Positions 1 through 64,000 of a stretch of 64,000 nucleotides of DNA are shown here, one piece after another. How positions within the stretch are numbered: the stretch's first letter is position 1; each line of letters starts with the position of its first letter. Made by a program: the position numbers and the translations under genes. Under the pieces are notes generated by a model, which had not been told where the DNA came from, did no database searches, and saw nothing but the letters and a program-made list of their open reading frames with translations. The stretch comes from an uncultured Clostridia bacterium (lineage in GTDB: Bacteria; Bacillota; Clostridia; Lachnospirales; CAG-274): NCBI GenBank assembly GCA_944384195.1, contig CALWSK010000003.1, forward strand, positions 74,826 to 138,825. Direction: 5' to 3'.

Positions 1-2
1 TT

Positions 3-266
3 TTTATAAATCATTTTCATAAACAAGGATTATTTAAAGATTTAGAAACTATATTGCCAAAAGAGCTAAGCTCTAAACTAAAAGATAAATTTTTATATAT
101 AGAAGATGAAAATAACATAAAAAAAGCTTATGCAATAGATATATCTTCTAGCCCCAAAATTAAACAATATCTAGATTTAAAAGGACCTATATATTATGGA
201 ATTTTAGCAAATGCAAACCACCAAGAAAAAGCTATTTCTTTTTTAAATTTTTTATATAGCAATTAA
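3..266 (+). CDS. 3' end of a gene entering from the left edge; hypothetical protein, possibly a lipoprotein/solute-binding-like protein
   Basis: The frame of track ORF 54..266 is open back to position 3 (FINHFHKQGLFKDLETILPK...), so the true start is outside the window. The product guess is weak. Confidence 0.6.
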   Translation, partial: FINHFHKQGLFKDLETILPKELSSKLKDKFLYIEDENNIKKAYAIDISSSPKIKQYLDLKGPIYYGILANANHQEKAISFLNFLYSN

Positions 267-384
267 AAATAGCTAAATCACATTTTTTAATATTTTTCAT
301 AAATTATAATATGCAAAATTATAAAAAATTGCTTGATTTAAACTATTGTTATAGCAAAATTTATCAAAAAATCTAATTAATTTG

Positions 385-413
385 TTGATAAATAAAATAA
401 AATACTTTATACT
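385..413 (+). promoter_or_regulatory. sigma-A-type promoter for lysC
   Basis: TTGATA (385-390), 17 nt spacer, TATACT (408-413), about 100 nt upstream of the lysC start. Confidence 0.55.
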
Positions 414-514
414 ATAAAGACATAGTTGTTATATAAAGCTTTTTAGCTTTAACAATATTTAATTTAAGTTAATCGATTTATAAAAATATATCCAGTTTAA
501 AGGGGGTTAAATAA

Positions 515-1714
515 TTGTTAATTGTTAAAAAATTTGGTGGGACTTCTGTTCAAAATGCTGAGCGTGTTCAAAATGTGGCCAGAAGAATAGTAGAAGAATA
601 TGATAAAGGCAATAAGGTAGTAGTTGTCCTATCTGCCCAAGGTCATACAACAGATGAGCTTATAGCTAAGGCAAAGGAGCTAAATCCTAAATGTTCTAAA
701 CGCGAACTTGATATGCTTTTATCTACTGGCGAACAACAATCAGTTGCACTTATGGCTATGGCTATTCACGCTCTAGGCTATCCGGCAATATCTTTAAATG
801 CTAATCAGTGCCCTATCTTAGCTACTTCCACTTACGGCAATGCTAGGATTAAAGATATAGATACAAATAGAATAAATGCCGAGCTTGATAAGAAAAATAT
901 AGTTATAATAACAGGGTTTCAAGGAATAAACAAATATGGCGATATAACAACTCTAGGACGTGGTGGTTCTGATACTTCTGCTGTTGCTTTAGCAGCTACT
1001 TTAAAGGCAGATTTATGCGAGATATTTACAGATGTTGATGGTGTTTATACTGGCGACCCTAGGATTATAAAAAACGCTAAAAAATTAAAATCTATAAGCT
1101 ATGATGAAATGCTAGAGCTAGCTTCTTTGGGAGCTAAAGTTCTTCATAATCGCTCTGTAGAACTTGCCAAAAAATATAATGTAAACTTAGTGGTGCGTTC
1201 TAGTCTAACAGAAGAAGAAGGAACAGTAGTAAAGGAGGAATCTCTTGTGGAAAAGATGATAGTAACTGGTGTTGCCGTTGACAAAGATGTAGCTAGGATA
1301 TCTGTTGTTGGCGTTCCTGATATACCTGGTATGGCCTTTAAGATTTTCTCTAATCTTTCAAAACATAAAGTGAGTGTTGATATTATTTTACAATCTATAG
1401 GTAGAGAAAGCTCAAAAGACATTTCTTTTACAGTCTCAAAAGACGAGCTAGAACCAGCTTTAAAAGCTATGGAAGATTTAAAAGGTGTATCTTATGAAAG
1501 CATAAGCTATGACAAAAATATTGCTAAAGTTTCTATAGTTGGTGCTGGAATGGATACAAACTCTGGTGTTGCTTCTGACCTTTTCGAAGCTTTATATTCT
1601 TCTGCTATAAATGTAAATATGATATCTACTTCAGAAATAAAAATTTCTGTTCTAGTAGAAGAAAAAGAAGCAGAAAGAGCAGCAAATGCCATACACGATA
1701 AATTTATAAGATAA
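515..1714 (+). CDS. lysC: aspartate kinase with C-terminal ACT domains
   Basis: N-terminal KFGGTS, TTLGRGGSDTSA and DVDGVYTGDP motifs, C-terminal ACT repeats (STSEIKIS); TTG start after AGGGGG. Confidence 0.95.
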   Translation: MLIVKKFGGTSVQNAERVQNVARRIVEEYDKGNKVVVVLSAQGHTTDELIAKAKELNPKCSKRELDMLLSTGEQQSVALMAMAIHALGYPAISLNANQCPILATSTYGNARIKDIDTNRINAELDKKNIVIITGFQGINKYGDITTLGRGGSDTSAVALAATLKADLCEIFTDVDGVYTGDPRIIKNAKKLKSISYDEMLELASLGAKVLHNRSVELAKKYNVNLVVRSSLTEEEGTVVKEESLVEKMIVTGVAVDKDVARISVVGVPDIPGMAFKIFSNLSKHKVSVDIILQSIGRESSKDISFTVSKDELEPALKAMEDLKGVSYESISYDKNIAKVSIVGAGMDTNSGVASDLFEALYSSAINVNMISTSEIKISVLVEEKEAERAANAIHDKFIR

Positions 1715-1728
1715 TAAAAATATATATT

Positions 1729-1754
1729 AAAAAAGAGCCTAAAGGCTCTTTTTT
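1729..1754. terminator. bidirectional intrinsic terminator between convergent lysC and sigE
   Basis: AAAAAAGAGCC-TAAA-GGCTCTTTTTT. Confidence 0.85.
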
Positions 1755-2472
1755 ACATCATTTTTACAAATTCTTTTTTTAGCCTAGATATTATCCTTTT
1801 TTCTAGCCTAGATATATAAGATTGAGATATTCCTAACATATCAGCTACTTCTTTTTGCGTCTTTTCTACACCATCAGAAAATATGCCATATCTTAGCTCT
1901 ATTATTATTTTTTCTCTTTTATCTAGCTTATCTATAGCCTTTTTTAATAATTGTCTGTCTATTTCTTCTTCTAAATTTTTAGATATAATATCTACTTCTG
2001 TACCTAATATATCAGAGAGTAAAAGCTCGTTCCCTTCCCAATCTACATTAAGAGGTTCATCTATAGAAACTTCTGTTTTTATCTTTGTATTTCTTCTAAG
2101 ATACATAAGTATCTCATTTTCTATACACCTTGTAGCATATGTAGCAAGCTTTATATTTTTATCTGCTCTAAATGTATTTATAGCTTTTATAAGCCCTATA
2201 CTCCCTATAGATATCAAATCTTCCACATTTATACCAGTGTTTTCAAACTTTCTAGCTATATATACAACAAGTCTTAAATTTCTTTCTATAAGCTTTGCCT
2301 TTACCATCTCATCTTCTTCTGTCCCAAGAAGTGCTATAAGCTCTAGCTCCTCATCATTTGATAAAGGAGCCGGCAAAACTTCTGTACCTCCTATATAAAA
2401 TATACTCTCTTCTTCATCTTTTTCTATAAAAATGTTTATAATATTTTTTAAAATATTTTTTACAAAAATCAT
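1753..2472 (-). CDS. sigE: sporulation sigma factor sigma-E (pro-sigmaE)
   Basis: Pro-sequence followed by [44 protein letters not shown] and [21 protein letters not shown]; directly downstream of spoIIGA. Confidence 0.95.
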
Positions 2473-2483
2473 TTAGCTTCCTC

Positions 2484-3362
2484 CTAGTTTATAAGCTCTG
2501 GATTTAAAATTGCTTTATAAAAATTATCATTAGATAGAGGAAAATTTGCTATACCCAAAATAGCATTTTCCACTATTGTTGGCGGAGTTGTTTCTATATT
2601 TAGCCTATCTATTTTTATACCAACTAAAAGCCCATTTTCTTTCCCAAGACTTTTAAAGGGAATTAATCTTATATCTGCCTTTTTGTCTACTTCTAATAGC
2701 ATATTAAGGTCATCTTCTTGTTTTTCATAAAATATAAGCCTTAGTTTTTCTGGTAATATAGTCTTTATAGCTTCAAACTCCACTATAGTAACTGGTTTTT
2801 TTGTTATAGGTTCTTTTAAGGAATTTCCGGTATCTAAAAGAGCATTTAAACTTATGTTTTTTCCGTTTTTATCAATTATAATATTATAAAAACTTTGTTT
2901 TTTTACTACTACTTTTCTATAAGTTTTTAGGAAAATTTTAAGCATTATATATGTAAAAAGAGTGGAAAAAATAAGTATTTTTATCGGGAAATTTTCTAAA
3001 GTAAAGCTTAAAATCGCTCCTATCTTTGTGTAAAAAAATAAAGACATAGAAAGCCCACCTATACAAAAAGCTACTATATTAGTTACAAAAAATAAATATA
3101 AAAAATTTTTGATACTCCTTGGATTAAAAGCTAGCTTTATAGATAATGAAAATATTAGTATAGGTAAACTTAGACTAAAAACTCTGTTATAAGGAATAAA
3201 AACTACTGTTATAATATATAAAAAGGCAGTAATGAATGATACAAATAAAAGCCTCTTTAAAGATACTCTATTTTTTTGTAGTTTATTTACCACAAAAAAT
3301 ATAAAATATATCATAAAAAAATTTATAAAAAACAAAATATCAAGATAAATTTCTATTTGCAT
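2484..3362 (-). CDS. spoIIGA: sigma-E processing aspartic peptidase
   Basis: IYLDILFFINF N-terminus, about 5 TM segments, catalytic LLDTGN motif, IPFKSLG; upstream of sigE. Confidence 0.92.
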   Translation of the reverse strand: MQIEIYLDILFFINFFMIYFIFFVVNKLQKNRVSLKRLLFVSFITAFLYIITVVFIPYNRVFSLSLPILIFSLSIKLAFNPRSIKNFLYLFFVTNIVAFCIGGLSMSLFFYTKIGAILSFTLENFPIKILIFSTLFTYIMLKIFLKTYRKVVVKKQSFYNIIIDKNGKNISLNALLDTGNSLKEPITKKPVTIVEFEAIKTILPEKLRLIFYEKQEDDLNMLLEVDKKADIRLIPFKSLGKENGLLVGIKIDRLNIETTPPTIVENAILGIANFPLSNDNFYKAILNPELIN

Positions 3363-3453
3363 CTAACACCTCCACCAGAGCTTTTATAAATATTATATAT
3401 ATACTAAGTGGAAAAATTTGTTATATTATAGCTATATTTTAAAAAATAAAAAT

Positions 3454-3476
3454 AAAAAAAAAGAGCTATAAGCTCT
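3454..3476 (-). terminator. probable intrinsic terminator after the ttcA-like gene
   Basis: Minus strand AGAGC-TTATA-GCTCT followed by a T run. Confidence 0.55.
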
Positions 3477-3486
3477 AATTTTTATA

Positions 3487-4317
3487 TTATCTATCATAAT
3501 CATCTAAAAAGTTATATTTGTCCCCATTTTTATGGTATCCTATAACTGTGCTAAGATTTATATTTTCTACACTATTAAAAATATTTTTCTCTATATTTGG
3601 ATTATTTTCTCTAAGGCTTCTTATAAGCGCTTTTACATTTTGCCTTGTAGAACCACTTTCATATTTATTTTCATAATCTATATTTTCTGTAAAACGACAA
3701 CCACATCTTAAAAATTCTAAGTTATGATATCTAGCAAAAGCTATAATATCTTCTTCTCTTACCATATACATAGGACGGATAAGCTCCATTCCCTCAAAAT
3801 TTTTGCTATGTAGCTTAGGCATCATAGTTTGCACCTGACCACCATATAGCATACCCATAAGAATAGTTTCTATAACGTCATCAAAATGATGCCCAAGAGC
3901 TATCTTATTACAGCCAAGCTCTTTTGCTTTGCTATATAAATGTCCTCTTCGCATTCTAGCACAAAGATAACAAGGGTTTTGCTCTATATCAAATACTATA
4001 TTAAAAATTTCTGTTTCAAAAACTGTTATAGGTATATTTAGTTTTTTTGCATTTTCCAAAATCAGCTCATAATTTTTTTGATTATACCCAGGGTTCATAA
4101 CTATAAACTCTAAACCAAAATGGAATTTTCCGTGTTTTTGTAGCTCTTGCATAAGCTTAGCAAGTAGCATAGAATCCTTCCCGCCAGATATACAAACTGC
4201 TATTTTATCATTTTCTTTTATAAGCTCATATTTTTGCACACCTTTTATAAATCCACGCCATATATTTTTTCTAAATTTTTTTATTATACTTCTTTCAATA
4301 TCTGTATGTTTTTCCAA
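3487..4317 (-). CDS. ttcA: tRNA 2-thiocytidine biosynthesis TtcA-family PP-loop ATPase
   Basis: PP-loop SGGKDS, CYLCARMRRG (CxxC), IALGHHFDD, CGC motif. Confidence 0.8.
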   Translation of the reverse strand: MEKHTDIERSIIKKFRKNIWRGFIKGVQKYELIKENDKIAVCISGGKDSMLLAKLMQELQKHGKFHFGLEFIVMNPGYNQKNYELILENAKKLNIPITVFETEIFNIVFDIEQNPCYLCARMRRGHLYSKAKELGCNKIALGHHFDDVIETILMGMLYGGQVQTMMPKLHSKNFEGMELIRPMYMVREEDIIAFARYHNLEFLRCGCRFTENIDYENKYESGSTRQNVKALIRSLRENNPNIEKNIFNSVENINLSTVIGYHKNGDKYNFLDDYDR

Positions 4318-4329
4318 AATATTCCTCCT

Positions 4330-5679
4330 TTATCTTTTTAATTGTGCTACGCATTCTATATGACAAGTCATACAAAACATATCCACCGGTTGTAGCTTTT
4401 CTAATCTAAAACCATATTGTTTTAAATAAGCTATATCTCTAGCAAGTGTAGAATTATCGCAAGATACATAAACTAATTTTTTAACCTCTGTTTTTCCTAT
4501 AGCATCTAAAAGAGCTTTATCACAACCTTTTCTAGGCGGGTCCACTACTATAGTATCTGGGACTATCCCCTCTTTAAATATAAGATTTGGTATAACTTCT
4601 TCAGATTTACCTACTAAAAATTTAGCATTTTCTATTTTATTTTCTTTAGCATTTTGTTTTGCATTTTCTATAGCATCTTCTATAATTTCTATACCATATA
4701 CCATTTTACATTCTTTAGCTAAAAATAAAGATATAGTCCCTATGCCACAATAAGCATCAAAAACTATTTCATCTTTGCTAAGCTGGCAATAATCAAGAGC
4801 CGTTTTATATAAAATTTCTGTTTGTACTTGATTTATTTGATAAAATGATAATGGAGAAATATTAAATTTTAAATCTTTTATATAATCTGTTATATATCCC
4901 TTACCATATATAGTTTTAGTTTTATCCCCTAAAATAACATTTGTATTTTTTGTATTAAAATTTAAAACTATAGTAGCAATGTTTTCTATATCTTTAAGAG
5001 CCAAAACAAGCTCATTTTCATATGCAAAACTCTTAGCATTTATCACAAGACAGACCATAACCTCGCCTGTTTTATTCCCTACTCTAGTTATTATATGTCT
5101 TAATATACCTTTTCCGGTTTTCTCGTCATATACGCTAATATTATTAATTTCTATAAATTTTCTAAGTTTTGCTATAATAGGTTCATTTATAGGACTTTGT
5201 ATTATACAATTTTCTATATTCACTATATTATGAGAACGTGGCTTATAAAATCCTATTTTAAGATTATCTTGATAAGATATAGGAAAGCTTGCTTTATTTC
5301 TATAAGCTAAAGGATTTTTCATTCCCATAGCTCTTTCAACATTAAAATCAAGATTAGCAATTTTCTTAAGATTAGACTTTATAAAATTAGTTTTTATATC
5401 TAATTGATAGTCATAGTCTATATGTAAAAGAGAGCAACCACCACAAGCTCCAAAATGCTCGCAGATAGGCTCTATTCTTTTTTCTGATTTTTTTATTATT
5501 TCTATAAGCTTACCATAAGCAAAATTTTTATTAACTTTTAAAATTTTTATCTTTACAAACTCACCTGTAATAGCTCCATTTATAAATATAGGGAAATTAT
5601 CTATTTTTGCTATACCCTCTCCATTTATGCCTATATCTAAAATTTCTACTTCTAAAAAATCATTTTTTTTTATTTCCAT
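4330..5679 (-). CDS. rlmD: 23S rRNA (uracil-1939-C5)-methyltransferase with TRAM domain
   Basis: TRAM N-terminus, Fe-S motif CEHFGACGGC, SFYQIN, DAYCGIG, VDPPRKG, VYVSC, DMFCMTCHIE. Confidence 0.92.
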   Translation of the reverse strand: MEIKKNDFLEVEILDIGINGEGIAKIDNFPIFINGAITGEFVKIKILKVNKNFAYGKLIEIIKKSEKRIEPICEHFGACGGCSLLHIDYDYQLDIKTNFIKSNLKKIANLDFNVERAMGMKNPLAYRNKASFPISYQDNLKIGFYKPRSHNIVNIENCIIQSPINEPIIAKLRKFIEINNISVYDEKTGKGILRHIITRVGNKTGEVMVCLVINAKSFAYENELVLALKDIENIATIVLNFNTKNTNVILGDKTKTIYGKGYITDYIKDLKFNISPLSFYQINQVQTEILYKTALDYCQLSKDEIVFDAYCGIGTISLFLAKECKMVYGIEIIEDAIENAKQNAKENKIENAKFLVGKSEEVIPNLIFKEGIVPDTIVVDPPRKGCDKALLDAIGKTEVKKLVYVSCDNSTLARDIAYLKQYGFRLEKLQPVDMFCMTCHIECVAQLKR

Positions 5680-5782
5680 TTTTATTTCCTTTTTCTTTAT
5701 TTAAAAGTTCTTTTATGGCTTTTGCCAATATTTTTTCATCTGTCTTATTTAGTATTTTTTCTATATTTTCTTTTTTATCCAT
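5660..5782 (-). CDS. unannotated 40-aa small protein (MDKKENIEKILNKTDEKILAKAIKELLNKEKGNKNGNKKK)
   Basis: ATG at 5782 preceded by AAAGGTG 5 nt upstream; open to TGA at 5660-5662; overlaps the rlmD start by 20 nt. Translated by hand; below the track cut-off. Confidence 0.6.
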   Translation of the reverse strand: MDKKENIEKILNKTDEKILAKAIKELLNKEKGNKNGNKKK

Positions 5783-5793
5783 ATATACACCTT

Positions 5794-6345
5794 TTAAGAT
5801 AACTTTCTATAAAATTCACATACTGTATGCCTACAAATGCAATATTTACAATGAGTAAAACTGCAAGTAGGATTACCTTTGCCAGTTTTTAGCATATGTC
5901 TCATATCTGATAAAACTTTAAAAAAATATTTCCTAAGCCTTCTTGTATTTTTTATTCTAAAGCAGTAATCTTTATAAACTAGTTTTCCTTCTTTTACTCT
6001 ATGCCCATATAAATCTTCTATAATAATAAAATATGCCACAAGTTGCATAAGATCGCCAAGGTGTGGCATAGGGTCATCTTTTATACTTCCACTTTTTAGC
6101 TCTATAGGATAATAGCTATTAAATCTTTTAAATATATAATCTGGCTTTCCTTGTATGTTATATTTTTCTGAATATAAAATTTTCTTATATATTACATTAT
6201 CTTCTTTTTCTTTAGTATTTTGGTCTGTATAAAAAAGTTTATATCCAAGGGGAACAATATTTTTATATTTAGATTTTTTTATGGCATTTTTTTTACTATA
6301 GATAAGCCAAAAAACAACAACTACTAAAATAAATATTATCCACAT
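5794..6345 (-). CDS. Cas4-like PD-(D/E)XK nuclease, C-terminal half, with N-terminal transmembrane helix
   Basis: Hydrophobic start MWIIFILVVVVFWLIY then basic SKKNAIKK; GKPD (motif II), IELKSG (motif III ExK), QLVAY (QxxxY), C-terminal CKYCICRHTVC cysteine cluster. Confidence 0.8.
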   Translation of the reverse strand: MWIIFILVVVVFWLIYSKKNAIKKSKYKNIVPLGYKLFYTDQNTKEKEDNVIYKKILYSEKYNIQGKPDYIFKRFNSYYPIELKSGSIKDDPMPHLGDLMQLVAYFIIIEDLYGHRVKEGKLVYKDYCFRIKNTRRLRKYFFKVLSDMRHMLKTGKGNPTCSFTHCKYCICRHTVCEFYRKLS

Positions 6346-6647
6346 AGCTTAAGCACTAGCGCAAGAGCTATAATAAGAGAAAGCACTATAAATACTATCA
6401 TAAGATTTTTTACAGCTCCCATACGCCTTTTTATATTAAAACTATCGTGAAACTCAAGTCCACGTTTAAAGTTATTAAAAGTATCGTCTACTTCTTGTTG
6501 TTTATTTAGTTTTTTAGGTTGTTTTTTGTTTTTATATTTCTCTAAAATATATTTTCTGCCATAAAGCCTTTCATAATACCAGCCATATTCACAAAAACAA
6601 TATCTATTTATTTCACTTGCTGATATTTTTTCGCTATCATTATTCAT
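6336..6647 (-). CDS. Cas4-like nuclease, N-terminal half, with C-terminal transmembrane helix
   Basis: ISASEINRYCFCEYGWYY resembles the Cas4 N-terminal YxYC segment; RGLEFH resembles motif I (GxxxH); C-terminal hydrophobic LMIVFIVLSLIIALALVL. Confidence 0.75.
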   Translation of the reverse strand: MNNDSEKISASEINRYCFCEYGWYYERLYGRKYILEKYKNKKQPKKLNKQQEVDDTFNNFKRGLEFHDSFNIKRRMGAVKNLMIVFIVLSLIIALALVLKLCG

Positions 6648-7584
6648 AATTAGATTTTCTTAGGTTTCTAGCTAACATTTTATGATAGCCAACCCAGTTC
6701 CCATTTGTATTATCTGATAAAATATTTTCTTCAAATATTTTTATTTTTGCATCTAGCTCATCTGCACAATGCAATATAAAAGCTTCTATTGTTTTTGGTC
6801 TTTTAGGAGAACCAAATTCATATTCCCCGTGGTGTGATAAAATACTATGTTTTATAAGACTTTGTAACTGATGAGGAAATCCTTCTATTTTATTGGATTC
6901 TTTTGTTACAAGCTCTGTCCCAATAACTATATGTCCTAGAAGTTGTCCATCATCTGTATAGTCATTATCTGGAAAAGGAGATAGCTCAAATATTTTTCCT
7001 ATATCATGTAAAAGAGCAGAAGCTATAAGCAAATCTCTATCTACATATTCATAATGACTAGATAAAAAGTCGCAAATTTGACATATAGAAAGACTATGTT
7101 CTAAAAGCCCTCCCATATAGTTATGGTGCATAGTCTTAGCGGCAGAATGTTTTTTAAAAACAGAAACTAGCTCATTATTTTTTATATATATATTTTCTAA
7201 AAGCTCTTTTATATATTTATTTTTTATACTAGCTATTAAATCTAATATTTGTTTATATAATTGTTCTATATTTTTATCTGTAGCTGGAATATAGTCCATA
7301 GGCTCAAATTCGCCTTCTAAACTACGTCTTATTTTTTTAACATTAAGTTGTAGCTCATTTTGATAAGATAAAACAACACCTTCTATTTTTATAAAATCAT
7401 TTTCTTCAAAACTTTGTATATTATTATTTAAATCCCATACTTTAGCATTTATTGTACCTGTTTTATCTTGCAATAATAAAGAAAGATAATTTTTTCCAGA
7501 ACGCGATTTTAGAGTTTGCTTTTTTTTGCAAAGATAGTGTTCTACAACCATCTCATCTACTTTTAAATCTGCTATATATCTCAT
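6640..7584 (-). CDS. yhaM: 3'-5' exoribonuclease YhaM/Cbf1 family (OB fold plus HD domain)
   Basis: OB-fold N-terminus (LQDKTGTINAKVWD), HHNYMGGLLEH, LLHDIGK, HSILSHHGEYEFGSP. Confidence 0.9.
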   Translation of the reverse strand: MRYIADLKVDEMVVEHYLCKKKQTLKSRSGKNYLSLLLQDKTGTINAKVWDLNNNIQSFEENDFIKIEGVVLSYQNELQLNVKKIRRSLEGEFEPMDYIPATDKNIEQLYKQILDLIASIKNKYIKELLENIYIKNNELVSVFKKHSAAKTMHHNYMGGLLEHSLSICQICDFLSSHYEYVDRDLLIASALLHDIGKIFELSPFPDNDYTDDGQLLGHIVIGTELVTKESNKIEGFPHQLQSLIKHSILSHHGEYEFGSPKRPKTIEAFILHCADELDAKIKIFEENILSDNTNGNWVGYHKMLARNLRKSNYE

Positions 7585-7634
7585 TTTAAATCCTCCATAA
7601 ATTTTATATTATAAATATACTATGTATAACAATA

Positions 7635-8576
7635 TTAGTCAAATTTTTTAAGAGCTTTATTACAACCATAATCATATAATTTTCCCTGATATCTATTTTC
7701 ATCTTTCATCTTTTTTTCTATTTGTTCTTTTATCTTCCACCAACTAGTTCCCCAATTAGAAAACAATGTAAACTCTTCTGGTGCTCTTCCTATTATTCTT
7801 TGTATCGCTATATCTGGGTTTAGATATTCTAAAAAAGTAATAGTCTTTTCTATGTAGTCTTCTAAAGGCAACATAGTAAATTCTCCGTTTTGATATTCTC
7901 TAGCTAATACTGTGTTTTTTTCTATATATAAGGCGTGTAACTTTACAAAATCGTTTCCTAAAACGGATATTATTTTTGCTGTTTCTATAGTATCTTCTAT
8001 ATTATCCCAAGGAAAATTTAATATAATGTGAGTACAAATATTAAAACCATAACTTTTTATAAGCATACAAGCTTGTATATATTCTGCAAGAGTATGTCCC
8101 CTTCTTATCTTATCTAATGTTTTGTAATTAGCAGTTTGTAAACCAAGTTCTATAGTAATATCTATATTATATTTTTCTTTTATTTCTTTTAAAAAATCTA
8201 AGTATGGCTTATCTATGCAATCTGGACGTGTAGATATAGATATATCTACTATATCTTCTATTATTGCCTCTGTTATATATTTTTTAAACAAATCTAATGA
8301 AATATATGTATTTGAATAGCTTTGAAAATAAGCTATAAACTTTTTAGCCTTATATTTTTTACTTATTTTCTCTTTATTTTTAAGAAGTTGTTCTTTTACA
8401 CTAAGATTTGCTGATAAATTTTCAAATCCAACTCCCTCATCTCCACAATAGCTACACCCTCCAAAACCAAGGTTTCCATCCCTGTTTGGACAGTTTGTTT
8501 CCTTTAATGATATAGGAAGTTTATAAACTTTTTCTTTATATTTTTCTTTTAAATATGTTGAGTATTCTCTATACAT
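7635..8576 (-). CDS. TIGR01212 (YhcC/YtqA) family radical SAM protein
   Basis: CPNRDGNLGFGGCSYC extended CxxxCxxC motif, YFQSYSNTY, STRPDC, IELGLQT. Confidence 0.88.
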   Translation of the reverse strand: MYREYSTYLKEKYKEKVYKLPISLKETNCPNRDGNLGFGGCSYCGDEGVGFENLSANLSVKEQLLKNKEKISKKYKAKKFIAYFQSYSNTYISLDLFKKYITEAIIEDIVDISISTRPDCIDKPYLDFLKEIKEKYNIDITIELGLQTANYKTLDKIRRGHTLAEYIQACMLIKSYGFNICTHIILNFPWDNIEDTIETAKIISVLGNDFVKLHALYIEKNTVLAREYQNGEFTMLPLEDYIEKTITFLEYLNPDIAIQRIIGRAPEEFTLFSNWGTSWWKIKEQIEKKMKDENRYQGKLYDYGCNKALKKFD

Positions 8577-8777
8577 AATATGCCTTTCTAAAAATTAAAT
8601 TTATATTTATGGAAAAAAATAATATTATCAATTTTGTATAATAGAAATATTATAAAATATAATAAGTATGACTATTTTTAAATTTTTTAATATTTGTTAT
8701 TAATAAATCATCTTATTTGTATATAACTAGTTAAAGATTATTATATTAAAATTATTAATTTTTTTCAATAAAAACTA

Positions 8778-8807
8778 TTGACAAAAATCTTAAGTTTTTG
8801 TTAATCT
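8778..8807 (+). promoter_or_regulatory. candidate sigma-A promoter for the topoisomerase operon, overlapped by an imperfect palindrome
   Basis: TTGACA at 8778 followed 17-18 nt later by TTAATC/TAATCT; the segment TTGACAAAAATCTTAAGTTTTTGTTAA is nearly self-complementary. Confidence 0.35.
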
Positions 8808-9083
8808 AAAAATCAGATAATTTTTTAAAATATATTTTTACAATAAATTTTTATTAAATATAATATAACTTATTTGTATTTTATCTTGCAAATAAATATC
8901 TAATAAGCTATACTATATTAAAAATTTATAATAATAAAATATTAATAATTATATATTATAAATTTATATTTTTTCTATTTTAAAATAGAATAATATATTT
9001 TATACTAATAATATTTTATAAATAAAAGAGCTTAAAAAATTTTAATCTAATTAATAAATGAATATAGAAAAAGGTAGGATTTT

Positions 9084-11072
9084 ATGGCAAAAAATAATAA
9101 AGAAAACATAAAAATTCAGTCTCAATATGGTAATGAGAGTATCACCTCTTTAAAAGGAGCAGATAGAGTAAGACTAAGACCTGCTGTAATATTTGGCTCT
9201 GATGGCATAGAAGGATGTAAACACTCTGTTTTTGAAATTTTGTCAAATTCTATAGATGAAGCTAGAGAAGGTTTTGGAAATTTGATAAAAATAGCCTACT
9301 ACAAGGATAAATCTATTCTTATAGAAGATAGAGGTAGAGGAATACCGGTAGACTTTAATCAAAAAGAAAACAAATATAACTGGGAACTTTTATTTTGTGA
9401 GCTATACGCTGGTGGGAAATATCTTAACAATAGTGGAGAAAACTATGAATTTAGCTTAGGGCTTAATGGACTTGGACTTTGTTCTACTCAGTATAGTTCT
9501 GAATATATGGACGTTGAAATAATAAGAGATGGCTATAAATATAATTTACATTTTGAAAAAGGAGAAAATGTAGGTGGTTTAAAAAAAGAAAAAACAACTG
9601 AAAAAACAACTGGAAGCAAAATACATTGGCGTCCAGATAGAGAAGTATTTACAGATATAGATATAGACACAGAATACTTTAAACAAATATTAAAAAGACA
9701 ATGCGTTGTAAATGCTGGTCTTAGCTTTGAGCTTTATATAGAAGAGGAAGATAAAACTTATACTTTCTGTTATAAAGAGGGTATAAAAGATTATATAAAA
9801 GAATTATCACAAGATAAAAACCTTACAGAACCTGTTTATTATAAAGCAGAGATGAAAGGAAAAGATAGAGAAGATAAAGAAGAATATAAGCTAAAGTTTG
9901 AGCTTAGTTTCTGTTTTAACAATGAAATAAATATTATAGAATATTATCATAACTCTAGCTTTTTAGAATATGGTGGTTCTCCAGATAAAGCTGTCAAATC
10001 GGCTTTTGTATATGCTATAGATAAATATATAAAAACTAATAATTTATATAAAAAAGATGAAAAGAAAATAACCTATAGCGACATAGAAGATAGCCTTATT
10101 ATAATTATAAATTCTTTTTCTACACAAACAAGCTATGAAAACCAAACTAAAAAAGCTATAACAAATAAATTTATTCAAGATGCTATGACAGATTTTTTAA
10201 AAGAAAATCTTGAAGTATATTTCATAGAAAATAAGCTAGATGCTGATAAGATAGCAAATCAAGTCCTTATAAATAAAAGAAGCCGAGAAACAGCAGAAAA
10301 AACTAGAATAAATATTAAGAAAAAACTTACTGGAAATATAGATATGACAAACCGAGTTGAAAAATTTGTAAATTGTCGCTCTAAAGATGCTAGTAAAAGA
10401 GAAATATATATAGTAGAAGGTGATTCTGCTCTTGGAGCTTGTATGCAAGGACGTGATGCAGAATTTCAAGGGATTATGCCAGTTAGAGGAAAAATACTAA
10501 ACTGTCTTAAAGCAAACTATGATAAAATATTTAATAGCGATATAATAACAGATTTAATAAAAGTCCTAGGTTGTGGAGTTGAGCTAAAAACAAAACATAA
10601 TAAAGACTTAAATAGTTTTGATATAAACAATCTTAGATGGGATAAAATAATAATATGTACTGATGCCGACGTTGATGGCTTCCAAATTAGAACTCTTATT
10701 CTAACTATGCTATATAGACTAGTGCCTACTTTAATAGAGGAAAAGAAAGTATTTATAGCAGAATCTCCTTTATATGAAATAACTTCTGGTAAAAAAACTT
10801 ATTTTGCATATTCAGAAAAAGAAAAACAAGATATAATATCAAAGCTAGATAACTACCATATACAACGTTCTAAAGGACTTGGAGAAAATGAACCAGAAAT
10901 GATGTGGCAAACTACTATGAACCCAAAAACAAGAAAACTAGTTCAAGTATTACCAGAAGATGTAGAAAAAACAAAAGATATGTTCGAAATGCTCCTTGGA
11001 GATAACCTAAAAGCAAGGAAAAAATATATAGAAAAAAATGGCTATAAATATATAGAACTTGCAGACTTATAA
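9084..11072 (+). CDS. type IIA DNA topoisomerase subunit B (divergent GyrB/ParE family)
   Basis: GHKL ATPase motifs EILSNSIDE, EDRGRGIPVD, GLNGLG; TOPRIM motifs VEGDSA, PVRGKILN, TDADVDG; QRSKGLGE. Confidence 0.92.
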   Translation: MAKNNKENIKIQSQYGNESITSLKGADRVRLRPAVIFGSDGIEGCKHSVFEILSNSIDEAREGFGNLIKIAYYKDKSILIEDRGRGIPVDFNQKENKYNWELLFCELYAGGKYLNNSGENYEFSLGLNGLGLCSTQYSSEYMDVEIIRDGYKYNLHFEKGENVGGLKKEKTTEKTTGSKIHWRPDREVFTDIDIDTEYFKQILKRQCVVNAGLSFELYIEEEDKTYTFCYKEGIKDYIKELSQDKNLTEPVYYKAEMKGKDREDKEEYKLKFELSFCFNNEINIIEYYHNSSFLEYGGSPDKAVKSAFVYAIDKYIKTNNLYKKDEKKITYSDIEDSLIIIINSFSTQTSYENQTKKAITNKFIQDAMTDFLKENLEVYFIENKLDADKIANQVLINKRSRETAEKTRINIKKKLTGNIDMTNRVEKFVNCRSKDASKREIYIVEGDSALGACMQGRDAEFQGIMPVRGKILNCLKANYDKIFNSDIITDLIKVLGCGVELKTKHNKDLNSFDINNLRWDKIIICTDADVDGFQIRTLILTMLYRLVPTLIEEKKVFIAESPLYEITSGKKTYFAYSEKEKQDIISKLDNYHIQRSKGLGENEPEMMWQTTMNPKTRKLVQVLPEDVEKTKDMFEMLLGDNLKARKKYIEKNGYKYIELADL

Positions 11073-11119
11073 TAAATTAAATAAAAGAAGAAAGGAGGGC
11101 TACCTAAGTAGCAAAATAT

Positions 11120-13282
11120 ATGTCAAATAACAATTATATACAACAAAATATAACAAAAACTCTAGAGCTAAACTATATGCCCTATGCTATGAGTGTTATT
11201 ATATCAAGAGCAATTCCAGAAATAGACGGATTTAAACCATCACATAGAAAACTGCTATATACTATGTATAAAATGGGACTTTTAAAAGGCAGTAGAACAA
11301 AATCTACAAATGTTGTAGGGCAAACTATGAAGCTAAATCCTCACGGGGATATGGCTATATACGAAACTTTGGTTAGACTAACTCGTGGCAATGATGCCCT
11401 ATTAACTCCTTTTATAGATTCTAAAGGTAATTTTGGAAAACAATATTCAAGAGATATGGCTTTTGCCGCATCTAGATATACAGAGGTTAAGCTAGATGAT
11501 ATATGTCAAGAAATATTTAAACATATAGAAAAAGATACTGTAGACTTTATAGATAACTATGATAGCACTATGAAAGAGCCAGTCCTATTCCCTACTACTT
11601 TTCCTAATATCTTAGTAACTAATAATCAAGGTATAGCAGTTAGTATGGCAAGCTCTATTTGTAGCTTTAACTTAAAAGAAGTCTGTCAAGCTACTATAAA
11701 ATTTATAAAAAATCCTAATGTAGATATAAAAAAATATTTAAAAGCTCCTGATTTTTCAAGTGGTGGAGAACTTATTTATAATGAAAAAGAGTTATCAAAT
11801 ATATATGAAACTGGAAGAGGAAGCTTTAAACTAAGGGGTAAATATAGATTTGATAAAAAAAATAGCCTTATAGAAATATATGAAATACCTTATACTACAA
11901 CTGTAGAAGCTATAATAGATAAAATAATAAGTCTTGTTAAACTTAATAAAATTAAAGAAATAAATGATATAAGAAATGAAACAGATAAAAATGGACTTAA
12001 AATAGCTATAGATATAAAAAAATCTGCTAATGTAGATTTACTTATGCATAAACTTTACACAATGACTCCTCTTAGCGATAGCTTTAGTTGTAATTTTAAT
12101 ATTCTTATAAACGCCGTCCCTAAAACTATGGGTATAAAAGAGATACTCTCTAATTGGTTAGATTTTAGAATAAATTGCATAAAAAGACAAACAAAATTTG
12201 ACCTTTCTAAAAAACAAGATAGACATCACCTACTTTCAGGGCTTTCTAAAATCTTATTAGATATAGATAAAGCTATAAGTATAATAAGAGAAACTACAGA
12301 AGATGCTAAAGTTATTCCTAATCTAAAAAAAGGTTTTGATATAGACGATAAACAAGCTGAATATATAGCAGAAATAAAACTTAGAAATCTTAATAAAGAA
12401 TATCTTCTTAAAAAAGTAGATGAAATAAGCAAAATAGAAGATGAAATAAAAAATCTTAAAAAAATATTAGAAGATGAAACACTTATAAAAGATATTATTT
12501 GTGATGAGCTAAAAGATATATCTAAAAAATATGGTAAAGCTAGAAAAACAGACATTATATATGAAGAAGAAATAAAAGAAATAGACGAAAATCAACTTAT
12601 AGAAGATTATAGTATAAAACTATTTATTACAAAGCAAAACTATTTTAAAAAGGTTAGTGCTATTTCGCTTCGTTCTTCTGGAGAACATAAACTAAAAGAA
12701 GATGACTATATTATTAAAGAAATAGAAGCTAGTAATAAATGTGAGCTGCTTTTCTTCTCTAATAAAGCAAATTTATATAAAATAAAAGCTTATGAAATGC
12801 AAGATGTAAAAGTTAGCAGCATGGGACATTATCTTCCTAATATTTTAGGTATGGAAGAAGATGAAAATATTATATATTTTACTACTACTATAGATTTTAA
12901 AGGAGATATGCTATTTGGTTTTGAAAATGGAAAAATGGCAAAAATTAGTCTAGATTTATATAAAACTAATAGAAAAAAATTATCTAATGTTTATAACTTA
13001 AAATCTAAACTAATATTTATTAAACATATCCTAGAAGATGAAGATATGTTGTTTATAAGAAAAGATGATAAAGCTATCCTTATAAATTCTAATCAAATAG
13101 AAAAAAAATCTACTAAATCAACTATGGGAACTAATGTATTTACTATTAAAAGAGATGATTTTATCACAAATATATTAGATTTAGATAAAATTAAAGATTT
13201 AGAACTTTCTCATTATAAAGAAAACAATCTTCCATCTAATGGACATTTTATATTAGATAAAGATAAAAAATATTTTAAATAA
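11120..13282 (+). CDS. type IIA DNA topoisomerase subunit A (divergent, ParC-like)
   Basis: RAIPEIDGFKPSHRK, NPHGD, catalytic AASRYTE; no recognisable GyrA-box (QRRGGKG) in the C-terminal domain. Confidence 0.9.
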   Translation: MSNNNYIQQNITKTLELNYMPYAMSVIISRAIPEIDGFKPSHRKLLYTMYKMGLLKGSRTKSTNVVGQTMKLNPHGDMAIYETLVRLTRGNDALLTPFIDSKGNFGKQYSRDMAFAASRYTEVKLDDICQEIFKHIEKDTVDFIDNYDSTMKEPVLFPTTFPNILVTNNQGIAVSMASSICSFNLKEVCQATIKFIKNPNVDIKKYLKAPDFSSGGELIYNEKELSNIYETGRGSFKLRGKYRFDKKNSLIEIYEIPYTTTVEAIIDKIISLVKLNKIKEINDIRNETDKNGLKIAIDIKKSANVDLLMHKLYTMTPLSDSFSCNFNILINAVPKTMGIKEILSNWLDFRINCIKRQTKFDLSKKQDRHHLLSGLSKILLDIDKAISIIRETTEDAKVIPNLKKGFDIDDKQAEYIAEIKLRNLNKEYLLKKVDEISKIEDEIKNLKKILEDETLIKDIICDELKDISKKYGKARKTDIIYEEEIKEIDENQLIEDYSIKLFITKQNYFKKVSAISLRSSGEHKLKEDDYIIKEIEASNKCELLFFSNKANLYKIKAYEMQDVKVSSMGHYLPNILGMEEDENIIYFTTTIDFKGDMLFGFENGKMAKISLDLYKTNRKKLSNVYNLKSKLIFIKHILEDEDMLFIRKDDKAILINSNQIEKKSTKSTMGTNVFTIKRDDFITNILDLDKIKDLELSHYKENNLPSNGHFILDKDKKYFK

Positions 13283-13308
13283 AAAAAGATGCATTTGCAT
13301 CTTTTTTT
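13281..13308. terminator. bidirectional intrinsic terminator
   Basis: AAAAAAAGATGC-ATTT-GCATCTTTTTTT between convergent genes. Confidence 0.85.
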
Positions 13309-13329
13309 ATTTAACTATTAAACTTAAGA

Positions 13330-14436
13330 TTATTTTATAACTCTTCTAGCTCCATAATAAGTTTTAAGGCTATAAGAATCATTTAAGCTAGATATCATAA
13401 CACCTCTGTTTTTACTATCTGTAGAATGTATGTATTGTCCATCACCTATATATATACCTACGTGCGATATAGGTGTATCTCCACCAGTATTAAAGAATAC
13501 TAAATCTCCAGGCATAAGATTTTTCTTTTCAACTGGAGTACCATTTAAATATTGGTCTCTAGAAGTTCTATTTAAGTTTATACCAAATTTTCTAAATACC
13601 GAATATGTAAAACCTGAACAGTCTGTCCCTATTTCTAAGTTTATACTACCATAAATATAAGATTTACCAAGATGAGCTTTAGCAAAGTTTATAATTTCTT
13701 GAGCTTTAGGACTTGCATCTTCACTCGTAGATATATCTTGTTGTTTATTATCTGTTATATCAACAAATTCTGCACTAACGTATCCTACATTTCCATTATA
13801 ACTAACCTTTAACCATTCTCCATTATTATCTTCTATATAGTCTGCATAAGCTCCAAAAGGTATTACTGTTAATACTGCTGATTTTGTAGTTGGTTCTTGT
13901 CTTAAATTAAGCCCTGCATCAGAATTTATCCTTACATACTTACCTTGTTTTTGTTCTGTTTGCTCCGTTTTTTTATTATCTTCTATTTCTAACTTAGAAT
14001 CAACTAAATATTGATTTTGAATATAAACTATATGTTCGTCAAAGAAAATTTGAGTAAATCCATTTACTTCTTTTCCTAATACAACTGTAGAACCAACTTC
14101 TATTTCACCTACTTTTTGGCTAGAAGAAGATGCCTCTAAATATACTGGTATATTCTTAAGTCCCTTACTCCCACCAGTGATTTTAGCAAATTTCGTTGTT
14201 ATATAGTTATCATTTGTAAAAGATATAGTAAAAGTATCTTCAAGGCTATCTCTTTTAGATACTGTTTCTCCATTTTTAGAAGAAATAACAGATATAGAAT
14301 TTTGACTTATAGTATTTAATGTATTAGCAGTTACTACATTAGCAGTTGCACTTATAGGCGTTGCAAAAACTGGTGTAGCATTAGTTAGTAATAACATAGA
14401 CATAATAGAAACTTTAGCTTTTGTATTTACTTTCAA
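13330..14436 (-). CDS. secreted SH3 plus NlpC/P60 (C40) cell-wall endopeptidase
   Basis: Signal peptide ending VFA, SH3b (LNLRQEPTT...WLKVSYNGNVGYVS), catalytic DCSGF and HVGIYIG...IHS. Confidence 0.9.
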   Translation of the reverse strand: MKVNTKAKVSIMSMLLLTNATPVFATPISATANVVTANTLNTISQNSISVISSKNGETVSKRDSLEDTFTISFTNDNYITTKFAKITGGSKGLKNIPVYLEASSSSQKVGEIEVGSTVVLGKEVNGFTQIFFDEHIVYIQNQYLVDSKLEIEDNKKTEQTEQKQGKYVRINSDAGLNLRQEPTTKSAVLTVIPFGAYADYIEDNNGEWLKVSYNGNVGYVSAEFVDITDNKQQDISTSEDASPKAQEIINFAKAHLGKSYIYGSINLEIGTDCSGFTYSVFRKFGINLNRTSRDQYLNGTPVEKKNLMPGDLVFFNTGGDTPISHVGIYIGDGQYIHSTDSKNRGVMISSLNDSYSLKTYYGARRVIK

Positions 14437-14500
14437 AACATGACCTCCCTAAATAAGGTTTATTATCAATTTATATAATTAATTATAGTAATATAAAATA

Positions 14501-14530
14501 ATTATACTACAATATTTACATAATTGTCAA
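14501..14530 (-). promoter_or_regulatory. sigma-A-type promoter for the NlpC/P60 gene
   Basis: Minus strand TTGACA (14530-14525), 18 nt spacer, TATAAT (14506-14501). Confidence 0.6.
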
Positions 14531-14532
14531 TT

Positions 14533-15735
14533 TTATATCTGTAGCTTAGAATTTTCTTGCAAAGAATATATAGACTTATTAAAATTAAAAGCATAAGCAA
14601 AAGCCATAACTATAAAATAATAGGGCATATTTTGATATCCAAAAACTTCTCCTCCTATAAATATAGGAGCCAAAAATGTATTTGTAGCACTTCCAAACAC
14701 ACTTATATATCCAAGAGATGCTACAAGTTCTATAGGTAAATCAAAAATAGGCGCTAATATAACACCAAGGCTTGCTCCTATTGCAAAAAGAGGTGTTACC
14801 TCTCCGCCTTGAAATCCTGCCGATAATGTTATAACTGTTAATAAAAGTTTCAATATAAAATCATAAGTGTATATAGATTTATTGTTAAAACTTGCATCTA
14901 TAAGATTTGTCCCAAGTCCACAATATCTCCCACTATGTAATATTAAAAGTATAATACTTAAAAATATTCCTACAAAAAATATTCTTTTTATAGGATTTTC
15001 AATCTTGTTTGCCAAAAATTGTTTTGTATTTTTAAGTAAAAAAGTAAATAAACTCCCTACAAGCCCAAATATTATACCTATAAAAATAATTTTAAAAAGT
15101 ATATTAAAATCTATAGATATATTGCTATTTATATTAAAGCTAAATTTTTCAAGTCCTAAAAAATGTGAAGTAGCACTTGCAGTAAAAGCTCCGGCTACAG
15201 TAGGTATAAGCACACTATAGTGTATAGCTCCAGCTATTAAAACTTCAACAGCAAATAATATAGCCGCTATAGGTGTTTGAAAAAGCCCGGCAAATCCAGA
15301 TGCCATACCAATTATTAAAAATGTTTTTTTATCACATTTAAAATTTATCTTTGTAGATAACCAGTCTGAAAAAGTGGCTCCTACTTGAACTGCAACACCT
15401 TCTCTACCAGCACTTCCCCCAAAAAGATGAGTAAGCCAAGTGCTAACTATAACAAAAGGTATAAGTCTTAATGGTATTTTTTCTTCTTTATCTTGAGCTA
15501 CCTCAAATACAAGACTCATTCCCTTTATGCTATTAGAACCAAATTTTTTATAAACAAATATAATTAAAACCCCTATAATAGCTAAAAATGGTAAAAAATA
15601 AAAAATATGTTCATCTCTTATTTCTCCTATTCTTATAAGAGTTTTCCCAAATATTGTATCAATAATTCCTACTACAAATCCAATAGGAATCCCTATAAAT
15701 GATAATAAAATTATTTTTTTATAAAATTTTTCCAT
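14533..15735 (-). CDS. CLC-family anion transporter, CLC-F (fluoride/H+ antiporter) type
   Basis: Polytopic membrane protein with GMSLV, GREGV and GGEVTP, matching the CLC-F signatures GMGLI, GREGT/V and GEVTP. Confidence 0.82.
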   Translation of the reverse strand: MEKFYKKIILLSFIGIPIGFVVGIIDTIFGKTLIRIGEIRDEHIFYFLPFLAIIGVLIIFVYKKFGSNSIKGMSLVFEVAQDKEEKIPLRLIPFVIVSTWLTHLFGGSAGREGVAVQVGATFSDWLSTKINFKCDKKTFLIIGMASGFAGLFQTPIAAILFAVEVLIAGAIHYSVLIPTVAGAFTASATSHFLGLEKFSFNINSNISIDFNILFKIIFIGIIFGLVGSLFTFLLKNTKQFLANKIENPIKRIFFVGIFLSIILLILHSGRYCGLGTNLIDASFNNKSIYTYDFILKLLLTVITLSAGFQGGEVTPLFAIGASLGVILAPIFDLPIELVASLGYISVFGSATNTFLAPIFIGGEVFGYQNMPYYFIVMAFAYAFNFNKSIYSLQENSKLQI

Positions 15736-15762
15736 ATTACCCTCCCTTAATTGCCAAAATAT

Positions 15763-15801
15763 AAAAAGGCTTAAACAAACTAAGTTTATTTATAGCCTTT
15801 T
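15763..15801 (-). terminator. intrinsic terminator after the M23 peptidase gene
   Basis: Minus strand AAAAGGCTATAAATAAACT...AGTTTGTTTAAGCCTTTTT imperfect stem with a T tail. Confidence 0.65.
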
Positions 15802-15809
15802 CTATATAC

Positions 15810-17327
15810 CTATTTTAAATAATTTATAGGGTTTTGCGTTGCTCCATTTTTTATAACTTCAAAATGTACGTGGTTACCAGTGCTATTTCCTGTATTTCCT
15901 ACATAAGCTATAACCTCACCTTGAGCTACTTTCTGCCCTACATTAACTGCCAACTTACTATTATGCGCATAAACAGTCTCAAAACCATTACCGTGGTTTA
16001 TCTTAACCATATACCCATATCCGCCATCATTCCAACCAGAAAATGTAACAGTACCTCCATCAGATGCCTTTATAGGAGTTCCAGAAGGAGCAGCAATATC
16101 TATTCCCTTATGCAAAGTTCCCCATCTATATCCATATCCAGAAGATAATCTTCCACTAACTGGATATATAAAACTACCTATAGCTTTTTTAGGTGGAGTG
16201 TTTAAAGTACCTACTTCTACTTTTTCTGTCTTAGGCTCTACTATTACCTTTTCAGATAAAACTTCTCTTTTTTGCTCCACACCATTTACTTTTATAACTT
16301 TAGCAGTAACTTCTTTACTTCCGTCTTTTCCCTCAATTAAAACTTTTTTATAATTTTTATATTCTTTATTATTTTCCACTTTTTCTATTTTTTTAGGAAC
16401 AACTTGTGTATAAGTTGATTTTTCATATGTTTGTACAGATAATAAAGGTATAGAAGCAGTAATATTTACTTTACTACCTATTTTAAGAGGTGTATCTTCC
16501 GTAAGATTCGGATTTTCTGCTAAAAGCTCGTCCAAAGACATATCATTATCCATAGCTATTTCAAAAAGAGTATCTCCTTCTTTTATTTCATATTGTATAG
16601 CTTCGTTTTTATTAGAATTAAGATTAACACTAGCTTGTTCCTCTGTTAAGATATCTTTTTCTGCTACATATTTATTTTCAACTTTTACATCTTCTAAAAA
16701 AGTAGGTTCTTGTAACTGTATTGTACCTGGTTTTATATATTTATTTTTTATATTATTTAAAATTTTATTAGCCTCTTCTTCAGATTTTACAGTAGCTAAA
16801 ACCTCTCCATCAACTGTTATAACACTAGCCTCTACCTTGAATGTAAATCCTTTCGATATTGGGTATATAGCTTGTTCAACACTCATTATATCTGCTTTAG
16901 CAGCTCTTACTGGCTTTAAAGTTATTTCTTCATTTACTTCTACATTAGCTCCTTCTTTGTCTTTTAATCTATCAAGTACAATTTGAGTAAGCTCCTTTAC
17001 ATCTTTAACCCCAGATTGTCTTAAGTTTATAGTAGCTACTAGCTTGTCCCCTACATAAACCTCTTGAGCATTTTTATATGTAAGTATATAAATAGAAGCA
17101 AAAACAACCATAATAATAAGAGCTATTATTCCTATTCTTTTCTTATCATATTTAATATTTGAAGTATTAGTTTCAAATTTTATAATTTTTGCCTTTTTCT
17201 CTTCCCCTTTTATAATAAGAGGAGTTTCTTTAAAATTTGTTTCTCTATCTGGAAATTGTATAATTTTCCCTTTATCTTTTGTATTATCTTCTTGAGAAAA
17301 GTTATCTTTGTCTAGCTTTACCGACAT
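15810..17327 (-). CDS. membrane-anchored M23 peptidase with LysM and G5 domains
   Basis: One TM segment (IGIIALIIMVVFASIYIL), LysM (YEIKEGDTLFEIA), G5, M23 motifs HKGIDIAA, YAHNS, HVHFEV. Start moved to ATG 17327, which follows GGAGGT. Confidence 0.9.
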   Translation of the reverse strand: MSVKLDKDNFSQEDNTKDKGKIIQFPDRETNFKETPLIIKGEEKKAKIIKFETNTSNIKYDKKRIGIIALIIMVVFASIYILTYKNAQEVYVGDKLVATINLRQSGVKDVKELTQIVLDRLKDKEGANVEVNEEITLKPVRAAKADIMSVEQAIYPISKGFTFKVEASVITVDGEVLATVKSEEEANKILNNIKNKYIKPGTIQLQEPTFLEDVKVENKYVAEKDILTEEQASVNLNSNKNEAIQYEIKEGDTLFEIAMDNDMSLDELLAENPNLTEDTPLKIGSKVNITASIPLLSVQTYEKSTYTQVVPKKIEKVENNKEYKNYKKVLIEGKDGSKEVTAKVIKVNGVEQKREVLSEKVIVEPKTEKVEVGTLNTPPKKAIGSFIYPVSGRLSSGYGYRWGTLHKGIDIAAPSGTPIKASDGGTVTFSGWNDGGYGYMVKINHGNGFETVYAHNSKLAVNVGQKVAQGEVIAYVGNTGNSTGNHVHFEVIKNGATQNPINYLK

Positions 17328-17476
17328 AAAAAACCTCCGTCTTAACTTTATGTTATATTTATAAAGCAATATATTTTATCTACACTTAAAAAAATTCATA
17401 ATCTAAAAATTACAAACAAATTTTTGTTATAATCTAGATTTGAATTAAGATATTCTTGTAAGAAAAAATTAATTTT

Positions 17477-17523
17477 TGTAACACATTTGTAACAATTATA
17501 ACTTATTTATTTCATTTTTTCAA
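17477..17523 (-). promoter_or_regulatory. sigma-A promoter of the M23 peptidase gene with an adjacent WalR-type direct repeat
   Basis: Minus strand TTGAAA (17523-17518), 17 nt spacer, TATAAT (17500-17495); plus strand TGTAAC-ACATT-TGTAAC at 17477-17493. Confidence 0.6.
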
Positions 17524-17629
17524 GTAACTTTTAAAATTCTCGCGTTTTTTATACATTTTGTATAATTTATAATAATAAAAATTATAAAATTCTACAAATT
17601 ATATAGGTAATAATAATAATCAAAAAATT

Positions 17630-17660
17630 AAAAAAGGACTGAAGAATTATTCTACAGTCC
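17630..17660 (-). terminator. intrinsic terminator after the tagO-like gene
   Basis: Minus strand GGACTGTAGAAT-A-ATTCTTCAGTCC followed by TTTTTT. Confidence 0.7.
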
Positions 17661-17679
17661 AAAAATTTTAATACTAATT

Positions 17680-18711
17680 TCATTGTTTTTGTATACGATT
17701 TTTATATACATACATCATTAAAAGCAAAATAGCAAAAAATATAAATACCACAATAGTAGCCTTATAATCTTGTATTGCTATAAGTATAGCTATAGTGGCA
17801 CTAAAAAGACTAAGCCCATATAGTATCATTACTGCTTGTTTATGAGTATATCCACTATCTATAAGCCTATGATGAAGATGCCCTCTATCTGCTGACATAA
17901 GAGGTTTTCTATTTATTGCTCTTCTTATCATAGCAAAAAGAGTATCAAAAATAGGAAGAGCCAAAACTAATATGGATATAACTATAGATAATACAGCATA
18001 GCTTTTATATACACCTATACAAGAGGTAACTGCTAGCACATATCCTAAAAATGTTGCTCCAGTATCCCCCATATATATTTCTGCTGGACTAAAATTTCTA
18101 GGCAAAAATCCAAGACAAGAGCCGGCTAAAGTAGCAGTAAGTACAACCGCAAGGCTACTTCCAGATATAATGCAAAGTATCATAAGACATAAAGATGCTA
18201 TAGAAGATACACCTGCAGCAAGTCCATCCACTCCATCTATAAGGTTTACGGCATTAACAACGCCTAATATCCATACCATCGTGATTATAGCATTAAATGG
18301 TCTTAAATATTGCCAAAAAGGCCAAGACATAACATCTATTCTAGTTCCAGAAAATACTACTATAAGAGCCACTAAAATTTGTACTACAAATTTTATTTTT
18401 GCACTAAGCTCGTATATATCATCAAATATGCCAAGTATTACTATTAATATACCACCTAATAAAAATCCATAAAACTGCCTTGTATGAAAATCTTTTACAA
18501 AAAAAGATAATATAAGTACAGTTATTAAAAATGCTAAAAATATAGCAAGGCCTCCCATTCTTGGCATAGGCTCTTTATTAAGCCCCCTAGATTTAGGATA
18601 ATCTATGGCTTTTAACTTATAAGATATTTTTTTCGCTAAAGGTGTTGTAAGCATAGCTACTGCAAATGATATAGAAAAAGCAGATAAATATAACAACCAA
18701 TTATGCTCCAA
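17680..18711 (-). CDS. undecaprenyl-phosphate GlcNAc-1-phosphate transferase (glycosyltransferase family 4, TagO/WecA-like)
   Basis: Polytopic membrane protein; PRMGG, GIFDD, NLIDGVDG, YMGDTG, HLHHRL. Confidence 0.9.
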   Translation of the reverse strand: MEHNWLLYLSAFSISFAVAMLTTPLAKKISYKLKAIDYPKSRGLNKEPMPRMGGLAIFLAFLITVLILSFFVKDFHTRQFYGFLLGGILIVILGIFDDIYELSAKIKFVVQILVALIVVFSGTRIDVMSWPFWQYLRPFNAIITMVWILGVVNAVNLIDGVDGLAAGVSSIASLCLMILCIISGSSLAVVLTATLAGSCLGFLPRNFSPAEIYMGDTGATFLGYVLAVTSCIGVYKSYAVLSIVISILVLALPIFDTLFAMIRRAINRKPLMSADRGHLHHRLIDSGYTHKQAVMILYGLSLFSATIAILIAIQDYKATIVVFIFFAILLLMMYVYKNRIQKQ

Positions 18712-18749
18712 ACCAAAACCTCCTTATATATAAATCCAAGATTTATATA

Positions 18750-19379
18750 TTATTTTGTGCCAAATATTCTATCTCCTGCATCTCCAAGGCCAGGAATAAT
18801 ATATCCATGTTCATTAAGTCTTTCGTCTAAAGAAGCTGTATATATTTCTACATCTGGATGAGCTTCTGCCACCTTCTTAACTCCTTCTGGACAAGCTATA
18901 AGACATAAAAATTTTATATTTTTAAATCCACGTTCTTTTATAAATTGCATAGCTGCTATAGCAGTACCTCCTGTTGCAAGCATAGGGTCTAACAAAAGTA
19001 TATCTGTATTATCTGGTTCTGTAGAAGGTAATTTACAATAATATTCTACTGGCATAAGACTTTCTGGATCTCGGTATAAACCAATATGTCCAATGCTAGC
19101 ATTAGGTATAAGATTTAATATACCATCTACCATACCAAGTCCAGCTCTTAATATAGGTACAATACCTACTTTTTTGCTAAGCACATTTCCCTTTGTTTTG
19201 CAAAGTACAGACTCTACTTCTACTTCCTTAGTTTCTAAATCTTTAGTTGCTTCATAGCATATAAAACTAGCTATTTCAGAAACAAGCTCTCTAAATTCTT
19301 TATTTCCTGTATTTATATCTCTTAGCATAGCAACTTTGCTTTGAACCACCGGATGATTTACTATGTATAATTTTTCCAC
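18750..19379 (-). CDS. upp: uracil phosphoribosyltransferase
   Basis: [38 protein letters not shown]. Start probably GTG 19379 after AGGTGA; the track uses 19388. Confidence 0.96.
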
Positions 19380-19391
19380 TATAATCACCTA

Positions 19392-19820
19392 CTATCCTTC
19401 TATCATTTCTATTCTTCTTTTATGTCTTTCTTCATTAGAAAAAGGAGTATTTAAAAATGTTTCTACTATTTCTAGAGCAAGCCCTACTCCTACTACACGC
19501 TCACCTATAGCTAATATATTAGCATCATTATGCTCTCTAGTTGCTTTAGCAGAAAATACATCGTGGCAATGGGCCGCTCTTATTCCTTTTACTTTATTAG
19601 CCACTATGCTAACTCCTATACCAGTACCACAAACTAATATTCCTTTTTCTAAAATATTATTAGAAACATCTTCTGCTACTTTTCTTGCATAAATAGGATA
19701 ATCCACCGCATCTGTAGAATATGTTCCATAGTCTTTATATTCTATATTATTATTTTCTAAATATTTTATTATTTCGTTTTTAAGATTAAATCCACCGTGA
19801 TCACAAGCAACACCTATCAT
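19392..19820 (-). CDS. rpiB: ribose-5-phosphate isomerase B
   Basis: CDHGG, VDYP, CGTGIGVSIVANKVKGIRAA, REHNDAN, RHKRRI. Confidence 0.95.
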   Translation of the reverse strand: MIGVACDHGGFNLKNEIIKYLENNNIEYKDYGTYSTDAVDYPIYARKVAEDVSNNILEKGILVCGTGIGVSIVANKVKGIRAAHCHDVFSAKATREHNDANILAIGERVVGVGLALEIVETFLNTPFSNEERHKRRIEMIEG

Positions 19821-19890
19821 AGCTACACCTTACTAGATTATATCTAGTATTTTCCTTTCTGTTTATTAGTCTTCCCTTAAGTATTCTTTA

Positions 19891-20934
19891 TTAAACCTTT
19901 ATTATATTATCTCCGGCCGCTTTTTTTAGTCTATTCATAATGGCAAGCCCTACTTCTTCCTCATCAAAAGCTTCTATATATACTTTATCTAAACCTAGCT
20001 CATCACACTTTCTAAGCACAGCAAATAAATTTTTAGCCACAGTATCTGCCTTAGACAAATCGCCTATAGTCAAATACTCTTTATAAAAATGAGCTGTTTG
20101 TTCATACACAATAGGCAAAGATTTAATACCTAATTTTTCATCTTCTTCTAAATTTTTATTTATAAAGCTTACTATTTTTTCCTTATCGCCCTTTATTAAA
20201 ACAACTTTAGCTTTAGGAGAATAATGTTTATATTTCATACCTGGAGCTTTAGCTTTTATATTTTTATCTACTATTCCTTTATCTATCTCAACATCGCCAA
20301 ATTCTTTTAACATAAGCTTAGTTATGCTTCCTGGTCTTAATATAACTATCTTATCTTCTATAACCTGTACAACAGTAGATTCTATACCAAATCCACAAGA
20401 ACCTCCATCTATTATCATATCTATTTTTCCGTCCAAATCTTCTAAAACGTGTTTTGCAAGAGTTGGACTTGGTTTTGTGGAAGTATTAGCGCTAGGTGCT
20501 GCAAGAGGAAATCCACATTCTCTTATAACAGCCCTTGCTATATTATTTTTAGGCATCCTTATAGCTACAGTATCTAAACCTCCTGAAACAGTTTTAGGAA
20601 TAAGTTTATTTTTCTTAAATACTATAGTAAGAGGGCCTGGCCAAAATTTGTCTATCAATTTAAATTCAATATCTGAAAGTTGTTTTCCTATTAGTCCATA
20701 GACTTCTCTTTTTTCAGCTATATGAACAATAAGTGGATTATCAGATGGTCTTCCCTTAGCTTCATATATTTTCTTAGCTGATTCCTCACAAAGAGCATTA
20801 GCAGCAAGTCCGTACACCGTTTCTGTAGGTATAGCAACAAGCCCCTTGTTTTTTAAAATATTAGCCGCCTCTTTTAAGGCGACTAAATTTTCTTCTGGAT
20901 TTTCGTTGTTTATCTTAATAAATTTTGTTTCCAA
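19891..20934 (-). CDS. sua5: L-threonylcarbamoyladenylate synthase (Sua5/YwlC type)
   Basis: PTETVYGLAA, KGRPSDNPLIVH, FWPGPLT, APSAN, APGMKYKHYSP. Start probably TTG 20934, one base after the SEC-C gene stop and preceded by GGAG. Confidence 0.93.
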   Translation of the reverse strand: METKFIKINNENPEENLVALKEAANILKNKGLVAIPTETVYGLAANALCEESAKKIYEAKGRPSDNPLIVHIAEKREVYGLIGKQLSDIEFKLIDKFWPGPLTIVFKKNKLIPKTVSGGLDTVAIRMPKNNIARAVIRECGFPLAAPSANTSTKPSPTLAKHVLEDLDGKIDMIIDGGSCGFGIESTVVQVIEDKIVILRPGSITKLMLKEFGDVEIDKGIVDKNIKAKAPGMKYKHYSPKAKVVLIKGDKEKIVSFINKNLEEDEKLGIKSLPIVYEQTAHFYKEYLTIGDLSKADTVAKNLFAVLRKCDELGLDKVYIEAFDEEEVGLAIMNRLKKAAGDNIIKV

Positions 20935-20935
20935 A

Positions 20936-21433
20936 TTATTTCGCTCCACAACATTTTTTGTATTTTTTGCCACTTCCACAAGGACAAGGATCGTTTCTTT
21001 CTATTTTAGGCTCTCTTATATATGTTCTAGAGCTTTTTTGACCTCTATATAAAGCTTTCATTTCATCTTCTGTAAAAATATTTTTCCATTGTGGAAGATT
21101 ATAAAGATGGTCTGCTTTATATTCTACCATTTTTTTATATAAAGTTTCAAAATCTATTTTAATGCAAACTTCAGAGCTTTCCTCAAGTTTTTGAAGATCT
21201 ATTTTAGGTTCTTGTGTATCATTTATTCCATCTATAAAACCTACAATATATTCAACAGACATATCAAATTTTTCTGAAAGTTGTTTTACTGTTCCTTCAA
21301 GCTTTTCTACTTTATTTTCCAAGATATATTCATATACTTTTTGTTCTCTTGGCATAAAGTCGCTCCAAACAACATTATTTATAGTTCCATTTTGTGCGTA
21401 TGCTTTTTTAAACCAATTTTCATATAAACTCAT
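20936..21433 (-). CDS. SEC-C motif-containing protein
   Basis: C-terminal [18 protein letters not shown] zinc-binding motif; strong SD AAGGAGG. Confidence 0.85.
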
Positions 21434-21620
21434 AATTAGTCCTCCTTAAAAACCATTTTATAAATTTTATATATTTTTTCTTGTTTTTATTTTAAATCTT
21501 ATATATTTTACACTAAAATTTGGGATATGTCTATATAAATATACTAAAAACAATAATTTTAACATACATTATTTATTATTATACCCTATTTTTACTTATT
21601 ATACAACCAAAACAAATCGT

Positions 21621-22976
21621 CTAGCCTAAAGCCACTTTTAAAAGTTCTTCCACATTTTTAACTGGCAAAAGCTTAATTCCCTTTATCTGCTCTAATTCCT
21701 TCATATTGTCTTTAGGAAGTATAACTGTTTCAAAACCAAGCTTTATAGCCTCATTTACTCTTTTTTCACAAAATGAAACAGCTCTTATCTCTCCAGATAG
21801 CCCAATTTCCCCAAATATTAACATATTAGATGCTATAGGTTTATTTTTATAGCTAGAAGCTATAGAACAAATAACAGATGCATCTAAGGAAGGCTCTACA
21901 ATTTTTATACCCCCTGCAAGATTTATATATACATCATAAGAGGCAAGCTGTAAGTTTAGCTTTTTCTCAAGGACTGCTATTAGCAAAATAACTCTATTAT
22001 AGTCCATACCTGTAGCCATTCTTCTAGGTATATTAAATGTTGTGTAGCTTACCAAAGATTGTACCTCCGCAAGTATAGGTCTTGTCCCCTCTATACTGCA
22101 AGTAACGCTAGAACCAGCAACTTCTAAAGGCCTACCAGATAACATATACTCTGATGGATTTTCTATTTCTACAAGCCCGGCTTGTCTCATTTCAAATACG
22201 CCTATCTCATTAGTAGAACCAAAACGATTTTTAACAGCTCTTAATATTCTGTAGCTTGCCATTCTCTCGCCCTCAAAATATAATACAGTATCTACCATAT
22301 GCTCAAGTATCCTAGGGCCTGCTATAGCTCCATCTTTAGTAACGTGTCCTACTATAAACATAGATATATTTTTACCTTTAGCAAGACGCATTATCTTAGC
22401 AGTACACTCTCTAACTTGTGTTACGCTCCCTGGGGCAGAAGACAATTCTTCTAAAAATATAGTTTGTATAGAATCTATAATTACTAAGTCTGGCATAAGC
22501 TCTATTATTGCATTTTCTATAGTATTAAAATTTATTTCTGCTAAAAGAAGTAAATTTTTAGTATCTATATTTAATCTAAGTGCTCTTAGTTTTATCTGTT
22601 TTGCAGACTCTTCCCCCGATATATAGAGAATTTTTTTATCTTGCTCCCCTATATACTGACATATTTGTAAAAGTAAAGTAGATTTTCCTATACCAGGGTC
22701 GCCTCCTACTAAAGTTAAAGAACCTTGCACTATTCCACCGCCAAGTACCCTATCTAGCTCCTTTATCTTAGTCTTAGTCCTTACCTCATCAAGACAAGCT
22801 ATACTATCAAGAGCTAAAGCCTTAGAGCTACTATTTGATATGGCCTTACTAGTTGTCTTTTCCACAATTTCTTCAGAAAATGTAGAAAAGCTATTACAAG
22901 AAGGACACTTTCCAAGCCATTTTCCAGTTTCATAGCCACATTCTTGACATATATATTTTGTTTTTATCTTAGCCAT
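21621..22976 (-). CDS. radA: DNA repair protein RadA/Sms
   Basis: C4 zinc finger CQECG...CPSC, Walker A GDPGIGKST, KNRFG motif, Lon-like C-terminus. Confidence 0.96.
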   Translation of the reverse strand: MAKIKTKYICQECGYETGKWLGKCPSCNSFSTFSEEIVEKTTSKAISNSSSKALALDSIACLDEVRTKTKIKELDRVLGGGIVQGSLTLVGGDPGIGKSTLLLQICQYIGEQDKKILYISGEESAKQIKLRALRLNIDTKNLLLLAEINFNTIENAIIELMPDLVIIDSIQTIFLEELSSAPGSVTQVRECTAKIMRLAKGKNISMFIVGHVTKDGAIAGPRILEHMVDTVLYFEGERMASYRILRAVKNRFGSTNEIGVFEMRQAGLVEIENPSEYMLSGRPLEVAGSSVTCSIEGTRPILAEVQSLVSYTTFNIPRRMATGMDYNRVILLIAVLEKKLNLQLASYDVYINLAGGIKIVEPSLDASVICSIASSYKNKPIASNMLIFGEIGLSGEIRAVSFCEKRVNEAIKLGFETVILPKDNMKELEQIKGIKLLPVKNVEELLKVALG

Positions 22977-22992
22977 AAATATCCTCCTTATT

Positions 22993-25116
22993 TTAATCTA
23001 TCTTAATACTACCATTTTCTAATAAACTACAAGATATAATCTTTTCAGTATTATTTATCTTAGATTTTATATTATCTAACCTTTTATTTTCTATAAGCTT
23101 TTTAGCCATATCTTTATTTATAAATAAACCATATTTTTCAATACTATTTTTCCATAAAGTAAATTTACACCCTTGTTTCCAACTAGAACAATAATAAGCC
23201 TTGCTATTTTCTAATATATCACTTCCACATTTGGGGCATTTAGCTATTATCTCTACATTTGTAGGCTTTTTATTCTTTTTAGATATAATATCACTTTTTT
23301 CAAACTTTATATCTATATCACTATTTTTAGCAAAATCTACTAAAAAGTTTACATATCTATTTATACTAGTCATAAACCTATCTGGGTTCATATCCCCTTT
23401 AGATATACTTACTAGCCCTTTTTCCCATTTTCCTGTTGTTTCTGGGGATTTTAGCTCCTTAGGTACTATTTTTATAAGATTTTTACCCTTTTGTGTTGGT
23501 ATAAGGCTTTTTTTATCTCTTGTTACATATCCTATGCTTATAAGCCTTTCTATTATAGAAGCTCTTGTAGCAGGAGTTCCAAGCCCTCCATCTTTAAGAC
23601 TTTCTTTTATATTTTCATCTTCTACAAACCTACCCGCATTTTCCATAGCAGATAACAAGCTAGCCTCATCATAATAAGGAGGTGGTGTTGTTTTTTTCTC
23701 AAGTATTTCTAAATTTTCTAATTTTACTATATCACCTTTAGATACTCTAGGTAATTTTGCTTCCTTTTTCTCTTTTTCATCTTTACCTTTGAAATTAAGC
23801 TCTGTAAAACCTTTTTGTATAACAGTTATACCCTTTGTTAAAAAGTTATACTCATCTACTTTAGTAATTATCTTTGTACTTTGATATATATACTTAGGAT
23901 AAAAAACTGCTAAAAACCTACGTGCTATAAGTGTAAATACATTTTTTTCTTCTTGTGAGAGATTATTAAGCTTTATATTACTTATAGTAGGTATTATAGC
24001 ATGATGGTCTGTTACTTTTTTATCATCTATTATACGTTTTGTTACAGGTAATTTTTCTAGGCTTAATACATAACTTGCATAAGATTTAAATTCTTCTGTA
24101 TCATTTAATTTTTCTAAGACTTTTCTTAATTTAGAGCTCATATCTTTAGATAAATATCTGCTATCTGTTCTAGGATAAGTTATAAGCTTACGTTTTTCGT
24201 ATAAATCTTGGGCTATAGATAAAGTTTTTTGTGCTGAATATGAAAATTTTTTATTACAATCCCTTTGAAGCTCCGTGAGGTCATATAAAAGTGGAGGTAA
24301 TAGCTCTTTATTTTTATTTTCTATATTTTCCACAACACCATCTTTATCTTTTATCTTATTTATTATATCTTCTATAGTCTGCTTTACAAATATTTTAGAA
24401 TTTTTATCCTTATCTATGTATATCCCCTTGTATGTTTCTTCAAAATCACAAGGTAAAAATTTAGCCTCTAGCTCAAAATATGGCTCTGGCTTAAAATTTT
24501 CTATTTCTTCTTGCCTAGTTACTAATATAGATAAAGTAGGAGTTTGCACTCTACCTATAGATAAAAGCTCATCAAATTTTAATGTAAATACTCTAGATGC
24601 ATTTATACCAACTAGCCAGTCTGCTTCTGAACGACATTTAGCCGATAAATATAAATTATCATATTCTTTACTATCTTTAAGATTTTTAAATCCCTCACTT
24701 ATAGCCTCATCTGTCATACTAGATATCCATAATCTTTTAAAAGGCTTTTTGCATTTTGTTATCTCATATATATATCTAAAAATTAACTCTCCCTCTCGTC
24801 CACTATCTGTAGCACAAATAAGACTATCTACTTCTTTTTTGTTTATAAGGCTAGATATTATCTTAAGTTGTTGTTTTGTTTTAGCTATAGGCTTTAGCTT
24901 TATCTGATTTGGTATTATAGGTAATGTATTTATGTTCCATCTTTTTAGCTTAATATCATATTCTTCTGGTTCACAAAGACTAACAAGGTGTCCAACAGCC
25001 CAAGTTATTATATATTTATCATTATAAATATATCCTTCTGCTTTGCTCTCACATTTTAACACCCTTGCTATATCTCTTGCTACTGATGGTTTTTCTGCTA
25101 TAACTAAAGTTTTCAT
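22993..25116 (-). CDS. topB: DNA topoisomerase III (type IA)
   Basis: IAEKPSVA, ATDSGREGE, GRVQTPTL, catalytic ITYPRTDS, GLGTPATRASIIE, C-terminal CPKC zinc ribbon. Confidence 0.92.
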   Translation of the reverse strand: MKTLVIAEKPSVARDIARVLKCESKAEGYIYNDKYIITWAVGHLVSLCEPEEYDIKLKRWNINTLPIIPNQIKLKPIAKTKQQLKIISSLINKKEVDSLICATDSGREGELIFRYIYEITKCKKPFKRLWISSMTDEAISEGFKNLKDSKEYDNLYLSAKCRSEADWLVGINASRVFTLKFDELLSIGRVQTPTLSILVTRQEEIENFKPEPYFELEAKFLPCDFEETYKGIYIDKDKNSKIFVKQTIEDIINKIKDKDGVVENIENKNKELLPPLLYDLTELQRDCNKKFSYSAQKTLSIAQDLYEKRKLITYPRTDSRYLSKDMSSKLRKVLEKLNDTEEFKSYASYVLSLEKLPVTKRIIDDKKVTDHHAIIPTISNIKLNNLSQEEKNVFTLIARRFLAVFYPKYIYQSTKIITKVDEYNFLTKGITVIQKGFTELNFKGKDEKEKKEAKLPRVSKGDIVKLENLEILEKKTTPPPYYDEASLLSAMENAGRFVEDENIKESLKDGGLGTPATRASIIERLISIGYVTRDKKSLIPTQKGKNLIKIVPKELKSPETTGKWEKGLVSISKGDMNPDRFMTSINRYVNFLVDFAKNSDIDIKFEKSDIISKKNKKPTNVEIIAKCPKCGSDILENSKAYYCSSWKQGCKFTLWKNSIEKYGLFINKDMAKKLIENKRLDNIKSKINNTEKIISCSLLENGSIKID

Positions 25117-25131
25117 ATTTTTCTCCTTAGC

Positions 25132-26286
25132 TTATATTGTGTCTAAAAATTGTCCTATACGTGCTAGAGCCTCTTTTATCTCTTCTATAGAATAGGCATA
25201 AGAGCAACGGATAAATCCCTCTCCGCTCTCTCCAAAAGCAGTCCCTGGAACAACGGCAACCTTGTTTTGATAAACTAATCTTTCACAAAATTCTTCGCTT
25301 TTTAATCCGGTACTTTCTATACTAGGAAACATATAAAAAGCTCCTTTAGGTTCAAAACAACTAAGCCCAAGCTTTTTAAATCCATCTAGCATAAATCTTC
25401 TTCTCATATTATATTCTTTTCTCATTTTTTCCACTTCTGACATACAATTTGTAAGAGCTTCTATACCGGCATACTGGCTCATAGTAGGAGCACACATTAT
25501 TATGTATTGATGAATTTTTGTCATAGCAGCTATTATATCTTTAGGACCGGTAGCAAATCCAAGACGCCAACCTGTCATAGCAAAGCTTTTTGAAAACCCG
25601 TTTAAAACAACTGTTTTATCTCTCATTCCTTCAATATTTGCTATAGAATAATGCTTATTATCATAAGTTAGCTCTGCATATATTTCATCACTTATTATAA
25701 GAATATCTTTATCTTTTAATACTTTTGCTATTTCTTCTAAATCTTCTTTTTCCATTATAGCTCCGGTAGGATTATTAGGATAAGATATTATTATGGCTTT
25801 TGTTTTTTCTGTTATCTTTCCTTCTAAATCTTCTTTTGTAAGCTTAAAATTGTTTTCTGATTTTGTAGATATAACAATAGGTACTCCACCACACATAGCA
25901 ACGCAAGGCTTATAAGATACAAAGCAAGGCTCTACTACTAAAACCTCGTCCCCTTTAGATAAAATAGCTCTAAGGGCTATATCTATACCTTCGCTAGCTC
26001 CTACAGTAACTAATACTTCGCTATTTGGGCAATATCTAACACCCATAAGTTTTTCCATATATTTAGATATTTCTTTTCTAAGCTCTAAAAGTCCGGCATT
26101 AGAAGTATAAGTAGTTTTTCCTTTTTCTAAAGTATAAATTGCTTTTTCGCTACAACTCCAAGGTGTATTAAAATCAGGCTCTCCCACACCAAGAGAAATA
26201 ACCCCCTCCACCTCGTTTGCTATATCAAAAAACTTTCTTATACCAGAATAAGGTATATCTTCTATATGTTTTGCTACTAAACTCAC
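25132..26286 (-). CDS. class I/II PLP-dependent aminotransferase (YugH-like)
   Basis: GVGEPDF, PNNPTG, SDEIY, GFSKSFAMTGWRLG. Confidence 0.92.
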   Translation of the reverse strand: MSLVAKHIEDIPYSGIRKFFDIANEVEGVISLGVGEPDFNTPWSCSEKAIYTLEKGKTTYTSNAGLLELRKEISKYMEKLMGVRYCPNSEVLVTVGASEGIDIALRAILSKGDEVLVVEPCFVSYKPCVAMCGGVPIVISTKSENNFKLTKEDLEGKITEKTKAIIISYPNNPTGAIMEKEDLEEIAKVLKDKDILIISDEIYAELTYDNKHYSIANIEGMRDKTVVLNGFSKSFAMTGWRLGFATGPKDIIAAMTKIHQYIIMCAPTMSQYAGIEALTNCMSEVEKMRKEYNMRRRFMLDGFKKLGLSCFEPKGAFYMFPSIESTGLKSEEFCERLVYQNKVAVVPGTAFGESGEGFIRCSYAYSIEEIKEALARIGQFLDTI

Positions 26287-26780
26287 GGAGATATTATTAT
26301 CCTTTCATCTTTTGGTGTGTTTTCGTCTATAATAACAGAATGGTCCTTATATTTTTTAAGAACAAAATGTGTAGAGCTACTAAGAACACAATCTAAAGTT
26401 GCTAGTTTATTTGATACAAAAGAAGAAACTTCTTTAATATTTTTGCCTTCTATAACTATAAGAAAATCAAATGTTCCAGACATAAGATAAAGATTTTTAA
26501 CTTCATCAAATTTATATATCCTCTTAGCTATACTCTCAAACCCTTGTTCTCTTTGTGGAGTAACCTTAACTTCTATAAGAGCAGTTACATAATCGCCCTC
26601 TTTTTCTGTTTTATCCCAATTTATAACTGCTGGATAACCACAAATTATTTTATCTTTTTCTAGCCTTGCTATAGTGTTTTCTATCTCTTCTTTTTCTTTT
26701 CCTAACATAATAGCTATATCTTCAGAAGATATCCTGCTATTTTTTTCTAAAATCTCTAGTATATCTTTTTCTAGCTCCAT
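26283..26780 (-). CDS. Lrp/AsnC family transcriptional regulator (YugG-like)
   Basis: N-terminal HTH and RAM domain (YLMSGTFDF); 4-nt overlap with the aminotransferase gene. Confidence 0.88.
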   Translation of the reverse strand: MELEKDILEILEKNSRISSEDIAIMLGKEKEEIENTIARLEKDKIICGYPAVINWDKTEKEGDYVTALIEVKVTPQREQGFESIAKRIYKFDEVKNLYLMSGTFDFLIVIEGKNIKEVSSFVSNKLATLDCVLSSSTHFVLKKYKDHSVIIDENTPKDERIIISP

Positions 26781-26791
26781 ATTACCCCACC

Positions 26792-27661
26792 TTATTTATA
26801 TTTTTTTATATATCCAAGCCCTATAGTAGTAGGACCTGTATGTGCCCCAATAGTAACCCCTATATCAAAAATAGGATATTTACATTTTATACCATATTTT
26901 TCCTCTAAAGCTTTCTCTAGCTCTTTAGCCTCTTCTAAACAATGAGAATGCCCTATAGCTATTTCATATTCTTTTATATCTTTTATATTTTCACCAAATA
27001 TTTTTAAAACTTCTGCTATAGATTTTTTCCTTCCTCTTACCTTAGAATGTGGTTCTAAAGAACCTTTTGTAAATAGTAAAATAGGTTTTATATTAAGAAG
27101 AGAACCTGCAAGAGCAGATGCTTTCCCTATTCTTCCTCCTTTTTGCAAATATTCTAAAGTATCTATAGTAAATACTATAAAGCTTTCATTTTTTATTTTT
27201 TCTATTTCTTCTATAGTTTGCTCTATACTAAAACCCTCTCTTTTCATTTTACAAGCTTCTATAACAAGTAATCCTTGAGCTACTGTAGCATTATTAGAAT
27301 CTATAGCAACTATCTTTCTTTCTGGATATTCTTCTTTTAAAATTTCTGCAGCATTTTTACAACTTTGGTAGGAACCACTAAGAGCAGAACATAAAGAAAA
27401 ACATAATATATCTTTTCCTTCTTCTAAATAAGGCTTAAATTTATTAATATAATCTTCTATAGATGGCAAAGAGGTTTTAGGAATTATTTTCTCTTCCTCT
27501 ATTGTCTCATAAAATTTGTTTATAGATATATCTACAGTTTCTTTTAGATAATTTTCTTTATCAAAAGAAATATAAAAAGGTACTGTTTTTATGTCATATT
27601 CATTTTTTAAAGTCTCTGGCAAGTCACAAGATGTATCTGAAAAAATTATATAATCATTCAT
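26792..27661 (-). CDS. DegV family fatty-acid-binding protein
   Basis: SDTSCDL, PKTSLP, LSGSYQS, LQKGGRIG, AHTGP. Start moved to ATG 27661 after GGAGG. Confidence 0.92.
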   Translation of the reverse strand: MNDYIIFSDTSCDLPETLKNEYDIKTVPFYISFDKENYLKETVDISINKFYETIEEEKIIPKTSLPSIEDYINKFKPYLEEGKDILCFSLCSALSGSYQSCKNAAEILKEEYPERKIVAIDSNNATVAQGLLVIEACKMKREGFSIEQTIEEIEKIKNESFIVFTIDTLEYLQKGGRIGKASALAGSLLNIKPILLFTKGSLEPHSKVRGRKKSIAEVLKIFGENIKDIKEYEIAIGHSHCLEEAKELEKALEEKYGIKCKYPIFDIGVTIGAHTGPTTIGLGYIKKYK

Positions 27662-27766
27662 AATAAAACCTCCCAAAATATTTTATATTCTAATTTTAAG
27701 GTTATGTATATTCTATGTCAATATATTTAAACATATCCACCTTATATTTAAAAATATTTATAGCTA

Positions 27767-27796
27767 ATATTTAAAGATATTTAAAGATATTTAAAG
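27767..27796. repeat. three exact tandem copies of ATATTTAAAG in a divergent intergenic region
   Basis: Copies at 27767, 27777 and 27787; degenerate copies at 27723, 27744 and 27754. Confidence 0.7.
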
Positions 27797-28039
27797 AAAA
27801 ACTATGAAAATTAAAGAATTGTTTTTTTATTTACTTATACTTTTTTTTATTATACCTAAATTTTACTTAGAAATAAGCATTTTTTTATAAATTTTTAGTT
27901 TTTTTTAATATATACAAGTATATATTATTTATAAATTTTCTTATTTCTTTGTAAAATATCTCTTTTTAAGCATTTGCATTAACATAATATGTTATGTTAT
28001 AATATAAAAAATTAAATTTATTTAGGAGTGTGATTTTAT

Positions 28040-29296
28040 TTGGATTCTGCCAGTTTGCAGCTAATTATTTTAATCATTTTAATTTTTCTTTCCGCTTTTT
28101 TCTCTATGTCAGAAACAGCCCTTACGTCTATAAGCAAAATTAGACTTAGGACTATGGTAGATGAAAACGTCAAAAATGCTGCGATTATTCAAAAAGTTTT
28201 AGAAGAACCCGACAAACTTCTTAGCGCCATACTAATAGGCAATAACCTCGTAAATATCGGTGCATCCTCTATAGCTACTGCCCTTGCTATAGATAAATTC
28301 CAAAATCAAGGTGTTGGTATAGCTACTGGTATTTTAACTGTAGTAATTCTTATTTTTGGTGAAATTACTCCAAAAACTTTTGCTACTAAAAACGCTGAAA
28401 AAATTTCTCTACTAGTTATTAATATAATTCGTCTTTGTATGTTCATCTTCACCCCTATAATCTTTTTACTAAATATAATTACTGGCTTTTTATTAAGACT
28501 CCTAGGTGTAAAAAAAGATGAAAAAACTCCTACTATAACAGAATCAGAGCTTATAACAATGGTAAATGTTAGCCACGAAGAAGGTGTTTTAGAAATAGAC
28601 GAAAGAGAAATGATAAATAATGTTGTAGATTTTAGTAACAATGATGCATCTGATGTTATGATTCCTAGGACAGATATTGTAGCAGTTGATATAAATCTTT
28701 CTTATAAAGAGCTAACTAGGGTTTTTAAAGAAGAAACTTTCTCTAGACTTCCTGTTTATGATGGCTCTATAGACAATGTAGTTGGTGTTATATCTTTAAA
28801 AGATTTACTCTTTATAGATGATATAGAAAGCTTTTCTATTAAAAAATATATGCGTGAACCATTTTTCACATATGAGTCTAAATCTCTTAAAGAACTTTTT
28901 GCCACTATGAGAGCAGATAGAACTCCTATGGCTATAGTCCTTGATGAATATGGTGGAACTTCTGGCATAATTACAATAGAAGATATGCTAGAAGAAATAG
29001 TAGGAGATTTAGCTGATGAATATGACACGCACGATGACGAAATTATAGCAATTCAAGAAAACGAATTTTTAGTAGATGGCACTACAAAAATAGAGGATGT
29101 AAATGAAACTTTAGGAACTAATTTTCAATCTGAAGATTTTGATTCTATAGGAGGATTTGTTATAGAAGCTTTTGGCAACTTTCCAAATAATCTAGATTCT
29201 ATTGTTATAGATGATACAAAGTTAATTGTTGAGGATATAGAAAAAAATAGAATTGAAAAAATAAGAATATTAAAGCATTTTAAATCTTTAGAATAA
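28040..29296 (+). CDS. HlyC/CorC (CNNM) family protein: DUF21, CBS pair and CorC domain
   Basis: SAFFSMSETA, GEITPK, MIPRTDI, FSRLPVY, VLDEYGGTSGIITIEDMLEEIVG. Confidence 0.92.
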   Translation: MDSASLQLIILIILIFLSAFFSMSETALTSISKIRLRTMVDENVKNAAIIQKVLEEPDKLLSAILIGNNLVNIGASSIATALAIDKFQNQGVGIATGILTVVILIFGEITPKTFATKNAEKISLLVINIIRLCMFIFTPIIFLLNIITGFLLRLLGVKKDEKTPTITESELITMVNVSHEEGVLEIDEREMINNVVDFSNNDASDVMIPRTDIVAVDINLSYKELTRVFKEETFSRLPVYDGSIDNVVGVISLKDLLFIDDIESFSIKKYMREPFFTYESKSLKELFATMRADRTPMAIVLDEYGGTSGIITIEDMLEEIVGDLADEYDTHDDEIIAIQENEFLVDGTTKIEDVNETLGTNFQSEDFDSIGGFVIEAFGNFPNNLDSIVIDDTKLIVEDIEKNRIEKIRILKHFKSLE

Positions 29297-29323
29297 AAAG
29301 AGCCTTAAACAAGGCTCTTTTTT
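29295..29323. terminator. bidirectional intrinsic terminator
   Basis: AAAAAGAGCCTT-AAAC-AAGGCTCTTTTT. Confidence 0.85.
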
Positions 29324-29330
29324 ATTTTAG

Positions 29331-29855
29331 TTAGGAAACAAATTCTCTAGAAATACGCTTCCTTTTAACTATAGCATTATATTTTTGGAAAATAACTTCA
29401 GCAACTGCACAATATTTATCTGCAAAACTAAGAATATAGCTTTCTTTATACTTAGGAAAAGCCTCAGATAAAGGCCACATATGATTTACAATAGAATCTT
29501 TTTCTATTTCATTTAGTTCAAACAAGAGCTGGGCATTTTTAAGAGCTTCTTTAGGATGATGAAACGCGTGATGTTGCTTAGTTTTTACTTTTCTCCAATC
29601 GTATAAATATAAATCATGGAGCATACCTGCTCTAGCAACAGATCTAGCATCTAATCCTCTTTTTTTAGCCCATAAAAATCCATAATAAGCAACATTTAAA
29701 CTATGTTGTAATCTACTAGTGTTACAATGTTGTACGTAATTATCAAGTTCTTTTACTTCGTCTAATTCTAATATATCTTCAATGCATTGCATAAATTCCT
29801 TAGCTAAATCATCATAATTGTCTGTAAGTCTTCTTTTAGACCATATAGCTTTCAT
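29331..29855 (-). CDS. HD-domain phosphohydrolase
   Basis: RLQHSLNV, GMLHDLYLYDW, HAFHHP, HMWPL, ADK. Start probably ATG 29855 (SD AGGATGTG); the track uses 29870. Confidence 0.82.
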   Translation of the reverse strand: MKAIWSKRRLTDNYDDLAKEFMQCIEDILELDEVKELDNYVQHCNTSRLQHSLNVAYYGFLWAKKRGLDARSVARAGMLHDLYLYDWRKVKTKQHHAFHHPKEALKNAQLLFELNEIEKDSIVNHMWPLSEAFPKYKESYILSFADKYCAVAEVIFQKYNAIVKRKRISREFVS

Positions 29856-30009
29856 TAAGTTTATACACATCCTTTTTATTCTATACTTATATACTATGAT
29901 ATTATTATATCAATTTATTTTTGAAATGGCAATACATTTTTATAGTAATTTATAAGATTTTATATACATATTTATATTATAACATTTATATTTTAGGAGG
30001 ATTGCTTAT

Positions 30010-31242
30010 ATGGCTAATAATACTAGTATTGGATATTTAACATTTAGTGTTTTTGACTATTCAATAGCAAAACCTTTAAGAGGAGCAAAAATAGTAATAA
30101 GTAATGAAAAAGAAAGTTTAATGACATTATTTACAAATGAATCTGGAAAAACAAATAAAATTTCCCTAGAAACCCCACCTATAGAATATTCTTTAGAAAA
30201 AGATAATCAAAATATTCCTTATGCTGCTTATAATGCTACTATTACTGCTGATGGATACGAAGAAGAAATAATAAATGGCATTCAAGTTTATGCCGACACA
30301 GAATCTATTCAAGATATAAATATGAAACCTCTAGAGAGCAGAAATCAAGTAGAAGAAATAAATATACCAGCCCCAACTATCTTTGGAGATTATCCAAATA
30401 AAATACCAGAAGCAGAAGAAAAACCTATTCCAAAAGAATCTGGTTTTGTAGTTTTAGATAGAGTAGTTATTCCAGAATTTATAGTAGTACACGATGGAGA
30501 TCCAAATGACAACTCTGCTCCTAACTACTGGGTTCCTTATAAAGATTATATAAAAAATGTAGCTTCTAGTGAAATATATTGTACTTGGCCAGATTCTGCA
30601 ATAAGAGCTAATGTTCTTGCTATAAATTCTTTTACATTAAATAGAGTATATACGGAGTGGTATCGATCTAGAGGGAAAAATTTTACCATCACAAATTCTA
30701 CAAAATTTGACCAATTTTTTGTGTATGGAAGAAATATATTTGAAACTATAAGTATAATAGTAGATGAAATGTTTACTACTTATATAAAAAGACCAAATCA
30801 ACGCCAACCTTTACTCACGCAATATTGCGACGGCGGTAGAGTAAGTTGTCCAAATTGGCTTAGCCAATGGGGTAGCAAAACGTTAGCAGAACAAGGCTAT
30901 AGCACTATGCAAATATTAAGATACTATTATGGTAATGATATAACTTTAGATACAGCGGAAAAAGTAAGCGGTGTTCCTTCATCATATCCAGGCTCCCCTC
31001 TAGAGCTTGGTTCTAAAGGAGAAGATGTAAGAACTATACAAAATCAACTAAATTCTATCTCTAATAATTACCCTGCTATAAATAAAGTTCGTGCCGATGG
31101 AATATATGGAGAACAAACAAGAAACTCTGTTATAACATTCCAAAATATTTTTAATATGCCAGCATCTGGAATAGTAGATTTTTCTACTTGGTATGAAATA
31201 TCAAAAGTATTTGTAGCAGTAGAAAGAATAGGAGAACTATAA
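30010..31242 (+). CDS. sleC: spore cortex-lytic enzyme SleC-like (SpoIID-type catalytic domain plus PG-binding domain)
   Basis: IVVHDGDP, YKDYIKNVASSEIY, RVYTEWYRSRG, QYCDG...CPNWLSQWGS, ILRYYYG, C-terminal PG-binding repeat (DGIYGEQT). Confidence 0.85.
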   Translation: MANNTSIGYLTFSVFDYSIAKPLRGAKIVISNEKESLMTLFTNESGKTNKISLETPPIEYSLEKDNQNIPYAAYNATITADGYEEEIINGIQVYADTESIQDINMKPLESRNQVEEINIPAPTIFGDYPNKIPEAEEKPIPKESGFVVLDRVVIPEFIVVHDGDPNDNSAPNYWVPYKDYIKNVASSEIYCTWPDSAIRANVLAINSFTLNRVYTEWYRSRGKNFTITNSTKFDQFFVYGRNIFETISIIVDEMFTTYIKRPNQRQPLLTQYCDGGRVSCPNWLSQWGSKTLAEQGYSTMQILRYYYGNDITLDTAEKVSGVPSSYPGSPLELGSKGEDVRTIQNQLNSISNNYPAINKVRADGIYGEQTRNSVITFQNIFNMPASGIVDFSTWYEISKVFVAVERIGEL

Positions 31243-31243
31243 A

Positions 31244-31280
31244 AAAATAAAGCATAAGTTAAAAACTTATGCTTTATTTT
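31244..31280. terminator. bidirectional intrinsic terminator with a 16-bp perfect stem
   Basis: AAAATAAAGCATAAGT-TAAAA-ACTTATGCTTTATTTT. Confidence 0.85.
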
Positions 31281-31611
31281 TATTATTAATAAATTGTTCT
31301 ATCTTTATTTTTCTATATTTTTTATATCTAAAAAAAGTTATAATAGATGACACTATACCTATTATAATAGTTAATAATAAAGGTTTTATAATATTAAATA
31401 TATTAAGTAGTATATATATCACTTCTAAAGATATTATTTGAGAAAAAACATATACACTTATAATAAAAGTATTTATTTTCTTTCTATTTAAATTTAAAAA
31501 ATATTTATTCAAATTATCTTCAGATTTTTTTAATCGAATAGATTTTATATAAAAAAATAAAAACACTATAGCTAGCAAAAAAAGCCTAGCAAAGGCTAGG
31601 CTAAAAGGCAA
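31267..31611 (-). CDS. orphan membrane protein ORF (about 3 TM segments) directly behind the tRNA; start uncertain, possibly 5'-truncated
   Basis: 114 stop-free codons in very AT-rich DNA, ending inside a convergent terminator; no SD, and the 5' end overlaps the tRNA terminator. Confidence 0.4.
   Translation of the reverse strand: MPFSLAFARLFLLAIVFLFFYIKSIRLKKSEDNLNKYFLNLNRKKINTFIISVYVFSQIISLEVIYILLNIFNIIKPLLLTIIIGIVSSIITFFRYKKYRKIKIEQFINNKNKA
31577..31602 (-). terminator. intrinsic terminator of the tRNA-Arg transcript
   Basis: Minus strand AGCCTAGC-CTTT-GCTAGGCT followed by TTTTTT. Confidence 0.8.
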
Positions 31612-31612
31612 A

Positions 31613-31684
31613 CACTCTCAGTTGGAATCGAACCAACAACTAGCCCTTAGGAGGGGCTTGTTATATCCATTTAACTATGAGAGC
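31613..31684 (-). tRNA. tRNA-Arg (anticodon CCT); CCA not encoded
   Basis: Acceptor stem GCTCTCA/TGAGAGT, D-loop AGTTAAATGGATA, anticodon arm AGCCC-CTCCTAA-GGGCT, T-arm GGTTCGATTCC. Confidence 0.95.
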
Positions 31685-31694
31685 ATACACCTAA

Positions 31695-31723
31695 ATTATA
31701 ACTTAACTTATATTAGATGTCAA
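31695..31723 (-). promoter_or_regulatory. consensus sigma-A promoter for tRNA-Arg
   Basis: TTGACA (31723-31718, inside the last codons of csrA), 17 nt spacer, TATAAT (31700-31695). Confidence 0.8.
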
Positions 31724-31934
31724 ATATATTTTTAATATTTTTAACATCTATATTTAAAATTGCTTCTTTATTTTCATTCATTATCTGTTCAAATATTTCT
31801 TTCCTATATATAGATACATTTCTAGGTGCTTTTATACCAAGTCTAACTTGATCTTTACTAGATTCTATTATAACTATCTCTATATCTTCTCCTATCATAA
31901 TAGAATCTCCTTTTTTTCTAGTCAAAGCTAACAT
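31713..31934 (-). CDS. csrA: carbon storage regulator / translational repressor CsrA
   Basis: MLALTRKKGDSIMIG...VRLGIKAPRNVSIYRKEI; downstream of fliW. Confidence 0.95.
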   Translation of the reverse strand: MLALTRKKGDSIMIGEDIEIVIIESSKDQVRLGIKAPRNVSIYRKEIFEQIMNENKEAILNIDVKNIKNIFDI

Positions 31935-31936
31935 TT

Positions 31937-32383
31937 TTATTCACCACTCTTTTTAATTTCTTTATATATATAATATTTTATAGGATATTCTTCATTACTA
32001 CATATTATCTGCCTTGCCTTATTATTTCTTGTATTTATAATAATTGGCGCTTTTAAATTAATTGTCATATCTTTTATATCTTTAGGTATATTAGCTATAC
32101 AATATATGCATAAATCTTCTTCTTCAAATTCTCCTATTTGAGAAAGCGCTTCTTCTTCAACATTTGGAGAATAATCTTTTATTTTAGAGACTACATCAAA
32201 TAGAGTAAATACTATATCTATATCTTCTATAGATTGTAACCAACAAAAAGGACTTTTCTCATCTTCATCTGTCATAAATACATATCTTTTAAGTTCTTCA
32301 AAGCCAGGTATACCATTTTCAAATAAAATTACTTTATCCTCATCTATCTCCACTTCTCCAAAAAATCTTGTTTTTATCTTCAT
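31937..32383 (-). CDS. fliW: flagellar assembly factor FliW
   Basis: TRFFGE, GIPGFE, WLQS, TINLKAPIIIN. Confidence 0.93.
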   Translation of the reverse strand: MKIKTRFFGEVEIDEDKVILFENGIPGFEELKRYVFMTDEDEKSPFCWLQSIEDIDIVFTLFDVVSKIKDYSPNVEEEALSQIGEFEEEDLCIYCIANIPKDIKDMTINLKAPIIINTRNNKARQIICSNEEYPIKYYIYKEIKKSGE

Positions 32384-32417
32384 ATTTACACCTTCTTTTT
32401 ATTATATCCTATTTTAT

Positions 32418-32439
32418 AAAAGGCATCCAAAGGACGCCT
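32418..32439 (-). terminator. terminator-like hairpin between flgL and fliW
   Basis: Minus strand AGGCGTCC-TTT-GGATGCCT followed by TTT. Confidence 0.6.
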
Positions 32440-32456
32440 AAAAAATAAATAATATA

Positions 32457-33491
32457 CTATCTTAAATAATCTGCCAAAGTAGTTTGAGTTATCTTCATAC
32501 CTACATTTAAAGATGCCATATATGCTGCATTAGCAGTATTAAAATTCATCATAACTTCTGCTATATCAACATCTTCATTTTTACTCATAACTTCTTTATA
32601 ATTCACTTTATCATCTTCTAACCTTTGACCTACAAGCTCCACTCTTTTAGCTCTAACACCAACTTCTGTATCTAATGTTGCTATCTTGCTTTGATAATTA
32701 TCTAAAGTAGTAAGCATTTTAGAAAACATTCCTCTTACATCATTATTAGGATCATTTTCCCATTCAAGTTTTTGTTCTTCAGTCATATTTTCATATTCTG
32801 GAGAATTTAAAAATTCTAAAACTCTCTCAAATTCTGTTGACTTAGCGCCATTTGGTCCTAAATGTGTCCCCCCACGAAGCTCTACATAATCATTTTTATC
32901 ATATATATCAGTAGCAAGTATATTTATAGGAACATTTACTCCAGAACCAACTTGAACCTCTATATATTGTCCATCTATTGGCTCAACTTTAGGATTAGCT
33001 GTAGGATTTCCATAAACTTCTGGATTTTGAATATTTTTACCATTAGCATCTTTTATAATAGGTTTTTTATCTGTTCTAAAACCAGAAAAAAGGCTTCTCC
33101 CCATATAATCACTATTTAGCTCTTGTTCTAATTGCTCTACTAAGGACATATACTCTGTCATAACTTTTTTTCTATCTTCTAAAGTTAAAGTATCATTAGC
33201 CCCACGTGTACAAAGCCCTTTCATATCTGTTATTATATTATTAACATTTATAAAAACTGCCTCTGTAGCATCTAACCAAGATTTAGCATCAGCGTTATTT
33301 TTGCTATACTGTTCTGCTTCAGAAAGCATAGTTCTAAATTTTAAAGAACGCCCAGCTATAATAGGATCATCTGATGCCACTTGTATTTTTTTACCAGTAG
33401 AGGCTTGAGTATTATATTTATTTAAAAGTCCTAAATTTCTACTAACATTTGTCAGAAGCCTATTAGACATCATTGGATTTGTTACTCTCAT
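32457..33491 (-). CDS. flgL: flagellar hook-associated protein 3
   Basis: MRVTN..., STGKKIQVASDDP, C-terminal EDVDIAEV...TLADYLR; downstream of flgK. Confidence 0.92.
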   Translation of the reverse strand: MRVTNPMMSNRLLTNVSRNLGLLNKYNTQASTGKKIQVASDDPIIAGRSLKFRTMLSEAEQYSKNNADAKSWLDATEAVFINVNNIITDMKGLCTRGANDTLTLEDRKKVMTEYMSLVEQLEQELNSDYMGRSLFSGFRTDKKPIIKDANGKNIQNPEVYGNPTANPKVEPIDGQYIEVQVGSGVNVPINILATDIYDKNDYVELRGGTHLGPNGAKSTEFERVLEFLNSPEYENMTEEQKLEWENDPNNDVRGMFSKMLTTLDNYQSKIATLDTEVGVRAKRVELVGQRLEDDKVNYKEVMSKNEDVDIAEVMMNFNTANAAYMASLNVGMKITQTTLADYLR

Positions 33492-33514
33492 ATTATTTCC
33501 TCCTTAACTTAATA

Positions 33515-35074
33515 TTAAACACCAAGTCCATTTATAGTAGTATTATATATCTCATTTATAACATTTATAAGCTTTGAAGAAACTTGATATAGATGCTGAT
33601 ACATAACCATATTAGATATTTCTTCATTAATACTAACAGAAGAAACTTGCATCCTCTGATTTTGTATAGTATCCGTAACATCTTTATAAAAAGCATTAAA
33701 AGAGTTTGCCTGCTTTGTATCTATAGCTAAAGTAGCAGATAAAGTAGAAACAAAAGCATAAGCTCCACCTTCAGCAAATAAGCTCTTATCGTCTTTAAGA
33801 TTTAAAAATCCAAGTATAACTTTATTATTACTAGCTTGTGTGCTATCCGCACTATCAGACATAGCAAGCTTTTTAGGATCATTTTTTACTTCATCAGATA
33901 TTGCAAAATTAAAAGCATCTATATTTTGATAATCATTTTGCGTAAGTGGATTTTTAGTAGCTCCATTAGCTTCTACCATACTAAATAATGGGCCACCTTT
34001 ATCTCCATTCATGTCATAGCCATCTTCATGGCCTATAACTCCATTTAAAGGTGTATCGTCAGAAAGCCTTTTACCAGTATTCATAGCATAAGCCATAGTT
34101 CTACAAAATTCATTTAATTTATTTATATAAAAAGGTATTCCTTTATATTCTCCACCAACAGCTCCATTACTATCTCCATCTCTTAAGTCTATAAGCCCTT
34201 TTATCTCTCCTGTAAGACCTTGAAGATTTAACTTATCTCCCGTATTCCATTGAATATCATAAAGCCCAGGCGAATCATTAGGATGAAGTTCATTAGCTCT
34301 TCTTACACACTCTAGTTGTCTACTTGTATTATGGTCTATAAATTCTTGACCATTTAGCAATATTACATATTTTTTACCAAGTTCCCTATTAGTTCCATCA
34401 TCATACTCTTTTATTTCAACATTTACATACTTAGAAAGTTCATCTACTAAAAGAGCTCTTTGATCTCTAAGTTCTAAAGACATATGTCCATCTATCTCGT
34501 CAGTATATATTTGTTGATTTAAGCTTGCTATTTGATTTCCAATAGAATTTATACGTTCTACAAGAGCATATATATCATCATTTAAGTCTTTTTGTTGTTG
34601 TTGGAGCTTAACTGCGTGATTTCTTATATTAGTAACTAAAGTTTGAGCTGTATTTATAACTTCTGTTCTATATTCTATACTATCTGCCGAAAAAGCAAGA
34701 TTTGATATAGAATCAAAAAAGTCATTTACATTAGAAGTAAGACCCGTTTTAGACACCTCACTTATAGAAGTTTCTATAAGACTAAGTTGACTTGCTTTTT
34801 GTCTATACTCTCCAAGAGTACTATTTTGTAGCCAATATTTTTTATCAAGATATACATCTCTATGTTGACCCACACCATAGACTTCAGTCCCAGTACCAAC
34901 TTGACCAACCCCACTATATCTATCTAAAGGACTACTAGCTTTTTGTTTTATATATTGCCTAGAATATCCCGGAGTAGCTGCATTAGAAACATTATGTGAA
35001 GTTGTTTCAAGCCCTGCTCTTGCCGCAAAAAGCCCCGTTGTTGCTATATTAAATTCAAAAAAAGATGAACCCAT
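33515..35074 (-). CDS. flgK: flagellar hook-associated protein 1, second paralog
   Basis: TGLFAA...HNVSNAATPGYSRQ, LRDQRALLVDELS, SSVSINEEISNMVMYQHLY. Start probably ATG 35074. Confidence 0.9.
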   Translation of the reverse strand: MGSSFFEFNIATTGLFAARAGLETTSHNVSNAATPGYSRQYIKQKASSPLDRYSGVGQVGTGTEVYGVGQHRDVYLDKKYWLQNSTLGEYRQKASQLSLIETSISEVSKTGLTSNVNDFFDSISNLAFSADSIEYRTEVINTAQTLVTNIRNHAVKLQQQQKDLNDDIYALVERINSIGNQIASLNQQIYTDEIDGHMSLELRDQRALLVDELSKYVNVEIKEYDDGTNRELGKKYVILLNGQEFIDHNTSRQLECVRRANELHPNDSPGLYDIQWNTGDKLNLQGLTGEIKGLIDLRDGDSNGAVGGEYKGIPFYINKLNEFCRTMAYAMNTGKRLSDDTPLNGVIGHEDGYDMNGDKGGPLFSMVEANGATKNPLTQNDYQNIDAFNFAISDEVKNDPKKLAMSDSADSTQASNNKVILGFLNLKDDKSLFAEGGAYAFVSTLSATLAIDTKQANSFNAFYKDVTDTIQNQRMQVSSVSINEEISNMVMYQHLYQVSSKLINVINEIYNTTINGLGV

Positions 35075-35129
35075 ATTTTCACTTACCAAAACAAATGTTT
35101 TGGCATTCTCCTTTCATTTTAGTTAAGGC

Positions 35130-36719
35130 TTATATACCTACTCTTCCCGTACCATTTATAATTTTATCCATCATACTATCTATAACATTTACTATCTTAG
35201 CGGCAGAATTATAAGCATGTTGAAATTTTAACATATTAGAAAGTTCTTCATCTAAAGATACTCCAGATAAAGCAAGCCTTTGATTTTGTGCTAAATCTAT
35301 AGTGTTGCTCTTACCTTCTAATTTTTCTCTATCCTCTTGTACTTTTATACCAAAATCTGTTATTATCTTTTTATAATAAGTATCTATAGACTCTCCTTCT
35401 AAAGCATTATCTTGAGTTTTCCAAGCTTTGCTAAGCTCTAATATAATTGTATTATCATGTACATCACCTGTAGCAGAAAATCCTAACATATTATATCCTC
35501 TAGTATCTAAAAGATCTGGATTTATTTCTATATTATTTAAAGTAAATAAAGTATCGTAGTTATTTGGATCTTCTTGTGTACCTTGAGGAGCATTTTTTCT
35601 TATAAATATAGGTACTCCAGCTTGTCCATCTAAACCAAGTCCTTTTGTAGAACTATCATTTAAAAGAGTAACTATCTTATGCATAAGCGTATCCATTTTT
35701 CTTTGAAGCTCTGGAATTAAATAATTTCCCACTTGATCTTGCCCCATAGTATAATTACCAATAGTGTCCCCTCGAGCTACTAAAAGCCCTTTCAAAGAAC
35801 CTTTGGTAGATGAAGAATTAGTTCCTAAATTTTCAGTGCTAAGATTAGGAAAAAGTCTTGTAGAATTATCGCTAGCTGGTAAAATTTCCTTACTGCTTGT
35901 AAATACTGGTTCTACAAAAGGATAATCCCCATTACAATATTTAAGCCCTATAGTATTTGGCAAGTTATCTACTAGTAGCTCTTTTCCTTCCACTAAAATA
36001 TCTACCCTTGTACTAACTCCATTAGGGCAAGCTACTTCTTTAATCTCTATATCAAGATATCCGCTAAGTTCATCTAATACATTATTTCTAGCATCTCTAA
36101 GATCATTAGCTCTGCTTCCATCTGCTTCTGCATCTTGTATTTTTTGGTTTAACTCTGCCACTTGCTTTACAAGATTATTTATGCTATCTACTTCTTTTAC
36201 TACTTGTCCATTTAAATTCATTTGATAGTTATATAAACTATCATTTATATTTTGCATTTTATTTACAAGGCTTACACAACTTTGTATAAAACTAGTCCTT
36301 GTTTCTATAGCAGATGGGTCTTTGCTAAGCTCATTTATATTATTCCATAAATCAGTAAGTACATCTTGCGCCTTATACTCGCTATTTAACTCCCCAATTA
36401 TTATATTCACTTCATCTCCAGCAGTATATTTTCTTGCATAATAATTTCCAGAACTATTTTCTTCTCTATAAGTTATATCATAAAATTTATTTCTTATTTG
36501 TCTTACATGAGCAATATTAGTACCAAGACCGGCTTGTAGCTTGAGGCTACCTATAGCGCTATTTCCTTTATCAATATAGCTAAAATCTTGTTGTATTGCT
36601 TGTTGTCTTACATAGCCTGGAGAGCTAGAGTTAGACACATTATGCCCAGTAACAGATAGTCCCATTTGCGCTGCTCTAAGTCCGCTTACTGCCACACTAA
36701 GAGTAGACATAGATGCCAT
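35130..36719 (-). CDS. flgK: flagellar hook-associated protein 1, first paralog
   Basis: SGLRAAQ...GHNVSN...GYVRQ, DLRDARN...DELS, SGVSLDEELSNMLKFQHAYNSAAK. Confidence 0.92.
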   Translation of the reverse strand: MASMSTLSVAVSGLRAAQMGLSVTGHNVSNSSSPGYVRQQAIQQDFSYIDKGNSAIGSLKLQAGLGTNIAHVRQIRNKFYDITYREENSSGNYYARKYTAGDEVNIIIGELNSEYKAQDVLTDLWNNINELSKDPSAIETRTSFIQSCVSLVNKMQNINDSLYNYQMNLNGQVVKEVDSINNLVKQVAELNQKIQDAEADGSRANDLRDARNNVLDELSGYLDIEIKEVACPNGVSTRVDILVEGKELLVDNLPNTIGLKYCNGDYPFVEPVFTSSKEILPASDNSTRLFPNLSTENLGTNSSSTKGSLKGLLVARGDTIGNYTMGQDQVGNYLIPELQRKMDTLMHKIVTLLNDSSTKGLGLDGQAGVPIFIRKNAPQGTQEDPNNYDTLFTLNNIEINPDLLDTRGYNMLGFSATGDVHDNTIILELSKAWKTQDNALEGESIDTYYKKIITDFGIKVQEDREKLEGKSNTIDLAQNQRLALSGVSLDEELSNMLKFQHAYNSAAKIVNVIDSMMDKIINGTGRVGI

Positions 36720-36733
36720 AATAAAAACCTCCT

Positions 36734-37231
36734 TTATTGTTTTGCATCAAACATTTTTCTGTCTGTTGCGTTTATTTCATTTCCTGACATATCATAATAT
36801 GTAGGCGCTGAATTACTTCTTATTAAGTTCATAGAAAAGTCTACATAATCTATAGACATTTGTAAAAGCTCTTGATTTTGGTCATTTAAAGTCTTAAGCT
36901 TAGGTAAAACTTCTAACATTTCTTCTCTAAGCTCTATTAACTCTTTTTCTCCCTCTTGCCCTTTTATAGTGTCTATAAATTGTTTTAAAGTTATATCTGT
37001 TACATTTTTTCCAAGCACCATAGCTATATCAGAAAAAAGCTCTATCCTCTTTTTCTCAAGCCTTTGATTACGCCCAACTAATAAGTTTTCCTGTTTAACT
37101 AGCTCTTGTAGTTTTTCTATGTTGTTTTCTACAATAAAAACTTTCTTTCTTGAAGCAGAGTCTAAAAGGGATTTATATATTTCATTTTGATTTTTAAGAG
37201 TATCTATAAGTTCTGTAATAAGACTTGCCAA
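36734..37231 (-). CDS. flgN: flagellar export chaperone FlgN
   Basis: Helical 165-aa protein between flgM and flgK with the LKTLNDQNQELL pattern. Confidence 0.85.
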   Translation of the reverse strand: MASLITELIDTLKNQNEIYKSLLDSASRKKVFIVENNIEKLQELVKQENLLVGRNQRLEKKRIELFSDIAMVLGKNVTDITLKQFIDTIKGQEGEKELIELREEMLEVLPKLKTLNDQNQELLQMSIDYVDFSMNLIRSNSAPTYYDMSGNEINATDRKMFDAKQ

Positions 37232-37245
37232 AAAATCACCTCAAA

Positions 37246-37509
37246 TTAAAATTTTGAAAGCATCTTATTAACTATATCTTCAGTAGATACATTATAGCTA
37301 CCATCTTCTATTTTTTTAGATATTTGTTCTACTTTTTCTTCTCTTATATCCGGAGCATTTGATATAGCTCTTAAAACACTTTGAAAATCTCTAGCTCTAT
37401 CAGAAACAACTAGGGAATCATTTTGTTTTTTAGTTTTTTCTATTCTTTGCTCTTGTTTTATATTTTTATTATAAATATTTGTTGTATTAAATAAGTTTGT
37501 TATTTTCAT
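37246..37509 (-). CDS. flgM: anti-sigma-28 factor FlgM
   Basis: DSLVVSDRA...APDIREEKVEQISKKIEDGSYNV. Confidence 0.9.
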   Translation of the reverse strand: MKITNLFNTTNIYNKNIKQEQRIEKTKKQNDSLVVSDRARDFQSVLRAISNAPDIREEKVEQISKKIEDGSYNVSTEDIVNKMLSKF

Positions 37510-37558
37510 ATAAATCCTCCTTTACGATAAGCAGTAAATCCCTTATTCTTCTTAATGT

Positions 37559-37586
37559 ATATCGTCTTTTAAAAACAAAAAATTAA
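37559..37586 (-). promoter_or_regulatory. candidate sigma-28 (SigD/FliA) promoter for the flgM operon
   Basis: TTAA (37586-37583), 16 nt spacer, GACGATAT (37566-37559), versus the consensus TAAA-N15/16-GCCGATAT. Confidence 0.5.
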
Positions 37587-37712
37587 TATATATCTTTCTA
37601 AAATTTTATTTTTTAATATTACATTTTTTTATTATAACTTATTTTATTGCTTTTATAAATAAATTTTTCATTAATAATCTATATTTTTATACATAACATT
37701 TTCTATAAATAT

Positions 37713-37745
37713 AAAAATGCTGTAGATTAAATCTACAGCATTTTT
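37713..37745. terminator. intrinsic terminator after the alanine/glycine symporter gene
   Basis: AAAAATGCTGTAGAT-TAA-ATCTACAGCATTTTT. Confidence 0.85.
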
Positions 37746-37746
37746 A

Positions 37747-39162
37747 TTATTTCCAACATTCAGTATCAGAAAGTCCTATATCTTTAGCTTTAAATACTGG
37801 CTCTTTTCCTTCTTTTTTCTGTTTTATATAGTCTTTTAAACACCTTATAGATATACCTCCTAAAAGAAGTATAGCAATTATATTTATTATAGCCATACCA
37901 GCCATAAGCAAGTCTGCTAAATTCCAAGCAGCACTAAGACTCATTTGAGTACCTAAAAATATCATTATAAGACAAGTTGCTCTAAATATATTTAAAACTA
38001 CTTTATTATCTTTTATAAATTTAACATTAGCTTCAGCATAGCAATAATTTCCTATAAGTGAACTAAATGCAAATAAAAATATAGCAATAGATATAAAGTG
38101 TATACCTATTTCTCCAACATTAGCTTTAACGGCATTTTGTACAAATCCTATACCAGTCCCTTCGCTAACACCAGAACATAAAAGAATCATTGCCGTTGTA
38201 GAACATATAAAAATAGTATCTATAAATACAGAAAACATTTGTACAAGACCTTGTTTTACTGGGTGAGATACATCTGCTGTTGCTGCTGCATTAGGAGCAG
38301 AACCCATACCTGCTTCATTAGAAAATAACCCTCTTTTTATACCTTGCATAACACAAGAACTAGTAAAAGCACCAACACCCCCACCAAATATTGCCTTAAA
38401 ATTAAACGCTTCTGTAAATATGCTTTTTATTACATCTGGAAGAAGATTTATATTTTTTATAGTTATAAAAAATCCAAGCCCTATATAAGCTATAGCCATA
38501 ATAGGTACTATTCCTGAAGTTATAAAACCTATTCTTTTAACACCGCCATATATTGTAATCCCTGTAAGAATAGCTAAAACTAATCCTAAAACAATAGGCG
38601 CTATACTGTTGGAATAGTTTGGAAAATAATACCTTAAAGAATCCCCTATATTAAATGCTTGCAAAGCATTAAACCCATAAGCAAAACAAGCAATTAAAAA
38701 TATACTAAATAATATACCAAGAGGTCTACTTTTTAGAGCTGTTTGTATGTAATATGCCGGTCCTCCTCTAAAACCGTCTTCTTTATCTTTTATTTTGTAT
38801 ATTTGGGCAAGTGTACTTTCTATAAAAGCAGATGCACTCCCTATTATAGCTAAAATCCACATCCAAAAAACTGCTCCAGGTCCTCCCGTACCTATGGCAA
38901 GAGCCACCCCTACAATATTCCCAGTACCAACACGCGATGCCGTCGATATCATAAGCGCTTGAAAAGATGATATCCCAGAATTATGCTTTTTTTCCATTAT
39001 TACTTTTATAGCCTCTGGCAATAACTTTATCTGAACAAAACCCGTCCTTATAGTAAAATATATACCTGTTGCTATAAGAAGTCCTGCTAATATCCAAGTA
39101 TATATGAAATTTCCTATATTACCTGATATGTTTGCAAAAGCTTCCATAAATTTTTCCATCAT
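37747..39162 (-). CDS. alanine/glycine:cation symporter (AGCS family, AlsT-like)
   Basis: STASRVGTGNIVGVA, GGPGAVFWMW, RGGPAYY, RGLFSNEAGMGSAPNAAA. Confidence 0.93.
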   Translation of the reverse strand: MMEKFMEAFANISGNIGNFIYTWILAGLLIATGIYFTIRTGFVQIKLLPEAIKVIMEKKHNSGISSFQALMISTASRVGTGNIVGVALAIGTGGPGAVFWMWILAIIGSASAFIESTLAQIYKIKDKEDGFRGGPAYYIQTALKSRPLGILFSIFLIACFAYGFNALQAFNIGDSLRYYFPNYSNSIAPIVLGLVLAILTGITIYGGVKRIGFITSGIVPIMAIAYIGLGFFITIKNINLLPDVIKSIFTEAFNFKAIFGGGVGAFTSSCVMQGIKRGLFSNEAGMGSAPNAAATADVSHPVKQGLVQMFSVFIDTIFICSTTAMILLCSGVSEGTGIGFVQNAVKANVGEIGIHFISIAIFLFAFSSLIGNYCYAEANVKFIKDNKVVLNIFRATCLIMIFLGTQMSLSAAWNLADLLMAGMAIINIIAILLLGGISIRCLKDYIKQKKEGKEPVFKAKDIGLSDTECWK

Positions 39163-39414
39163 TCATATCATCTCCTTATATTATATTTTTATATATTATA
39201 CCATAGTTTATTTTTTTTTCCACATAAAAAACTGCGTTTTTCAACAATATAGATTTTTTTGTTTATTTATAATAAATTATTTATAAGCATTGTTTTATAA
39301 AAAATGTATATCTTAGCCAATTTTTATATTAAAATATATAAATATATTTCTTATAATAACTATAAATTCTTATTATTAAGTTAAAAATATTTTAATCAAA
39401 AATATTAGTATATA

Positions 39415-39828
39415 TTATAAAACCATAAATAAGCTTCCAAAAACAATAAGAATAGCTCCTAATATGGATTTTATACTAAATTTTTCATTTAATAATACTA
39501 CAGAAAATATAATAGTTATAATTATACTAAGCTTATCTATAGCAACAACTTTAGAAACTTGCCCTATTTGTATAGATTTATAATAAAATAACCAAGATGC
39601 ACCTGTGCATAAACCTGATAAAATTAAAAATATCCAACTTTTCTTATCTAAACTACTAATACTACTTTGAGCATTAATTATAAACACTATTCCCCAAGCC
39701 ATAACTAAAACAACACTTGTTCTTATAGCTGTTGCTAAATCAGAATTTATTCCCTCTATCCCCATTTTAGCCAAAACAGAAGTAAGAGCTGCAAATATAG
39801 CTGAGGCTAATGCAAACAAAAACCACAT
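39415..39828 (-). CDS. single-domain EamA/DMT family transporter
   Basis: 137-aa hydrophobic protein; SAIFAALTSVLAKMG, SWLFYYKSIQIG, IDKLS. Confidence 0.85.
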   Translation of the reverse strand: MWFLFALASAIFAALTSVLAKMGIEGINSDLATAIRTSVVLVMAWGIVFIINAQSSISSLDKKSWIFLILSGLCTGASWLFYYKSIQIGQVSKVVAIDKLSIIITIIFSVVLLNEKFSIKSILGAILIVFGSLFMVL

Positions 39829-39852
39829 AATAAACTCCTTTCTAAAATTTTT

Positions 39853-39887
39853 AAAAAGCCGTGCTAAATAATTATAGCACGACTTTT
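39853..39887 (-). terminator. intrinsic terminator after valS
   Basis: Minus strand AAAAGTCGTGCTA...TAGCACGGCTTTTT. Confidence 0.75.
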
Positions 39888-39893
39888 ATATAC

Positions 39894-42530
39894 TTATTTT
39901 TTTAAAGATTTTATTTGTTCTTTAACTTTGTCTAACATATCTTTATATTTTTTCATCTTTTCTTTTTCTTCTTCTATTACTTTTTCTGGAGCTTTAGCAA
40001 CAAATCCTTGATTAGAAAGTTTTTTCTCTACTCTTTCTACTTCTTTGATAAGCTTAGCTTCTTCTTTGGTAAGTCTATCTAATTCTTTTTCTATATCTAC
40101 AAGTTCATCAAAAGGCATATATATAATTCCATCTGGTATAACAACAGAAACTGCACCATCTGGGGCTTTATCATATTTTTCTATATTAAGCTCGCTAACA
40201 AATGCTAAAGTATTGAAAAACACTTCGCTAGTTTTAAATGTGTTATTAACCTTATCATTATCAGAAGAAATAATAACTTTAGCTTTCTTAGAATTAGGTA
40301 CATTCATTTCTGCTCTTAAATTTCTTATTCCTTTTACAGCAGTTTTTATAAGTTCTACTTTTTCTTCTTCCTCTTTAAAGTTTAATTCTTCTTTAAATTC
40401 TGGCCATTTACTAAGCATAATTGTTTCTTCTTTATCTTGAATAGAAGTAAATATTTCTTCTGTTATAAAAGGTGCAAATGGATGCAATAATTTTAAAGAA
40501 TTGATAAGAACAGTATTAAGAGTATATAAAGCAGCTTTTCTTGTAGCATCTTCTTTATTATAAAGGCGTGGCTTAACCATTTCTATATACCAGTCGCAAT
40601 ACTCATCCCAAATAAAATCATATATCTTAGTAAGAGCTATTCCTAAATCATAAGTTTCAAGATTAGAAGTAACCTCTTTAGCTAAAGTATTACATTTAGA
40701 TATTATCCATTTATCCACATCTGTAAGCTCATCTAAAGATATATTATCTAAATTTTCGTCTTCTATATTCATAAGAATAAAACGTGTTGCGTTCCATATT
40801 TTATTTAAGAAGTTTCTATTAGCTTCTATTTTTTCCCAATAAAACCTAAGGTCATTTCCGGCAGAATTTCCAGTAGTTAGCATAAGCCTTAAAGCATCTG
40901 CACCATATTTTTCTATTACTTCAAGAGGGTCTATACCATTTCCTAAAGACTTACTCATCTTTCTACCTTCAGAATCTCTTACTAAGCCATGGATAAGTAC
41001 ATCTTTAAAAGGAAGTTCTCCCATTTGCTCTATACCAGAAAATACCATACGAACAACCCAGAAGAATATTATATCATATCCTGTTACAAGTACATTTGTA
41101 GGATAAAAATATTCAAGCTCCTCTGTTTTTTCTGGCCAACCAAGAGTAGAAAAAGGCCAAAGAGCAGAGCTAAACCAAGTATCTAATGTATCCTCATCTT
41201 GATTTAATTTTTCACATCCACATTTAGAACAAGCCTTAGGCATTTCTCTAGCTACTTCTATATGTCCACATTTTTCACAATAATAAGCCGGTATTCTATG
41301 TCCCCACCATAACTGACGAGATATACACCAATCTTTTATATTCTCAAGCCAATGTGTATATATCTTGCCAAATCTATCTGGAATAAAGCGAAGCTCATTT
41401 TTATAATAAGCATCTAAAGCCGGTTTAGCTAGCTCTTCCATTTTTACAAACCATTGACTTTTTATAAGAGGTTCTATAACATGAGAACATCTTTCGTGAG
41501 TACCTACAGAATGGCTAATAGGTTCTTCTTTTACAAATAAGCCCATTTCTTCAAGCTCTTTTATTATTTGCTTTCTAGCATCATATCTATATAAGCCTTT
41601 AAATTTTCCGCCGTTTTCATTTATAGTCCCGTCATCATTTAATATATTTATCTTAGGAAGATTATGTCTTTCTCCAACCTCAAAATCGTTAGGGTCGTGG
41701 GCTGGAGTAATTTTTACAACACCAGTCCCAAATTCCATATCTACATAATCATCTGCTATGATAGGTATTTCTCTATCTACAAAAGGAACAATACATACCT
41801 TACCTATTAAATCTTTATATCTTTCATCATTAGGATTTACTGCTATAGCAGTATCGCCAAGCATAGTTTCTGGACGCGTAGTAGCAAATTGTAAAAACTT
41901 ATCTGTATCTTTTATAGGATATTTTATATGCCAGAAAAATCCGTTTTTATCTTGATGGTCAACTTCTGCATCAGATATAGTAGTCTTACAATTAGGACAC
42001 CAGTTTATTAGTTTTTCCCCTTTATAAATATACCCTTTTTCATAAAGACGAACAAAAACTTCTAATACTGCTTTTGAAAGCCCCTCGTCCATAGTAAAAC
42101 GCTCTCTATCCCAGTCGCAAGAATTTCCAAGCTTTTTAAGTTGATTTACTATAGTAGTTCCATATTGTTCTTTCCACTCCCAAGCTCTTTTTAAAAATTC
42201 TTCTCTTCCAAGCTCTTCTTTACTAGTACCTTCGCTTGCAAGCTTATCTATTATTTTAACTTCTGTAGATATACTAGCGTGGTCTGTCCCTGGGAGCCAT
42301 AAAGCGCTATAACCTTGCATTCTTTTCCATCTTATAAGAACATCTTGAAGCGTGTTATCAAGAGCATGTCCCATATGAAGATGACCTGTAATATTAGGTG
42401 GTGGAATAACTATTGTATATGGCTTTTTGTTTTTATCTACTTCTGCGTGAAAATATTTCTTTTCTAGCCAAGTTTTATAAATCCTCTCTTCTATAGATGG
42501 ATTATAATTTTTTTCTAGCTCTTTTTTCAT
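39894..42530 (-). CDS. valS: valine--tRNA ligase
   Basis: [13 protein letters not shown] (HIGH), [18 protein letters not shown]-terminal coiled coil. Confidence 0.98.
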
Positions 42531-42799
42531 CTAAAAAACCTCCAAAAATATATAATTAATATAATTGCTATAAAAAATATAAATAAGCTTATCATAGATA
42601 AGATGCCCTTTTTGTCTTCAAACATTTCTGAAAAGTCATCTTTTTTGCTTTTATTTTGCTCTTTTTCTTCTAAGCTATCCTCTTGCAAATCTTCTTCTAA
42701 AAAATCTAGCTTATTATTTTTTTCTAGTTTTGTATTAAATAAAAATTTAAAAATCATCAAAAAACCTAAAAGAATAAATATTAAAGCTAATATTTTAAT
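42527..42799 (-). CDS. small two-TM membrane protein between the T-box and valS, probable ATT start
   Basis: Track ORF 42527..42760 extends in frame to ATT codons at 42799/42802, just after the SD GAAGGTG, adding the hydrophobic segment [14 protein letters not shown]; ATGA overlap with valS. Confidence 0.55.
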
Positions 42800-42825
42800 A
42801 ATATCACCTTCTTAATTTTTGATAA

Positions 42826-43058
42826 AAATAAAAAAACTCTCATCAACAAAGGACGAAAGTATCGTGGTACCACCTTATTTCAAGCAAAACGCAAGCACTC
42901 TAAGGCCTTTAACAGAAGCCACCTGTATAAGCTTACTATATTTTCAGCTTATCTGCTCAAAAGCTACCTTCAATATCGCATCGGCAAAGCTAGCTTACAG
43001 CCTAGGACTAGCTCTCTCTTATGCTTGCTAATATCTACTCCTCTTTTTCATAGCATTT
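42826..43058 (-). ncRNA. T-box riboswitch with Val specifier
   Basis: Stem I AGAGA/GCTG motifs, specifier GAAG-GTA-GC (GTA = Val, 42967-42965), T-box AAGGTGGTACCACG (42876-42863), terminator ACTTTCGTC/GATGAGAGT with a T run. Confidence 0.93.
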
Positions 43059-43064
43059 AATATG

Positions 43065-43093
43065 ATTTTATATATATATCTAAGTTTTGTCAA
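43065..43093 (-). promoter_or_regulatory. sigma-A promoter of the T-box/valS leader
   Basis: TTGACA (43093-43088), 17 nt spacer, TAAAAT (43070-43065). Confidence 0.75.
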
Positions 43094-43210
43094 TACATAT
43101 ATTAATATTTAAATAATTATTTATAAAAGCTTATTATATTGCTTTTTTTTATAAAACATATATAATATAAATTACGTATATATTATATAATAAATAAAAA
43201 GGAGCATCTT

Positions 43211-44128
43211 ATGAACAAATTTTTTAACCTATTTATAAAAGGTATCTTTGTTGGAGTTGCTAATATTATCCCTGGCGTTAGTGGAGGTACTATAGCCGTT
43301 GTGCTTAGGATATTTGACCAAATGATAGACGCTATAAATAACTTCTTTAAAGAACCTAAAAAACATCTAAAATTTTTAATCCCTCTTATGATAGGAGCCG
43401 GCTTTGGGATATTAATCTTTAGCAAAATTATAGAAATATGCCTTGCTAAACAGTCCTTACCTACTAGTATGTTTTTTGTAGGCTTAGTAATAGGGAGCGT
43501 TCCTCTTATCTATGGACACGCAAAAACTAAAGAAATAAAACCTATATACTACATAGCTAGTCTTATTAGCTTTCTTATAGTTGTTTTTATTTCTTTTATG
43601 AAAGAACCTACTTCAGTAGCTACATCTACTAGCCTTTCTGCTTTCTTTCTTATAAAAATGTTTATATTTAATATGATAGCTAGTGCAGCTATGGTTGTCC
43701 CAGGGATAAGTGGCTCTTTTGTTATGGTTCTTCTTGGTATATACAATATAATATTAACTTCTATAAGCAGTTTTATATCTACAGTAATATCTGGTCTTAA
43801 ACTAATATCTACAGAAGGCTTTTTTGCTTGTGTAAAATATATTATAACTTCTAGCTCTTTTATAACGCTTTTTGTAGCCGGCATAGGTATTATAGTAGGC
43901 GTTATAGTCGTTTCTAAACTTATAGCATTTCTTTTAGACAGATACTTTTCTATTACTTACTTTTCTATATTAGGGCTTATCTTTGGTTCTATATTTTCTA
44001 TATTTAAAGACCCTATGACATACGCAAGTTATCAAGGCTCTTCCATACCTTTATTTAGCATAATACTTGCTATTATATTAGGTATTATAGGATTTTTTAT
44101 ATCATTTAAATTAGGAAAAGAATGGTAA
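43211..44128 (+). CDS. DUF368 family membrane protein (undecaprenyl-phosphate translocase family)
   Basis: Duplicated re-entrant motifs IIPGVSGGT and VVPGISGS; polytopic. Confidence 0.88.
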   Translation: MNKFFNLFIKGIFVGVANIIPGVSGGTIAVVLRIFDQMIDAINNFFKEPKKHLKFLIPLMIGAGFGILIFSKIIEICLAKQSLPTSMFFVGLVIGSVPLIYGHAKTKEIKPIYYIASLISFLIVVFISFMKEPTSVATSTSLSAFFLIKMFIFNMIASAAMVVPGISGSFVMVLLGIYNIILTSISSFISTVISGLKLISTEGFFACVKYIITSSSFITLFVAGIGIIVGVIVVSKLIAFLLDRYFSITYFSILGLIFGSIFSIFKDPMTYASYQGSSIPLFSIILAIILGIIGFFISFKLGKEW

Positions 44129-44154
44129 ATTTTAATAAAATAATTTTTAAAATA

Positions 44155-44197
44155 ATAAAAGGCCTAGCATTTTATATAAAAACGCTATGCCTTTTAT
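44155..44197. terminator. bidirectional terminator between the DUF368 gene and dnaB
   Basis: ATAAAAGGCCTAGC...GCTATGCCTTTTAT imperfect stem. Confidence 0.65.
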
Positions 44198-45537
44198 ATA
44201 TCTATATATTGTCTTTCCAAATCTCCAAATTTTGTATATCTACCATCCCAACTAAGATTAACGGTCCCAACAGAACCATTTCTCTGCTTAGCTATTATAA
44301 GCTCTGCTTGCCCTACTTTTTCAGTTTCTGGATTATAATATTCTTCTCTATATAAAAAACATACAAGGTCGGCATCTTGCTCTATAGCTCCAGACTCTCT
44401 AAGGTCTGATAACATAGGCTTTGGAGGTTTTCTCTGCTCTACTGCCCTGCTAAGCTGTGATAGAGCTATAATAGGTATATCGAGCTCTCTAGCAAGCCCT
44501 TTTAATGCTCTAGATATGGAAGATATCTCTTGTTGTCTATTCTCGCTTTTGCCATATCCATTCATAAGCTGAAGATAGTCTATAACTACAAGTCCAAGAT
44601 TTTTTTCTTTTTTAAGCCTTCTACATTTTGCTCTAAGCTCTGGTATAGATATAGAAGTCTTATCATCTATATATATAGGTGCATCTGATAAAGTACTAAC
44701 TGCATCTACTATCTTATACCATTCATCATTTATATCCCCGGTTCTAAGTTTTTGAGCCTCTATAGAAGCTTCTGAACATATCATACGATTTACAAGTTGG
44801 TCCTTAGACATCTCTAGGCTAAATATAGCAGTAGTAATATTTTTCTTAACAGATGCATATTGTGCTATATTTATGGCAAAGGCCGTTTTACCCATAGATG
44901 GTCTACCAGCTATAAGTATAAAATCCGAATTTTGAAGTCCTGCCGTTTTTGCATCAAAATCTGTAAATCCAGTTTCTATACCTGTAATTTTCTTTTTAGT
45001 CTTAGATAAAAATTCTATCTTTTCTAAAGACTTTGTAAGAACCTCGGATATAGGGGAAAAGTCTTCTATCCCTTCATCTGCCCCAAGGTCTGCTATTAGC
45101 TTTTCAGAATTTTCTATTATATTTTCTACACTTTTACTATCATCAAAACTAAGATTATTTATAGTTTTAGCAACTTTGATAAGCCTTCTTCTTTTAGCCT
45201 TTTCTTTTACTATATTAGCATATTGCTTAGTAAAGGCACTTGTAGAGACTATGTTATATAGTTCTACTAAATAATCATAGCCTCCTACTTTTTCTAAAAC
45301 TTTTTTTATCTCTAACTTATTTTTAAGCGTTATAATATCTACCATTTGCCCTTGAGAATACATATCAACTATAGCTTCAAATATTTGCTTATGCTCTAAT
45401 CTATAAAAATCTTCTGGTTTTAGCATCTCATAGGCCATAGATATCCCATCTGCATCAAATATCATACAACTAAGCACGGCCTGTTCTGCTTCTATATCAT
45501 TTGGTAAAGTTTCAAAATTTTTATCTTTATTTTCCAT
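44194..45537 (-). CDS. dnaB: replicative DNA helicase
   Basis: AEQAVL, Walker A GRPSMGKT, FSLEMS, IDYLQLM, QLSR, LSDLRESGAIEQDAD, IAKQRNG. Confidence 0.97.
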   Translation of the reverse strand: MENKDKNFETLPNDIEAEQAVLSCMIFDADGISMAYEMLKPEDFYRLEHKQIFEAIVDMYSQGQMVDIITLKNKLEIKKVLEKVGGYDYLVELYNIVSTSAFTKQYANIVKEKAKRRRLIKVAKTINNLSFDDSKSVENIIENSEKLIADLGADEGIEDFSPISEVLTKSLEKIEFLSKTKKKITGIETGFTDFDAKTAGLQNSDFILIAGRPSMGKTAFAINIAQYASVKKNITTAIFSLEMSKDQLVNRMICSEASIEAQKLRTGDINDEWYKIVDAVSTLSDAPIYIDDKTSISIPELRAKCRRLKKEKNLGLVVIDYLQLMNGYGKSENRQQEISSISRALKGLARELDIPIIALSQLSRAVEQRKPPKPMLSDLRESGAIEQDADLVCFLYREEYYNPETEKVGQAELIIAKQRNGSVGTVNLSWDGRYTKFGDLERQYIDI

Positions 45538-45539
45538 AT

Positions 45540-45989
45540 CTATTTTGCTTCTACAATGCTAGCTTTTAAAGTTACACTAACTTTAGGATGAAGTTTTACT
45601 ACTGCTTCTTTTTCTCCTAAAGTTTTTATAGGGCTTGATAAGCTTATTTTTTTCTTATCAACTTCAACGCCTATTTGCTCTTTAATAGCCTCTGCTAGCT
45701 CCTTATTAGTAACAGTTCCAAAAAGTTTACCATTTGTTCCAAGTTTAGCTGAAATAACAAGAGTTTTCTCTTCTATTTTTTTACCAACTTCTACTGCTTT
45801 TTCATATTCTTCTTGTTTTTTAGCATCTTCTATTTTTTTGATATTATCCATTTTTGTAAGATTATTTTTATCTGCTAAAACTGCAAGCTTTTTAGGTAAT
45901 AAGAAGTTTTTAGCATATCCGTCATTAGCATTTATAATCTGATCTTTTTTTCCTACGCCTTTTACATCTTCTAATAATATAACTTTCAT
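45540..45989 (-). CDS. rplI: 50S ribosomal protein L9
   Basis: MKVILLEDVKGVGKK...GYAKNFLLPK, GKLFGTV. Confidence 0.97.
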   Translation of the reverse strand: MKVILLEDVKGVGKKDQIINANDGYAKNFLLPKKLAVLADKNNLTKMDNIKKIEDAKKQEEYEKAVEVGKKIEEKTLVISAKLGTNGKLFGTVTNKELAEAIKEQIGVEVDKKKISLSSPIKTLGEKEAVVKLHPKVSVTLKASIVEAK

Positions 45990-47686
45990 TATTCTTCCTC
46001 CTTGAAATATTCATCTATAGCATTTTTTAACATAAGCTCTGCCTCTTCTATAGAAACATCTCTTATTTGTGTAGCAGATATGGACTGATGCCCACCTCCG
46101 CCAAGTTTTTCCATTATTATTTGTACGTTTATCTCACCAAAGCTTCTAGCGCTTATAGATATATAATCTTCTAGCTTACAAAGAACAAAGCTAGCATTTA
46201 TATTATCTATGTTAAGTAATTCATCACAAGCTTGTGCAACCACAAGAAGAGGATTTTCCGTCTTCTCTTCTAATACTGCAATAGCCATATTATCTCTATA
46301 TATTTTCATATGTTTTATAACATTAGCTCTTGCATTATAGCAATCTAGACTATTTTTAAATAACTTTTTAACTCTTATAGTGTCTGCTCCTCTTTTCTTT
46401 AAAAAAGCTGCCGATTCAAAAGTTTTTATACCAGTTTTAAATGCAAAATTTTTAGTATCTACTATTATGCCAGCAAGAATAGCATCAGCTTCTAAAGGTT
46501 TTATAGGTATAGATTTATTCATATACATAAGCATTTCTGTTATAAGCTCACAAGTAGAAGATGCATAAGGTTCATGGTATGTAAGCACCGCTTTTTCTAT
46601 ATATTCAACACCTTTTCTGTGATGATCAAAAACTACTATTTTTTTAGCTTTTTCTATAATCTCTGGACATTCGCAAAGGCTATCTTTATATACATCAACT
46701 ATAATTAATAATGTTTTTCTATTTATTAACTTAAGCGCTTCTTCTGATGATACAAAAGCATTTTTATATTTCTCATCTTCTATCACTCTTTGGTAGAGAT
46801 AACTCACGGATGAGGTGACCTCATTTAACACAATATTACAAGGCTTTTCAAAAGCAGACACTATAGAATACACTCCTATTCCAGCTCCCATACAGTCAAG
46901 GTCTGTATGTTTATGCCCCATAATAACAACATTTGTAGCATCTTCTATAAGCTCGCTAAGAGCATAAGCTTTTACTCTTGCTCTTACTCTTGAATTTCTG
47001 TTACCCTCTTTTGCGTGTCCTCCAAAAAACTGATAAACCTCTCCATCTTTTATAACAACTTGGTCTCCACCTCTGCTCAGAGCAAAATCTATAGAAACTC
47101 TAGCAAATTCCATATTCTCATCAAGGCTATTTCCATTTATACCTATACCAATAGAAAGAGTAAATGGAATAGTATTTCCCATATCCACTTCCCTTATACT
47201 ATCTAATATTTCAAATCTATTTTCTTTTAATTCTTCTAGCTTGTCTTGAGATAATATAAATATATATTTATCTTTTTCAAATTTACGTACAATTCCTCCA
47301 AGCTCTTTAGCCATCTTCTTTATTTTTCTATCTACTATAGCAAGGATAAGAGGATGCCTAAATTCTTCCATAGTATCTAAAACTTCTTCATAGTTATCTA
47401 TAAATATAAGGCTTACCATAGTCTTATATTTATCAAGCCTTTTTAACTCCTGAAAAAATATATTATATTTATCTGTATCCTTTTTAACTAAAAGATTATA
47501 ATCTTTTTTATTTATATTTATTTCTCTTTCACCATCAAATGGAAAATCTGGCATAAAATCTAATATATTACCTTTACAATCAAAATATGGTAAAATATTT
47601 TCTTCAAACTTAATATTATAACAAATGAAGCTACCATCTAAAGAAACTTGTAAAACTGGAAAGGGTATTTCATCAAAAACTCTCAT
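45989..47686 (-). CDS. gdpP: c-di-AMP phosphodiesterase GdpP-like (PAS-like, degenerate GGDEF, DHH/DHHA1), lacking N-terminal TM helices
   Basis: RGGDQ, MGHKHTDLD, FDHH, IIVDTKNF, SARS, GGGGH; TAATG overlap with rplI. Confidence 0.88.
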   Translation of the reverse strand: MRVFDEIPFPVLQVSLDGSFICYNIKFEENILPYFDCKGNILDFMPDFPFDGEREININKKDYNLLVKKDTDKYNIFFQELKRLDKYKTMVSLIFIDNYEEVLDTMEEFRHPLILAIVDRKIKKMAKELGGIVRKFEKDKYIFILSQDKLEELKENRFEILDSIREVDMGNTIPFTLSIGIGINGNSLDENMEFARVSIDFALSRGGDQVVIKDGEVYQFFGGHAKEGNRNSRVRARVKAYALSELIEDATNVVIMGHKHTDLDCMGAGIGVYSIVSAFEKPCNIVLNEVTSSVSYLYQRVIEDEKYKNAFVSSEEALKLINRKTLLIIVDVYKDSLCECPEIIEKAKKIVVFDHHRKGVEYIEKAVLTYHEPYASSTCELITEMLMYMNKSIPIKPLEADAILAGIIVDTKNFAFKTGIKTFESAAFLKKRGADTIRVKKLFKNSLDCYNARANVIKHMKIYRDNMAIAVLEEKTENPLLVVAQACDELLNIDNINASFVLCKLEDYISISARSFGEINVQIIMEKLGGGGHQSISATQIRDVSIEEAELMLKNAIDEYFKEEE

Positions 47687-47737
47687 AACAAAACCTCTCT
47701 TATAAAATCTTTATAAAAAGATTAAGAAAAATAAAAA

Positions 47738-48049
47738 TTATAGTTTGTTAAAATATCTTAAAAGCTCTTTAACATCTTCGTTAAAAATATCTGTTTCATC
47801 TAAAGCCCCAAGCTTTAGCTTTTTGTTTATCTTTACAAAAAGTGCTTCTGGACTTATCCCAAGCTTTTTTGCTAAAATATATATAAGAATAGTAAGGTCA
47901 GCAAATATTTCCATTTTATCCATAGTATCGCTATCTATATCTATAAAGCTGTTATGTAAGTCAGACACACCAGCTAATATCTGCCCTTTTAATATTTCTA
48001 TCATTTTAATATTTTTTGTAATATCTATCTGATTTTCAGAATTTAACAT
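47738..48049 (-). CDS. MazG-like family small protein
   Basis: DITKNIKMIEILK N-terminus and LAKKLGI pattern, typical of the clostridial protein found upstream of gdpP. Confidence 0.65.
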   Translation of the reverse strand: MLNSENQIDITKNIKMIEILKGQILAGVSDLHNSFIDIDSDTMDKMEIFADLTILIYILAKKLGISPEALFVKINKKLKLGALDETDIFNEDVKELLRYFNKL

Positions 48050-48120
48050 AATATCTCCTTAACATAAGAGAAGTAATCTCTTCTCAAAATAATAAATTTA
48101 GTATATTTTTATATAATAAT

Positions 48121-48149
48121 ATTTTACTATTTTATGTATATTTTATCAA
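48121..48149 (-). promoter_or_regulatory. sigma-A promoter for the MazG-like/gdpP/rplI/dnaB unit
   Basis: TTGATA (48149-48144), 17 nt spacer, TAAAAT (48126-48121). Confidence 0.55.
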
Positions 48150-48238
48150 ATATTATAAAAAACAAAAAATATCAAAATATATATTTTAAAAGCTTTTATT
48201 AATATATTTTATTATTTTAACACATATTATCTTTTCTT

Positions 48239-49054
48239 TCAACATTTTTCAATTTTACTTTTTTCTAATATAGCATTTATTTGCCCTCCTACTAAAAGAA
48301 CTAGTGAAATCATATTAAGCCAAATAACAAGAACAAATATACTCCCAATACTACCATATATCTTAGAATACTTAGAATAATTATTTACATATATATTAAA
48401 TACTTTAGATAATATAAGCCAAAATCCAACAGAGAACAAGGCTCCTGGCAAAATCTGTCTTAAACTTACCTTTTTACATATAGATATTTTATAAATAACA
48501 AGAACCATAATAAGAAGCACAAGTGCTACAAAAAAATGTAAAAATAAGCTATCTAAAAAATATGGTATAAACTCTAAAGTTGTATATTTAAGTATAAGAA
48601 GTTCTATATTATCACTAAATATAAATATAAGCAAAGACATATTAACTAAAATCGCAAATATAAAAACAAGCATAACACTAGTTAATCTTTTTATAAAAAA
48701 ATTTCTTTCATCATGTTGCTCATAAGCTCTATTAAGCCCTTGTATAATAGAATTAAATCCAGTAGATGCACTATATATACTAACTAAAAAACTTGTAGAT
48801 AAAAGACTAACACTTTTAGTGTTTATAACTTCTTCTAAAAAAAGATTTAAAAGAGCTGCTATTGGCTTTGGTAAAGAATTATTTATCTGAAGTATATAAC
48901 CTGTAAAATCTAACTTAAAAAATCCTATTAAAGTCATAAGAAATATTATAAAAGGAAATATAGAAAGAAGTAATTTATATGTAAGAGCATTTGCCATAAG
49001 CATAAGCTCATTTTCTAATGTTTTTTTTAAAAGATTTTTTAAAAATATAAACAT
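48239..49054 (-). CDS. YihY/BrkB family membrane protein
   Basis: LLSIFP, YSASTG...GLNRAY, PGALF, YGSIGS...WL...LLVGGQIN. Start probably ATG 49054. Confidence 0.88.
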   Translation of the reverse strand: MFIFLKNLLKKTLENELMLMANALTYKLLLSIFPFIIFLMTLIGFFKLDFTGYILQINNSLPKPIAALLNLFLEEVINTKSVSLLSTSFLVSIYSASTGFNSIIQGLNRAYEQHDERNFFIKRLTSVMLVFIFAILVNMSLLIFIFSDNIELLILKYTTLEFIPYFLDSLFLHFFVALVLLIMVLVIYKISICKKVSLRQILPGALFSVGFWLILSKVFNIYVNNYSKYSKIYGSIGSIFVLVIWLNMISLVLLVGGQINAILEKSKIEKC

Positions 49055-49153
49055 ATTGCCCCCTAAATTATGTAAACACACAAAATAAAATTTGTGTGTT
49101 AAACTAATATAAACCTATATTATACTAACTATAATATAAAATCAAGTCTATTG

Positions 49154-50332
49154 TTATGCAACCCAATCTATTATAAGATTTTTTAATGTATCTATAAGAG
49201 TAGCTTTATCTACTTTATCTCTAGCTACTACTTCTGCTCTGCCTAGCTCTTTGCCATCGCTAAAATAAATAACCTCTCCTAACTTTGCACCTTTATTTAT
49301 AGGAGCACTTATATTTTCTATCATTTCTACTTTTGTTTCTATATCTTTTATTTTATCTTTTTTCACAACAAAATTTACATCATCTTTAAGCTCACCTATA
49401 ACAAAAGGCATATTTCCCTTATACACATTAGTTTTACCTATTTCTTTTCCTTTTTTATCCACAGTTAATACTTTAAAATTATCAAATCCATAGTCTAAAA
49501 GCTTAGCTGTTTCATTAAATCTAGCCTTAGGGTCTGGAGCTCCTAAAATAACTGCTACTAATGATTGTCCGTCTCTTTCTGCTGTTGCTGATAAACAGTA
49601 TAGAGCCTTTTGAGTTGAACCTGTTTTAAGTCCTGTTGCCCCTTCATAAGTTTTTAATAACCTATTAGTATTTGTAAGTCCAAAATCTGTTTCTCCATTT
49701 TTAGTCTTATGCACTATAGTATCTTGCCATCTTGTAGTAAAATTTTTTATTTGAGGATATTTGCTCATAAGTTCCCTGCTTATTATAGCTATATCTCTAG
49801 CGCTCATATAATGATTTGTTGTTTGTGTATCAAGTCCACAAGCATTTTCAAAGTTAGAATTTTTCATTCCGAGCTCTTTTGCCTTATTATTCATAAGCTC
49901 TACAAACTTTTCTTCGCTTCCTGATATATGCTCTGCCATAGCAACAGCCGCATCATTAGCAGAAGCTATAGCTATAGATTTAGTCAAAGTTTCTACTGTT
50001 TGCTTTTCGTTAGGTTCTAAAAATATTTGAGAACCTCCCATACTAGAAGCATATTCACTAATACTTACCTCATCGTCCCATTTTATCTTGCCTTGTTCTA
50101 TAGCCTCATATATAAGATATAAAGTCATAACCTTAGTAACACTAGCTGGGGATAATCTCTCATCTGGATTTTTTTCATAAAGCACCTCCCCCGTAGTCTG
50201 TTCCATAAGTATAGCCGCTTTTGCCATTATGTCTAAATTTTGGTTATTAGCTTCTTGCTCCTTTGCAAAAACAATAGAGCTAAAAATAAGGCAAAAACTT
50301 AAAACTAAACATATAAATATTTTTTTATTCAT
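49154..50332 (-). CDS. dacF: D-alanyl-D-alanine carboxypeptidase (S11, DacF-like)
   Basis: Signal peptide, SVTK (SxxK), SANDA (SxN), GGSQIFLE, KTG triad, PBP5-like C-terminal domain. Assignment to the DacF paralog is inferred. Confidence 0.8.
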   Translation of the reverse strand: MNKKIFICLVLSFCLIFSSIVFAKEQEANNQNLDIMAKAAILMEQTTGEVLYEKNPDERLSPASVTKVMTLYLIYEAIEQGKIKWDDEVSISEYASSMGGSQIFLEPNEKQTVETLTKSIAIASANDAAVAMAEHISGSEEKFVELMNNKAKELGMKNSNFENACGLDTQTTNHYMSARDIAIISRELMSKYPQIKNFTTRWQDTIVHKTKNGETDFGLTNTNRLLKTYEGATGLKTGSTQKALYCLSATAERDGQSLVAVILGAPDPKARFNETAKLLDYGFDNFKVLTVDKKGKEIGKTNVYKGNMPFVIGELKDDVNFVVKKDKIKDIETKVEMIENISAPINKGAKLGEVIYFSDGKELGRAEVVARDKVDKATLIDTLKNLIIDWVA

Positions 50333-50458
50333 ACAAATCCCTCCATAATTTTTACCTATGTTTAGAATTTACTATTTTTTTAATTTTATTCATATTTTTA
50401 GTAAACTATATCTTATATATGTATAAAAATGTTATATTATCCACAAATTTTAAAAAAT

Positions 50459-50487
50459 AAAAAGGCATAGACTAAATCTAATGCCTT
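50459..50487 (-). terminator. intrinsic terminator after ftsZ
   Basis: Minus strand AAGGCATTAG...CTATGCCTTTTT. Confidence 0.7.
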
Positions 50488-50495
50488 AATTAATA

Positions 50496-51764
50496 TTATC
50501 TATGTTTTCTAAGAAATGTAGGAATATTAAGTTTTCCTCCTGTTGTTTCTTGATGTTCATTATTTCTATTTAAACCATAGTTATTGCTTTGTTCTTGGTT
50601 TTTAAAAACTGGTTCTTGAGTATGATTTATAGGAGCTTGATCTGTTTGGTGTTGTTGCATTTGCACCTGTTGTTGTGGTTGCATATGTTGTTGTGGTTGA
50701 GAATACATATATTGTTGTTGCATTCCTTGTTGCATAGAAGGATTATTATTTGGTATGTAAGTATTTTGATTTGGTATATTTGCTGTATTAGAAGATATTT
50801 GAGGTTCGTCAACATCTTTAAGATCTGTAGCTACTATTGTTATAATTACTCTATCTTTAAGGTTTTCCTCTATAGAAGAACCATATATTATATTAGCAGA
50901 TATATCAAGCATATCAGTAATGCTAGATACCCCTCTATTTATCTCTTTAAGAGCTAAGTCTGGACCTCCTGCTACATTTATAAGAAGGCTTTTTGCTCCC
51001 TCTATAGAAGTTTCTAAAAGTGGACTATTTATAGCTTCATTTACTGCATCTTGTATTTTATTTTTGCCACTACCTTCTCCAACACCAAGATGAGCATATC
51101 CTTTATCTTTCATAATAGTTGTAACATCGGCAAAGTCAACATTGATTTCTGCTGGATTTTTAATAATATTTGCTATACCAGTAACACCTTGTCTTAATAC
51201 TTCATCTACTTTATGGAAAGCTTCTTGTTGAGTTACATCATCTTCTATTATATCTAAGATACGCTCGTTAGGTATAACAATAAGTGTATCTACGCTCTCT
51301 CTAAGCTTTTCTATACCTTCCATAGCATTTAAAGCTCTTTTTTTGCCTTCAAAATTAAAAGGCTTAGTAACAACGGCAACAGTAAGAACTCCTTGGCTTT
51401 TTGCTATGCTAGCAACAACCGCCGCTGCTCCTGTTCCTGTTCCACCGCCCATACCAGCCGTAACAAAAACCATATCCGCACCTTGTATAGCTTGAGCTAT
51501 GTCGTCTTTAGATTCTTCTGCTGCTATCCTACCTACTTCCGGGTTACCACCTGCTCCAAGTCCTCTTGTTGATTTTTCTCCTATAACTATAGTTTTTTGG
51601 GCTAAGCTTTTGTTAAGAGCTTGTCTATCTGTATTTATTGCTATAAACTCTATGTCGTTTGCGCCAAATTCTACCATTCTATTTACTGCATTATTTCCAG
51701 CACCACCAACGCCTATAACAATAATTTTTTCTTCTTCATTGTTTATATTTTCTAGACCTATCAA
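50496..51764 (-). CDS. ftsZ: cell division GTPase FtsZ with a long Q/M/P-rich linker
   Basis: [22 protein letters not shown] signature, INVDFADV, C-terminal core LNIPTFLR. Confidence 0.97.
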
Positions 51765-51800
51765 AATATAACCCTCCTAAATCATATTTTTATTAATACA

Positions 51801-51828
51801 ATTATATATCATTTTTTTTAAAATTCAA
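51801..51828 (-). promoter_or_regulatory. candidate sigma-A promoter directly upstream of ftsZ
   Basis: TTGAAT (51828-51823), 16 nt spacer, TATAAT (51806-51801). Confidence 0.5.
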
Positions 51829-51921
51829 TTTATTTATAAACTTGTTTAAAATTTATTTATATTTATCCCTATTTTAATATTATACTTTGTTTTTAAAAAA
51901 TTTCAAGTAAAATATTATAAA

Positions 51922-52635
51922 TTAAGTCATATATTTAAAAATTGGAGCTTTGTTAATATCATTTATATACAAAAATCCTTTCTCTTCTGGCTTAAATTTT
52001 TTAAGTATAGCATCTAAAATATTTATTTTTATATTTATCTCTTCGCTATCCCCTAAAAAGATATCTAGCTTATCTGTATATAAATGTATATCATTAAAAT
52101 CTGATATATCTATCTTATTTATCCCCTTTATATTTTGCTTTTCTTCTATATTTGCTACTATCTCCATAACTACAAAAAATGCTTCTTCATTTTCTGTTTC
52201 TAATATCTTACCTATTGTAAATTTATCAAAATTTAATCCATATATTATAGGTAAAGGCTCTTTAAAATCTGGCCTAGAATCTATAACTCGCCCTTGTGTA
52301 TCTATATATAAAAAATTATCTATACAAGGTATATAGCCTATAAGTCTTCTTTCTTTTACATCAACAACTATCTTATTAGGAAATTTTTTTATTATATTTA
52401 TATCTTCTACATAATAATTATTTTTCATTCGCCTTTTAGCCACAACACTATTTATAGCAAGTATGTTTGTAGGTTTATCTAACTTAAGCTCTTTAATAAC
52501 TGTAGCCTCATCTAAAAGTTTAATTCCTCTTACTTCTATATTTTGTATATTTAGCCAAGGCGATAACATTAGTAGCATAAAACTAAATGCTACTAATGTT
52601 ACTGTGCCTAATATATATATATATATCTTTTTCAT
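51922..52635 (-). CDS. divIB: cell division protein FtsQ/DivIB
   Basis: N-terminal TM segment, POTRA domain (IEVRG...KKFPNKIVVDVKER); located between murA and ftsZ. Confidence 0.88.
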   Translation of the reverse strand: MKKIYIYILGTVTLVAFSFMLLMLSPWLNIQNIEVRGIKLLDEATVIKELKLDKPTNILAINSVVAKRRMKNNYYVEDINIIKKFPNKIVVDVKERRLIGYIPCIDNFLYIDTQGRVIDSRPDFKEPLPIIYGLNFDKFTIGKILETENEEAFFVVMEIVANIEEKQNIKGINKIDISDFNDIHLYTDKLDIFLGDSEEINIKINILDAILKKFKPEEKGFLYINDINKAPIFKYMT

Positions 52636-52645
52636 TGTTCTTCAC

Positions 52646-53908
52646 CTAGCTTTTGATATATTTTATATCCGCTCCTAAGCTTGTTAGCTTATCTTGTATA
52701 TTCTCATATCCACGTCTTATATAAGATGCTCCATTTATCGTACTTTGTCCATCTATATAAAGAGCCATGGTAATAAGAGCTGCTCCTCCTCTTAGCTCTT
52801 TAGCTTCAACTTCTTGTGCTAGAAATTCTTTCTTACCATTTATTTTAAATATATTATCTTTTTCCTTAATATCTGCTCCAAATTTTCTTAGTTCCGATAT
52901 ATGCTTATTTCTAGCTTCAAATATATTTTCTTTTATTATACTTTCTCCATTTGCAATACACATAAGGCTTACAAACTGTGCTTGCATATCTGTAGGGAAA
53001 TACGGATAAGGCTTTGTCTCTAAAAATTTTATAGGTTTTATAATTTTAGGGGCATCACAAAGTATTTCATTTTCTTTTAATAAAAAGCTACACCCTGTTT
53101 TTTCTAGCTCTTTTATAACATATAAAAGATGATTTGGATTAGCTCCTTCTAATAAAACTTTGCCCCCTGTTATAGCAGTCATACATAAAAATGTTCCCGC
53201 TTCTATCCTATCTGGCATAATAGTATATTCGCAATATTCTTTAAGCTTGCTTACGCCTTTTATAGTTATCTTATCTGTTCCCTCTCCTGTTATATCAGCT
53301 CCCATCTGCCTAAGAAATTTTACCATATCTACTATTTCTGGCTCTTTTGCGCTATTTTTTATAACAACTTTTCCATCTGAAAATATGCTAGCTAATATTA
53401 TATTTTGTGTAGCACCAACGCTTGCAAAAGGTAAGCTTATCTCACAAGATTTTATTTTCTCTAAACTAGCTACTATCATATCATCATCATCTTGCTCTAT
53501 AATAGCTCCAAGCTTTTTAAGCGCTTTTATGTGAAAATCTATAGGTCTTTTGCCAAGCTTACACCCTCCAGGTTCATATATCTTAGCGCTTTTGCATCTT
53601 GCAAGAATAGAACCTAAAAATATAATAGAAGAACGCATCTTACAAGCTAAATCCTTGCAAACCTTATCATTTTCCAATGTCCTAGAATCTACAACAACTG
53701 TATTTCCCATAACATCTATCTTACAGCCTAAGCTTTTTAATATATCTAAAGAAACCTTTGTATCTGATAACATAGGAACATTTTTTATAACGCATATACC
53801 GCTATTTAAAAGGCTAGATGCAAGAATAGGTAAAACAGAATTTTTAGCCCCACTTATACTTACATTTCCCTCTAAAGCTCTAGCCCCTCTTATTATATAT
53901 TTAGACAT
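52646..53908 (-). CDS. murA: UDP-N-acetylglucosamine 1-carboxyvinyltransferase
   Basis: GAKNS, PGGCKLGKRPID (catalytic Cys), SVGAT, PDRIEAGT, FPTDMQAQ, ELRGGA, RRGYE. Confidence 0.93.
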   Translation of the reverse strand: MSKYIIRGARALEGNVSISGAKNSVLPILASSLLNSGICVIKNVPMLSDTKVSLDILKSLGCKIDVMGNTVVVDSRTLENDKVCKDLACKMRSSIIFLGSILARCKSAKIYEPGGCKLGKRPIDFHIKALKKLGAIIEQDDDDMIVASLEKIKSCEISLPFASVGATQNIILASIFSDGKVVIKNSAKEPEIVDMVKFLRQMGADITGEGTDKITIKGVSKLKEYCEYTIMPDRIEAGTFLCMTAITGGKVLLEGANPNHLLYVIKELEKTGCSFLLKENEILCDAPKIIKPIKFLETKPYPYFPTDMQAQFVSLMCIANGESIIKENIFEARNKHISELRKFGADIKEKDNIFKINGKKEFLAQEVEAKELRGGAALITMALYIDGQSTINGASYIRRGYENIQDKLTSLGADIKYIKS

Positions 53909-53963
53909 ATAGCCCCTCCAAAAAAATCATATTTTATACTATGTGGGGCTATATTTTTTTGTT
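53907..53963 (-). promoter_or_regulatory. 10-bp inverted repeat sequestering the murA RBS, with an internal sigma-E/K-like promoter
   Basis: ATATAGCCCC (53907-53916) pairs with GGGGCTATAT (53945-53954); minus strand AACA-N16-CATAGTATA at 53963-53935. Confidence 0.5.
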
Positions 53964-53965
53964 CC

Positions 53966-56200
53966 TTATATTTTTTTAAGCTTAGATAAATTAGCCATAA
54001 GCTTTTTAACTGTTCCATTTCCAAATTCTACGTCCACTTCATAATCTGCACCAGATGGACTTATGCTTAAAACTTTCCCTTCTCCAAATTTAAAATGTCT
54101 TACATAATCTCCAACTTCAAAATCTATGCTTGCATTTTTAGATATAGGCATTTGCTTTTTAAGATAACTAGATACATCTGGCTTATAAGCTGGCTTTGGT
54201 CTATATTTTCCTACGCTACTGTTTGTTGAAGATACATTGTTAGATAGCCTTATATTTTGAGCCTTTTTAGGCTGTATATTATTGATATACTCTTTAGGCA
54301 TCTCCCTAAAAAAACTAGAAGGAAACATTCTCTTAAATTCCCCGTTTTGTAACCTAGTATTAGCATTTGTTATATATAATAGTTCTTTTGCCCTTGTTAT
54401 AGCAACATATAAAAGTCTTCTTTCTTCTTCTAGCTCTTCTGGGCTTGTCCCCATAAAAGATGAAGATATTGGAAAAATTCCCTCTTCAAATCCTGCTAAA
54501 AACACAATAGGAAATTCTAGTCCCTTAGAAGTATGTACTGTCATAAGGCTTACAAAATCTTGCTCCTCATCTCTTTCTTCTGCTTCTGCTACAAGAGCAA
54601 TATCTTCTAAAAAGTTTATAAGATTTTTTTCTCTCTCATCTTCTACATTTTCAAATTCTACTGCCTTGCTTATAAACTCTCTAAGATTTTCTATTCTTGC
54701 CTCTGCTTCCTTTTTAGCTTGTTTTTCTAAATCTTCTAAATATCCTGTTTTATGTAATACGCTTTTTATAAGATTAGATACTGACATATTAAGCATATCT
54801 TCTCTAAGCTCTTCTATTATATCTAAAAACTTATAAATTTCTTGTTGTTTTTTGCCAAGTCCTTCTATTTTATCCACATTTTTCATAGCAGTATAAAAAC
54901 TAATATTTTCTTCATTTGAATAATCTATGATTTTACCTATAGTTACATCTCCTATATTTCTTTTAGGAACATTTATTATTCTTCTTATAGATACAGAATC
55001 TTTAGGATTTAATAATATTCTTAAATATGCTAAAATATCTTTTATTTCTTTTCTGGAATAAAAGTTTAACCCTCCATAAATTTTATAAGGAATAGATAAA
55101 AACATAAGCTGTTCTTCTAATACCCTAGATAAAGCATTTTTTCTATATAAAATAGCCATATCTTTAAGCTTATAGCCTTCTTTTCTTTTGTTTATTATTT
55201 CATTTGCTATAAACTTGGATTCTTCTTTATCATTTTCTAAAGTTATATAATTTATATCTTCACCATCTATATTTTCAGTCCAAAGGCTTTTTTCTTTTCT
55301 TCCAAAATTGTTTTTAATAACAAAATTTGCCGTATTTAAAATCTTTTTGCTAGAACGATAATTTTGTTCAAGTTTTATAGTTTTAGCTTCTTCAAAATCT
55401 TTTTCAAAATTTAGTATATTGCTAATATCTGCTCCTCTCCAGCCATATATACTCTGGTCATCATCTCCAACAACACAAATATTTCTATATTTTTGGGCAA
55501 GTAATTTTACAAGCTCATACTGTGCTTTGCTAGTATCTTGATATTCATCAACTAAAATATATCTAAATCTTTCTCTATAATTTTCTAATATATCCTCACA
55601 TTTTGTAAAAAGTTCAACAGTCTTATAAATCAAATCATCAAAATCTAAAGCTTGATTATTAAATAATCTCTTTTGATATTCTTTATAAACTTCTATAGCT
55701 GTTTTCTCTCTAAAATCTGTATAATTTTTTTGTTCAAATTCTTCTGGAGAAATAAGCTTATCTTTTTGGCTACTTATCTTAGAAGCTATATATTTAGCAC
55801 TTATCTTTTTCTCATCTATTTTAAAATCTTTTATTATTTCTTTTATAACTCGTTCGCTATCATCAGCATCGTATATAGTAAAATTTTTATTATATCCTAT
55901 AGCCTCTATATCTCTTCTTAATATCCTAACACATAAAGAATGAAAAGTAGATACTAAAACCATAGAACCCTCTGAACTAAGTGCACATACTCTTTCTTTC
56001 ATCTCTTTAGCAGCTTTATTTGTAAAAGTTATAGCAAGGATATTAAAAGCTCTAACTCCATTTTCTATAAGATATGCTATTTTATGTGTTAATACTCTAG
56101 TCTTACCAGAACCTGCTCCTGCAAGAATAAGCAAAGGCCCTTCAGAATTTATAACGGCCTTTTTTTGCATAGAATTTAAGCTATTTAATTTTTCTTCCAT
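53966..56200 (-). CDS. pcrA: ATP-dependent DNA helicase PcrA/UvrD
   Basis: AGAGSGKT, VDEYQD, VGDDDQSIYGWRGA, LEQNYRS, HTSKGLEF, EEERRLLYVAITRA, Tudor-like C-terminus. Confidence 0.97.
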   Translation of the reverse strand: MEEKLNSLNSMQKKAVINSEGPLLILAGAGSGKTRVLTHKIAYLIENGVRAFNILAITFTNKAAKEMKERVCALSSEGSMVLVSTFHSLCVRILRRDIEAIGYNKNFTIYDADDSERVIKEIIKDFKIDEKKISAKYIASKISSQKDKLISPEEFEQKNYTDFREKTAIEVYKEYQKRLFNNQALDFDDLIYKTVELFTKCEDILENYRERFRYILVDEYQDTSKAQYELVKLLAQKYRNICVVGDDDQSIYGWRGADISNILNFEKDFEEAKTIKLEQNYRSSKKILNTANFVIKNNFGRKEKSLWTENIDGEDINYITLENDKEESKFIANEIINKRKEGYKLKDMAILYRKNALSRVLEEQLMFLSIPYKIYGGLNFYSRKEIKDILAYLRILLNPKDSVSIRRIINVPKRNIGDVTIGKIIDYSNEENISFYTAMKNVDKIEGLGKKQQEIYKFLDIIEELREDMLNMSVSNLIKSVLHKTGYLEDLEKQAKKEAEARIENLREFISKAVEFENVEDEREKNLINFLEDIALVAEAEERDEEQDFVSLMTVHTSKGLEFPIVFLAGFEEGIFPISSSFMGTSPEELEEERRLLYVAITRAKELLYITNANTRLQNGEFKRMFPSSFFREMPKEYINNIQPKKAQNIRLSNNVSSTNSSVGKYRPKPAYKPDVSSYLKKQMPISKNASIDFEVGDYVRHFKFGEGKVLSISPSGADYEVDVEFGNGTVKKLMANLSKLKKI

Positions 56201-56211
56201 AATTTATACTC

Positions 56212-56679
56212 CTAATAATTAAATATATATTTATTTTTATTTTTTAGTCTAATAATCCATAATACAAAAAGAATTAAAAAAATTCCTGTACTAGCTCCAC
56301 TAAAATCTAATAATACATCTTTTACACTTGAACTTCTTCCTAAAAAATATATTTGAATATATTCATCTATAACTGGAACTAAAATAGCAAAAAATAAAGG
56401 AAATCCTAAACTTTTAAATATATTTTTGCTAAATGAATTAAATGTAAGAATAAGAAAAAAACCAAATGTAAAAAATTCTACAAAATGAGCAAGTTTTCTA
56501 ATAAAATGCCCAGTAAAAGAAAAATTTATATTAAAAAAATTTAAAATATCATTAATAAGATTTAATACAAATGCACTAGCTTCAGAAGAACTTTGTCCAT
56601 TTTGTAAAGAATTATAAAATATAAAGCAAACTATTGTTATGGTAAAAAACAAATATACACCTCTTTTTAAATTTATCAA
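56212..56679 (-). CDS. VanZ family membrane protein
   Basis: IRKLAHFVEF, DEYIQ...GRSSSVKDVLLD. Confidence 0.85.
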   Translation of the reverse strand: MINLKRGVYLFFTITIVCFIFYNSLQNGQSSSEASAFVLNLINDILNFFNINFSFTGHFIRKLAHFVEFFTFGFFLILTFNSFSKNIFKSLGFPLFFAILVPVIDEYIQIYFLGRSSSVKDVLLDFSGASTGIFLILFVLWIIRLKNKNKYIFNY

Positions 56680-56962
56680 AAATATCCCCCTTTCTTATTA
56701 TTAAAATCAAAAATAATACTACCAAAATATATTATATTAATAATAAAAATTGGTACTATTTTAAATTATTTTCATATTGCAAACTTTTATACTCATTACA
56801 GTATATATTATTAAATTATTATTTGCAATAGCTTAAAGTATAATCTTGTACATATTATAAATAATAATAATGTATTTTTATATTAAAAAACATATCTAAA
56901 TATGATTTGTATATGATTTCAATATTTTTAGTATATTTTTTACGTATATAGCATATAAAAGC

Positions 56963-56990
56963 TTGACTTTTAAGGTTGTAGTATTATAAT
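56963..56990 (+). promoter_or_regulatory. sigma-A promoter for the reductase gene
   Basis: TTGACT (56963-56968), 16 nt spacer, TATAAT (56985-56990). Confidence 0.6.
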
Positions 56991-57041
56991 TATATTTATA
57001 AATATATCATAAAAGGAAAGGAGCTATCTTAATATTTAAGA

Positions 57042-58598
57042 TTGATCTATACTATGGAAAAATTAAAAAATTATTTAAATGAACAAATAGAGATTTTGCA
57101 TAATCAAGGTAAACAATTTTTAAACAAAGAAATAAGCCTGCATGATTTTAAAAAAGCTTCTGGAAAATTTGGTATCTATGCAGAACGTGGCGGACAAACA
57201 TTTATGATACGTATAAAAATTCCTTCTGGTGTTTTTAATAAAGAATCTATAGAAATCGTAAAAAGCCTTATAAAAAATTATAAAATTAATTCTGTTCATC
57301 TTAGTACAAGACAAGCAGTTCAGTTCCACGGACTTAGTCTAGATGCTGTTATTTCTATTTTTAAAGAAACAATAGAAAAAAATCTTATAGGTTTTGGTTG
57401 TGGTGGAAATTTCCCAAGAAATGTTACTTCATCTCCTCTATCTGGTGTTGAAAAAGGAGAAGCCTTTGATGTTACACCTTATGCAAACTATGCTACTAAC
57501 TATTTCTTAGAAAGAATGGACACATATGTTCTTCCTAGAAAAGTAAAAGTAGGATTTTCTAATGGAATTAGTAATTTATCTGTGGCTACTATGACAGACC
57601 TTGGGTTTTTAGCAACTATAAAAGATGACAAAAAATATTTTAGAGTATTTATAGCTGGTGGTCTTGGAAAAAGCCCTCAAGTTGGAGCAGAGCTTCCTTA
57701 TCTTATAGAACCTACAGAAATTTTATACTATGTAGATGCTCTTGTTAATCTATTTAAAGAACACGGAAACTATGAAAATAGAAATAAAGCCAGAATTAGA
57801 TATATCCTTCAAGAAAAAGGACAAGAAGAATTCTTATCTTTATATCAACAATATGTAGATAAATCTAAAGATCTTAATTTAAAAGTAGAAGAAGCTAGCG
57901 AAACAGTTATTCCTTCTTCACAAGAAGGCTCTATAGAAGAAAATATAAATGTTATAGCTCAAAAACAAGAAGGTAGATATACAGTTATTGTTAAACCTGT
58001 TGGTGGTATCCTAGCTTCTGATGATTTTGCTAAAGTGTTAGACTTTGTTTTATCTTCAGAATGTGGTAAAGCTATTTTATCTATGGAAGAAAGCATATAT
58101 GTAAATAATCTTACTTGTAAAGAAGCTTCTAACCTTTTAGAGCTTTGCAAAACATATAATCAAACAACAAGACTTTCTCATAGCTTAAGCTGTATAGGTG
58201 TTCCTGTTTGTCAAATAGGACTTGCAGAAAGCCAAACTTTATTAAAATCTATATTAAAACATTTTGAAGAAAAAGGATTAAACAAAGACTTATTACCTTC
58301 TATCCATATTTCTGGTTGCCCTAACTCTTGTGGTAGACATCAATCTGTAGAAATAGGATTTGCTGGCAAAAGAAAAATGATAGATGGTGCTATATCTGAT
58401 GCATATGAGTTACACGTTGGAGGTAGCTTTGCTGTAGATAATGCTAAACTTGGAGATATCATCTGTGATATGGACGCTAAAAAAGTTCCTCTATTCTTAG
58501 AAGAAGTATATACTAATCTTAATGCTAAAGGTATAGAATTTTCTTCTTTTAAATCTTCAGATGAATTTAAATCTATATGTGAAAAATATAAAATATAA
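57042..58598 (+). CDS. siroheme/[4Fe-4S] nitrite/sulfite reductase (ferredoxin-dependent type)
   Basis: FMIRIKIPSG, STRQAVQFHG, RNV, LPRKVKV, cluster ligands CIGVPVC and SGCPNSC. Start is TTG 57042 or ATG 57054. Confidence 0.88.
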   Translation: MIYTMEKLKNYLNEQIEILHNQGKQFLNKEISLHDFKKASGKFGIYAERGGQTFMIRIKIPSGVFNKESIEIVKSLIKNYKINSVHLSTRQAVQFHGLSLDAVISIFKETIEKNLIGFGCGGNFPRNVTSSPLSGVEKGEAFDVTPYANYATNYFLERMDTYVLPRKVKVGFSNGISNLSVATMTDLGFLATIKDDKKYFRVFIAGGLGKSPQVGAELPYLIEPTEILYYVDALVNLFKEHGNYENRNKARIRYILQEKGQEEFLSLYQQYVDKSKDLNLKVEEASETVIPSSQEGSIEENINVIAQKQEGRYTVIVKPVGGILASDDFAKVLDFVLSSECGKAILSMEESIYVNNLTCKEASNLLELCKTYNQTTRLSHSLSCIGVPVCQIGLAESQTLLKSILKHFEEKGLNKDLLPSIHISGCPNSCGRHQSVEIGFAGKRKMIDGAISDAYELHVGGSFAVDNAKLGDIICDMDAKKVPLFLEEVYTNLNAKGIEFSSFKSSDEFKSICEKYKI

Positions 58599-58611
58599 TA
58601 ATTTAATATTA

Positions 58612-58646
58612 AAAAAGCCATATTGAAAATTTCAATATGGCTTTTT
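58612..58646. terminator. bidirectional intrinsic terminator with a 16-bp stem
   Basis: AAAAAGCCATATTGAA-AAT-TTCAATATGGCTTTTT. Confidence 0.88.
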
Positions 58647-58653
58647 ATATATT

Positions 58654-59580
58654 TTATTCAAAAAGTTCTGTAGATAAATATCTTTCTCCTGTATCTGGAC
58701 AAATAGCTACTATATTTTTTCCTTTATTTTCTTCAAGCTCTGCAAGTTTTCTAGCTATGCATACACTAGCTCCAGATGATATCCCAACTAATACTCCTTC
58801 TATTTTTCCAAGCTCTCTAGCAGTTTCTATAGCTTCCTCATTAGAAACTGTCATAACCTTATCTATAAGCCCAAGCTCTAATATAGAAGGAATAAAACCT
58901 GCTCCTATACCTTGTATCTTATGGGCTCCTGCTCTATTTTCAGTTATTATAGGAGAATTTTCTGGCTCTACTCCTATTATAGTTATATCTTTATTTTTTT
59001 CTTTTAAAATTTGTGCTATCCCTGTTATAGTTCCTCCAGTACCTATACCAGCTACTACTATATCTACATTTCCATCAGTATCATTTAATATTTCAAGAGC
59101 AGTACTTTCTCTATGGGCTTTAGGATTAGCCTTGTTGTCAAATTGTTGTAATATTATACTGTTTTCTATCTCTTTATTTAGCTCATTAGCCTTAGCTATA
59201 GCACCTTTCATTCCAGATTTTGCCTCTGTAAGAACAACCTCTGCACCAAGAGCTTTAACAAGTTTTCTTCTTTCTATGCTCATACTCTCTGGCATAACAA
59301 GAATTAACTTATATCCTCTAGATGCACATACAAAAGCAAGCCCAATACCTGTATTACCACTTGTAGGTTCTATTATTGTAGAATTTTTATTTATAATATT
59401 TTTTTCTTCAGCATCTTTTATCATAGAATAAGCAACTCTATCTTTTACGCTTCCTAAAGGATTAAAATATTCTAGCTTAGCTAAAATATCTGCTTTAAGA
59501 TTATATTTTTCTTTATATTTGTTAAGTTTTAATAAAGGCGTATTACCTATAAGTTCTGTTAAATTTTCATATATTTTCAT
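58654..59580 (-). CDS. cysK: cysteine synthase A
   Basis: IGNTPL, NPLGSVKDR (PLP Lys), EPTSGNTG, GTGGT, HKIQGIGAG, DTGERYLS. Confidence 0.96.
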   Translation of the reverse strand: MKIYENLTELIGNTPLLKLNKYKEKYNLKADILAKLEYFNPLGSVKDRVAYSMIKDAEEKNIINKNSTIIEPTSGNTGIGLAFVCASRGYKLILVMPESMSIERRKLVKALGAEVVLTEAKSGMKGAIAKANELNKEIENSIILQQFDNKANPKAHRESTALEILNDTDGNVDIVVAGIGTGGTITGIAQILKEKNKDITIIGVEPENSPIITENRAGAHKIQGIGAGFIPSILELGLIDKVMTVSNEEAIETARELGKIEGVLVGISSGASVCIARKLAELEENKGKNIVAICPDTGERYLSTELFE

Positions 59581-59591
59581 AATAATTCCTC

Positions 59592-60083
59592 CTATTTTAT
59601 AACACTAGGTATTCCAACTGCTACCTTATAAGCTGGAACATCTTTTAAAACTACAGCATTAGCTCCTATTTTAGCTCCCTCACCTATAGTAACATTGCCA
59701 AGTATTTTAGCACCTGCCCCTATTACTACTTTATCTTCTACTGTTGGGTGTCTTTTTCCTTTTGTATATTTATTGCTTCCTAAAGTTACTCCGTGATATA
59801 TAGTAACATCATCTCCTATTATACTAGTAGCTCCTATCACAACACCTGTTCCGTGGTCTATAAAAAATCTCTTGCCTATTTTAGCTTGTGGGTGTATTTC
59901 TATATTTAAAATACCTCTTACTATAAACATAATAAGCTCTGCAAAAAGCTTAAATCCTTTTTTGTATAAAAAATGAGCTATTCTATACCAAAACATAGCG
60001 TGTACACTTGGATAAAACAAAGCTTGAAAACTATTTCTACAAGCTGGATCTCTATCCATTATAGATTTTAAATATGCTTTCAT
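59592..60083 (-). CDS. cysE: serine O-acetyltransferase
   Basis: [30 protein letters not shown] hexapeptide repeats. Start moved to ATG 60083 after GGAGGT. Confidence 0.92.
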
Positions 60084-60178
60084 AAGTATTACCTCCAAAC
60101 TTTATTGTCTAGTTAAATACAAGGATATTATAACATAAATAAAAATATTTGTAAAAATAAAAATAATTTTATTTATAC

Positions 60179-60207
60179 TTGAATTTATATGTTATATATG
60201 ATAAAAT
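60179..60207 (+). promoter_or_regulatory. sigma-A promoter for rpsO
   Basis: TTGAAT (60179-60184), 17 nt spacer, extended -10 TGATAAAAT. Confidence 0.65.
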
Positions 60208-60213
60208 ATGTAA

Positions 60214-60288
60214 AAACCTATGTTCAGAAGCAGGATACTCCAACCTCTTCTTAGCATTAGGAGTTATCTTATATTATGGAGGTTTATT
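60214..60288 (+). ncRNA. probable S15 autoregulatory leader
   Basis: AAACCT can pair with AGGTTT over the SD; AGGATACTCC pairs with GGAGTTATCTT; the position matches Firmicute rpsO leaders. Confidence 0.5.
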
Positions 60289-60549
60289 ATGGAATTTAAC
60301 AAAAAAGAAATCGTTGCAAAATTTGGTAGAAACGCAGAAGATACTGGTTCTCCAGAGGTTCAAGTAGCTTTATTAACAGCTAGAATTAACCACCTCACAG
60401 ACCACTTAAGAACTCATAAAAAAGACCACCACTCAAGACGCGGTCTTTTAAAAATGGTAGGTCAAAGAAAAGGTCTTCTTAACTATATCAAAAATAAAGA
60501 CATAGTTAAATATCGTGAGCTTATAGCAGAGCTTGGTTTAAGAAAATAA
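60289..60549 (+). CDS. rpsO: 30S ribosomal protein S15
   Basis: [36 protein letters not shown]. True start is ATG 60289 after GGAGG; the track start at 60220 lies in the leader. Confidence 0.97.
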
Positions 60550-60558
60550 TATATTATT

Positions 60559-60586
60559 GGCTACAGGAAATCCTGTAGCCTTTTTT
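60559..60586 (+). terminator. intrinsic terminator after rpsO
   Basis: GGCTACAGG-AAAT-CCTGTAGCC followed by TTTTTT. Confidence 0.9.
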
Positions 60587-60666
60587 ACTCTTCTTTATAT
60601 TTTTAGAATATTTATTTAATAAAAAACATAAGATAAATTGTATTATATAATAGAGGAGGTGCTAAT

Positions 60667-61650
60667 ATGGACGAAATAACTTTAAACCTTGTAAAAGAAT
60701 TTAATTTTAATCCAAAAAACGTATTTAAACAAAAATATATGTTAATATGCAAAACAGATAAAGGTGTAAAAATGATTAGAGCTATAAATCAAAGCACCGA
60801 TAAAATCATTTTTGTACATAATATAAAAGAATATCTTATAAATAAAGGTTTTAAAAATCTTGATAAATATTATCTATCTAAAGAAGGTAACCCATATGTC
60901 ATAAGCGAAGATAATATATATGTTATGACAGATTATTATCCATTTGAAGAATGCGACTTATCTAACAAACTTCATCTAGAAAAATCTATAAATCTACTTG
61001 CTAATTTTCACAAGTTAGTACAAAGTTTTAGCTATGATATAAATGATGATGATATAGAATTTATAGACCTTGCTAAAATATTTGAGAAAAAAATAGATAG
61101 TCTTGCTAAAATGAAAAAATTAGTATCAAAACAAAAAAATCTCACAGATTTTGAAATAAACTTTATAAAAAATTATAATTATTTTTATCAAAAAGCTAAT
61201 AATTCTTTAGAAATCATACTAAAATATAACTACCAAAATATAAATAAGTTAGCTAGAAAAAATAAAATGCTCTGCTATAATAGAGCAAAAGAAGATGCCA
61301 TATTTATAGGTGATAACGCATATCTTACACAAATGGAAAATTTAGACTTAAACCATTTTATATATGATATTGCCAGATTTTTATCTAGATATATAAAAAA
61401 ACATAAAGATAATAAAACAAGTCTAGAAGAAATTTTAACTACATATTCCAAAATAAACTATATAGACGGAAATCTTTTACCTATTTTGTATGCTCTTATA
61501 ACTTTTCCAGATAGATATATACAAACTTGCCAAGGTTTCTTTGAGAGAAGAAGAACTTTTACTCCTATTTCATTATCTAGTCAAATGGATAATATACTTA
61601 GCCTTTTAGAGTTTGAAGAAGAATTTTTGAAAAAAATAAAACCTAAATAA
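60667..61650 (+). CDS. CotS-like spore coat protein (kinase-like fold, degenerate catalytic motifs)
   Basis: CKTDKG, HLINKGF-like segment, LANFHK, YDIARFL, LITFP; His/Asp catalytic loop residues are replaced. Confidence 0.65.
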   Translation: MDEITLNLVKEFNFNPKNVFKQKYMLICKTDKGVKMIRAINQSTDKIIFVHNIKEYLINKGFKNLDKYYLSKEGNPYVISEDNIYVMTDYYPFEECDLSNKLHLEKSINLLANFHKLVQSFSYDINDDDIEFIDLAKIFEKKIDSLAKMKKLVSKQKNLTDFEINFIKNYNYFYQKANNSLEIILKYNYQNINKLARKNKMLCYNRAKEDAIFIGDNAYLTQMENLDLNHFIYDIARFLSRYIKKHKDNKTSLEEILTTYSKINYIDGNLLPILYALITFPDRYIQTCQGFFERRRTFTPISLSSQMDNILSLLEFEEEFLKKIKPK

Positions 61651-61655
61651 TAAAT

Positions 61656-61687
61656 AAAAAGGCCTAGAATTAATTCTAGGCCTTTTT
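61656..61687. terminator. intrinsic terminator after the cotS-like gene
   Basis: AAAAAGGCCTAGAAT-TA-ATTCTAGGCCTTTTT. Confidence 0.85.
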
Positions 61688-61767
61688 ATAATAAATTTTT
61701 AATTGGATATTTCTAAAATTTTTATTACTTAAAATTAAATTTTTAACTATATTTATAAATTTTAAAT

Positions 61768-61798
61768 AAAAAAGATTGTAGAATATATCTACAATCTT
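61768..61798 (-). terminator. intrinsic terminator after htrA
   Basis: Minus strand AAGATTGTAGA-TATAT-TCTACAATCTTTTTT. Confidence 0.8.
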
Positions 61799-61859
61799 AG
61801 AAAAGAGAGAATTTTGAGGTTAGCCCTTTTGGGCTAAAGGAGAGGAGTATCTATATCAA

Positions 61860-63056
61860 TTAAAAACTTGTACGCTTAGTTATTGTTGAAGTAAGCTTAA
61901 CTTTTATAGTTTTAAGCTTCCCATTTCTGATTATTTTGAGCTTTAAAACATCATTTTCTTTATGTTTTTTTATTTCTTCTACTAGTTGAGTAGAACTAAG
62001 AATAGGAACTTCATTTACACTAGTTATTATATCTTCTGTTTTTATACCAGATAGATGAGCTGGACTCCCTTTGTTTATTTTTATAACATAGGCTCCACCT
62101 GCTATATCTTCATAGCTAAGCTCTTGTGGAACATCCGTAACTGTAACTCCAAGGCTTGGAGGGTTTGAATGGTTCATTATTTGTTCTATTATAGGCATAG
62201 CTTTTTCTGTACCTATACTATATCCTATATTTTCAACACCCTGCTCTGCTATCTTAGCAGTATTTATTCCTATTACTTCCCCGTTTAGATTTATTAAAGC
62301 TCCGCCACTATTCCCAGGGTTTATAGCAGCTGTAGTTTGCATAACGTTTAACTTTCGTTTATTAGAAACTATGTCTGTAGAAGTGGAACTTATAATACCA
62401 AATGTAGAAGTTATCCCTTCACCTATAGCATTGCCTATTGCTATAACATAATCTCCAACATTAACACTAGATGAAGATGCAAATTTTGCAACACGAATAT
62501 TATTTCTTTCTTGTACGTCCATATCTTCAAGGCTAATAGATAAAACTGCTAAATCAAGATTTTCATCTTTTCCTACTAACTTGGCAGATATAGGCTCATT
62601 ATCATCTATCGCTATACCAACTAAAGAGGCATTTTCTATTACATGATAATTTGTAACAACAAAAGCTTCTGCATATGTCTTGTGAAATATTATTCCAGAC
62701 CCAACTCCTTCAGATTTTACTGTCTGATTAAAAAAATTCTTTTCTGTTTTTAAAGTTGTAATGCTAACCACTGAAGGACTAACATTTTGTATAGCATATT
62801 TCACTATATTATTTGAAGTTTCTACTACATTATCACTTGAAGAGTCTATAAGAGATTTGTTTGCATATTGTGGTATAACAACATTTTTCATAAAAACAAA
62901 TGAAAAACTAAATGCTATCCCTATTACAAAACATAAACTTATACAGATAATAAATAAAAAAGGTTTTTTTAATATATTTTTTATTTTATTATTTTTTTGT
63001 ATTTCTTCTTGATAAAATGTAGGCTTATTGTCGTTTGAATTATTAATGTTATTCAT
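61860..63056 (-). CDS. htrA: HtrA/DegP-family serine protease with N-terminal TM segment and a PDZ domain (on the minus strand; the track label is wrong)
   Basis: Plus strand at 61860 reads TTA AAA ACT, the reverse complement of ...TSF-stop. Triad TNYHV, DLAVL, NPGNSGG. Start ATG 63056 after GGAGG. Confidence 0.92.
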   Translation of the reverse strand: MNNINNSNDNKPTFYQEEIQKNNKIKNILKKPFLFIICISLCFVIGIAFSFSFVFMKNVVIPQYANKSLIDSSSDNVVETSNNIVKYAIQNVSPSVVSITTLKTEKNFFNQTVKSEGVGSGIIFHKTYAEAFVVTNYHVIENASLVGIAIDDNEPISAKLVGKDENLDLAVLSISLEDMDVQERNNIRVAKFASSSSVNVGDYVIAIGNAIGEGITSTFGIISSTSTDIVSNKRKLNVMQTTAAINPGNSGGALINLNGEVIGINTAKIAEQGVENIGYSIGTEKAMPIIEQIMNHSNPPSLGVTVTDVPQELSYEDIAGGAYVIKINKGSPAHLSGIKTEDIITSVNEVPILSSTQLVEEIKKHKENDVLKLKIIRNGKLKTIKVKLTSTITKRTSF

Positions 63057-63142
63057 AACGTATCCTCCATACATATATAATACCTTAAATTAATGAATAA
63101 AATATGAATTAAATGTTAACAATTTAAAATAATTTTTTAATT

Positions 63143-64000
63143 TTAAAATTTTGTGTTTGAAGAAGTTAAATTAGCCTTTAATGTAATTTTTTCCGAACCA
63201 TTTCTTATAACTTCATAAGAAACAACATCATTTACCTTACATTTTTTTATAGCATTTGATAAATCTTCTACAGAAGAGATATTCTGATTATTAAAACTTA
63301 TTATAATATCTCCAGATTTTAATCCTGATTTTTCTGCATTACTTCCTTCTTCTACCTGAACAACTAAAACTCCATCGAAGTTTAAACCATATATTTTTTT
63401 AGTTTCTTCTGTTATAGTTTTACCTATTATTCCAAAATAAGGTCTTTCCACATATCCATTTTCTATTATTTGATTAGCAATATCTATAACTATATTAGAT
63501 GGTATAGCATAGCCTATCCCCTCTATAGCAGCGCTAGAAAGCTTAGCAGTATTTACACCTACTACCTCACCTTCTGTATTCATAAGAGCTCCACCACTAT
63601 TACCAGGATTTATAGCGGCATCTGTCTGTATAACTGTTAGATTTTTACCATCTATATTTATTTCTTTATTTTGAGCACTTATCATACCTTGTGTCATAGT
63701 CTTTCCACGCCCTAAAGCATTTCCTATAGGGAAAACAAAATCTCCTACTTCAACCTTATCAGAATCGGCAAATTTAGAAACAGTTATATTTTTTATTCCT
63801 GATTTATTTAAATCTGCTTTACTAACATATAAAACGGCAAGGTCAGAACTTGGATCTGTTCCTACTAATGTGGCTTCTACTTGCTCCTTACCAGTTACAG
63901 ACACGCTAACATATTGTGCTCCTTCTATAACGTGATTATTTGTTATTATATATACCTTATCTCCATCTATTTTATATATTATACCAGAACCAGATCCATA
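63143..64000 (-). CDS. htrA: second HtrA/DegP-family protease, 5' end outside the window
   Basis: The frame is open to 64000 (YGSGSGIIYK...TNNHVI); DLAVL, NPGNSGG, C-terminal PDZ domain. Confidence 0.92.
   Translation of the reverse strand, partial: YGSGSGIIYKIDGDKVYIITNNHVIEGAQYVSVSVTGKEQVEATLVGTDPSSDLAVLYVSKADLNKSGIKNITVSKFADSDKVEVGDFVFPIGNALGRGKTMTQGMISAQNKEINIDGKNLTVIQTDAAINPGNSGGALMNTEGEVVGVNTAKLSSAAIEGIGYAIPSNIVIDIANQIIENGYVERPYFGIIGKTITEETKKIYGLNFDGVLVVQVEEGSNAEKSGLKSGDIIISFNNQNISSVEDLSNAIKKCKVNDVVSYEVIRNGSEKITLKANLTSSNTKF

Follow-up and report, generated by a model that had tools for sequence, protein, structure and literature searches.

A Cas4-type nuclease domain apparently divided between two membrane-anchored proteins encoded beside yhaM in Clostridia

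Cas4 proteins (COG1468, TIGR00372, PF01930; structures 8d3l of type I-C, 4r5q of Pcal_0546, and 4ic1 of SSO0001) are the closest described relatives of the gene pair that we analyze here, termed A and B. The two share a fold, an active-site Asp, the ExK and QxxxY motifs, C-terminal cysteines, an N-terminal helix that carries a cysteine, and a GxxxH motif that probably corresponds. The PD-(D/E)XK core is also common to AddB and other RecB-family proteins, Dna2, and MGME1, where the nuclease domains are soluble, single-chain, and usually fused to or partnered by a helicase. The nuclease domain of AddB and of Dna2 is stapled by an Fe-S cluster whose ligands are one N-terminal and three C-terminal cysteines. 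A likeness of another kind is to RNase Y and other membrane-tethered Firmicutes enzymes, in which a cytoplasmic nuclease sits on an N-terminal membrane helix. RNase Y is a single chain of unrelated fold (HD/KH); its likeness to A/B in RNA turnover runs through YhaM, and we found no evidence that connects it to the pair.

Cas4 genes are also found away from CRISPR loci. The solo-Cas4 of Thermoanaerobacterales (Hudaiberdiev et al. 2017, PMC5704561) resemble A and B in lying outside CRISPR loci and in being apparently vertically inherited, and the roles of non-CRISPR Cas4 are an acknowledged open question (PMC5704561; PMC13621843). Proteins with a Cas4 annotation in Thermoanaerobacter kivui and Caldanaerobacter fall within the B family (40-44% identity) and probably belong to the same clade as these solo-Cas4. 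The main text of PMC5704561 is silent on splitting of the protein, on a partner gene, and on membrane helices. Our searches for literature on split Cas4, membrane-anchored Cas4, and YhaM with Cas4 returned nothing relevant, and the literature searched reported no biochemistry of the A/B family. The split, membrane-anchored pair appears to be undescribed, and we came across no earlier description of a nuclease domain with its cluster ligands and active-site residues shared out over two tail-anchored or signal-anchored proteins.

The window is the 64-kb stretch of DNA from an uncultured Clostridia bacterium in which the pair was noticed. A and B lie on its minus strand, inside a compact gene cluster:

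6640..7584, minus strand: yhaM, an OB-fold and HD-domain 3'-5' exonuclease (Pfam HD and tRNA_anti-codon, NCBIfam YhaM PRK13480)
6336..6647, minus strand: gene A, the N-terminal part of a Cas4 domain, a tail-anchored subunit of 103 aa (listed ORF, profile search)
6336..6345, minus strand: the 10-nt overlap ATGTGGATAA, holding the stop of A and the start of B (read from the sequence)
5794..6345, minus strand: gene B, the Cas4 catalytic core with an N-terminal membrane anchor, 183 aa (TIGR00372, PADLOC, hhalign, Foldseek)
5660..5782, minus strand: a short conserved ORF of 40 aa, between B and rlmCD (alignable counterparts in C. colinum and Defluviitalea; 10 loci by tblastn)
4330..5679, minus strand: an rlmCD/trmA-type TRAM and uracil-5 RNA methyltransferase, the last gene of the conserved cluster (Pfam domains)

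The first-pass annotation had proposed a Cas4-like nuclease split over two ORFs, each with its own membrane helix, outside any CRISPR locus. This description holds. The two overlapping ORFs are where it placed them, and as far as the scans reach the locus is free of CRISPR components: no CRISPR-like direct repeats occur in the 64 kb, no Cas1 domain is present in the ten ORFs of the window that fall in the Cas1 size range, and the genes on either side have housekeeping functions. CRISPR-associated Cas4 has adjacent cas1 and cas2 and an array, whereas A/B has no such neighbours and has yhaM as its operon partner; a role in CRISPR adaptation is unlikely.

Gene A carries the features expected at the start of a Cas4 domain, followed by a hydrophobic C-terminus:

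6558..6626, minus strand: A residues 8-30, helix ISAsEIN..YC.Y.WYY..YG with Cys19 (conservation; positions 2-25 of Pfam PDDEXK_1)
6447..6461, minus strand: A residues 63-67, GxxxH (G63 and H67 invariant in 77 A-family clusters)
6351..6407, minus strand: A residues 81-99, predicted C-terminal transmembrane helix, N-in and C-out (hydropathy score 3.4)

Residues 8-25 read ISASEINRYCFCEYGWYY. Cys19 is the presumed first Fe-S ligand, and with W23, Y24, and Y25 it is at least 90% conserved across the 77 A-family clusters. The second element is RGLEFH at residues 62-67, in which His67 is presumed to be the metal-binding His of RecB motif I. It corresponds in place to the GTDLH of canonical Cas4, which follows the Cys helix and precedes the first core strand; this equivalence rests on order and motif rather than on alignment, as hhalign stops at residue 23 of A. 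The protein ends in the hydrophobic segment NLMIVFIVLSLIIALALVL (residues 81-99). Searches with A alone gave no significant match among Pfam and NCBIfam profiles. A word-indexed search with A retrieved only 7 relatives, and an exhaustive profile search retrieved 114 clusters at 50% identity, of 49-150 aa with one exception.

Gene B, which begins with MWIIFILVVVVFWLIY, carries the remainder of the domain behind an N-terminal helix:

6298..6342, minus strand: B residues 2-16, predicted N-terminal transmembrane helix, N-out and C-in (hydrophobic in every aligned homolog)
6220..6231, minus strand: B residues 39-42, YTDQ, a family-specific motif (Y39 and D41 invariant)
6139..6150, minus strand: B residues 66-69, GKPD with the Asp of nuclease motif II (invariant across homologs)
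6094..6102, minus strand: B residues 82-84, ELK, the ExK of motif III (E82 and K84 invariant)
6031..6045, minus strand: B residues 101-105, QLVAY, the QxxxY motif (Q101 and Y105 invariant)
5818..5850, minus strand: B residues 166-176, C166-x2-C169-x-C171-x4-C176 (pattern in 70 of 74 pairs)

The metal-binding His of motif I is not in B. The YTDQ segment is absent from canonical Cas4 and falls outside the region that hhalign can align with it. The C-terminal cysteines named by the first-pass annotation are present, although four are conserved and not three: C166, C169, and C176 align with the Cx2Cx5C of the Cas4 structure 8d3l, and C171 is an additional conserved Cys that, together with YTDQ, sets B apart from Cas4. 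In a set of 74 distinct A/B pairs, all of the motifs listed for A and B are at least 95% conserved.

Profile and structure comparisons support the view that A and B are complementary parts of one Cas4-type domain, with A matching its start and B the rest. B scores 81.0 bits on TIGR00372 cas4 (cut-off 65), and the PADLOC Cas4 models match it at 81 bits. On Pfam PDDEXK_1, residues 8-31 of A fall on profile positions 2-25, and residues 40-173 of B on positions 120-244. When the two proteins are joined in silico without their transmembrane helices, they align end to end with positions 2-244 of the 247 in this profile and the score goes up from 21.7 to 30.6 bits. On TIGR00372, a comparable join widens the coverage from model positions 33-179 to 2-179. 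By hhalign, residues 6-23 of A align with residues 2-19 of a canonical Cas4 (type I-D), and residues 49-170 of B with residues 55-174 of canonical Cas4 at 98% probability. The best PDB match of the A-family profile is the N-terminal Cys helix of the Cas4 Pcal_0546, a weak match (E = 1), and the resemblance of A to Cas4 is weak outside this helix. Judged at the level of sequence, the combined motif and profile features are far beyond chance. The predicted set of 4Fe-4S cysteines, one N-terminal and three C-terminal, is complete only across both proteins: C19 of A with C166, C169, and C176 of B.

Structure prediction is informative for B. An AF2 model of the concatenated pair, computed from 20 A and 40 B sequences aligned without pairing, has a pLDDT of 86.5 overall and above 95 in the B part; without an alignment the pLDDT is 48. 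The modeled B part adopts a Cas4 or PD-(D/E)XK fold, with 8d3l_I (E = 8e-5), 7mi5_A, MGME1, 4r5q, and 4ic1 as its top Foldseek matches and RecE and AddAB also among the best. The model fuses both membrane helices into one 65-residue helix that keeps the halves apart, and it is thus uninformative about docking of A on B.

The division of the domain is widespread. More than 100 clostridial lineages retain it, as a rule next to yhaM and distant from CRISPR loci. In all 82 related loci that could be assessed, A lies directly upstream of B. A distant branch and a Bacillus subtilis plasmid have the same split. Single-chain homologs form one small clade: seven clusters of naturally fused proteins (275-292 aa) in which the A part precedes the B part and a TM-loop-TM hairpin, with a loop of 3-4 residues, connects them. 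The first-pass annotation would have been refuted had homologs been single polypeptides, and for the window this is not so. This clade is nested among split forms, its sister lineage is split, and yhaM lies directly upstream in both. The single-chain form seems to have arisen from split ancestors, and this speaks for A and B working as one unit; strict co-occurrence of A and B, together with the fusions, supports their association. The first-pass annotation also suggested similar two-gene arrangements in other phyla. This is not borne out, as the named loci are all from Bacillota, bar one contig that is probably mis-binned.

We consider it probable that A and B are two subunits of one Cas4-family nuclease (RecB-type PD-(D/E)XK, Fe-S) whose gene is split inside the domain, and that the enzyme is held at the membrane and has a housekeeping role with YhaM. 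Part of this reading comes from gene order. In the window, yhaM and A share 8 nt, at the stop of the one and the start of the other. Among 85 related loci, yhaM is directly upstream of A in 74 (median gap 11 nt), and rlmCD is downstream of B in 73 (median gap 17 nt). The result is a tight yhaM-A-B-rlmCD operon in about 70 species, surrounded by housekeeping genes that include gyrase, tRNA-modification, and sporulation genes. The loci of Thermoanaerobacter and Caldanaerobacter and the plasmid copy lack yhaM, so the link to YhaM is not universal.

The same gene order bears on a defensive function, the first of the alternatives. The first-pass annotation proposed action on incoming DNA or on membrane-associated RNA, and A/B could be a device for defence against, or exclusion of, phages and plasmids: a nuclease parked at the membrane that cuts DNA as it enters. 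The Cas4 family has links to defence, a membrane location would suit an attack on incoming DNA, and one A/B copy lies on a 64-kb B. subtilis plasmid, where it adjoins a helicase, a thermonuclease, and a toprim protein; this is the only A/B locus that adjoins a helicase. Set against this are the fixation of the pair in the housekeeping operon and the lack of adjacent defence genes, the PADLOC matches being generic ones only (Cas4, Cas3-HD, and similar domains). The plasmid-borne B has no match in 50,697 phage records, and the 2017 survey describes solo-cas4 as vertically inherited and under ordinary selection pressure (PMC5704561). The context in this organism lends no support to such a role, and we regard it as unlikely.

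A second alternative concerns the division of labor between the halves. B has four conserved cysteines of its own and could therefore bind a cluster alone, which leaves unproven the earlier proposal that the ligands come together only when A and B pair. B might then be a working nuclease by itself, and A an accessory membrane partner, such as an adaptor, a regulator, or an inhibitor. The pattern of four cysteines in 70 of 74 pairs and the score of B alone above the cas4 cut-off are in keeping with this, as is the activity of the Methanosarcina mazei solo-Cas4 without its cluster (PMC13621843). However, the Cys helix and GxxxH, the very elements that canonical Cas4 has and B does not, are present in A, ordered as in Cas4 and with invariant residues. 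Joining A to B completes the profile and raises its score, and in the natural fusions the A part keeps its place ahead of B. An independent B is, in our judgment, improbable.

The placement of the pair at the membrane is predicted from hydropathy and flanking charge. The helices have hydropathy scores of 2.7-3.4, which are typical of membrane helices. In 74 pairs, Lys and Arg cluster on the domain side of both, with a median of 5 in the 15 residues before the A helix and likewise in the 15 behind the B helix, and only short tails lie on the outer side, the one beyond the A helix having a median of 6 residues. From these flanking charges both soluble parts are predicted to be cytoplasmic, so that the two single-pass helices would run in opposite directions, as in a hairpin severed at its outer loop. 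Spacing to the domain is narrow, with interquartile ranges of 13-15 residues from the His to the A helix and 21-22 residues from the B helix to Y39. It might be supposed that the segments are not anchors at all, and that the B N-terminus is a cleaved signal peptide of a secreted nuclease or the two segments a soluble hydrophobic zipper; the stretch in B is indeed short (median 16 uncharged residues) and at the extreme N-terminus. Yet the Lys and Arg clusters form the pattern expected of cytoplasmic domains, the hydropathy is that of membrane helices, and the fusions show the two segments as one TM-loop-TM unit. Fe-S nucleases, moreover, are expected to mature in the cytoplasm. We give these possibilities very little weight.

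The out-of-frame overlap of A and B and the existence of single chains in other genomes might suggest that an ordinary single-chain Cas4 gene has been interrupted by a frameshift, by faulty assembly, or by decay into a pseudogene. The homolog survey refutes this: contigs from four independent metagenome runs are identical across 5700-6800 with zero differences, both halves are strongly conserved, the fused forms are the nested minority described above, and the junctions in relatives vary between a gap of 24 nt and an overlap of 23 nt, with each of the three relative frames represented. Programmed frameshifting that would yield an A-B fusion is rejected because junction length and relative frame vary between species.

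Returning to the divided Cas4-family nuclease, the data above establish the motifs, the two-part match to Cas4 profiles, the conserved split, the fused clade, the synteny, and the topology read from flanking charges. How the subunits assemble, whether they bind a cluster and cut nucleic acid, on what substrate, and to what biological end, we infer along the following lines. From A would come the N-terminal helix bearing C19, the first cysteine of the cluster, and the GxxxH helix with the presumed metal-binding His67. B would supply the beta-sheet core, with D69, E82, K84, Q101, and Y105, and the C-terminal cysteines. The halves would be brought together by the helix pair and probably by an Fe-S cluster that bridges both chains, leaving the active site within 15-22 residues of the cytoplasmic surface of the membrane. 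Translational coupling of the overlapping genes is probable, as is their co-expression with YhaM and the RlmCD-type RNA methyltransferase. YhaM attacks 3' ends. The likeliest role of the pair would be a housekeeping one, in which it works with YhaM at the membrane to trim or degrade the ends of single-stranded DNA or RNA.

A bolder extension is possible but doubtful. The Fe-S cluster may be shared by two separately inserted membrane proteins, so that assembly of the nuclease would be gated by cluster availability or redox state (iron, oxygen, stress), and with YhaM the enzyme would form a membrane-proximal end-processing machine in Clostridia. If true, this would give solo-Cas4 its first defined cellular role and reveal a previously unrecognized machine.

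A practical point concerns annotation. Members of this clade are recorded simply as "Cas4" and as an unannotated "hypothetical protein"; the A family, with its 114 clusters, has no Pfam or NCBIfam model, and B genes carry the misleading name "CRISPR-associated." A/B offers a concrete entry point to the roles of non-CRISPR Cas4: a large conserved clade, a divided and membrane-anchored catalytic domain, and a partner exonuclease, YhaM. It may be of use as a naturally split enzyme and may point the way to how nucleic acids are processed at the membrane.

Two overlapping minus-strand genes, here called A and B, encode the two halves of a putative Cas4-like Fe–S nuclease, each with a predicted membrane helix. 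The first-pass annotation had placed both ORFs here, with their 10-nt overlap, and this is confirmed, on the minus strand. The following features were read from the sequence.

6336–6647, minus strand: gene A, ORF of 103 aa
5794–6345, minus strand: gene B, ORF of 183 aa
6336–6345, minus strand: A/B overlap of 10 nt, ATGTGGATAA
6220–6231, minus strand: YTDQ, B residues 39–42
B residues 66–69, minus strand: GKPD
B residues 82–84, minus strand: ELK
B residues 101–105, minus strand: QLVAY
5818–5850, minus strand: C166-KY-C169-I-C171-RHTV-C176, B residues 166–176

The A protein reads MNNDSEKISASEINRYCFCEYGWYYERLYG...FNNFKRGLEFHDSF...NLMIVFIVLSLIIALALVLKLCG, and B opens with MWIIFILVVVVFWLIY followed by a lysine-rich stretch. 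Upstream, the stop of the exonuclease gene yhaM overlaps the start of A by 8 nt (6640–6647).

B matches Cas4 strongly. It scores 81.0 bits against NCBIfam TIGR00372 (cas4; cut-off 65), is matched by PADLOC Cas4 models, and reaches 21.4 bits, just below the cut-off of 22, against Pfam PDDEXK_1 (profile positions 120–244 of 247). By hhalign, B residues 49–170 fall on residues 55–174 of a type I-D Cas4 from a Pseudanabaena plasmid, flanked there by cas6, cas1d, and cas2 (probability 98%, E = 8e-14). In an AlphaFold2 model, the B domain reaches pLDDT >95; the best Foldseek matches of the model are Cas4 of types I-C (8d3l) and I-G (7mi5), MGME1, Pcal_0546, SSO0001, RecE, and AddAB. The expected resemblance of both halves to Cas4 is weak for A beyond its Cys helix. 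A by itself finds PDDEXK_1 at E = 0.075 over positions 2–25 only; a profile built from 77 A-family clusters and searched against 177,635 PDB sequences has as its top match the N-terminal Cys helix of Cas4 Pcal_0546, but at E = 1. The hhalign comparison sets A residues 6–23 on type I-D Cas4 residues 2–19 (E = 1.7e-4). Between the parts aligned with A and B, that Cas4 carries GTDLH; the invariant G63-x3-H67 of A is probably its counterpart, judged by order and motif, not by alignment. Joined in silico without the hydrophobic segments, A(1-76)+B(17-183) aligns with PDDEXK_1 end to end (positions 2–244), the score rising from 21.7 to 30.6 bits, and A(1-76)+B(48-183) extends TIGR00372 coverage from 33–179 to 2–179 of the model.

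Within B, an extra cysteine and an extra segment set the protein apart from canonical Cas4. The CxxC-x6-C cysteines proposed for the B C-terminus are present, but their count of three was wrong: four are conserved as Cx2CxCx4C (positions 0, 3, 5, 10) in 70/74 pairs, whereas canonical Cas4 has three. With A Cys19, the pair contains five; since B has four of its own, it could hold an Fe–S cluster without A. In addition, B carries an invariant Y39-x-D41 within a segment of about 30 residues between membrane helix and Cas4 core, for which hhalign against type I-D Cas4 gives no counterpart.

The two-gene split is genuine. An assembly or sequencing artefact is ruled out because region 5700–6800 has zero substitutions or indels relative to contigs from four independent public runs, representing four studies of chicken gut, gut, and faeces metagenomes. 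The 100 listed B homologs are all 147–202 aa, with a hydrophobic N-terminal helix in all those aligned, and in Thermoanaerobacter kivui, Defluviitalea saccharophila, and [Clostridium] colinum a 90–98-aa gene alignable with A overlaps the B start. We surveyed one genome per species (80 further loci, pooled with earlier loci and the window): A directly precedes B in 82/82 loci with sufficient upstream DNA, and 4 more end at a contig edge. A conserved frameshift site is likewise ruled out, as the two genes lie anywhere from 24 nt apart to 23 nt overlapping, with B in all three frames relative to A; ordinary coupled translation of two separate genes is the likely mechanism. Among 1.84 billion cluster representatives, an exhaustive profile search identified 114 A-family clusters, of 49–150 aa with a single exception of 281 aa, and even in a distant branch (B identity about 32%) an A gene of 93 aa, missed in gene calling, lies 5 nt before B. 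The first-pass observation as a whole stands.

The exception, P0135, is a natural fusion: a single chain of A, TM, GREK loop, TM, and B. It belongs to a fused clade of seven clusters (P0135, P0220–P0225; 275–292 aa, 57–82% identity to P0135) found on many contigs. A rough neighbour-joining tree built on the B domain, with canonical Cas4 as root, nests this clade among split forms, and the clade's sister P0088 is split, so fusion appears to derive from split ancestors.

L086, L091, L092: fused-clade loci; yhaM lies directly upstream, as in P0088, and an opposite-strand relA/spoT gene downstream

The L092 metagenome contig has yhaM called as two ORFs (3050–4008; 179 and 140 aa), probably a frameshift or sequencing error; near-identical L091 has a single yhaM gene of 315 aa. 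Of the comparative evidence for A and B working as one unit, the fused clade is the strongest, and its chain shows the two hydrophobic segments as a predicted hairpin. AlphaFold2, given A and B concatenated, built both segments as one continuous 65-residue helix.

Across 74 distinct A/B pairs, median hydropathy is 2.9 for the A segment and 2.7 for that of B, in the membrane-helix range. The 15 residues preceding the A helix hold a median of 5 K/R, likewise the 15 following the B helix, and outer tails are short (median 6 residues in A, 8 in B), so that both soluble parts are predicted to be cytoplasmic, the expectation for an Fe–S enzyme. Spacing is narrow from His67 to the A helix (interquartile range 13–15 residues) and from the B helix to Y39 (21–22), which suggests an active site held at a constant position relative to the membrane.

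The pair lies outside any CRISPR locus, as first proposed: the window contains no CRISPR-like repeats, and a Cas1 domain is absent from all ten ORFs examined that are of Cas1-like length. Its conserved setting is instead an operon-like order, yhaM-A-B-(small ORF)-rlmCD/trmA-type methyltransferase, in a single orientation in about 70 species, the median gap being 11 nt between yhaM and A and 17 nt between B and the methyltransferase gene. YhaM here combines an OB fold with an HD domain (NCBIfam PRK13480).

5660–5782, minus strand: lysine-rich ORF of 40 aa, situated between B and the gene for the methyltransferase and sharing 20 nt with that gene
2484–13282: housekeeping block around the pair, in the same order in C. 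colinum and the closest uncultured relatives

The 40-aa ORF has no family match; C. colinum, Defluviitalea, and about 10 related loci share its position and sequence pattern (..E..L...D..LAKA...L..). The block includes a SpoIIGA-type peptidase, a PP-loop ATPase (TtcA-like), the rlmCD-type methyltransferase, yhaM, and a radical-SAM protein, followed by ORFs of 662 aa, which reads like gyrB (Pfam supports gyrB only for the ORF in the corresponding position of the C. colinum locus), and 720 aa, presumed gyrA. Elsewhere in the window, Pfam gives no match at E <= 1e-5 for two plus-strand ORFs, at 60667–61650 (327 aa) and 58637–59431 (264 aa); the latter overlaps an opposite-strand ORF of 308 aa (58654–59580).

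Named hosts are all Bacillota: Lachnospirales (Anaerotignum, Tyzzerella, Defluviitalea, Epulonipiscium, among others), Thermoanaerobacter, Caldanaerobacter, and Bacillus plasmids. The first-pass suggestion of similar two-gene arrangements in other phyla thus finds no backing; contig CAVHYX010000016.1, labelled Sodaliphilus sp. (a Bacteroidota genus), carries an Anaerotignum-type yhaM-A-B-rlmCD operon and is probably mis-binned, hence no evidence for the pair outside Bacillota. The Thermoanaerobacter and Caldanaerobacter loci (kdpD is a neighbour in T. kivui) lack yhaM, as does the plasmid copy.

L088:1143–1881 (NZ_OX419581.1; also OX419568.1, CP120602.1): same split pair with predicted membrane helices, on a 64-kb Bacillus subtilis plasmid

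There, an 81-aa A and a 162-aa B lie 4 nt apart in the order helicase, 77-aa hypothetical protein, A, B, hfq, thermonuclease, toprim, a mobile-element setting with the helicase as partner in place of yhaM.

A 2017 phylogenomic survey of Cas4 described a monophyletic solo-Cas4 in most Thermoanaerobacterales, without mention of a split or of membrane segments in its main text (PMC5704561); the solo-Cas4-like lineage treated in a 2026 paper, DUF2779 of Mycoplasma, is a different one (PMC13621843). The literature searched, with most subscription journals outside coverage, showed no split Cas4, membrane-linked Cas4, or YhaM–Cas4 link.

The data fit a two-subunit Cas4-family nuclease in which tail-anchored A and signal-anchored B would assemble at the inner membrane face, with A bringing the first cysteine of the cluster and, probably, the histidine of motif I. 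The first-pass interpretation, a membrane-tethered heterodimer acting on incoming DNA or on membrane-associated RNA, is partly supported. Defence against, or exclusion of, entering DNA is a less likely role, and would suit the copy on the plasmid better than that on the chromosome. In Bacillus and streptococci, YhaM works as a Mn-dependent exonuclease that degrades RNA and ssDNA 3'-5'; those Cas4 enzymes that have been characterised require metal and attack ssDNA as exo/endonucleases, mostly in the 5'-3' direction. From these activities and the conserved synteny we infer that the A/B nuclease would pair with YhaM on nucleic-acid ends; housekeeping end-processing together with YhaM is our best guess at its role, on the basis of synteny. 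The pair is best described as a probable Cas4-family nuclease that is split between two genes, predicted to be membrane-tethered, and linked to yhaM.
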